DNA of 32,000 bases from Pyrobaculum calidifontis JCM 11548 (GCF_000015805.1 NC_009073.1:900001-932000), one strand, 5' to 3'. Shown: positions 1-32,000, numbered from the stretch's first letter. Notes: generated by a model from the letters alone, not told the origin. A program made the numbers and translations.

Positions 1-194
1 CTGTCTAAACACGACTTGGCGTTAAAACTCTCGCGGGCCACAGCCCTCCTCACGCGCTCAATGGCTTTTTCCACCATATCTCTGTCGTCAAGCACGCTCT
101 CTAATACGTACCCCCTTTTGGCCAAATAAGACGCAGACCTGTTTAAAAAGGGGAAGTAGCAGGCAAATACGTCGGCAGAAATATCGCAAGACAC
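1..194 (-). CDS. Hypothetical protein, C-terminal part cut by the window edge
   Basis: A minus-strand frame stays open to the left edge. An in-frame GTG at 194-192 lies 24 nt from the centre of the TATA-like CTTTAAAAG (214-222), and a stop sits just upstream at 218-216. The translation VSCDISADVFACYFPFLNRSASYLAKRGYVLESVLDDRDMVEKAIERVRRAVARESF has no motif I recognise. Confidence 0.4.
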   Translation of the reverse strand, partial: MSCDISADVFACYFPFLNRSASYLAKRGYVLESVLDDRDMVEKAIERVRRAVARESFNAKSCLD

Positions 195-224
195 GTCTCT
201 TACCCCGCTACGGCTTTAAAAGCT

Positions 225-1295
225 CTAGTCATGTATTACCGACATGTCTAACTTGGGGCTAAGCTCTTGGTATTTCCCGCCTGTGGCTTTCGCAATCTGT
301 TTCAACAAGTCGCTTTTCTCAACCGCCACGGCGTGGAGTCTCTTGAACTTTTTCACGAGACTCCAAGTTTTTTCAACGTCGGCGGTTCTCCCATCAGTTA
401 TCAACACCGCCTCTCTAACGCCGTAGCTGTAGAGCACCTCTAGGGCAGACGCAAGCTCGGTGCCGCCCCCGGCGTATACGTACTCGAGAATTTCGAGCAT
501 CTCCCTAAGATACTTATGAACCTCGTAGGGAGTCCACATAAAGTCGGCGTCGACGTTGAAGAGCAACAACGAGACGCGGCCTCTGAGACTTGCCATCTGA
601 CGCAAGTACCTCGCCACGGCGTTCTTGGCGACTCTAAGCTTCACGTCGCCCCACATGTACTCCTTCATGCTCCCCGAGACGTCAAGCGCTATGTACACCG
701 GCTTATCCGCCGTCCTTGAATACTCCCTTACGAATATGTCGAAGTCGGAAATCGGCATATTCATGACGAGCTTTCTTCTAAAAGCCGTGGCCGTCCTTAT
801 CAGATCTACATCGGCGAAAGGCGTGCCGGGTATATAGCCTCGCAGAGACTTCACGGCGCCCCGCACGTGCCACCCCTCGCCTCTACCCACGACTCTGCTA
901 TACGAGCGCAAAATTCTGTCCCTAGGAAGGCCCAGCCTCCTAACTACCTCAAGCTTTACCCTGGGCGTGGCGTCCACTGGGACGTGTCTATTAACCAAGT
1001 GGGCAAGCGTAGGCGCCTTCTCGTCGCCCACCGAGCCTATGGCTAGCGTGGGCGCGCCTTCGCGCAACTTCGGGCGACACGTTATAGCTTCTCTTATAAC
1101 CTCCTTCGCCGCAGAGGGGCTCATCTTAAGCGTGCCCGCCAAATTCTGTGCAAGTATTTCAAGAACTTTTTCCCAGTCCACGTCGCCGAGCTCTGCCCGT
1201 ACATAGACGTCCTCAATGCCGTATATAAGACTGCGTATGGAGAGGCCCCCGAGGCAGGAGTATACAGCCGCTAAGAGCTCTACTAAGTCATTCAT
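225..1295 (-). CDS. von Willebrand factor A (VWA) domain protein, partner of the MoxR ATPase
   Basis: The C-terminal half has a MIDAS motif (YIALDVSGSMKE, i.e. DxSxS) and a later LITDG motif. The N-terminal ~190 aa are unassigned. The ATG at 1295 overlaps the moxR stop (AAATGAATGA), suggesting translational coupling. The ORF track instead starts at a TTG at 1310. Confidence 0.8.
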   Translation of the reverse strand: MNDLVELLAAVYSCLGGLSIRSLIYGIEDVYVRAELGDVDWEKVLEILAQNLAGTLKMSPSAAKEVIREAITCRPKLREGAPTLAIGSVGDEKAPTLAHLVNRHVPVDATPRVKLEVVRRLGLPRDRILRSYSRVVGRGEGWHVRGAVKSLRGYIPGTPFADVDLIRTATAFRRKLVMNMPISDFDIFVREYSRTADKPVYIALDVSGSMKEYMWGDVKLRVAKNAVARYLRQMASLRGRVSLLLFNVDADFMWTPYEVHKYLREMLEILEYVYAGGGTELASALEVLYSYGVREAVLITDGRTADVEKTWSLVKKFKRLHAVAVEKSDLLKQIAKATGGKYQELSPKLDMSVIHD

Positions 1296-2211
1296 TTGCC
1301 GCTCTGTCAAATATCTTTAGCAACGCCTCCTTGGTCTCGGAGTCGAAGGGCAAGTTGTTGACCAAGCTCCTCTTCAAGTCCCTAAGCTCAACCTCCCTCC
1401 TCTGCGCCCACGCAAGTGCCGAAGCGTCGGCCAAGGCATAGCTAAGCGATCTCACAGACTGCGGATACCCGGCCTTCTTCGCCTCGTGGGCAAACTTAGA
1501 CAGAATCTCGGCAAGCTTGGAGGGTATGTCCACCTCTAAGTCTCCCAAGGCCTCTCTCGCCTTCCACAGAAGGATGCTCTTTAGGAGCTCCCTGTCCGGC
1601 ATCTTAACTTCTACAAACTTAAGTCTGTCCGCCAACGCCTCCGATAGCTCGTACACACCCTCGTACTCGCTGGGGTTTGCCGTGCCTATCAAGACAAAGT
1701 CCGTCCTAATCCTGTACCCCCTGATGTACACATAGTGCTCTTGTATTGCCTGTAGCAGTGCCGCCTGTGCGTAGGGGTTCAGCCTGTTGAGCTCGTCCAT
1801 TATTAACACGGTGCCATGCGCCATGACAAGCGGCCCAGGGATGTACGAGAGGGGGTGGTCGAGCCCGGCTTGAAGAGCCACCGCTATGTCGATATCTCCT
1901 GTCAAGTCAACTGCGGTCATGTGGGAGTGGCATGCCACCTCAATGTACGGAGGGTCGCCCAGCGCCAGAGTCTCGGCGACGGCCTCCGCCAAGGTGGTCT
2001 TTCCCAGGCCCACTGGCCCCACTAAGACGACGGGCCGGCCGATCATCATGCCGCTTAACACGTCCAGTAAAACGTCGTCGAGTCCCTTAAGCACGCCTCC
2101 AATTCTCCTTCTTATCTCATCCACGCCCATTTTCTTGACTCTCTCCCTCACTAATCTCGGCATGTCGATGGGCTTCCTCTGTAGAAGTTCAGAAAGTCGC
2201 ACGTAAGGCAC
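1288..2211 (-). CDS. MoxR-like AAA+ ATPase
   Basis: Walker A is VLVGPVGLGKTTLAEAV. Walker B with the MoxR signature is LIMDELNRLNPYAQAALLQAIQE. The gene lies immediately upstream of, and overlaps, the VWA gene, which is the classic MoxR-VWA pairing. The start may be the GTG at 2202, given the TATA at 2222-2229. Confidence 0.85.
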   Translation of the reverse strand: MPYVRLSELLQRKPIDMPRLVRERVKKMGVDEIRRRIGGVLKGLDDVLLDVLSGMMIGRPVVLVGPVGLGKTTLAEAVAETLALGDPPYIEVACHSHMTAVDLTGDIDIAVALQAGLDHPLSYIPGPLVMAHGTVLIMDELNRLNPYAQAALLQAIQEHYVYIRGYRIRTDFVLIGTANPSEYEGVYELSEALADRLKFVEVKMPDRELLKSILLWKAREALGDLEVDIPSKLAEILSKFAHEAKKAGYPQSVRSLSYALADASALAWAQRREVELRDLKRSLVNNLPFDSETKEALLKIFDRAANE

Positions 2212-2245
2212 GGCGAGTCAGTTTAAAAATTCAGCCCTCTACAGG

Positions 2246-2253
2246 TTTATAAA
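2246..2253 (+). promoter_or_regulatory. TATA box for the clp1-like gene (leaderless)
   Basis: The centre of TTTATAAA lies 24 nt upstream of ATG 2274. Confidence 0.55.
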
Positions 2254-2273
2254 CGCGTAGGCGAGTTTCCCAA

Positions 2274-3560
2274 ATGTCAATCCGCGTCATGAGGAGCGGC
2301 GACGTATATCGCATAGAGGGGCCTGCCAAGGTTGTAGTAAAACGCGGCCGCGTATATGCCACAGGCGTCGTATACTCCGAGGGGCAGAGCTTCACAGTGC
2401 TTAGGGCTAGAAAACTCGTCATAAAGGCGGTGGAGGACTCGGAAGTGGAACTCGTGCTTGGCCCCGGCGCCCTTCTGGAAAAGACAAGCCCGGGGGAGGA
2501 GGTCATCGACATCTGGGAGAAAAGCGTGGCGGAGATGGACTTGAGGGGTATTATACTGATTATCGGCGTAATGGACGTGGGCAAATCTACCTTGGCCGCT
2601 CTGTTGGGCAACAAGGCCCTGTCTCAGGGGCATAGGGTGGCCATAATAGACGCCGACGTTGGTCAAAACGACTTGGGCCCCCCGACCACGATATCTCTGG
2701 CGAGGCTCGACAAGTACATAACGCATTTGAGGCAGTTAACTGCTGAAAAGAGCATATTTCTACAGGCCACGAGTCTTGAGCGCATATGGCCTAGGGCCGT
2801 TAAACAGATCTACAAGGCCGCGAGGTATGCGCTAGAGGTCTGGAAGGCTGACACAGTGGTCATAAACACCGATGGGTGGATCTTAGACGAGGAGGCGGTG
2901 GCGTTTAAGCGTAGACTTATCGAGGAGATAAAGCCGTCGCTAATAGTGGGAATACAGGTGGAGAACGAGCTACTCCCCATTGTAAAAGGTTACTCAAACG
3001 TCTTGTTGCTACCGCCGCCTCCCCACGTCAGAGCCAAGTCTAGGGAGGATAGGAAGATACATAGGGAGATGGGGTACGGGAGGTACATCTTTCCCCCAGT
3101 AGAGCTGGCCGTGCCGCTGGATAAAATACCTATTTGCAACCTCCCCCTCTTCAAAGGCGTTGAGATAGGCGACGAGTTGAAGAGAATGCTTGCGAAAACC
3201 CTCGGCGTGCCGGTTGTCAGAGCCTATCAAGTGGGCGAGAGGGTCTACGCACTAGTTCAAAACGACGCGTGGCTTATGAAAAAGGTTGGCGGTTTTCAAG
3301 TGGTCTGTATGCCGCTGGAGTTTGAAAAGGGCCTCTTAGTGGGGCTTGAAGACGGCGAAGGATTTCTAGTGGGGCTCGGTGTCATGAAAAAGATATACTA
3401 CGACAAGAGAAAGGCTGTTCTATATACGTCAAGTGACGTAGAGAAGAGGCTAGGCGAGGTGAAGTGTATACGACTAGGCCTCATAAGGCTTGACGAGAAC
3501 TTCAACGAAGTGGAGAAAGTCGCAAGCCTTCTCAAGGTCGAGCACGCACCGCACCTATAA
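2274..3560 (+). CDS. Clp1/Grc3-family polynucleotide 5'-hydroxyl kinase
   Basis: ILIIGVMDVGKSTLAALLGNKALSQGHRVAIIDADVGQNDLGPPTTISLA matches the Clp1 P-loop plus DxDVGQ motif (compare human Clp1 GPTDVGKST...ELDVGQ). The ATG lies 24 nt from the TATA TTTATAAA. Confidence 0.85.
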   Translation: MSIRVMRSGDVYRIEGPAKVVVKRGRVYATGVVYSEGQSFTVLRARKLVIKAVEDSEVELVLGPGALLEKTSPGEEVIDIWEKSVAEMDLRGIILIIGVMDVGKSTLAALLGNKALSQGHRVAIIDADVGQNDLGPPTTISLARLDKYITHLRQLTAEKSIFLQATSLERIWPRAVKQIYKAARYALEVWKADTVVINTDGWILDEEAVAFKRRLIEEIKPSLIVGIQVENELLPIVKGYSNVLLLPPPPHVRAKSREDRKIHREMGYGRYIFPPVELAVPLDKIPICNLPLFKGVEIGDELKRMLAKTLGVPVVRAYQVGERVYALVQNDAWLMKKVGGFQVVCMPLEFEKGLLVGLEDGEGFLVGLGVMKKIYYDKRKAVLYTSSDVEKRLGEVKCIRLGLIRLDENFNEVEKVASLLKVEHAPHL

Positions 3561-3639
3561 GTATAAAAAGTGGCACTCCTCATTGGTCGATGTGCGGTGC
3601 GGGCAGCGCCTGAGCAGTGATGATCTCATCTCACGCGAA

Positions 3640-4410
3640 TTATGGCGTTGCCTCTGTGATATCGGCAAGTGTCCCTAGGTAGGTCAAGTCCGATAGATAT
3701 ACCTCCACTTTCTCCGGGTTAAGCTCGACGTATTTTAGAAAAGTCCGGCCTTCAGACGCTAGGGTCTGTAGCTCTCTTACATCGACGCCGGTTATGAGGG
3801 GGTGGGCGGCGGGTAACACCACGACCTTCAGCTCTCCACGTCGTCTGCAAGGCTCGTCGTACAGAGCCTTGCAGAGCTTAGAGCGACGCGCATATATCTT
3901 CAGCACTGCGGGCTCCTTAGCCGCGTAGCCCACCTCGTCTCTTATAACCACGGCGGGGTGTGTATGCCCCATTACCACAACGTCCGCCCTTTCGAGGTCT
4001 GACTTAAGAGGTTTTACATGCCCATGGAAGAGGAGAAATCTCCCAATTAAGACGCCGCGCGCAGACGCCACTTCAACGCCCTCTATTCCCGCCGCAATCT
4101 CTTGCAGTAGAGAGTCGTGGTTGCCTGGGATAAGCAAAACGGGCACCTTCTTTGCCAAGGTCTTGAGAAAGGCCTTTACCTCATCCACACTCTCCCTAGG
4201 CACGGGGAGCTCGTGTTTAACGTCGCCAAGTATGGCGACCATAGTAGCGTTTTGCGAATCCACTAGCTCTAGCACAGAGTTGGCAAGCTTCGCGGTTTGG
4301 CTAACCACATTTATCCCCCTCTCCCTCCTTAGCTCAACCTCGTAGCCCACGTGAGTATCCGCTAGCAGCAATATCCTCTCGCCGCGGTGTTGTAGCAGAA
4401 TTCCGCGCAC
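3640..4410 (-). CDS. Calcineurin-like metallophosphoesterase
   Basis: The full metallophosphoesterase motif set is present: LLLADTHVG (DxH), ILGDVKHE (GD), IPGNHD (GNHD/E), FHGH, and GHTHP (GHxH). Confidence 0.8.
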   Translation of the reverse strand: MRGILLQHRGERILLLADTHVGYEVELRRERGINVVSQTAKLANSVLELVDSQNATMVAILGDVKHELPVPRESVDEVKAFLKTLAKKVPVLLIPGNHDSLLQEIAAGIEGVEVASARGVLIGRFLLFHGHVKPLKSDLERADVVVMGHTHPAVVIRDEVGYAAKEPAVLKIYARRSKLCKALYDEPCRRRGELKVVVLPAAHPLITGVDVRELQTLASEGRTFLKYVELNPEKVEVYLSDLTYLGTLADITEATP

Positions 4411-4426
4411 TGAGAGGCATACGACT

Positions 4427-4960
4427 TCAGAATTTATTTTTTAGAAGCAGATCCACGGCGGCCTCCGCCATGGCGAGCGTGGCAGGCGACTTGACGCGGA
4501 AAGGCGGAACGCCCACCGCCCTGTGGACGGCCAACTTTTCGTCAAAAGGCACGACGTATACGTCCCCAAACCTCTTATACGCCTTTACAAAAACCTCGCC
4601 CGGCTTTCTAAATACTTTGTTCAAAATAACGCCATAGACCTCGCCCCTAACCGCGGCGTGGAGACGTTCCACAGATCCCAAGGTCTCAAAATCCTCATCT
4701 ACGACGTAGATAAGCGCCTTGCATTTAGACAGAATTTTCACAAACAGCACGTCGTCGAGACGAAAGGCGGGCAAGTCAACGAGGTAGAAGCCGGCGGCGG
4801 AGGCCGTCTTGGCGACGCGCACAGGCACGCCAAGAGACCTCCACACATATGCGGCAACGGCGGCGAAGGTGGTCTTCCCAGTCCCACCTTTACTTCCCGA
4901 CGTTATACAGATCACGTTAGGTGTGGCATATAAAGCTCCTATAGCGGCTTTTAATGGCAC
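4427..4960 (-). CDS. Small MinD/ParA-type P-loop ATPase (CobQ/CobB/MinD/ParA nucleotide-binding fold)
   Basis: A deviant Walker A is present (ITSGSKGGTGKTTFAAVAA). The gene is 16 nt upstream of the phosphoesterase gene on the same strand, so probably co-transcribed. The start codon (GTG 4960) is uncertain. Confidence 0.7.
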   Translation of the reverse strand: MPLKAAIGALYATPNVICITSGSKGGTGKTTFAAVAAYVWRSLGVPVRVAKTASAAGFYLVDLPAFRLDDVLFVKILSKCKALIYVVDEDFETLGSVERLHAAVRGEVYGVILNKVFRKPGEVFVKAYKRFGDVYVVPFDEKLAVHRAVGVPPFRVKSPATLAMAEAAVDLLLKNKF

Positions 4961-5061
4961 GGAGTTATGTGATAAAGAAAGCTTTCCTAAACGGCGAGAT
5001 AGATCTCCGCGAATACGTTGCCCTATACCGCCTCAAGAGGAGAAACGTGGTGGCCTATTGG

Positions 5062-5583
5062 CTAAAGTTGGTGGTGTGGCTCCTTAGAGCAAAACTCCTG
5101 GGCTTTTCTCTTGTCGCGTAGCACCAATCTGTATCCGTCTTCTCCGTCGCTATAGTAGGCGGGTAGCCTCTCCTTGACTTCAAACCCGGCGCTTTTGTAC
5201 AGACGGAGGGCTGGCTCGTTGGTTACTCTCACCTCTAGAAAGACCTCAGACACCTGCCCCTCCGTTAGCAGCTTCAGCGCGGTGCACAGCAATGCGGCTC
5301 CAACGCCCCTTTGCCGGTGTTCGGGGTGCACTGCGATGGATATCACATGGGCCGCGTTGTCCTCTATACATGTGATAATGTAGCCCACTACGTCTCCGTT
5401 TGACACGTACACATAGGAATGGTCGGAGCAAAATGAGCACAAGAATTTCAGTAGCTCAACGCTGTAGATATCGTCGGGCTTAAACGACAGTTTCTCTATG
5501 CCGTAGATCTCTTCCACGTCTGGGGGGGAGCACTTCCTAAGCACGCTGGTTTTATCTACTGTAAATAAATTGTCCACCTCCAC
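5062..5583 (-). CDS. GNAT N-acetyltransferase, RimI/Ard1-like
   Basis: The acetyl-CoA motif is HPEHRQRGVGAALL (Q/RxxGxG/A). The overall pattern is RimI-like (DVEEIYGIEKLSF ... AAHVISIAV ... LEVRVTNEPALRLYKSAGF). Promoter geometry favours a real start at the in-frame GTG at 5544. Confidence 0.8.
   Translation of the reverse strand: MEVDNLFTVDKTSVLRKCSPPDVEEIYGIEKLSFKPDDIYSVELLKFLCSFCSDHSYVYVSNGDVVGYIITCIEDNAAHVISIAVHPEHRQRGVGAALLCTALKLLTEGQVSEVFLEVRVTNEPALRLYKSAGFEVKERLPAYYSDGEDGYRLVLRDKRKAQEFCSKEPHHQL
5562..5571. promoter_or_regulatory. Shared AT-rich TATA element between the divergent GNAT and large ATPase genes
   Basis: TAAATAAATT lies ~26 nt from GTG 5592 (+) and ~22 nt from the in-frame GTG 5544 (-). 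Confidence 0.45.
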
Positions 5584-5591
5584 GTTTTAAC

Positions 5592-8450
5592 GTGTACGCC
5601 TTTGTGGACTTGCCGTTTAGTCCCAGTGGGGTTACTCACCTAGTTAGACTTCACAAGTCCACGGGCCTTGAGAGAGAGCTTAGGGAGGCCCTTGAGGTGT
5701 TGGAGGCGGCCAAGAGGGGCAATAACAATGTGTTGGCGGTGGTAGTCGCGCCGTATGGCTACGGCAAATCTGAGTTGTTGGACGAGCTTGAGGAGGTGGC
5801 CAAGAGGGAGGGGTTCAGAGTGGTGCGCACTGCGTTGACTCTTGATCAAGGCCTTGCCATAGACTTGGCGTCTAAAAAGCGCGACGAGCCCATGCTAGTC
5901 CTCATCGACGAGGCTGACGAGATTTCGCGCATGGCTATTGTCCACAAACTCGGCGCGCTTAGCGACGAGAGGTTTATGAAGATAGTTCAAAACGTGGCCA
6001 CGCTTATAAGGGCGTTGCTAGAGCCGCGCTCCTACCGCCACATACTCGGCGAACCTGAGCGGTTTAACAAGGTCGCCATAATAATAGCGCTCACGCCCCA
6101 GCTATACTACACGATATTGAAAAACGTAGTTCCAGACGTCTTTGACTTAACCACGGGCCGTGTCTACAAAGAAATAGCGCTGGACACTAGATACCCATTT
6201 TGGCAATACGTTGAGACCGTTAGACAGAGGCTATACGCCTACTCTACGCCGGAGAGGAGGCGGAAGATAGAGTCAGGCGAGTTAAACCCGCTCAGTCCCT
6301 TCACTCTGGCCGAGCTGGCGGCGTTATACCACTTGGCGAAGAGGAAGGGGGAGACGGCGCCGCGCCACTTAATGAAGCTGACGGCCAGGCTTTTTCAATA
6401 CAAGGCAGAGGGGCGCAGGCTTGCCCACCTCTTAAGAGAGGAGGGCATAAGCCCAGAGGTAGACGACAGAGTGCTAGAGCTGGCCTTCGCTGGTGTGCCT
6501 CACGACGATGAGACCCTTAGGGCCGCGTCTAGGGAGGTCTACGTGTACAAGATACCTTACGACGAGAAAGAGGCCTTGGACATTGCTAGAGAGCAAATAG
6601 CCCTCAGAGGAGGCTCCCTAGACATAAAAGATGTAAAAAACATATCCTACGAGCCGTACCTCTACTACTCATTGGTAGAAGGGGGGAAGTTGTACATATA
6701 TTTACTCTCAGACGAGGAAGTGGTTGAGTTAAATAGATATTTTATTGGTAAAAAACTTATTATATCAAGCGATGTTGCAAAAATTATAGTCGGCGAAGAT
6801 CAATTGGCCTCAGCAGCTTTTGCCAAACAGTATATGCAGAAGTTGGAGAACCCGGCGTATCTCCTAGAGGAGGTAGAGCGCGCTCTTGAAATCTCCGGCA
6901 TAAGACTGAGGAGCTGTTGCGGATACGCAGTCTGGGACAACAACATGGGCTTTAGAGAGGCGTACATCTTCATGTACATAAGCAGAGAAGATGAGTTGAG
7001 AAATGCGGCTAAGGCTCTGGCGGACGTCGTGGCGCAGGGGTCCATAGGCGGATACGTCGTGGACTACTTTGCCCTCTTCGTCGCCAGTCCAATACTGCTC
7101 ACAGAAACCGTGGAGAGGGCCTTTGCCCCAATTTTCTCCGCGTATTGGAAGAGGTTCTACCCCGTCAAGGCGTTAGACTTTGCAATTGTTCAGGTATATG
7201 GGGCGGACAAGTTTGAGAAATTGAAGCAGGAGCTTGTGAGATATGCCGTAGACAAAGTCTTAAGGCGCGATGCCAAGCCGCCGAGCTTTGTAGACGCAGT
7301 GCGGCTTGGCAGAGAGAAGGCGCGTGAAAAGACGTTGAGGTATACGCTGGCCCTTAGGAAGGGCAAAGAGAAGAAGCTCGTTGTCTTGGTAAAAGTGGCT
7401 GAGGCCCTAGACGAGGGTCTAGAGGTTGAGGGCTTGAAGGCGTATCGCGAGATAGAGGAGATAATTCTCAAGGCATTTGACGCGTCTATTCACGAGAGGG
7501 AGCTTAAGTCGCTCATAGCTACACTGTTTCCAACTAATTTGTGGAGAGAGATTAAGGAGGACGACGTCATTGAGTTAATGAAGCTGAGGGGCGTATTAGT
7601 CCCCGTAGGTGACCTCTTATACAAATATAGAGAGGACTTGGCCAAGCGCCACGTACAAGAGCTTTTATCACAACTAGAGTCTCTGGGCGAGATATTCATT
7701 GAGAGACAGACGCCTCTTGGCCCCGTGAGAGTACGTAAGAGGCTCGACATCGGCAAGGGAGAATACAGCTTCCGCGACCAGAAGGAGTATGGCAAAGTCG
7801 TAAGAGAGCTCACTCTCAAGCTGGCCGCCGCGAGAGAAAGCCATGAAAAGAATAAAAGGGAGGCCGAGGCAGAGGTAGAAGAGAGGGTAAAACTTGTTAA
7901 AAGACTCGCCGCGGTTGTGGAAAAGTTCCCCATGAGGGCAAAGATGATAGAATTAGACAAGCTGGACGAGCAGATAGTCAAAAGAGAGGAGGCCATTCTT
8001 CAAAAGGCCAGTGAGATAATGAGGATTTGGGAGAGCGCTAGACACATAGCTCAAGCCGTCGGCTCTGCCCTAGACGTAGAGAGAGACCTCTCGCTTTTGT
8101 TAGAGCTTCCAGAGCCCTGGCTAGACGACTACGCCGCCCATTTGAAGCTCTATGTGGCCGAGCTAGAAAAGAAGTATGAAAAAATGCGGGAAGAGGAGAG
8201 GGCTAGGAAGACGGTGCAGGAATGGCTGAGGGAAAAGTTCGGCGTCTCAGAGCTGGACTTGTTGCCAGAAGTTGCTAAAAGACTTGGTGTAGATGCAAGA
8301 CTGTTGGAGGCTGTGGCCCGCAGAGGTAGAGGGGCGCATTTGACAATAGAGGAGTTGGCAGAGGAGACTGGGTTAGACAAGTCGCTGGTTGAAGAGGGTT
8401 TGGAGAAGTTATACAGAGCGGGGGTTGTGGAGAAGAGGTATGTCGCTTAA
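5592..8450 (+). CDS. Large P-loop NTPase (ORC/STAND/archaeal-ATPase-like N-terminus) with long C-terminal coiled coil and terminal wHTH; function unknown
   Basis: Walker A is VVAPYGYGKSELL (aa 51-63) and Walker B is LVLIDEADE (aa 102-110). The upstream LERELREALEVLEAA resembles the GRExEL lead-in of archaeal ATPases. Residues ~690-900 are heptad-like and E/K/R-rich. The last ~36 aa (LTIEELAEETGLDKSLVEEGLEKLYRAGVVEKRYVA) look like a winged helix. A GTG start lies 26 nt from the TATA at 5562-5571. Confidence 0.6.
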   Translation: MYAFVDLPFSPSGVTHLVRLHKSTGLERELREALEVLEAAKRGNNNVLAVVVAPYGYGKSELLDELEEVAKREGFRVVRTALTLDQGLAIDLASKKRDEPMLVLIDEADEISRMAIVHKLGALSDERFMKIVQNVATLIRALLEPRSYRHILGEPERFNKVAIIIALTPQLYYTILKNVVPDVFDLTTGRVYKEIALDTRYPFWQYVETVRQRLYAYSTPERRRKIESGELNPLSPFTLAELAALYHLAKRKGETAPRHLMKLTARLFQYKAEGRRLAHLLREEGISPEVDDRVLELAFAGVPHDDETLRAASREVYVYKIPYDEKEALDIAREQIALRGGSLDIKDVKNISYEPYLYYSLVEGGKLYIYLLSDEEVVELNRYFIGKKLIISSDVAKIIVGEDQLASAAFAKQYMQKLENPAYLLEEVERALEISGIRLRSCCGYAVWDNNMGFREAYIFMYISREDELRNAAKALADVVAQGSIGGYVVDYFALFVASPILLTETVERAFAPIFSAYWKRFYPVKALDFAIVQVYGADKFEKLKQELVRYAVDKVLRRDAKPPSFVDAVRLGREKAREKTLRYTLALRKGKEKKLVVLVKVAEALDEGLEVEGLKAYREIEEIILKAFDASIHERELKSLIATLFPTNLWREIKEDDVIELMKLRGVLVPVGDLLYKYREDLAKRHVQELLSQLESLGEIFIERQTPLGPVRVRKRLDIGKGEYSFRDQKEYGKVVRELTLKLAAARESHEKNKREAEAEVEERVKLVKRLAAVVEKFPMRAKMIELDKLDEQIVKREEAILQKASEIMRIWESARHIAQAVGSALDVERDLSLLLELPEPWLDDYAAHLKLYVAELEKKYEKMREEERARKTVQEWLREKFGVSELDLLPEVAKRLGVDARLLEAVARRGRGAHLTIEELAEETGLDKSLVEEGLEKLYRAGVVEKRYVA

Positions 8451-8946
8451 AATAGTGGTGTTAAAAGAGGGCGGAGAGCCCCTCGGCGACGTGGTGATAG
8501 ATGCACGCGGGCCTCCTGAGTTCTTCGACGCAGTGATACTAGGCGGGAGAGAGCTGAAATCTGTGGTGGCCATAGGGGCCGTAGAGGGCGGGGTTCCAAT
8601 TGGAGTTGGTAAATACACGAAGAAGCCCGTGGCGGCCGTCGTAGAGGGCAGAGTCGTAATAAGGGGAATCCCCATATCTCTCTACTACGAGTTAGGAATA
8701 CTTGAGCGGGAGATTGTGGAGGCGTTGGGCAGAGGCGTTACTACAGATGTGGCGTTGGAGAAACTGAAAGAGGTGGTAATAAGAGAGAGGCGTAGGTACA
8801 AGCGGTCGCAGACGCTGGCCATCTTGGCCAAATACGTAGAGGGCGAGGTGGCCGAGCTACCGCCGCATTTGATCGACATAGTGGGCAACTTGAGTAGAGA
8901 TGAGGCAAGGAAGCTGTTTGAAAAATTGTTAGAGGAGATATACTAA
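8440..8946 (+). CDS. Hypothetical 168-aa protein (beta-rich N-half, helical C-half), middle gene of the ATPase-NurA operon
   Basis: The ATG at 8440 overlaps the upstream stop (ATGTCGCTTAA, 11-nt overlap) and follows GAGGT. The stop overlaps the next ATG (TAATG). The ORF track's longer start at 8389 would overlap the ATPase gene by 62 nt. I see no recognisable motif. Confidence 0.6.
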   Translation: MSLKIVVLKEGGEPLGDVVIDARGPPEFFDAVILGGRELKSVVAIGAVEGGVPIGVGKYTKKPVAAVVEGRVVIRGIPISLYYELGILEREIVEALGRGVTTDVALEKLKEVVIRERRRYKRSQTLAILAKYVEGEVAELPPHLIDIVGNLSRDEARKLFEKLLEEIY

Positions 8947-9689
8947 TGGTATTTTCAGAGCTGTTGAGATTTGTAGAACTAGAGTTCTACCCCCACGAGG
9001 TGGAGATTCCTCCGTCGTTGAAAAGGCTTGTCAACTACTGCCGCGGGGGACGTCTCAGAGACTACTACGCGGTTGACTCAGGCTACGTGGTACAGGAGGT
9101 GGGCGACTACGACGTCTTAGTGCAACTGGTGGTGGGGGTGGGAAGAGAGGTGAAGAAGAGGTTCCTAGTGCAGAAGGCGTACGACGATGTGCACTATGTG
9201 GCGCGCATAAACGAGATAAAATTCGCCGAGGCCCTCCACGGAGGCCTTGTGTTTGTAGATGGGCCATTAACCCCATATGTAAACACGGCCAATGTTGTTG
9301 GAGTATCTAAAGACCCGCGCCTTGTGAGATATGGGCCGAGAATAGCGCAGGAGGACCTGCGTCACGAGTTTGTAAGCGTCGCTAAGAAGATTGGAGAAAA
9401 AGAGGTGGCCCGCCGCCTGCTCCAAGGCGAGCCCCCTGGCTCCTACTTAGAGCCTGTGGAAATAGGCGATTTCTACGGAACTTTTATCAAGTCTGACTGG
9501 GTTCTATATGTAGAATTTCCAAAGAGTATGAGGGCCGAGGAGATATGTGGAGTGTTAAGCCGCTACCCGATAAGACTTAGAGTGGCACACCATCTGGCCA
9601 AGCTAAATAGAGAATTTCTGAATTCAATATATTACTTGATGTTGAACATGGTTAAACCACAAAAAATAAACATTAGAGAATTATTATAA
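8946..9689 (+). CDS. Compact NurA-family (RNase H-fold) nuclease
   Basis: The motif order matches my memory of the NurA family: YYAVDSGY (D44, compare hhhDGS/G), KFAEAL (E95), LVFVDGPL (D105, compare hhhDGSL), and the C-terminal RYPIRLRVAHHL (compare YPxPLxxAH). At 247 aa it is much shorter than canonical NurA (~330-450 aa). Confidence 0.6.
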   Translation: MVFSELLRFVELEFYPHEVEIPPSLKRLVNYCRGGRLRDYYAVDSGYVVQEVGDYDVLVQLVVGVGREVKKRFLVQKAYDDVHYVARINEIKFAEALHGGLVFVDGPLTPYVNTANVVGVSKDPRLVRYGPRIAQEDLRHEFVSVAKKIGEKEVARRLLQGEPPGSYLEPVEIGDFYGTFIKSDWVLYVEFPKSMRAEEICGVLSRYPIRLRVAHHLAKLNREFLNSIYYLMLNMVKPQKINIRELL

Positions 9690-9824
9690 CCCTTTGTAAA
9701 TGTATATAAGTCGTGCTAAGGCCATGTTAATGCAGTCATCAAGTGTTTCTAGGTTATATTTTTTGCAGACCTCGTAGAGACTTTCTAGTTCGTCCTCAGA
9801 AACAGGAATAATTACACGCTCCAT
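9684..9824 (-). CDS. Unannotated 46-aa ribbon-helix-helix (CopG/Arc-like) protein
   Basis: This ORF is not in the ORF track because it is under 60 aa. ATG 9824 to TAA 9684 gives MERVIIPVSEDELESLYEVCKKYNLETLDDCINMALARLIYIYKGL, a beta-strand/helix/turn/helix pattern typical of RHH proteins. A TATAAA box (9846-9851, minus strand) lies about 24 nt upstream of the ATG. Confidence 0.5.
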   Translation of the reverse strand: MERVIIPVSEDELESLYEVCKKYNLETLDDCINMALARLIYIYKGL

Positions 9825-9843
9825 GAAGTTAACCAAGGACAGA

Positions 9844-9852
9844 GATTTATAG
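9844..9852 (-). promoter_or_regulatory. TATA box for the 46-aa RHH ORF
   Basis: The minus strand reads ACTATAAATC, ~24 nt upstream of ATG 9824. Confidence 0.5.
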
Positions 9853-9880
9853 TCCCTTTACAAAAAACGTACACGTAAAC

Positions 9881-9890
9881 ATATATATAG
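9881..9890 (+). promoter_or_regulatory. TATA box for the aminotransferase gene
   Basis: ATATATATAG lies ~25 nt upstream of ATG 9910. Confidence 0.55.
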
Positions 9891-9909
9891 CGAGGCCACT
9901 TGTCCAGCA

Positions 9910-11091
9910 ATGCGCGGATTTTCGTCCAGAGTTGCCGCATTCCGCGAATCCCCCACGCGGAAGATCGATGAACTTAGAGAAAGGCTGAGGCGTGAGAACC
10001 GCGATGTAATACTGCTCTCCACGGGGCAGCCCAGCGTCCCGCCTCCTAGAGAGGTAAGAGAGGCGCTGGGAGAGTTGTTGAAAGTCGACTCAATGGACCT
10101 ATACGGCTATACCCCCTCCCAGGGGATATACGAGCTGAGAGCCGCTATTTCAGAAGACTTGAAAAAGCTCGGCGGCCTCGACGTGCCGCCGGATCAGATC
10201 GTCGTCACGGCCGGGGGGCAGGCCGCCATGTTTTCCACGCTGGCCACCGTGGTGGAGCAAGGCGACGAGGTCGTAGTCACAGACCCGACGTACTTCGGCT
10301 ACAGGCCTCTGCTTGAATACTTTGGCGCAGTGGTGAAGCCTCTGAGGACGCGGATAGAGGAGGGCTTTCAGCCAGACCCAGAGCGGCTTAAAACGCTAGT
10401 TGGGAGAAAGACAAAGGCGGTGGTCCTAGTATCGCCAGACAATCCCACTGGCCGAATTTTAAACAGGGAGGTGGCCAAGGCGGTGGCCGACTTGGCCCAA
10501 GACTACGACTTCTGGATTATTACAGATGAGGCGTACAAGACGTTGATATACGAGGGGGAACACGTCTACTTCTATAAACTGGCCCCAGAGCACACAATTT
10601 CTATAAACACTTTTTCAAAGGACCCGGCCATCCCTGGCTGGCGCCTGGGCTATGTATACGGCCCCAAAGACGTTGTCCAAAAGGTAAAACTCGCCAACGA
10701 GGAGATGGTGTATTGCCCTCCGTCATTTGCCCAAAGAATGGTTGCAATCTACTTAAGATCTGAGGCGAGGACGAGGTACATAAGAGAAGTTGTGGAGGTT
10801 TATCGCCACAAGCGCGACGTAGCACTGGCGGCAGTTAAGAGGTACATACCCGAGGCCAAGTTCGTGCCCCCGTCTGGCTCCATGTTCATATTCGTAGACT
10901 TATCTAGGTATATAGTAGACGGCGAAGAATTTGCCAAAGTCCTCCTCGAGAAACACGGCGTAGCCACAGTGCCCGGCTCGTACTTCAGCGAAGTATACAA
11001 GGCGGCTCTACGCATCTCCTTCGTAACCGAAACCACAGAGAGAATAGAGGAAGGAATTAGGCGGATAGGAGAAGCCCTCTCCGCAACCTAG
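9910..11091 (+). CDS. Class I/II PLP-dependent aminotransferase (aspartate aminotransferase-like)
   Basis: The PLP-lysine motif is FSKDPAIPGWRLGY (SKxxxxxGxRxGY). Also present are SPDNPTG and the pattern ITDEAY. The ATG lies ~25 nt from the TATA ATATATATAG. Confidence 0.9.
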   Translation: MRGFSSRVAAFRESPTRKIDELRERLRRENRDVILLSTGQPSVPPPREVREALGELLKVDSMDLYGYTPSQGIYELRAAISEDLKKLGGLDVPPDQIVVTAGGQAAMFSTLATVVEQGDEVVVTDPTYFGYRPLLEYFGAVVKPLRTRIEEGFQPDPERLKTLVGRKTKAVVLVSPDNPTGRILNREVAKAVADLAQDYDFWIITDEAYKTLIYEGEHVYFYKLAPEHTISINTFSKDPAIPGWRLGYVYGPKDVVQKVKLANEEMVYCPPSFAQRMVAIYLRSEARTRYIREVVEVYRHKRDVALAAVKRYIPEAKFVPPSGSMFIFVDLSRYIVDGEEFAKVLLEKHGVATVPGSYFSEVYKAALRISFVTETTERIEEGIRRIGEALSAT

Positions 11092-11128
11092 CTAAAACAG
11101 CCGCGGCCTTGGCGCGGGCGAGTCCCCG

Positions 11129-11692
11129 CTAGGACTTTAGCAGATTGGCTAGTTTTTCTCTTATTTGTGCCAACTCGCGCCTGAGTTGTTCTACCTCTTG
11201 CCTTAGCCGCGCGTTTTCCTCGGCAAGCTGTTCGCAACCCTTAGGCGCCGCTGGTTTACATTTGTCGCTTCTAACCCAGTAGTAGAACTCCGTCTTATCT
11301 TTCTGCCACTTCAACTCGCCGCTTGCCAAATCCACCTCCACCTCTGTTATAATCATAAATATGTCGCCTTTGTCGAGCCCGTAGCGTGGGGCAACTTCGT
11401 TGAAAAACCACTCCTTCAGTGCGTCAAACATCTCACGGCTACTCCTCCTAAAGCCCTCTGAGTCCCTTATCTTGCCAAAGATCTCCTCGCCCTGAGGCCC
11501 AAACTTCTCTCTAAGCGAGCCGGCAATTGCGCCAAAGAGAAGTCTAAAGAAGTCGGGCCTCCCGCCTACTCCGTATCTTCCAAAGAGCCGCCCTGCCGAC
11601 GTCTTGCCAGTGTTCCACCTTATGATTAGTATCTGCCTACCTCCCCGCTCTTCTACGTGCGCCCGCTCCACCGTCCTCTCCTCCTCTGCCAT
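11129..11692 (-). CDS. Hypothetical protein with C-terminal leucine-zipper-like coiled coil
   Basis: The C-terminus is LAEENARLRQEVEQLRRELAQIREKLANLLKS. No enzymatic motif is visible. The ATG at 11692 lies 24 nt from the TATA at 11711-20. The ORF-track start at 11710 abuts the TATA and is unlikely. Confidence 0.55.
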   Translation of the reverse strand: MAEEERTVERAHVEERGGRQILIIRWNTGKTSAGRLFGRYGVGGRPDFFRLLFGAIAGSLREKFGPQGEEIFGKIRDSEGFRRSSREMFDALKEWFFNEVAPRYGLDKGDIFMIITEVEVDLASGELKWQKDKTEFYYWVRSDKCKPAAPKGCEQLAEENARLRQEVEQLRRELAQIREKLANLLKS

Positions 11693-11710
11693 ATGTATAG
11701 TAAAGCTCAT

Positions 11711-11720
11711 AAATAAAAAT
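11711..11720. promoter_or_regulatory. Shared TATA element between the divergent hypothetical (-) and radical SAM (+) genes
   Basis: AAATAAAAAT lies 24 nt from ATG 11692 (-) and ~20 nt from GTG 11735 (+). Confidence 0.45.
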
Positions 11721-11734
11721 CCGAACGCTCTGTT

Positions 11735-12637
11735 GTGTATTACAACATAGCCAGAGGGCGTATAGCAACGGGATGTGAGTTGTGCCTACTGGGGGCGAAG
11801 AGCGTGATATTCATAACAGGCGTCTGCCCCCTGAACTGCTTCTACTGCCCGGTGGGGAGAGACCGCTTTGGGAGAGACGTAATTTTTGTAAACGACGTGC
11901 CCGTCGCCGACATTAGGCAGATTCCAGAAGTGGTGGCTCAGTTTGCCTCAGACGGGGCCGCGATAACCGGCGGCGATCCAGCCGCCGTCGCCGAGAGAGT
12001 TAGAGAGGTTAGCGAGTTGTTAAAAGAGTCGTTTGGCGAAAACTTCCACATCCACATGTACACCCACATACTCAATCTAGACGGGAAGAGAGTTGGCGTA
12101 ATTGCCTCAAGCAGAGTAGACGAGGTGAGAATACACGTGACGTCGAAGGCGCAGCTGGAGGGGAGGGTCAAGTACGTAAAGGCGCTGGCGGCCGCTGGAA
12201 AAGACGTAGGAGTAGAAGTCCCCGCGTTGCGCGGGCTTGAAAAACAGATAGCTGAGGCGATAAACGCGCTGGCGCCGTACATTAAGTTTGTAAACATAAA
12301 CGAGCTAGACGTTTCTGAGCCAAATGTTGAAAAGCTGAGAGAGGCGGGGTACCGCGTAGAAGGGCTTAACGTCCCCGGTAGCCTACAAGCGGCTCTCAAA
12401 ATCGCAGAAATGGTCAAAGACGTTCCCGTCCACATATGCAGAGGCAAGACAAAGGACTTGGTACAAATAGGCGCCAGGCTGTTCAGGCTGGCTATGACAA
12501 CGGCGAAGCCAGGGGAATATGTGCAAGACGATGGCACAGTCATATACGACGAGGAGGGCCACCACCCCAGAAGCGCGAAGGCGAGAAACATCCGAGTAAA
12601 AATCAACACAGGCCCAAGAGAGCTAGAGGTGGTGTAG
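11735..12637 (+). CDS. Radical SAM domain protein
   Basis: The CxxxCxxC cluster is GVCPLNCFYCPV, followed by a GGDP-type SAM-binding segment (ITGGDPA). Confidence 0.8.
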   Translation: MYYNIARGRIATGCELCLLGAKSVIFITGVCPLNCFYCPVGRDRFGRDVIFVNDVPVADIRQIPEVVAQFASDGAAITGGDPAAVAERVREVSELLKESFGENFHIHMYTHILNLDGKRVGVIASSRVDEVRIHVTSKAQLEGRVKYVKALAAAGKDVGVEVPALRGLEKQIAEAINALAPYIKFVNINELDVSEPNVEKLREAGYRVEGLNVPGSLQAALKIAEMVKDVPVHICRGKTKDLVQIGARLFRLAMTTAKPGEYVQDDGTVIYDEEGHHPRSAKARNIRVKINTGPRELEVV

Positions 12638-12661
12638 GTGCCTTTAAACGCCTAGATATAC

Positions 12662-12967
12662 GTGAAAGTTGTAGTACTGGCTCTGGTCGCATCAGTCCTC
12701 GCATTCGCCGCTTCAAATTCCACAGACCCATTTGCAAAAATTGGGCAAATGGTAGACAACTTGCTAAACTCCATCGACAAGTTTCTACAAAATCTCAAAG
12801 ACGTGCTCAAGGCTCACATGTCCTCAATATCCAGAACTCTCTCAGTGATCATGGGGCTAATAGGCGCAGTGCTGTACTTCTCTGGGATAAGCAAATACAG
12901 CGGGAGAAGTCTAATATTCGGCGCAATTCTACTCTACGTCTTGGCAGAGTTCATCTCTTCCTTCTAG
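12662..12967 (+). CDS. Small secreted/membrane protein, unknown function
   Basis: There is an N-terminal signal-like segment (MKVVVLALVASVLAFAAS) and two C-terminal hydrophobic helices (VIMGLIGAVLYF, LIFGAILLYVLAEFI). The start is a GTG. Confidence 0.5.
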   Translation: MKVVVLALVASVLAFAASNSTDPFAKIGQMVDNLLNSIDKFLQNLKDVLKAHMSSISRTLSVIMGLIGAVLYFSGISKYSGRSLIFGAILLYVLAEFISSF

Positions 12968-12995
12968 GCTTATAAATTAGCAACATTGCACCGCC

Positions 12996-13949
12996 ATGGA
13001 GTACATAAGACTGGGTAAAACAGACATGAAAGTCTCCAGAATTGGGCTAGGCGCGTGGCAATTCTCAGGAGACGCCTGGGGCGCAATAGACTACCAAACC
13101 GCCAAAGAGGTCGTGGCCAAGGCGTATGAGGTAGGCATAAACTTCTTCGACACAGCCGCCGTATACGGCAGAGGCAGAAGCGAGGAGTTCCTAGGCAGAG
13201 CCCTCAAAGAACTGGGCCTCAGAGGCCACGTCTACATTGCCACAAAGATACCAGGGGAGTGGCTACGCCGAGTGGACATTTTAGTTGCAGTAGAGAATCA
13301 GAGGCGTAGGCTAGGCGTAGACGCAATAGACTTAATGCAAATACACTGGCCAGCCTGTTGGCACAACACCCCAATATGCGAAACTATGAAGACGCTTGAG
13401 GAACTGGTAGACAGAGGCGCCATTAGGTACATAGGAGTGAGCAACTTCCCACTCCAACTACTTGAACACGCCAGGAAGTGTCTATCGAAAATAGACATAG
13501 CGACGTCGCAAAACCGCTACAACCTGGTAGAACGAGAGGCAGACAAAGAACTCCTCCCATACCTAAGACGCGAAGGCATAGCACTAATCGCCTGGAGCCC
13601 CCTAGCCAAAGGCGTACTCACAGGAAAGTACACCCCAGACAACTTGCCCACATTTGAAGACGTGAGAAGAAACGACCCCCTCTTCACAAGAGATAACCTG
13701 GCGAGGGTACTGCCGCTACTAGACGAGTTAAAACGCCTCTCCGCCAAATATGGAAAAACCCCAGCACAGATAGCCCTAAACTGGCTCACGCGAGACCCAC
13801 TAATACTGCCAATACCAGGCGCCAAGCGGCCAGAGCAGGTCATTGAAAACGCCGGCTCAGTCGGCTGGAAATTAACAGACGACGACTGGAAGACGTTAGA
13901 CAGGCTAGGCTGGGAGATCTCACAGAAGATAATATACGTCACATATTAG
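12996..13949 (+). CDS. Aldo/keto reductase
   Basis: Typical AKR sequences are present: LGLGAWQFSG, FFDTAAVYGRGRSEE, IDLMQIHWP, IRYIGVSNF, PIPGAKRPEQVIEN. Confidence 0.9.
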   Translation: MEYIRLGKTDMKVSRIGLGAWQFSGDAWGAIDYQTAKEVVAKAYEVGINFFDTAAVYGRGRSEEFLGRALKELGLRGHVYIATKIPGEWLRRVDILVAVENQRRRLGVDAIDLMQIHWPACWHNTPICETMKTLEELVDRGAIRYIGVSNFPLQLLEHARKCLSKIDIATSQNRYNLVEREADKELLPYLRREGIALIAWSPLAKGVLTGKYTPDNLPTFEDVRRNDPLFTRDNLARVLPLLDELKRLSAKYGKTPAQIALNWLTRDPLILPIPGAKRPEQVIENAGSVGWKLTDDDWKTLDRLGWEISQKIIYVTY

Positions 13950-13962
13950 AAAACCGACGACG

Positions 13963-14056
13963 TGGCGGGCCCGGTGGGATTCGTAGGCGGCTCTGCCTGA
14001 ACCCACGACCTACGGGTTAAAAGCCCGCCGCTCTAACCGGGCTGAGCTACGGGCCC
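13963..14056 (-). tRNA. tRNA-Lys(UUU): tRNA-Lys (anticodon UUU) with a 16-nt non-canonical intron in the T-loop; CCA encoded
   Basis: The minus strand reads GGGCCCG TA GCTC AGCCCGGTTA GAGC G GCGGG CTTTTAA CCCGT AGGTC GTGGG TTC[AGGCAGAGCCGCCTAC]GAAT CCCAC CGGGCCC G CCA. The cloverleaf closes only if 13983-13998 is removed. Confidence 0.85.
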
Positions 14057-14076
14057 CACCCGTGTCTAAACACGTG

Positions 14077-14085
14077 TTTAAAAAG
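14077..14085 (-). promoter_or_regulatory. TATA box for tRNA-Lys
   Basis: The centre of TTTAAAAAG (plus-strand reading) lies 25 nt from the tRNA 5' end at 14056. Confidence 0.6.
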
Positions 14086-14156
14086 TTTAGCGCCTTCACA
14101 GGGTCAAACCCACATGCCGAAGACGCACTGCACCCGCCGCAGACAAGGCGAGTTAA

Positions 14157-14166
14157 GTTTAAAAAC
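14157..14166 (+). promoter_or_regulatory. TATA box for tRNA-Ala
   Basis: The centre of GTTTAAAAAC lies 25 nt upstream of the tRNA 5' end at 14187. Confidence 0.6.
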
Positions 14167-14186
14167 GGTAGTTTAAGTAGGGGTCG

Positions 14187-14292
14187 GGGCCGGTAGTCTA
14201 GCGGAAGGATGCCCGCTTGGCGTGGTAGCCCCAGAATGCGGGAGATCCCGGGAGGGAGACCCCCGGGAATTCGAATCCCGGCCGGTCCACCA
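14187..14292 (+). tRNA. tRNA-Ala(GGC): tRNA-Ala (anticodon GGC) with two introns (canonical 37/38 and one at the T-stem/T-loop junction); CCA encoded
   Basis: The sequence reads GGGCCGG TA GTCTAGCGGAAGGAT G CCCGC TTGGCG[TGGTAGCCCCAGAA]T GCGGG AGATC CCGGG[AGGGAGACCCCCGGGAA]TTCGAAT CCCGG CCGGTCC A CCA. The G3:U70 alanine identity pair is present. Introns are at 14223-14236 and 14253-14269. Confidence 0.85.
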
Positions 14293-14349
14293 TCTTTCTA
14301 GCGTACATCCGGTGGAGGAAAGCCTCCGTAGCTCTGCTACTCCACGTGT

Positions 14350-15060
14350 CTACCCCCCTCTTATTATCGACTTGAATCTTCTCGCATCGTCAAACATGTA
14401 GACGTTGTTGAAGAGGACGTACGCCGCCTCCCCCTCCAGCGACTTGATAATTTCTGCCAGCTTCCGTAAATCGTCGTCGGTGTACTTATAGCGGTAGTTC
14501 ACCTCTCCCGGGAGTCCGTGTAGCCTAAAGTAGTAAATCCCGCCCCGCAACGGCGCCCTCTTTAGGGGATCCACTACAATGACTACCCCGAGAGACGCCA
14601 CTCTCTCAATGAGCGTGGGGTCTTTGTAAGTCTCGCCACGGGGCTCCCACGCGACTTTGAACCCGGCGCCAGCCACCGAGGCAAAGAAGTCGTATATGTA
14701 GGGCTCCGGCTTTAGGCTAGGCGGCGTCTGAAACACTAAGACCTCTGGGCGGAGAGGCGCCACGGAGTCTACAAACTCGTTCCACAGCTGGAAATTCTCC
14801 TCGGTGGGCTTCAGCAGGCCGTGTCTCTCAGTGGGCTTGAACCCCTTCGTCCTTTTAAAAGTGGGGCTATCCGCCGGGTGCGTCAACCCCTGGAAGACTT
14901 TGACTGTGAAGTGGAAGCCCGGCGCCTCCTCCCTCAAGGCCTGCATCTTCCCTCTGTTTGGCATATTGTAGAACGTCTCTTGTAGCTCAGCTACATCCAG
15001 CGTTGAGTATATTTGTCGGCGCGACTTGGGAAAGCCGCATGTGCCCACTAACACCTCCAC
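14350..15060 (-). CDS. DUF72 family protein
   Basis: The N-terminal VLVGTCGFP and LDVAELQETFY resemble the DUF72 signature (GTSGW ... VEiNsTFY). The start is a GTG. Confidence 0.7.
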   Translation of the reverse strand: MEVLVGTCGFPKSRRQIYSTLDVAELQETFYNMPNRGKMQALREEAPGFHFTVKVFQGLTHPADSPTFKRTKGFKPTERHGLLKPTEENFQLWNEFVDSVAPLRPEVLVFQTPPSLKPEPYIYDFFASVAGAGFKVAWEPRGETYKDPTLIERVASLGVVIVVDPLKRAPLRGGIYYFRLHGLPGEVNYRYKYTDDDLRKLAEIIKSLEGEAAYVLFNNVYMFDDARRFKSIIRGG

Positions 15061-15176
15061 ATGTCTACTACCTTTTTATTTTAAAAACGATTTGAGACGT
15101 GGAGCGCAGGTCTATATATTCCGGCGCGAGGAGTTGCTACGCCGAGAAAGAGGGCGTATACGTGGAAAGCGGCGCG

Positions 15177-15452
15177 ATGGATCTCGCAAAGGCCGCGGCA
15201 CACCTCTACTTGCACATGCTGGACCTGGAGAGGGGATACACGTATGACCACGACTGTGCCAGAGTAAAGATGACGCCCGAGCTATTTGAGGCGAGGTCAA
15301 AGTACCTCGTCAAGCTGTGCAGAGAGCAGGGGGGCAGAGACTGCGACGAAATTGAAAAACTGGTCGACTACGTGCTTAAGAACTTCGAACTCCCGCCGTG
15401 GGCGATGGAGCTCGCGAAAAAGAAACTTGTAAGAATATCGCGCCTCCTGTAG
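15177..15452 (+). CDS. Hypothetical small protein (91 aa from ATG 15177)
   Basis: The ORF-track start (GTG 15099) is too close to the TATA at 15079-86. The ATG at 15177 is the first ATG in frame. The protein shares a YTYD[HE]D...VK...PE.F motif with the next ORF. Confidence 0.5.
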   Translation: MDLAKAAAHLYLHMLDLERGYTYDHDCARVKMTPELFEARSKYLVKLCREQGGRDCDEIEKLVDYVLKNFELPPWAMELAKKKLVRISRLL

Positions 15453-15486
15453 CATCAAATTTTTATACCCCAACGCCTTTGGGCAA

Positions 15487-15690
15487 ATGGAAGAGGACAA
15501 AAGACAAGGTGTAGAAGAGCGGCTGAGAAAGTTGCCGGTAGATTACACATACGACGAAGACGAGGTAGTGGTAAAAGTCGGAAAGGGGAAGAGACTCCCG
15601 GAGGACCAGTTTAGAGACACAATTAACCAGCTAAAGAAGATGGGGTTTAAGTTTGACCCAGACACAAAGACTTGGAGAAAGAAAGTTTAA
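15487..15690 (+). CDS. Hypothetical small basic protein (67 aa)
   Basis: The ATG lies ~24 nt from the TATA ATTTTTATAC (15459-15468). It contains DYTYDEDEVVVKV, similar to the upstream ORF. Confidence 0.55.
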   Translation: MEEDKRQGVEERLRKLPVDYTYDEDEVVVKVGKGKRLPEDQFRDTINQLKKMGFKFDPDTKTWRKKV

Positions 15691-16586
15691 AGCTCCGCCC
15701 GTACCTCCCCCGGTTTTCCCCACCCCCTCGCCATTGCCCTAGTGTTGTAGCTAAACGCGAAGCGCCCCCTGGCGTCTACGCCTATCAAGCCCGCCGTGTC
15801 TGGCCCAAACCTCCGAGTGACGTACTCCACGGCCTTCTCCACGGCCGCGCGTATGTCGCCCGTCTGCTCAAGCAAATCTCTAGCGCGTAGAGAAAGCGTG
15901 GAGAGTATAATCACTTCGCCTACGCCAGTCGCGCTAAAGGCGCCAACGCCGTTCTCAGCCCAAAAGCCCGCCCCAGGCAGTGGGCTATCTCCCACTCTGC
16001 CTGGTAGCTTCAGCCACACGCCCCCGGTGGACGTGGCGGCGGCTAAGTTCCCATCTTTGTCTAAAGCCACGGCGCCCACAGTGTCTGCAAAATCTAGAAC
16101 CCTCTTGAAATGCCACTTGCCCTGCCTGGCCTCCTCAAGAACTTGGCTAAACTGCCTATTCTTCTCCTCGCTGTAAAACTTGTAAAAGGGAGCAGTTAGG
16201 CCAAGCCTCTTCGCCAAAAGCGTGGCCCCCTCCCCCGCCAAAATGACGTGGTCTGTCAACTCCATGACGGCGCGGGCAAGCCGCACGGCGCTTTTCACCC
16301 CTTCGACGGCGGCGACCGCCCCCGCTCTGCCGGTCTTGCCGTCCATAATGCCGGCATCCATGTAGACTCGCCCGTCCAGCGCATAGACAGAGCCGTAGCC
16401 CGCGTTGAACAAGCCGCTGGCCTCCATATACTCCACGGCCGCCACTACGCCGTCCACTGCACCGCCCCTTAGCATCGCCGCAAGGCCCTCCCTCACCGCG
16501 TCCTCCAACGCCCTCTTAACCGCCTGCCTCTTTTCTTCACTTACCGCCCACCGCCCGGCCCCTCCGTGGACAACTAACGTCGTCAC
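15687..16586 (-). CDS. Isoaspartyl peptidase / plant-type L-asparaginase (Ntn hydrolase)
   Basis: It starts HGGAG, has the autoprocessing/nucleophile site DTVGAVALD, and a later GAGFWA / SATGVGE pattern typical of the Asparaginase_2 family. Confidence 0.85.
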   Translation of the reverse strand: MTTLVVHGGAGRWAVSEEKRQAVKRALEDAVREGLAAMLRGGAVDGVVAAVEYMEASGLFNAGYGSVYALDGRVYMDAGIMDGKTGRAGAVAAVEGVKSAVRLARAVMELTDHVILAGEGATLLAKRLGLTAPFYKFYSEEKNRQFSQVLEEARQGKWHFKRVLDFADTVGAVALDKDGNLAAATSTGGVWLKLPGRVGDSPLPGAGFWAENGVGAFSATGVGEVIILSTLSLRARDLLEQTGDIRAAVEKAVEYVTRRFGPDTAGLIGVDARGRFAFSYNTRAMARGWGKPGEVRAEL

Positions 16587-16613
16587 TAGACAACGGTAAT
16601 AGACTCTTTTAAG

Positions 16614-17093
16614 CTATTGTTCTATCGTGATTTTGTCCTCAAGCTCTCTGGGCACGAGGAAGCCCGGCGACGTGACCCGCCTCCCCGCGACTAACACATG
16701 GCCGTGCACCACGAGCTGCCTCGCGTGGTGGATAGACTTGGCGAGGCCCATTCTAAACACCAGAGTCTGCAACCTCCTCTCCAATATGGCTCTTACGTCG
16801 AGGGAGAGTATTCTGTCCAACGGCACGTTGGGATCCTCGATGAAGCCCATCTTGTACAGCTTCTCCTTAAACGGCACCTCCAGCGGGGCCCTCTCCTCTG
16901 CGGTCATGGACAACAGGGCGCGGGCGCGCCTCACAATCCACTTAAGCCTAGCTCTAGCAAGCCAAAGCTCCTTCTTGTTCCTTAGCCCATACTCGCCCAT
17001 TAGCTGAAGCTCCTCTAGCAACAGCTGCTTATTCCAAATCTTCTTAGGCTTACCAGCGAGGTACTTCTTCTTAGGCTTCTTCAAACCGCCCAT
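16614..17093 (-). CDS. rps4: 30S ribosomal protein S4 (uS4)
   Basis: KKPKKKYLAGKPKKIWNKQLLLEELQLMGEYGLRNKKELW plus an S4 RNA-binding domain (RRLQTLVFRMGLAKSIHHARQLVVHGHV). It has its own TATA at 17114-17123. Confidence 0.9.
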   Translation of the reverse strand: MGGLKKPKKKYLAGKPKKIWNKQLLLEELQLMGEYGLRNKKELWLARARLKWIVRRARALLSMTAEERAPLEVPFKEKLYKMGFIEDPNVPLDRILSLDVRAILERRLQTLVFRMGLAKSIHHARQLVVHGHVLVAGRRVTSPGFLVPRELEDKITIEQ

Positions 17094-17113
17094 GGCCCAC
17101 CCCCACAGGCCCC

Positions 17114-17123
17114 ATTTTTAAAC
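17114..17123 (-). promoter_or_regulatory. TATA box for rps4, overlapping the rps13 stop region
   Basis: The minus strand reads GTTTAAAAAT, ~25 nt upstream of ATG 17093. Confidence 0.55.
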
Positions 17124-17585
17124 TTACTTGCCTCCAGGCGCCGCCTTCTTCTTAGTGACGCCAGCAGTCGCGCCGAATCTGCCCGTGGTCACAGTCCTCT
17201 GGCCCCTCACCTTTAGGCCAAGAGAGTGGCGTATGCCCTTCCAACTCTTCAACTTCTTCATCAAGTCGACGTCCCTCTTAGCCGCTAGGACAAGCTCCGA
17301 GCCTATCAAGTGGAGGTCTCGCCCAGTCTCGGGGTCCTTCCTCCTGTTCAAAAACCACGCCGGGGCAAGCTCGTGGAGATTTCTCACAGCCCAGTCCAAC
17401 TTGTTTATCTGATCCTCCGGGAGCAGGCCCAGCGTCGCGTGGGGGTCAATCCCAAGCTTTCTACATATGGCATAGGCAGTGGCAATTCCAATGCCCCTAA
17501 TCTTGGCCAAGGCATACGCCACAGTCTTGTTCCCGTCCAAGTCCGTGTCCCCAATGCGGACAATGGCACGTATCTCTTGAGCCAC
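17124..17585 (-). CDS. rps13: 30S ribosomal protein S13 (uS13)
   Basis: IVRIGDTDLDGNKTVAYALAKIRGIGIATA ... GIRHSLGLKVRGQRT is the uS13 pattern. A GTG start lies ~24 nt from the TATA at 17604-17613. Confidence 0.9.
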   Translation of the reverse strand: MAQEIRAIVRIGDTDLDGNKTVAYALAKIRGIGIATAYAICRKLGIDPHATLGLLPEDQINKLDWAVRNLHELAPAWFLNRRKDPETGRDLHLIGSELVLAAKRDVDLMKKLKSWKGIRHSLGLKVRGQRTVTTGRFGATAGVTKKKAAPGGK

Positions 17586-17603
17586 GGCGCTTGCTAATCC
17601 GAG

Positions 17604-17613
17604 GTTTTTAAGC
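17604..17613 (-). promoter_or_regulatory. TATA box for rps13
   Basis: The minus strand reads GCTTAAAAAC, ~24 nt upstream of GTG 17585. It abuts the permease stop codon. Confidence 0.55.
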
Positions 17614-19029
17614 TTACTGCCTCCTCAGCCGCGGATTCACTATAGGCTCTAGGGCAAAGAAGATGAGCACAAACCCCACCGCGGTTATCACTATGAGTAT
17701 GCCCGGGGGCAGTATCCACCACCAGGAGAAGTTCTGCAAGGCGCCGTTGTCAAAAGCCTGTTGCATAATCTGACCCCAAGTGGGTATAGAGGGATCGCCG
17801 AGGCCCAAGAAGCTCAAGCTAGCCTCAGACAGTATGGCGCCGGGGATGTTCAAAATCATTAAGGCGAAGGAGTATGGGAGAACAGGCGGCAGTATGTGTT
17901 TCCACATAATCCACCAGCTAGAGGCGCCGGCCAGCTTAGCCGCCTCCACAAACTGGCTAGTCTTAATGCTCAAAACCATGGAGCGCACTATGATCGTGGT
18001 GCCAGCCCACCCAAAGACCACCAGCACGAAAATAATGTTAAACAAGCTCCTGCCTAGCACAAATACAAAGAGAATAAGCAGGGGCAATAGAGGCAGGTTG
18101 TTCATCACGTCGGCAAACCTCTGTATAGCCTCATCTACCTTGCCTCCGACATAGCCGCTGACTATACCGAGGCCCATACCAATGACTGTGGCCAACACGG
18201 CTACCACGCCGCCTATGAAAAGCGCGACGGGGAATCCAAAGAGAAGTCCCTGCGCCAAGTCGCGTCCTAAGTAGTCTGTGCCCATTGCGCCGTAGACGGC
18301 GCCTTGGACAATAAGTCTAACATAGTCAACGCGGTCTCTAGGGTCGCCCACGAGCTCCACCTCGAAGATGTACGTGCCTTTTAGAGGCTTGAAAGACTCG
18401 GCGCTACACTTACTACTCTGGGGTATGCCGAAGATTATATACGGCAGTAAGACCGCTTCTCTTACCTCAGTCACAGTACAATTAACGCCTTGAGATCTCG
18501 CAAACTCCGCGGCTCTACGCACAACTCCGGGCTCCACAGACAGGACAATAGACCTAGGATTCTCCACAAATCTTACATACGGCGGACTTTCACCAGGACG
18601 AGGCGATGGGATGCCAGAGTCAAAGTCCATTAATACAACCTCTTGCCCGTCCGGCCTCTTTACCTTTATAGAGATTATTGGAAGAGATTCATAAAAAGTC
18701 AAATTGGCATATTTTAAAATAACGCCAGTGGGAAACTTATCAGCGTCAAAGTTATAAGAAAAGACCCACCTCTTCACATCCTCCTCCGTCGCAGTCGGCG
18801 CCCTCAGCTCCGATATATAGTGCTGAGGCAACTTCTCTGGCACAAAGTAGTTGTACCAGACAGGCGGCACAAGCTTGGGGTACTCCTCCCAATACTTAGG
18901 ATTTGACCAATACCGTGTACCATAGTCCAGGGGAAATGTGGCAACTACGTAAATAGCGATGATAGAGAACAACAGTATTATAGCAAACCCAGCCACGCCA
19001 GATGCGCTTCTGAAAAACTCCCTAATCAT
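17614..19029 (-). CDS. ABC transporter permease, OppC/DppC-type, with large extracytoplasmic insertion after TM1
   Basis: The EAA loop is FVEAAKLAGASSWWIMWKHILPP, and multiple TM helices occupy the C-terminal ~240 aa. About 200 aa of soluble sequence lie between the first TM and the core. The start overlaps the upstream stop (ATGA). Confidence 0.85.
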   Translation of the reverse strand: MIREFFRSASGVAGFAIILLFSIIAIYVVATFPLDYGTRYWSNPKYWEEYPKLVPPVWYNYFVPEKLPQHYISELRAPTATEEDVKRWVFSYNFDADKFPTGVILKYANLTFYESLPIISIKVKRPDGQEVVLMDFDSGIPSPRPGESPPYVRFVENPRSIVLSVEPGVVRRAAEFARSQGVNCTVTEVREAVLLPYIIFGIPQSSKCSAESFKPLKGTYIFEVELVGDPRDRVDYVRLIVQGAVYGAMGTDYLGRDLAQGLLFGFPVALFIGGVVAVLATVIGMGLGIVSGYVGGKVDEAIQRFADVMNNLPLLPLLILFVFVLGRSLFNIIFVLVVFGWAGTTIIVRSMVLSIKTSQFVEAAKLAGASSWWIMWKHILPPVLPYSFALMILNIPGAILSEASLSFLGLGDPSIPTWGQIMQQAFDNGALQNFSWWWILPPGILIVITAVGFVLIFFALEPIVNPRLRRQ

Positions 19030-20096
19030 GCCAACCTAATCCTTGGATCTACAATTACGTACAATATCTCGAGGATGAACCTAGCTACCACATAAACGAG
19101 AGTAAACACATACGTCAAGGCAAAAATCACAGGCTCGTCGAGGGCCGTAATCGCGGCGTAGTAGAGAGACCCCATGCCGGGCCAGTTAAACACACGCTCA
19201 GTAATTATGTAGCCAGAAATCGAGGCCGCCAAGCTGAGCACAAAATTTGTCAATATAGGCGGCAGAGACGGCCGCAGTATATACCGCCGCCGCACAAGCC
19301 CCTCGGGCACCCCCTTAGCCCTTGCAAAATTAACAAAATCCTCCTGCGACACGTTAAAGACTATATTCCGCGTCGTATACGCCCAACTGCCAAAAAAGAC
19401 AATAAAAGAGGCCAAAAGAGGCAGAGCCAAGTGCCACAGCAAGTCTAGGAAATAGGCCACCGACTCGCTAGGCGGCGGCGTAGAGACCATGCCACCGGGA
19501 GGAAATATCTGAACCCCCCAAAGAATCTTAGGTGCATAAGCCAAGACAAAGACAAGCACTAGCCCCATGAACCACAAAGGCAGTGCATAAGAGATGGCAG
19601 ACAACACAGACACAACTCTGTCGGCCCTACTTCCAATCTTTGAGCCAATGTAAATTCCCGTCCAAATACCCACGAGCGCCGTGAATACAATCCCCGTCGT
19701 CGTCAAAATTATTGTATTAGGCAAGCGGTCGAGTATTAGGTCTGAAATTTTCCTAGACCCCCATGAGGACTGCAATATCCGAGACTCCCCCAAGTCGAGG
19801 GTCAACAAGCGCCAAATCATTTGAGGCATTCTAAAATACCACGGCTGATTAATGCCAAGTTGCTCCGCCAAAGTCTTGTTGTACTCCTCGACCGCTTTCT
19901 TCACTTGCTCCAAGGGAAGTCTCTGCTGAATCAACTGTTGTTGATAGGCCCTGACTTGCTCGTCTAAAATTGACTTTAGTATCCTGTCGGAAAGACCAGT
20001 AGCCCCCATCAACACAGCTAATAGTACCAACACGCCGAGAAGGACTAGGAAGAGTGTAACCGCCTTAATAGCCAAAGTCTTGGCAAGAGAAGCCAT
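19026..20096 (-). CDS. ABC transporter permease, OppB/DppB-type
   Basis: NFARAKGVPEGLVRRRYILRPSLPPILT matches the DppB-type EAA region. The hydrophobicity pattern suggests six or more TM helices. Confidence 0.85.
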   Translation of the reverse strand: MASLAKTLAIKAVTLFLVLLGVLVLLAVLMGATGLSDRILKSILDEQVRAYQQQLIQQRLPLEQVKKAVEEYNKTLAEQLGINQPWYFRMPQMIWRLLTLDLGESRILQSSWGSRKISDLILDRLPNTIILTTTGIVFTALVGIWTGIYIGSKIGSRADRVVSVLSAISYALPLWFMGLVLVFVLAYAPKILWGVQIFPPGGMVSTPPPSESVAYFLDLLWHLALPLLASFIVFFGSWAYTTRNIVFNVSQEDFVNFARAKGVPEGLVRRRYILRPSLPPILTNFVLSLAASISGYIITERVFNWPGMGSLYYAAITALDEPVIFALTYVFTLVYVVARFILEILYVIVDPRIRLA

Positions 20097-20147
20097 GGGA
20101 GGTAAAAAGCCAGAATTAAAAAACTATACTGCCAGAGATATATAGGA

Positions 20148-22751
20148 CTATCTAGTCTTTGTAGCCCCGCCCCTCCTCATCAGCGCAAATGCCGCAGCCG
20201 CAATCACCACGATAAGCCCAACCACAGCAGCTATCATGGCCTCAGTGCCGCCCGCAGTAGGCGCCGTGGTCACAGTGACTGTTGGAGAGGGCGGCGGCGC
20301 CGGTGTAGTTGTGGTTGGTGTTGTAGCTGGCGTAGTGGGCGGCGGCGTGGGTGTCGGGGTTGGGGCAGCGGCTCTTGGTACAAATACTTGGGTGGCTTCG
20401 GCGACTATGGGCACGTTTTCTGCGTATGTGAGTAGCCACAGCTGGTAAGCCCTATTAGGCGTCAACTTGGCGGTGACGTCGGCGGGCATGTTTATGGTAA
20501 TGGTGTTGCCCGTGGTTGCCTCCTCCTTAGAGATGTAGAGGAATTTGCCAGTGGCTGGGTCTATGATGCCCCACTTGTAGAAAATGCGCCCAGCCCCCGC
20601 CGGCACGCTCAGAGTGACGGTGGCCATGCCGCCTTGGCCCACCGCTATGGTGGGTATACTCACTGCGCTAACCTCCACGGGGGTCGCCACGCCGAAGTAG
20701 AAGTTGCCCGGCTTATACGGGTAGGCGGGGTCTCTATAAGCCCTAAGCTCAATATACTGCTTAGCGGTGTCAATGGCGTAGAGGTAGAAGGGACCGTTAG
20801 AAATAATGAGGTGGTTGTACTTGTTAAACCAGTCAATGGCCGCCCTATACCTAGCCAACGCCTCGTCCTTAGTCAACAACACTTTGCCCCCAACTGTGAA
20901 CCACTTCTCAGGATAGGCCCCGGCCGACAAGGCCTCTTGAAGCACGTCAGCCGCCGCCTTAGCGTGATCTCTCAAAATAAGCGAAAGCCACGGCACATTA
21001 TACTTAGTAGCGCCAGCTCTAGACGCGGCATAGGTCTGTTTCACATACACAAGCTGGTCAACTGCGTAGTACACCTCCCACGGCATATCTGGCGTAAGAA
21101 CAGCCATTGAGGCAATGTAGTTGGGGTCAAAGTGCCAGTAGTCTATGTAAACCTCAATCGCCGTGTCGTTGACAATTCTTATGCCCTTTATAAGAGACAT
21201 CGACGAGTTTACGTAGGAGGCAACGCCCGACTCTCTAGCCACCTTATTTGGATCATTGGCAATATCCCAAAGGAAGGCGTATATGAACAACACATCAGCC
21301 AGCTTAATGGGCTGGCCGTGGTGCCACTTGGCGCTTGTATACTTGGCGTAGTTAAACACAACCTTAGACTTGGCCTTCTCGCCCCCAGCGCTCACCCAAG
21401 CCTTCTGCCTAGCATCCCACCTGTAGGCGTCCGCTGGTACGTCAAAGGCGCCGTCTGGACCCTTAGTCTCTACGACGTAGCTAGCTCTAAACGGCATAGG
21501 CTCGCCAGTAAACGGATGATTCCACACCGCCGGGTCGTACATCATTCTCCACCAATCAACTGAATAGACGTCGGTGAATCCGCCCTGCGGCACAGGGTTC
21601 CACGCAGATGAGGCAGTCCACACCCATAGGTGGCCTACGTTTATCACGTCGCGGCCTGGTATATACCAGTTGCGGGCGTTAAACACAGAGGCCCTAAGCC
21701 CGGCGCCGAGGTCGGCGGTAACTCCCTGCAACTTCGGCGTAGCTATATACACGTTAAGGTTTGTATTAACAAATACCCTAATAGACTCCTGTAGACACAT
21801 CAGAGTGGCTTGCCTATACGTGTTCACATACTCGTCGAAAGACTTGTACAAGCCTTTGTACAATTTCTCCGTCAATTTGTCTATTGTCTCATTGGCGTAG
21901 TTGTACCACCCGGTCGTGCCCCAGCCGGGCATATAGCCGAACCAAGAGGCGCAGTACTGGGAGATAGAGCTGGTATCCCACCTATCTAAAACGGCTTTGC
22001 CCCACCCCTCTGTGTAGAAGTGCCACTGGAACTGTGCCGGGTCTGTCCCGTATATGGTTTGTATAGCTACGTCAAATGTTACATATTTTCTGTCTACTGT
22101 GAAGCCTAGTTGCTCTAGCGCTGAGGCGAAGGCATCTCCAATGTCTTTGCGCTCGTCCTCAATACGGATGAGGCCTATTATAGTCACAGGCTTGCCTTGG
22201 CAATACCACTTGCCGTCAGCACCCTTAGTGGCGCCCAGCTTAGGCATCTCTCTATCAACAATAGAGCGGGCGTAGTCGAGGTCGTAGCGTATGCCCAACT
22301 GCGAAATAATGTCGGCGACGACGGAGTACGTTGGGTCGTACCTAGACAGCCAGAGGTACATAGGCACCGCGAAGCCCTTGTAAATCTCATTGGCCACGTA
22401 ATCTCTATCAATGACGTACTGCATCGCCTGCCTAATAGCTCTATTCGAGAACGGGTTAGCACACGGCGGGTTAGAAGGCGCGGGGTTTAGGATAATGTCG
22501 TTGAAGCCGGCTGCTGCCACGTAGAAGGCCACGTTGGGGTTGCCTTTAAGGGCCGCCGCCTGCGATGCCCTCATGCCGAAGATGTAAACGTCTATGTCGC
22601 CTGCAATTACTGCAGGGCCGGCTTGAGCCAGTGGGACAGACTTGCCCACAATTCTCTCGGCAGCTGGGCCTGGGTTTGTATGCGGAGGCGTGTACTGCGC
22701 GAGGAGCACTGTTGCTAGTAGTATTGTTGCCAATAGGATAGACCTCTTCAT
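20148..22751 (-). CDS. ABC transporter substrate-binding protein (family 5, Opp/Dpp-type), membrane-anchored via C-terminal TM
   Basis: There is an N-terminal signal peptide (MKRSILLATILLATVLLA). The 867-aa body has a family-5-like core. A Thr/Pro-rich linker (PTPTPTPPPTTPATTPTTTTPAPPPSPT, nt ~20241-20378) is followed by a TM helix and an RRGG tail. Confidence 0.75.
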   Translation of the reverse strand: MKRSILLATILLATVLLAQYTPPHTNPGPAAERIVGKSVPLAQAGPAVIAGDIDVYIFGMRASQAAALKGNPNVAFYVAAAGFNDIILNPAPSNPPCANPFSNRAIRQAMQYVIDRDYVANEIYKGFAVPMYLWLSRYDPTYSVVADIISQLGIRYDLDYARSIVDREMPKLGATKGADGKWYCQGKPVTIIGLIRIEDERKDIGDAFASALEQLGFTVDRKYVTFDVAIQTIYGTDPAQFQWHFYTEGWGKAVLDRWDTSSISQYCASWFGYMPGWGTTGWYNYANETIDKLTEKLYKGLYKSFDEYVNTYRQATLMCLQESIRVFVNTNLNVYIATPKLQGVTADLGAGLRASVFNARNWYIPGRDVINVGHLWVWTASSAWNPVPQGGFTDVYSVDWWRMMYDPAVWNHPFTGEPMPFRASYVVETKGPDGAFDVPADAYRWDARQKAWVSAGGEKAKSKVVFNYAKYTSAKWHHGQPIKLADVLFIYAFLWDIANDPNKVARESGVASYVNSSMSLIKGIRIVNDTAIEVYIDYWHFDPNYIASMAVLTPDMPWEVYYAVDQLVYVKQTYAASRAGATKYNVPWLSLILRDHAKAAADVLQEALSAGAYPEKWFTVGGKVLLTKDEALARYRAAIDWFNKYNHLIISNGPFYLYAIDTAKQYIELRAYRDPAYPYKPGNFYFGVATPVEVSAVSIPTIAVGQGGMATVTLSVPAGAGRIFYKWGIIDPATGKFLYISKEEATTGNTITINMPADVTAKLTPNRAYQLWLLTYAENVPIVAEATQVFVPRAAAPTPTPTPPPTTPATTPTTTTPAPPPSPTVTVTTAPTAGGTEAMIAAVVGLIVVIAAAAFALMRRGGATKTR

Positions 22752-22757
22752 AGAGTC

Positions 22758-23033
22758 TTAGTTCTCTAGATTTTTTAAATTTTCCTCAAGCTTTACACGT
22801 ATAAAGAGAGTTACACCAACAAGTAAGACGAGGGCCCCCACGATGAGAAAAATAAGAGCTATAAAAATAAACAACGGGTCTATACACCGCTGATATCCGC
22901 ACTGAGACTGCGCATAAGACTGTTGAAACGCTATTAAAAAAGAGAGTGCGAGAAGCAAAAAACCTGATATTAACAACAGCCTTGCCCTACTTCCGCCTGG
23001 CTGCTGCAATGGCGCCGACAAGGCCTGCCACAA
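22758..23033 (-). CDS. Small two-TM membrane protein, unknown function
   Basis: Two hydrophobic helices are present (LLLISGFLLLALSFLIAF and LFIFIALIFLIVGALVLLVGVTLFI). It sits between the secreted protein gene and the SBP gene. The start is uncertain because the annotated start overlaps the upstream gene by 47 nt. Confidence 0.45.
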   Translation of the reverse strand: MWQALSAPLQQPGGSRARLLLISGFLLLALSFLIAFQQSYAQSQCGYQRCIDPLFIFIALIFLIVGALVLLVGVTLFIRVKLEENLKNLEN

Positions 23034-24126
23034 CGCCTATCCCCATCACCACGTAGCTCATCGGATCCACCACGGGCTGAATAACTTGCTGTGTCTGAGT
23101 CACAGTTCTTGTGACAAAGGAAGTCTCGGTAATAGTCAAGGTGGCGGTCTTGGTTGCAGTTACTGGCAGGATTCTGTTAACTGTGGTAGTTGTAACTGCG
23201 AGCGGGAAGTTGCCCCAAGCAAGTGTGGTGGAGGGTAGCGTTGCTGAGGAATTACGTGTAAATGTGGCAAGCGGAGTGTTGGGGCCCAGTACGTCTAACA
23301 CTCTGGGTACTGTCCCAGCGAGCACTGAGGAGGCGTTGGCTGCGCCGACGCCCACGGCCCACTCCTGCGCCATGGGTCCAAAGGGCCTAATGCGGCCGGG
23401 GCCATATCCGTCGTACGACGTGACTAACACGTAGTAGCGCCAGCTGGGCTGTGGGAAGTCGCTCATGAGCCTAGTGGTGGGGGGTATGGCGCTTCTTGGG
23501 ACAACGGCCACTATGGTGTTTCCACTGGCGTATACCCGTTGCAACGGAGCCACGGATATCGTGCCCCCAGTCACGTCGGCCACGGCCACGTAGTTGACAG
23601 TTTCATTGCCCCACTTAGGCCCTATGAATATGGCCACGTCCCAAGGCGCGTCGTTTGAGAACTTCACGCCTGGGGTGTACTTAAACTGTGTCAAATTGGC
23701 GGGGTCTGGGCAGAAGAACCTAGTGGCTTCGTCGAAAAACGCGTTGCCGGCGGCCACGTCGCCGTCGTCGGGCCTCAAGATGGTGCAAGAGACAGTGCCC
23801 CACGGGTTGCCCGGGAACCCTCTGTGGATATATATCTGTATATATTGTACAGAGAAGCCGGTCTCAGTGCCCCACGGGTTGTCTCCCAAGTCGGCGAAAG
23901 TCAGCCTAAAGACCAGCGCGTCTGCCGTGGCGTTGTACAAAACTTCGAACCTTGTGAGATCAAACACTGTGCCGTTCTTGAACACGGGGTTTTGAGGCGG
24001 AAGGAACCAGCCTGGGCCTTTGTAGTCGCCAGTGGGGTCTGTGGCCGATTGTACAACAAATACGCCCTGGGCATATAACAACACAGCCGACAGCACCACT
24101 AGGAGAAGTGGCAACTTCTTGCTCAT
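22987..24126 (-). CDS. Secreted, C-terminally anchored protein with glucodextranase-C-like (Glucodextran_C) N-domain
   Basis: There is a signal peptide (MSKKLPLLLVVLSAVLLYA). DPTGDYKGPGWFLPPQNPVFKNGTVFDLTRFEV...NPWGTETGFSVQYIQIYIH resembles, from memory, the DPxGDDxGPG...FDL...NPW...GFS.Q..qIYI pattern of that domain. A C-terminal TM helix and an RRK tail are present. The TATA lies ~28 nt upstream. Confidence 0.5.
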   Translation of the reverse strand: MSKKLPLLLVVLSAVLLYAQGVFVVQSATDPTGDYKGPGWFLPPQNPVFKNGTVFDLTRFEVLYNATADALVFRLTFADLGDNPWGTETGFSVQYIQIYIHRGFPGNPWGTVSCTILRPDDGDVAAGNAFFDEATRFFCPDPANLTQFKYTPGVKFSNDAPWDVAIFIGPKWGNETVNYVAVADVTGGTISVAPLQRVYASGNTIVAVVPRSAIPPTTRLMSDFPQPSWRYYVLVTSYDGYGPGRIRPFGPMAQEWAVGVGAANASSVLAGTVPRVLDVLGPNTPLATFTRNSSATLPSTTLAWGNFPLAVTTTTVNRILPVTATKTATLTITETSFVTRTVTQTQQVIQPVVDPMSYVVMGIGVVAGLVGAIAAARRK

Positions 24127-24327
24127 AAATTTCAGATATTTGAGGATATTTATAGATTGCCACGGCTTTTACTAAGGCGTCAAATTTACGCAACTCACAC
24201 GCTTCTACGTGGGCGTGTCAAACCCAGCGCCGCCCCCAGTTTAGCTCAATGAGAAAAATAGCCGAAAAAGTTCCCTGCTGTCAAAACTGCTGTAAAACTG
24301 AATTTGGCGCATTTTTGGTGTAAGAAT

Positions 24328-24443
24328 TGGTGGGCCCGCCGGGATTTGAATTCCCGGGTCGGCTCGTGGCGCCGTCCTCCCGGGATCACCCGCGTTCCGA
24401 GTGTCCTCGTCAGGCGGGCATCCTACCGCTAGACTACGGGCCC
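24328..24443 (-). tRNA. tRNA-Val(GAC): tRNA-Val (anticodon GAC) with two introns (canonical 37/38, 13 nt; T-stem/T-loop junction, 28 nt); CCA encoded
   Basis: The minus strand reads GGGCCCG TA GTCTAGCGGTAGGAT G CCCGC CTGACG[AGGACACTCGGAA]C GCGGG TGATC CCGGG[AGGACGGCGCCACGAGCCGACCCGGGAA]TTCAAAT CCCGG CGGGCCC A CCA. Introns are at 24395-24407 and 24351-24378. Confidence 0.85.
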
Positions 24444-24444
24444 C

Positions 24445-24942
24445 TTGAGGTGTGTTTCCCCGGTTTTAAAAGGTTTTGTGGCACAAGGGTTTTTAACTAG
24501 TGGCGTTTCGCCTTTGGTGTTTGAGGTGTTGTCTGTGCGGTTTTTGGTGAAGGGGCGCGGCTTCTCTTGTCTCACCTCTATCGGCGATTTTCACGTGGTG
24601 GTGACCGAGCGGGGCGCCGTGTATGCGATGAAGTGTGGCGAGGGAGATCGGTGCGTAGACTGCGTCGAGTTTTCTCTCGACGACGGGGTGTCGGTTTTTA
24701 TCCCCCGCCTCTTCTACCACTGCCTGGCCTGCCTCCTCGCTGAGTTCTACAACGCCGGCCTCTTCAACTTGTCTGTCGGCGGGGTCGTTGTGGCGCAGAG
24801 GGGGGCCTATTACGTCCCTGCAATGGCCAAGGAGAGGGATAGCCCAGATAGGCTTGTGAAAAGGGCCCGCGGCATTTTTGAGAGCCGCGTTTTGAGGCTT
24901 TTGGCAGAGGCCCTCGGGCCATGTTGCATGTGGGGGATGTAG
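24445..24942 (+). CDS. Hypothetical Cys-rich protein (start uncertain)
   Basis: This frame looks protein-like, whereas the overlapping minus-strand ORF is H/P/R-rich. Cys motifs are CGEGDRCVDCVEF, YHCLACLL and GPCCMW. With the TATA at 24464-71, the real start is probably TTG 24514 or GTG 24517. No family is recognised. Confidence 0.4.
   Translation: MRCVSPVLKGFVAQGFLTSGVSPLVFEVLSVRFLVKGRGFSCLTSIGDFHVVVTERGAVYAMKCGEGDRCVDCVEFSLDDGVSVFIPRLFYHCLACLLAEFYNAGLFNLSVGGVVVAQRGAYYVPAMAKERDSPDRLVKRARGIFESRVLRLLAEALGPCCMWGM
24464..24471. promoter_or_regulatory. Palindromic TATA box for tRNA-Val (possibly also the divergent ORF)
   Basis: The centre of TTTTAAAA lies ~24.5 nt from the tRNA 5' end at 24443. 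Confidence 0.6.
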
Positions 24943-25084
24943 AAACTCCTGTCTCAACAGTCCCCGGGGCCGGCATCCGCAGACGCCACGTCCACGTCAT
25001 TCTAGCAGAAATCCACAACAGTGTGTAATACGAGGGGCCCGTTGTGCTTGAGGCTGAGCGTAGAGCCAGTGTCTCTGGCTCGAC

Positions 25085-26158
25085 GTGCGGGCGTTGTGCA
25101 GTAGAGATTTAAATTATTGTTTAGTTGTGTATGTGTTTCAGATTCAGGACGTGGTGTCTAGGGGTTTTACTGTGATTTATGGCCCGCCTGGGTCTGGTAA
25201 GACGAGCGTGGCTGCAAAGATTGCGGACAGGGTGGCCAACAGGGTGATGTGGATTAGCACTAATGAGACACAGGGCGCGTTGAAGGAGGTGCTTATGCGG
25301 GTTGGCGCAAAGGTGGACAAGTTCTACATATTTGATTTCCCCCGCGCGTTTAGGGGGAACATCGCCAAGTTTATAGCTGACCACATCTACGAGTATGAGG
25401 CGTTGGTGGTAGACGCTGTTAATGGGATTGCGCCTAGGGAGGAGAAGCTGGAGGAGCTTGTGCACGGCTTTCTCTACCAGCTCTCAAAAGATATGCCCAT
25501 CGTGGCCGTGGTTGAGGGCCGGCCTCTAAAGATCTTCTACCTCGCTGACAACTTGGTGAGAGTTGGGTATAGGGAAAACGCCCTGGGCCACACGGTTAGG
25601 TACATCAAGCTTGTGAAATCGCGTTTTTCTCCTCCCAGCGAGCGCCTCCTCTTCGACTTCGTGGAGGGGGTGGGCTTGGTGTACATATATCCGAATAAGA
25701 AGCCTCAAGCGGCCAAGGTGCCTCTGCCCGAAGACGCGGCATTGCTGGGGGTGGAAGAACTCTATAAATCCAGCGTAGTGGGCATATACGGCTCGGATAA
25801 GAAGAAGTTGGCCAAGAGGCTGGAGGAGATTGCGGCTAAGCGCGACGTCTTTTACCTCTCTCTCTTCCCGCCCACCACGCTCCCCGTAGAGATAGAGGAG
25901 GAGAAGATGTTGGTCGCCACGACGTTTAAAGACATTGTGGAAGTCGCGTACAACATCTACTCTGGGCGTATAAAGGCCAGGGTCTTGGCGGTGTCGGGCC
26001 TGAGAGATGTGGAGAGGATGGTGGGGAACGACGTCGTGGACTACATAACTGTCGTTAGTAGCGTGGCGCGCTACGTAGACTACGTGGTGGACTTCGAAAT
26101 AGGAGAGGGGGTTGGCCGCCTCTCTGAGATTTTCCTAGACGCAAAAATCACAGCTTAA
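25085..26158 (+). CDS. KaiC/RadA-paralog (RecA-superfamily) ATPase with a degenerate second domain
   Basis: Walker A is FTVIYGPPGSGKTSVAAKIA and Walker B-like is YEALVVDAVNG. The C-terminal half repeats the fold with a decayed P-loop (VVGIYGSDKKKLAKRL). The TATA at 25107-25116 favours a GTG start near 25133. Confidence 0.7.
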   Translation: MRALCSRDLNYCLVVYVFQIQDVVSRGFTVIYGPPGSGKTSVAAKIADRVANRVMWISTNETQGALKEVLMRVGAKVDKFYIFDFPRAFRGNIAKFIADHIYEYEALVVDAVNGIAPREEKLEELVHGFLYQLSKDMPIVAVVEGRPLKIFYLADNLVRVGYRENALGHTVRYIKLVKSRFSPPSERLLFDFVEGVGLVYIYPNKKPQAAKVPLPEDAALLGVEELYKSSVVGIYGSDKKKLAKRLEEIAAKRDVFYLSLFPPTTLPVEIEEEKMLVATTFKDIVEVAYNIYSGRIKARVLAVSGLRDVERMVGNDVVDYITVVSSVARYVDYVVDFEIGEGVGRLSEIFLDAKITA

Positions 26159-26280
26159 AAAACCCCCAGCGAGGCTATTACAAACCTCTTTCTTATCTTC
26201 TCCATGTAAAGTGGCCTACCGCTATTTTTATCGCCGTCAGCTAAGAGGAGGTGTTATTTAAATAGTTCTTGTATAGCACC

Positions 26281-27048
26281 GTGCTCGGCGCTCTTGAGGC
26301 CATTGCGGCAAGGGCTGGTCAATACCTCTTGGAGAGTTTTAGGGCTAGGAGGGGTCTCGACGTGGTTGTGGACAAGGGCGACGACGTGACGCGGGAGGTT
26401 GACCTAGCTCTGGAGGAGATGGTTTACAAGATGCTTAGGGATAACTTTAGGGAGGGCGGCGTCCTCTACGCGGAGGAGCGGGGCTTCTACCGGTGGGGCG
26501 ACGAGCGCTACATCTTTGTCTTAGACCCGCTAGACGGCTCCTACAACTACGCCGTGGGCATACCCATGTTCTCAATATCTCTCGCGGCGGGCGCCTATAG
26601 GGAGGGCACTTTGTCAGACTTGGAGTACGCCGTAGTGGTCGTACCCCCAACTGGCGAAGTCTACACGGCGTCTCCCGCGCTCGGCGCGAGGAAAAACGGG
26701 GCCCCTCTAACGCGCCGCGGCGGTAGTAGAATAGTCTTTGTGGCCATAAGCAACGGGTTCCCTGAGTTCACGTGTGAGGTAGTTAAGAGGAGGGGCTACA
26801 AGGGCCGGAGCCTCGGCAGTTCGGCGGCTGAGCTCGCCTACACGGTGGAGGGTGTGGCCAGGGGGTTTGTGGACCTCCGGGGTAGGCTTAGGGTGTTAGA
26901 TGTGGCGGGCGCCTTGACTGTGGGGAAGTACGTCCCCGGGTTTAAGTACGTATTATACGGGGACGGCGCTGTGGATGCAAAAATATCTATAATAGCTGGT
27001 GACGAGGATTTTGTGAATGAGGCAGCAGCCTATCGACGAGGAGATTAG
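26281..27048 (+). CDS. Inositol monophosphatase family protein (archaeal IMPase/FBPase type)
   Basis: YAEERG (metal-binding EE), VLDPLDGSYNY (DPxDGT/S motif) and the later LDVAGAL (WDxAAG-like) are present. The GTG at 26281 fits the TATA at 26254-26261 better than the ORF-track TTG at 26269. Confidence 0.8.
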   Translation: MLGALEAIAARAGQYLLESFRARRGLDVVVDKGDDVTREVDLALEEMVYKMLRDNFREGGVLYAEERGFYRWGDERYIFVLDPLDGSYNYAVGIPMFSISLAAGAYREGTLSDLEYAVVVVPPTGEVYTASPALGARKNGAPLTRRGGSRIVFVAISNGFPEFTCEVVKRRGYKGRSLGSSAAELAYTVEGVARGFVDLRGRLRVLDVAGALTVGKYVPGFKYVLYGDGAVDAKISIIAGDEDFVNEAAAYRRGD

Positions 27049-27391
27049 GCAGTTTCTCCTGTCTTTAGCCAAGGCGCTGGGCATGAGAGTTGAGGACGTT
27101 CTAGACCTCTACTTCTACGTCTCGCCGGCCACCGTAAGGCTTGTGGAAGTGGTGGAGCAGGGCGGGGAGATCGTCGGAGTTAGGCTGGCCGTGAAGTCTA
27201 GGAAGAGGACCGACGTGTGGTACTACACCTCGGTGGGCCTATACGGCGCCAAGTGCACATGTAGAGGCAACGCCGTGGGGGGGAAGATATGCCGCCACAT
27301 AATAATTGGGCTAATTACGTGGCATATGTCTTCTCTCTTGAAGAAAGGCCGCGGGGTAGACCTCTCGAGGCTGGCGTGGCTGAAGTCGTAA
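27017..27391 (+). CDS. SWIM zinc-finger protein
   Basis: CTCRGNAVGGKICRH is the CxCx(n)CxH SWIM signature. The ATG lies ~27 nt from a TATA (26985-26995) embedded in the 3' end of the IMPase gene, with a 32-nt overlap between the two genes. Confidence 0.75.
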   Translation: MRQQPIDEEIRQFLLSLAKALGMRVEDVLDLYFYVSPATVRLVEVVEQGGEIVGVRLAVKSRKRTDVWYYTSVGLYGAKCTCRGNAVGGKICRHIIIGLITWHMSSLLKKGRGVDLSRLAWLKS

Positions 27392-27469
27392 AAGTTTATA
27401 AAACTGCGCCTCCACTGTGTTAGGTGACGACAGGCAGACGGCGAAAGGTGAGCGGGGATTTGAACGCTG

Positions 27470-28462
27470 ATGTTTGACGCCGAGCTCGAGGTTCTGATCT
27501 CTCCCCGGAGGGTTTTGTACGTTGACAAGGGAGGGCTTCGGCTAGGCAGCTCCAGGGCCGTGGGGAAGGTGGAGGTGAGAGACGACGGCTTGTACGTCGG
27601 GGGGAAGCTGGCGGTGTTTAGGAGGGCGTTGAAGTGCCCGGTGAAAGTGGGCGGCCTTTACCTCTGTGGAGGACCGGCCGAGGTCCCCCGGTTTTTCTAC
27701 CGTGACGTATTTGTGGAGGGGCTTGGCCCAAGGCTTAGGCTCGCCGAGCTCTACGCAACGTCCCGCCTAAATGGCGGCGACTGTCTCGCGGAGTACCTCC
27801 ACTGGCTTGTGAGAGGGGCCGCCTTCCTGTGGGATATATACAAGAGGAGGGAGCCTACGCCGCCCCGTGGGTGTAGGGAGTTTGCCGAGTTTTTAATTGC
27901 CCGGGGCCTCAGAGAGCGCCGCCTATACTCGCCGCCTGCGGCAGATGTGTGGACTGCAGGCTTTCTCGGCCTTCTGCGGTTTGGCGATGCACTTAACCTA
28001 GTCGAGAGGAGTTGGCCAGGCCTTGTGGTGGCCTTGAGGTACGGCATCTACGGCGCCTTGAGGTGGGACTTGCCCCCCGGCCCAGACAGCTGGCTCTTGC
28101 TCCTCGGCTTATACTCCGCGCTTGACCCAGTGGCTGTTCCAGGGGGCGTCGCCGTGGACTTAGGACTCCTGAGGGCTGTGCCGTACGTAGTTGCCCGAGT
28201 CTTGGGCAGGTGGCTCGTGGCCTTCAACGTGGCCGGCCTCTACATGGCCGCTGGGAATTTTAACATGATGGTGGATGGGGGCCGGCGGAGGGACTCCTAC
28301 GCGTCGTGCGACGGCGCTAGGTGTAGAGTAGGCGCTCTGCTTTTCAACGAATGTGTGGAGTTGCACTGCGGCGTGGTGCGTACCTGGGACTTTGAGTTTA
28401 AGGGAGTGGTTAAATGTAGAGACTGGGGGTCTCCCTTTGTAGCCGTTGAGCCTTGTAAGTAA
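27470..28462 (+). CDS. Hypothetical 330-aa protein, G/R/L/A-rich, no recognisable domain
   Basis: It is a long ORF in a GC-rich stretch. A TATA (TTTATAAA, 27395-27402) lies ~70 nt upstream, so this gene would carry a leader, unlike its neighbours. A C-terminal Cys cluster is present (CDGARCRV...NECVELHCG...KCRD). Confidence 0.5.
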   Translation: MFDAELEVLISPRRVLYVDKGGLRLGSSRAVGKVEVRDDGLYVGGKLAVFRRALKCPVKVGGLYLCGGPAEVPRFFYRDVFVEGLGPRLRLAELYATSRLNGGDCLAEYLHWLVRGAAFLWDIYKRREPTPPRGCREFAEFLIARGLRERRLYSPPAADVWTAGFLGLLRFGDALNLVERSWPGLVVALRYGIYGALRWDLPPGPDSWLLLLGLYSALDPVAVPGGVAVDLGLLRAVPYVVARVLGRWLVAFNVAGLYMAAGNFNMMVDGGRRRDSYASCDGARCRVGALLFNECVELHCGVVRTWDFEFKGVVKCRDWGSPFVAVEPCK

Positions 28463-28464
28463 CG

Positions 28465-28474
28465 TATATAAAAG
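28465..28474 (+). promoter_or_regulatory. TATA box for the PRTase gene
   Basis: TATATAAAAG lies ~25 nt upstream of GTG 28494. Confidence 0.55.
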
Positions 28475-28493
28475 TCCTAGTTCAGTTGTGTAA

Positions 28494-29156
28494 GTGCCCA
28501 AGGTGCCAGTTAAGGTGGTGTCCTTCGACGAAATAGTAGAGTGGAGCAGGTTGTTGGCTGAAAAGATCAGGGGGAGTGGGTGGTCGCCAGACGTCATTGT
28601 GGCAATTGCCAGAGGCGGCTATGTGCCAGCCCGCTTGCTCTGTGATTGGCTGGGCGTAACCGACTTGGTCAGTATACAAATAGTGCACTGGCCCGTTGCA
28701 GCGCAGGTGGCCGAGAAGGCGTATGTGAAATATCCCGTAAACGTGGATCTCTCGGGCAAACGCGTACTTATAGTGGACGACATAGTGGACACGGGGGACA
28801 GCGTGGAGCTGGCGAAGAGGAGCATCGAGGGGTGTTGTAGGCCGGCTGAGGTGAAGACGGCGGCGCTACAGTTAATCACAAGCGTGGCCAAGTTTGTGCC
28901 CGACTTCTACGCGGTGGAGGTGAAGGAGTGGGCCTGGTTTGCCTACCCGTGGAACGCAGTGGAAGACGCCGTCGGCTTCATTATGAAGATTGTTAGAGAG
29001 ACTGGCAAGTCTGAGTGGTGTCTCGACGAGATGTTACAGGCACACTTGGAGTGGTACGGCCGGGAGTATGTGGAAAAGCGCTTTGGCCACATACTCTACG
29101 CCTTGGACATGTTGGCGAGCAGAGGGGCTATAAGGCTAGCCAAGTGTAGGGCCTAG
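28494..29156 (+). CDS. Purine-type phosphoribosyltransferase
   Basis: The PRPP-binding motif is VLIVDDIVDTGDS. The N-terminal segment is IVAIARGGYVPARLL. A GTG start lies ~25 nt from TATATAAAAG. There is a ~70-aa C-terminal extension relative to a minimal PRTase. Confidence 0.8.
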   Translation: MPKVPVKVVSFDEIVEWSRLLAEKIRGSGWSPDVIVAIARGGYVPARLLCDWLGVTDLVSIQIVHWPVAAQVAEKAYVKYPVNVDLSGKRVLIVDDIVDTGDSVELAKRSIEGCCRPAEVKTAALQLITSVAKFVPDFYAVEVKEWAWFAYPWNAVEDAVGFIMKIVRETGKSEWCLDEMLQAHLEWYGREYVEKRFGHILYALDMLASRGAIRLAKCRA

Positions 29157-30371
29157 CCGCCTCACGTCTCTATAGGCAAGCACGGCAACAACGTCGCCCT
29201 TTTTCACGCCGCCGGGAGGAATCAGCGCTACGCCGCAGGCGTCCACCTCTGTAAAGCTGTGGTGGTGCACTTTTATAGGCGTGGCGTAGAGGCCGCCCTC
29301 TCCCAGCTCTAGCCTCACTCTAACGATTTGCGCCATCTCGCCCCTCACGTCTTGGGTAATTGTGGCGTAGGTCCAGCCCTGGCCCATTCCCCGGGTCACA
29401 TTTGCCATGTGGCGTAGCACTGGCTCCACGATTCGAACTACGCCGTGTAACGCGCTTATGGGGTACCCAGAGAGGCCGAAGATGGGCTTGCCCTCTACTA
29501 CGGCGACGCTGGTGGGGCGGCCAGGCCTCATGCGGAACCCCCTCAGCCCCTGGTAGCCCAACTTGTAGAAGTGGTCTATCTCGCTGGGCCCAGCCCCCCC
29601 GGTTATAATCACGGCGTCGTACTGAGCCAAGAAGCGGTCAACGGCGGCTCTAACTTCCTCATGTTTATCGCCAGTAACCACCTTCTCTCTGACCTCTACA
29701 TAGGGCATAAACGTCCTTATGTACCACTCTACCAAAGTCGCCGTAGACTCAATGACTTTCCCCCTCATCACAAGCTCAGCCGCCACCTCTGGGTCTATGG
29801 GGGGAACCACTAGCTCGTCCCCAGTGGCCACTATGCCCACAGTAGCCTTTCTATACACTGGCACAGTGGTCACGCCTACGTCTAAGAGGCCGACGACGTC
29901 AAAGGGCGTAATTACCTGGCCTTGTTTAACTAGAAGCGCCCCCCTCTGCACGTAGGAGCCGGGCGGGTCCACGTTGGCGTATTTCTCATACCTCCTCTCC
30001 ACCTCTACGTAGTCCCCCTCTCTTTTGACAGCCTCCTCTGGCACAACCGCGTCTGCCCCCTCTGGCAGAAAGGCGCCCACTGTTACATACACCGTCTCCC
30101 CCGGCTTGAGGGAGAGATCTCTCCTGAATTGCCCCACCAAGACTCTCCCAACCACTTTAAATCTGCCGGGGGTGGCCTCGGAGCTGACGGCGTATCCGTC
30201 GTAGGCGGCTCTGGGGTATGGGGGATAGTCGTGCGGTGCCGCGACGTCGCGAGCTGCCACATAGCCAACGGCGTCCCAGGTTGCGATCTTCTTCACATCG
30301 CCGATCTTCTTAACGAGGGGCAGTATCTCTGCCACTTTCGCCAGCGGATTAAGCCCGGCGAGGTAGCGCAT
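29136..30371 (-). CDS. moeA: Molybdopterin molybdenumtransferase MoeA
   Basis: The MoeA N-domain pattern is YPRAAYDGYAV. The MoCF-binding domain is VGIVATGDELV ... DAVIITGGAGPSEID. A C-terminal beta-barrel follows. Confidence 0.85.
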   Translation of the reverse strand: MRYLAGLNPLAKVAEILPLVKKIGDVKKIATWDAVGYVAARDVAAPHDYPPYPRAAYDGYAVSSEATPGRFKVVGRVLVGQFRRDLSLKPGETVYVTVGAFLPEGADAVVPEEAVKREGDYVEVERRYEKYANVDPPGSYVQRGALLVKQGQVITPFDVVGLLDVGVTTVPVYRKATVGIVATGDELVVPPIDPEVAAELVMRGKVIESTATLVEWYIRTFMPYVEVREKVVTGDKHEEVRAAVDRFLAQYDAVIITGGAGPSEIDHFYKLGYQGLRGFRMRPGRPTSVAVVEGKPIFGLSGYPISALHGVVRIVEPVLRHMANVTRGMGQGWTYATITQDVRGEMAQIVRVRLELGEGGLYATPIKVHHHSFTEVDACGVALIPPGGVKKGDVVAVLAYRDVRRLGPTLG

Positions 30372-30481
30372 GTATGTCGCCCAGGCTCTGTATATAAAGT
30401 TTTTATACCAAGCCGTAGGAGACGTCGGTGATGGAGTCAGGGTTACGGCGATAGATGACCGGAGGCGCTATCGCTGATATA

Positions 30482-30489
30482 TTTATATA
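30482..30489 (+). promoter_or_regulatory. TATA box for elf1
   Basis: TTTATATA lies ~25 nt upstream of ATG 30510. Confidence 0.55.
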
Positions 30490-30509
30490 CAGGGCTGTGG
30501 AAGTCGTCG

Positions 30510-30800
30510 ATGGGCAAGCGTAGGAAGAGGAGGAAAATTCTTCTCAAGCCTAAGAAGACGTTGCCCAAGATCTTCACTTGTCCACACTGCGGCGCCCAGC
30601 TGGTAACTGTGAAGAAGACGAAGAACGGCTACCTAGTGATCTGCGGAAGCTGCGGCCTTAGCCACGAGTTTGAAGAAAGGGCCGGGTGGATGCCCGTGGA
30701 CTACTACAACGCCTTTGTCGACTTATACCTAGAGGGCAAGATCCAGCCCCCCCAGCCTAGCCACGCGCATTCCGAGGGCGGGGGAGATGAAGCTAGTTGA
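30510..30800 (+). CDS. elf1: Transcription elongation factor Elf1 homolog (zinc ribbon)
   Basis: MGKRRKRRK...FTCPHCG...VICGSCG...[10 protein letters not shown] parallels eukaryotic ELOF1 (MGRRKSKRK...FTCPFC...C..C...PVDVYSDWID). The ATG lies ~25 nt from TTTATATA. Confidence 0.8.
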
Positions 30801-31512
30801 CTACCTACTGGAGGGCAGCGTTAAACACTTCACGCTGATAGACCCCGACAAGTCGGTGGACTATTTGAAGATAGTGAGATACGCACTTGACGCGGGGACA
30901 GACGGAATCTTGGTGGGCGGCTCTTTGGGCATTAGAGAGACGCAGATGACGCAAGTGGTGAAGGACATCAAGTCTGTGGCACACGTCCCCGTGGTCCTAT
31001 TCCCCGGCTCTCCGAGCCAGCTCACAGAGGAGGCCGACGGCGTTTTGTTCCTCAGCGTATTAAACTCCCTAGACCCCTACTTCATAATTGGGGCGCAGGT
31101 GCAAGGCGCTGTGTTAATAGCCAAACACTTCCCAAGGCTAGAGGTGATATCCACCGCATACGTCATCGTGGGCGACGGAGGAGCGGCAGGATTTGTCTCC
31201 ATGAGCAAGCCAATTCCCTACGCCCGGTGGGACTTGGCCGTGGCTTACGCGCTCGCCGCCTACTACATAGGCTTCGGCGCCGTGTACCTAGAGGCCGGGA
31301 GCGGGGCTCCGCAGCCGGTGCCGCCGGAGATGGTGAGGGCGGTGAGAAAAGTCTTCCCAAGAGTTTTAATAGTGGGCGGAGGGATAAGAAGCGGCGAGGC
31401 GGCGCGTCAATTGGCGCGAGAGAGGCCTAATGTAATTGTGACGGGGACCTTAGCCGAGGAGCAACCCGAGAAGCTTGCCGAAGTCGTCAGAGCTATAAAA
31501 TCAAGCCTTTAA
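30787..31512 (+). CDS. Geranylgeranylglyceryl phosphate synthase (PcrB/GGGPS family)
   Basis: HFTLIDPDK is at the N-terminus. TIM-barrel phosphate-binding motifs are YLEAGSGA and VGGGIRS. Confidence 0.85.
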
Positions 31513-31656
31513 CTTCTGCCTTCTCCAGTGCCGCCTCGCGGGGGACCTAGTAACCCTCCTTTTTGTCTTGGCGATGACCCACAGGGGAGGGTTTCTGTTG
31601 CTGTTTAAAGCCGCGGCGAGCCTAAGCTTCTTGCCCAGCGGCTTGTTTCTAGCCAT
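31501..31656 (-). CDS. rpl39e: 50S ribosomal protein L39e (not in ORF track, 51 aa)
   Basis: ATG 31656 to TGA 31501 gives [51 protein letters not shown], the L39e consensus. It overlaps the 3' end of the GGGPS gene by 12 nt in convergent orientation. Confidence 0.9.
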
Positions 31657-31687
31657 GGCCGCCTAAAATGTCGAAGTTTTAAATTTT

Positions 31688-32000
31688 TCAGAGTCGGAAT
31701 CTGTACTCTTGCCGGGTTTGGCTGTACACAGCCTCTAGGATCTTCTTCAAAGTCTCGTCGTCTATTGGCACTTTTACTCTTCCAGAGGAGGCCAGGGAGA
31801 TCAATTGTTGCTCCAGCGCCTCCACGATGTCCGGCCTTACGACTCTAATGTTGTCTAGCCTCGCCAAGGCCTCCGGCGTTAGTATCCTCTTGAGCACTGC
31901 CCTCCTCTGGGCCGCCGCTATTTGCGCCTGCCGCTCTGCCTCTGCCCTCTTTTGTAGCTCCTCGAGCTTTTTCCTTCTAAGTTCTTCAAGCTCTCTATCC
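31688..32000 (-). CDS. PDCD5/TFAR19-like DNA-binding protein, N-terminus beyond the window edge
   Basis: The frame stays open to position 32000 (..[75 protein letters not shown]..). The ORF-track 'M' is an internal GTG. The position next to rpl39e is typical for archaea. Confidence 0.85.

Follow-up and report, generated by a model that had tools for sequence, protein, structure and literature searches.

We analysed a 32-kb window, the whole stretch of Pyrobaculum calidifontis DNA considered here, in which three genes, g1, g2 and g3, lie on the same strand (Table 1). The stop of g1 and the start of g2 share 11 nt (ATGTCGCTTAA at 8440-8450), and the stop of g2 and the start of g3 share 1 nt (TAATG at 8944-8948). 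These junctions were re-read in the sequence and agree with the overlapping stop/start codons described in the initial annotation. A TTG at 8389, upstream of the ATG, is an alternative start of g2; the ATG was preferred because the homologues all begin with MSL(K/R). Judged from the usual geometry of archaeal promoters, an A/T box ahead of g1 is a candidate promoter, from which all three genes would be transcribed together without a leader. The P. calidifontis trio is a real, tightly coupled three-gene operon.

Table 1. Coordinates of the genes, motifs and candidate sites in the window
Feature	Position	Strand	Basis or remark
TATA-like A/T box TAAATAAATT	5562..5571	+	~26 nt upstream of g1 GTG; read from sequence
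g1	5592-8450	+	952-aa ORF, GTG start
g1 Walker A APYGYGKSE, residues 53-61	5748..5774	+	alignment A1
g1 Walker B MLVLIDEADE, residues 101-110	5892..5921	+	alignment A1
g1 long-helix (coiled-coil-like) region, residues 730-883	7779..8240	+	AlphaFold secondary structure
g1 C-terminal wHTH, residues 901-949	8292..8438	+	Pfam MarR_2, HTH_5, IclR, TrmB
g2	8440-8946	+	168-aa ORF, ATG start at 8440
g3	8946-9689	+	247-aa ORF
g3 candidate catalytic D44	9075-9077	+	invariant columns
g3 candidate catalytic E90	9213-9215	+	invariant columns
g3 candidate catalytic D105	9258-9260	+	invariant columns
g3 candidate catalytic H215	9588-9590	+	Asp here in other genera
46-aa ORF MERVIIPVSEDELESLYEVCKKYNLETLDDCINMALARLIYIYKGL	9684..9824	-	translation and tblastn

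The g1 protein is 100% identical to a hypothetical protein of P. calidifontis. It carries a conserved PFSPSGV motif at the N-terminus, followed by an AAA+ base and lid (residues ~27-300), an alpha/beta region (~310-560), a helical, winged-helix (wH)-like region (565-720), three long helices and a MarR-like wHTH. The AlphaFold model had a pLDDT of 86.7, and Foldseek matched it in the PDB to Cdc6/ORC proteins (including P. aerophilum Cdc6, 1FNN), RuvB, MuB, the clamp loader and Hda at E-values of about 1e-4. The N-terminal module is an AAA+ module of the ORC/Cdc6/RuvB/MuB type. Y55, G56, G58, K59 and E61 of Walker A and D106, E107, D109 and E110 of Walker B were invariant in alignment A1; LVLIDEADE spans residues 102-110, and Walker B forms strand E101-107 in the model. 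T168 is a candidate sensor 1, R190 a candidate arginine finger, and P257-R258 a candidate sensor 2. The window g1 matched no Pfam AAA family at the gathering score. Its MarR_2 match, at 28.6 bits, exceeded the gathering score of that profile (27), and 7 of 22 g1 family members match MarR_2. Pfam and Foldseek agree with the ORC/Cdc6/AAA_16-type P-loop core and terminal wHTH assigned in the initial annotation, whose quoted motifs are all present in g1 and g3. The fold, Walker motifs, candidate sensors and finger, and wHTH of g1 suggest an active AAA+ ATPase. Between the AAA+ module and the helical region, ~400 aa gave no match, and this part could hold an unexpected activity.

A coiled coil of ~200 aa had also been described in g1. 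The helical region is present, but in the AlphaFold model it covers ~150 aa, and its profile matched only designed coiled coils in the PDB. The region consists of three long helices and is not an SMC-like arm. In SMC/Rad50-type proteins, Walker A and B are split by a long antiparallel coiled coil, whereas in g1 they lie 47 residues apart in one AAA+ domain. Lamassu and Wadjet share with the trio a three-part logic of coiled-coil ATPase, small subunit and nuclease. The likeness to Lamassu/SMC-type systems that had been drawn does not hold, however, as Walker A and Walker B are neighbours in the g1 sequence; the short helical region and the negative PADLOC search also set the trio apart from these systems.

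Orc1/Cdc6, RuvB, MuB, the clamp loader and Hda have an N-terminal AAA+ base and lid as in g1; an N-terminal 'VG.E.EL' motif before Walker A and a C-terminal winged-helix DNA-binding domain are further features in common. Unlike these kin, g1 has ~600 extra residues (alpha/beta and coiled-coil) between the ATPase and the wHTH, and the trio has NurA as partner and no transposon ends or origin context. In RuvB-RuvA-RuvC and MuB-MuA, an AAA+ ATPase is paired with an RNase-H-fold nuclease or transposase. The trio would resemble them by analogy of logic only.

The assignment of g3 to the NurA family, made in the initial annotation, was borne out by profile searches. The Pfam NurA profile matched g3 at 28.7 bits (gathering score 21) over profile positions 2-253 of 254, and the g3 family profile matched S. 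solfataricus NurA (2YGK) over the full length at E 1.3e-7 and P. furiosus NurA (3TAI) at E 1.5e-3. The motifs AVDSGY, KFAE, VFVDGPL and RYPIRLRVAHH are present. E95 had been named as a catalytic residue; the alignment columns and the comparison with 2YGK show that the invariant Glu is E90. As judged from profiles and motifs, g3 is a genuine but divergent, miniaturised NurA-family nuclease. At 247 aa it is smaller than the solved chains, which have 339 aa in Sso and 471 aa in Pfu, and it is ~120-150 aa shorter than HerA-linked NurAs; the lost residues may include HerA-contact regions.

The middle protein, g2, matched nothing in Pfam, NCBIfam, PADLOC, PHROGs or the PDB and has no recognisable fold among them, in line with its earlier description as an unknown protein. 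Its AlphaFold model (pLDDT 58.8 overall) has a poorly modelled, beta-rich N-terminal half and a confident C-terminal half of four helices (80-90 for residues 100-168). An ERR motif (E116-R118, in an RERRRY stretch) and the C-terminal Y168 were invariant in alignment A2, which takes in distant orthologues. We presume that g2 is an adaptor. A conserved 46-aa ORF is convergent with g3, and the two share 6 nt at the 3' end of g3. The encoded protein shows an RHH-like pattern in which two Cys residues are invariant (alignment A8), and its best PDB match was a weak one, to CopG (E 0.076). By tblastn, the ORF directly follows g3 at every Pyrobaculum and Thermoproteus locus. At one locus (L010) it was relocated together with g2-g3, and at two loci without g2-g3 (L031 and L032) it adjoins g1. 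The 46-aa protein may be a fourth member of the module, with a regulatory role.

Homologues of g1, g2 and g3 were found with E-values from 1e-49 to 0, and the colinear arrangement was seen again in ~25 independent genomes; both go beyond chance. An exhaustive HMMER search detected only 41 relatives of g1 among 1.84 billion representative proteins. The proposed check of co-conservation was run, and the g1-g2-g3 order, mostly overlapping, was kept as a unit in ~25 of 28 informative loci, in Pyrobaculum, Thermoproteus, Vulcanisaeta, Thermocladium and further Thermoprotei, and it persisted where the flanking genes were unrelated. The obligate co-expression proposed earlier holds as a rule but is not universal: in L010, g2-g3 lie 4 kb off on the opposite strand, and in L031, L032 and L036, g2 and/or g3 do not adjoin g1. 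Identity to P. calidifontis g1 drops with taxonomic distance, from 58-64% in other Pyrobaculum to 41-47% in Thermoproteus and ~30% in other genera. One trio locus was found per genome fragment examined, and the neighbourhood of a Clp1-like kinase, phosphoesterase, GNAT, aminotransferase, ThermoDBP and radical SAM genes is kept across Thermoproteaceae. The trio is inherited vertically across Thermoproteales.

The layout of NTPase, small subunit and nuclease resembles that of many defence systems. We judged it unlikely that the trio serves in anti-virus or anti-plasmid defence, with g1 as an NTPase sensor or switch (AAA_16/STAND/BrxC-like) that would respond to a viral protein or to foreign DNA by licensing the NurA effector nuclease via g2. 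Weak matches to nSTAND_NTPase5, AAA_16 and BrxC_BrxD at the g1 N-terminus in the family searches, the linked RHH-like gene and the CRISPR association of another Pyrobaculum NurA-HerA pair (PMC3396285) are consistent with such a role. Within Pyrobaculum, g1, g2 and g3 are 58-64%, 55-64% and 47-57% identical, compared with 70-86% for most flanking genes; this faster evolution would fit a conflict system too. The large ATPases of BREX (BrxC/PglY/BrxD; PF10923, PF04465; ~1000-1200 aa) have an N-terminal AAA_16-like P-loop as in the g1 family, and BrxC_BrxD was weakly matched by 7 of 22 family members; one relative from the HMMER search, P0082, exceeded the gathering score. However, these matches were limited to profile positions 15-86 of 414, the P-loop region, and the window g1 had no BrxC_BrxD match in Pfam. 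No PglX, PglZ, BrxA, BrxB or BrxL gene neighbours the trio in the 32-kb window, and PADLOC gave no match on the trio; PHROGs gave nothing beyond a generic wHTH. The window holds no mobile, integrase, transposase, CRISPR or other defence genes, and neither plasmid nor phage homologues were found. The lack of mobility and of defence neighbours and the conserved housekeeping synteny argue against a defence island. The family is also very narrow, unlike horizontally spreading defence genes, and is order-wide with one locus per fragment, following taxonomy. Defence, one of the roles put forward in the initial annotation, found no positive support.

We also compared the trio with the archaeal HerA-NurA end-resection complex (2YGK, 3TAI). 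Both have a NurA nuclease with the same order of catalytic motifs, and in both the operon also encodes a P-loop ATPase. In HerA-NurA, however, the ATPase is a hexameric translocase of the HerA/FtsK class with a HAS barrel, whereas that of the trio is an ORC/Cdc6/AAA_16-type AAA+ with a wHTH, and the trio has the extra small subunit g2. It is also not clustered with mre11/rad50; the canonical herA-nurA pair of P. calidifontis, Pcal_0358/0359, lies elsewhere in the genome (PMC3396285). Pyrobaculum has three other NurA-HerA pairs (PMC3396285), which leaves it less obvious why a fourth repair nuclease would be needed. The CRISPR-associated Pyrobaculum cluster nurA-csm6-herA, beside CRISPR arrays, is like the trio in having a lineage-conserved Thermoproteales NurA paralogue outside the canonical repair operon; its NurA (Pcal_1294) is a different paralogue that pairs with HerA and Csm6, and the trio has neither HerA nor a CRISPR context (PMC3396285).

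The absence of a HerA, Mre11 or Rad50 partner noted earlier is correct locally: neither Mre11 nor Rad50 is encoded next to the trio, and no HerA was found within 8 kb of it in any Thermoproteales locus. It does not extend to two distant sister clusters (L040 and L041), the only two metagenomic contigs on which the HerA link is based. In these, a wH protein is followed by a g1-like ATPase, a small protein, NurA and, directly after it, a HerA that carries a HAS barrel. The nearest relative of their NurA is g3 of L005, a deep-branching genuine cluster, rather than a second NurA encoded on the same contig. A homologue of their upstream wH protein occurs in L005, whereas their middle protein has no detectable homology to g2. 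Since the NurA of these HerA-bearing clusters belongs to the g3 lineage, we infer that the module descends from a HerA-NurA type machine. The likeliest reading, at about even confidence, is that the trio is a DNA-processing module with this descent, chromosomal and vertically inherited in Thermoproteales; cooperation with a HerA-NurA machine may persist.

The place of HerA directly after the orthologous NurA in the sister clusters also speaks for a different arrangement, in which g1 and g2 would load or regulate a HerA motor encoded elsewhere, for example one of the orphan paralogue group Pcal_1112/PAE2998. The machine would then be HerA with the mini-NurA, and g1 a DNA-recognition or loader subunit and not the motor. 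The g1 fold matches ORC/Cdc6- and clamp-loader-like AAA+ proteins, which are classical loaders. A fourth HerA group, Pcal_1112/PAE2998, has no adjacent NurA (Table A2 of PMC3396285), and g3, a NurA, has no HerA next to it. However, HerA is absent within 8 kb of the trio at all Thermoproteales loci, and g3 is shortened, possibly in its HerA contacts; we consider this arrangement quite improbable.

The neighbouring genes and the fold of g3 also allow RNA as the substrate. Some RNase-H-fold enzymes are RNA nucleases. A Clp1_P kinase and a phosphoesterase lie 1-2 kb upstream of the trio throughout Thermoproteaceae, which would suit an RNA-processing or surveillance module. Outside this family, however, the Clp1 synteny is lost while the trio is kept, the g1 wHTH domains are of dsDNA type, and the sister clusters hold the dsDNA translocase HerA. 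Characterised NurA enzymes act on DNA (PMC12977600, PMC9905601), and of all the readings an RNA substrate appears the least probable. Very little probability also attaches to a role of the trio in chromosome organisation or cell division, specific to Thermoproteales, whose division apparatus is atypical. Here g1 would act as a DNA-binding ATPase with a coiled coil, and g3 would resolve DNA during segregation. This role would fit the coiled coil of g1, its tandem wH-like domains at the C-terminus, and a lineage restriction like that of other Thermoproteales-specific cell-biology genes in the available part of PMC10936438. A weak EAP30/ESCRT-II-like match of g1 (E 0.049) and a small, syntenic ParA-like P-loop gene upstream would fit it too, but the match is far below threshold, and the gene is on the opposite strand and syntenic only within Thermoproteaceae. 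The candidates discussed in that part of PMC10936438 do not include the trio, and the HerA-NurA link indicates DNA processing.

For the DNA-processing module, we propose that g1, with its ORC/Cdc6-like core and winged-helix domains, would bind a DNA end, fork or other structure and oligomerise or change conformation under ATP control. The small adaptor g2, translationally coupled to both neighbours, would bridge g1 to g3 in a physical complex. The NurA-lineage RNase-H-fold nuclease g3, with an intact D-E-D-H/D active site, would then cut or resect DNA, its activity presumably controlled by ATP through g1, in repair or replication-associated processing. The 46-aa RHH-like protein probably regulates the operon. 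The NurA and AAA+ families are known; we found no description of the trio in the literature, as the initial annotation had also remarked for a system of this composition. These results suggest that an AAA+ ATPase, an adaptor and a shrunken NurA form a combination that was not previously described.

The genes g1, g2 and g3 encode an AAA+ ATPase, a small protein and a NurA-family protein, and each overlaps the next. Re-reading of both junctions gave the same stop/start overlaps as the initial annotation. At 8440-8450 (ATGTCGCTTAA) the ATG of g2 sits 11 nt inside g1, and at 8944-8948 (TAATG) one base is common to the g2 stop and the g3 start. Because all g2 homologues have MSL(K/R) as their N-terminus, the ATG at 8440 was taken as the start of g2, and not an upstream TTG. 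The TATA-like box before g1 has a spacing that would fit a leaderless archaeal transcript. The g1 protein was 100% identical to a P. calidifontis database entry named "hypothetical protein". Orthologues of g1 carry the automated labels "hypothetical", "ATPase" or "ArsR family regulator", and some g3 orthologues are labelled "NurA" or "NurA domain-containing".

Features of the window and of related loci with their coordinates
Feature	Sequence	Position	Strand	Basis or remark
MoxR-type AAA ATPase (AAA_5/AAA_3), then VWA-domain protein	window	225-2211	-	
Clp1-type polynucleotide kinase	window	2274-3560	+	CLP1_P E 4e-32
Calcineurin-like phosphoesterase, 256 aa, generic	window	3640-4410	-	Pfam scan
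Minimal ParA/CbiA-like P-loop protein, 177 aa	window	4427-4960	-	conserved upstream block
GNAT acetyltransferase	window	5062-5583	-	
TATA-like box, TAAATAAATT	window	5562-5571		about 26 nt upstream of the g1 GTG
g1, 952 aa	window	5592-8450	+	GTG start; ORF call
g2, 168 aa	window	8440-8946	+	ORF call
g3, 247 aa	window	8946-9689	+	ORF call
RHH-like ORF, 46 aa	window	9684-9824	-	convergent with g3; 6-nt overlap at g3 3' end
ThermoDBP	window	11129-11710	-	Pfam ssDBP_DBD E 3e-61; C-terminal coiled coil
tRNA, 91 nt	window	13966-14056	-	Rfam 60.6 bits; missed by ARAGORN
tRNA, 113 nt	window	24331-24443	-	Rfam 37.5 bits; missed by ARAGORN
g0, winged-helix-like, about 250-272 aa	L005	5196-6014		directly upstream of or overlapping g1
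g0	L041	6257-7000		as in L005
g0	L040	4429-5181		as in L005
Second pair, HerA-like, 486 aa	L040	2-1459	-	
Second pair, unrelated NurA, 312 aa	L040	1456-2394	-	
PCNA_N/Hus1-like matches, 364 aa	L040	13617-14711		just after the module
Zn-ribbon protein, 77 aa, highly basic tail	L032	11345-11578	-	between g1 and the RHH-like gene

When 1.84 billion cluster representatives were searched exhaustively with HMMER, 41 proteins matched the g1 profile at E <= 1e-3, and about 20 of these were full length. A scan of GTDB species representatives yielded 33 loci, all from Thermoproteales or Thermoprotei (Pyrobaculum, Thermoproteus, Vulcanisaeta, Thermocladium and MAGs), and no g1 homologue was found in plasmid and phage collections. 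Identity to the window g1 dropped with growing taxonomic distance from P. calidifontis, from 58-64% in other Pyrobaculum through 41-47% in Thermoproteus to about 30% in the remaining genera. The three genes were adjacent, colinear and mostly overlapping in about 25 of the 28 loci with enough downstream sequence to judge g2 and g3, as found by an HMM search of all ORFs, so their conservation as a unit in relatives was confirmed with few exceptions. Pairwise comparison showed that the middle and third genes were true homologues even at 20-30% identity. In L010, g2-g3 lay on the opposite strand, 4 kb off; L031 and L032 had neither gene near g1, and L036 had g1 and g2 without g3. Gene fragments seen in the JCM draft genomes are apparently due to frameshifts in the assembly.

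In Pyrobaculum and Thermoproteus, the trio lies in a syntenic block running from a Clp1-like kinase, a calcineurin-like phosphoesterase, a ParA-like protein and a GNAT protein through the trio to an aminotransferase, ThermoDBP and a radical-SAM protein. The remaining genera kept the trio but had different flanking genes. The co-conservation of the three genes is independent of their flanks, and the module is vertically inherited. Since the GNAT start is annotated 8 nt from the g1 start, the true GNAT start is probably deeper in the gene. As the initial annotation had cautioned, the surroundings are housekeeping genes, and the rest of the window holds MoxR-VWA, a peptide ABC transporter, asparaginase and MoeA. 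MoxR-VWA is a classic gene pair and is unrelated to the trio. The two tRNA genes of the window presumably contain introns; such genes are common in Pyrobaculum. ThermoDBP is a non-canonical ssDNA-binding protein that Thermoproteales have in place of a canonical SSB. Its gene lies 1.4 kb downstream of g3 in the window and about 170 bp downstream in Thermoproteus. A functional link to the trio was rejected, because the adjacency is block synteny confined to Thermoproteaceae and the ThermoDBP gene is convergent. Papers on ThermoDBP and on lineage-specific proteins did not mention the trio.

The AlphaFold model of g1 (mean pLDDT 86.7) predicts an N-terminal AAA+ alpha/beta base and helical lid with Walker A and B. 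Foldseek against the PDB gave AAA+ matches only, confined to the first 300-430 residues; these were Rix7, RuvB, P. aerophilum Cdc6 (1FNN), ORC/Cdc6, MuB, a clamp loader and Hda, and all except Rix7 are noted with probability 1.00 and E 5e-5 to 1e-3. The search against BFVD likewise returned AAA+ proteins only. In 22 sequences, down to 24% identity, the ATPase motifs were intact, with Y55, G56, G58 and K59 of Walker A and D106 and E107 of Walker B invariant. T168, G189-R190 and P257-R258 were also invariant and are plausible as sensor 1, arginine finger and sensor 2, respectively. The fold and the Walker motifs are common to g1 and ORC/Cdc6-like AAA+ proteins, but the scores of curated families were not reached: in Pfam, AAA_30, AAA_16, AAA_22 and nSTAND_NTPase5 were all below gathering scores for the window g1, and NCBIfam matches were far below cut-offs. 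Residues 310-720 received no assignment from Foldseek or profile comparison with the PDB, where nothing but designed coiled coils and P-loops matched the g1 profile and single trio sequences gave only noise. Three long helices follow in the model (residues 730-883), and the C-terminus is a MarR-like wHTH (28.6 bits; Pfam gathering score 27). The Pfam scans of the trio also gave a weak match to HTH_Cmi2_C, and no relevant literature was found under Cmi2.

The initial annotation had likened the trio to defence systems such as Lamassu. In SMC/Rad50-like ATPases (LmuB, JetC), a long antiparallel coiled coil separates Walker A at one terminus from Walker B/signature at the other. In g1, by contrast, a single contiguous domain holds both K59 and D106, and the long helices are C-terminal. 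These motif positions led us to reject an SMC-like reading, and the likeness to Lamassu was not upheld. A defence role, with g1 as sensor and the NurA as effector, is possible: the NTPase-adaptor-nuclease architecture fits, the trio diverges faster than neighbouring genes, and the g1 P-loop has weak BrxC/STAND-like affinities (sub-threshold matches to AAA_16 in 11, nSTAND_NTPase5 in 9 and BrxC_BrxD in 7 of 22 family members). The BrxC_BrxD matches were confined to the first 70 profile positions. For BREX BrxC/BrxD (PF10923), the window g1 had no match, and although one relative, P0082, passed the gathering score (27.2 bits; threshold 22.2), its match was limited to profile positions 15-86 of 414. 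No BREX genes (pglX, pglZ, brxA/B/L) were found among the window neighbours. In PADLOC-DB v2, g2 and g3 had no match and the g1 C-terminus had only weak Csa3/CARF wHTH matches (E 8e-4 and weaker). Nothing positive was found in favour of defence, which is also at odds with the distribution and the housekeeping context. The initial annotation had held defence and lineage-specific repair or segregation equally open; the evidence best supports a DNA-processing module that is chromosomal and inherited vertically.

The assignment of g3 to NurA was borne out. It scored 28.7 bits with Pfam NurA PF09376 (gathering score 21; E 1.2e-6) over profile positions 2-253 of 254, and this domain was present in 22 of 22 full-length homologues. 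A family profile built from 18 members matched S. solfataricus NurA (2YGK) over nearly the full length with E 1.3e-7 and P. furiosus NurA (3TAI) with E 1.5e-3. The family motifs VDSG, LLDG and YPxxLxxAH pair with IDGG/VDGS, LMDG and YPFPLLKAH/LQLAHH of the solved NurAs. D44, E90, D105-G106, K122, Y188 and Y207-P208 were invariant throughout the family, and position 215 was His, or Asp in other genera. The initial annotation had proposed E95 as catalytic, but the Glu that is conserved is E90. Judged from sequence, the D...E...D...H/D catalytic motif of this predicted nuclease is intact. Homologues span 243-364 aa, and the smallest (243-249 aa) are those of Pyrobaculum, whose shortening maps to four insertion segments in the family alignment. 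NurA enzymes combine an RNase-H-like fold with a dimeric ring architecture and 5'-3' exo/endonuclease activity on DNA. The solved NurA chains are 339 and 471 aa long, about 90-220 residues more than g3, which may therefore be without the dimer and M-domain elements.

In HerA-NurA(-Mre11-Rad50) operons, HerA (DUF87/HAS-barrel, FtsK-class), mre11 and rad50 are adjacent, whereas the trio has none of the three. Pfam scans of the window neighbours gave no Rad50/SMC, in agreement with the initial annotation, and the only related match was the generic calcineurin-like phosphoesterase on the opposite strand. The absence of a HerA partner held in the window and in the 33 Thermoproteales loci, where the sole HerA-type match, in L001, was a DUF87 protein of 303 aa that is unrelated and lies 3.6 kb upstream. 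It did not hold in the sister clusters L040 and L041, the only loci with HerA next to the module. These contigs come from uncultured organisms (about 31% GC, measured for L040), and their gene order is a winged-helix-like protein of about 250 aa, a g1-like ATPase, a 240-306-aa protein, NurA (370-398 aa), HerA (528-538 aa; DUF87, HerA_C and a weak HAS barrel) and TGT. Their distant g1-like proteins, P0101 (1225 aa) and P0107 (1218 aa), matched the g1 profile at the N-terminal AAA+ and C-terminal coiled-coil/wHTH regions (E 1e-15 and 5e-10; hhalign probability 98.4). No further sister clusters were found when metagenomes were scanned for relatives of these two proteins.

The winged-helix-like protein of the sister clusters was homologous to that preceding g1 in L005/L035, a deep-branching genuine trio cluster (blastp E 1e-10, 25% over 254 aa). 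This gene, g0, was found in the deepest-branching and HerA-containing sister clusters and was absent from Pyrobaculum loci. The sister-cluster NurAs were closest to L005 g3 (81-87 bits) and had no similarity to the second NurA paralogue on the same contig. Because of the g0 homology and this NurA similarity, g3 is a module-specific NurA lineage whose deepest relatives stand beside HerA, and the module has an evolutionary tie to HerA-NurA. The NurA sizes form a series from 398/370 aa (with HerA) through 364, about 276-308 and about 257-260 to 243-249 aa in Pyrobaculum, and from 364 aa downwards no HerA is adjacent. For P. calidifontis, a previous report listed three pairs of NurA and HerA: Pcal_0359/0358, which is the canonical pair and lies elsewhere in the genome, Pcal_1069/1070 and the CRISPR-associated Pcal_1294/1296. 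Its fourth HerA group, Pcal_1112, has no NurA partner, and the g3 family is not in its table (PMC3396285). It is possible that g3 pairs with this orphan HerA, and a role as loader of an unlinked HerA ranks below both the DNA-processing reading and defence.

No match to g2 was found in Pfam, NCBIfam, PADLOC, PHROGs or the PDB, and NCBIfam, PADLOC and PHROGs gave only generic wHTH and P-loop matches for all three proteins. The g2 model (pLDDT 58.8) was confident only in the helical C-terminal 70 residues, and Foldseek returned no match with E below 0.6. An ERR motif (E116-R118, within a RERRRY stretch) and the C-terminal Tyr were invariant. The SiAgo-associated protein SiAga1 was discarded as a relative (profile against the PDB, non-significant E 0.27). 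The sister-cluster middle proteins are positional analogues of g2 only; hhalign gave a probability of 0.1, and no homology is claimed.

In every Pyrobaculum and Thermoproteus locus, g3 was followed immediately by a 46-aa ORF (57-80% identity). It was relocated together with g2-g3 in L010 and adjoined g1 in L031 and L032, the loci without g2-g3. Its alignment showed a strand-helix-helix pattern and two invariant Cys; it matched no Pfam family, and its best PDB match was the RHH repressor CopG, at a weak E of 0.076. This RHH-like protein is a probable linked regulator of the module. The Zn-ribbon gene of L032 occurs in the lineage without g2 and g3 beside g1.

For the DNA-processing module, we infer a complex acting on DNA in which the DNA-binding g1 would recruit or activate the NurA-lineage nuclease g3 under ATP control, with g2 as the small adaptor through which g1 acts. 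Roles as a segregation or division factor or in RNA processing likewise rank below defence, and the available part of a paper on ESCRT/CdvA and Thermoproteales division (PMC10936438) did not mention the trio. No paper was found that describes this gene set, in line with the initial claim of an undescribed composition; the components are known folds, and their combination and lineage are new. We tentatively suggest, as a possibility rather than an expectation, that in Thermoproteales HerA was replaced by g1, acting via g2 on a minimised NurA, and that this HerA-independent class of ATP-dependent DNA processing would serve a lineage-specific pathway for ends, forks or other DNA structures.

To our knowledge, NurA has so far been studied as an obligate partner of the HerA translocase. 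The size series of the NurAs is a natural experiment on the parts needed for HerA coupling. As the g1 family is tiny and about 400 aa have no fold match, structural work could uncover new domains, and since only three proteins of a cultivable hyperthermophile are involved, the proposal is directly testable in vitro. The genome-maintenance toolkit of Thermoproteales is unusual, for example in having several HerA-NurA paralogues and ThermoDBP instead of SSB, and the trio would be its fourth, previously unlisted NurA system. If g1 to g3 work together, they would be evidence that the nuclease module is able to exchange its motor or switch for one of another class.
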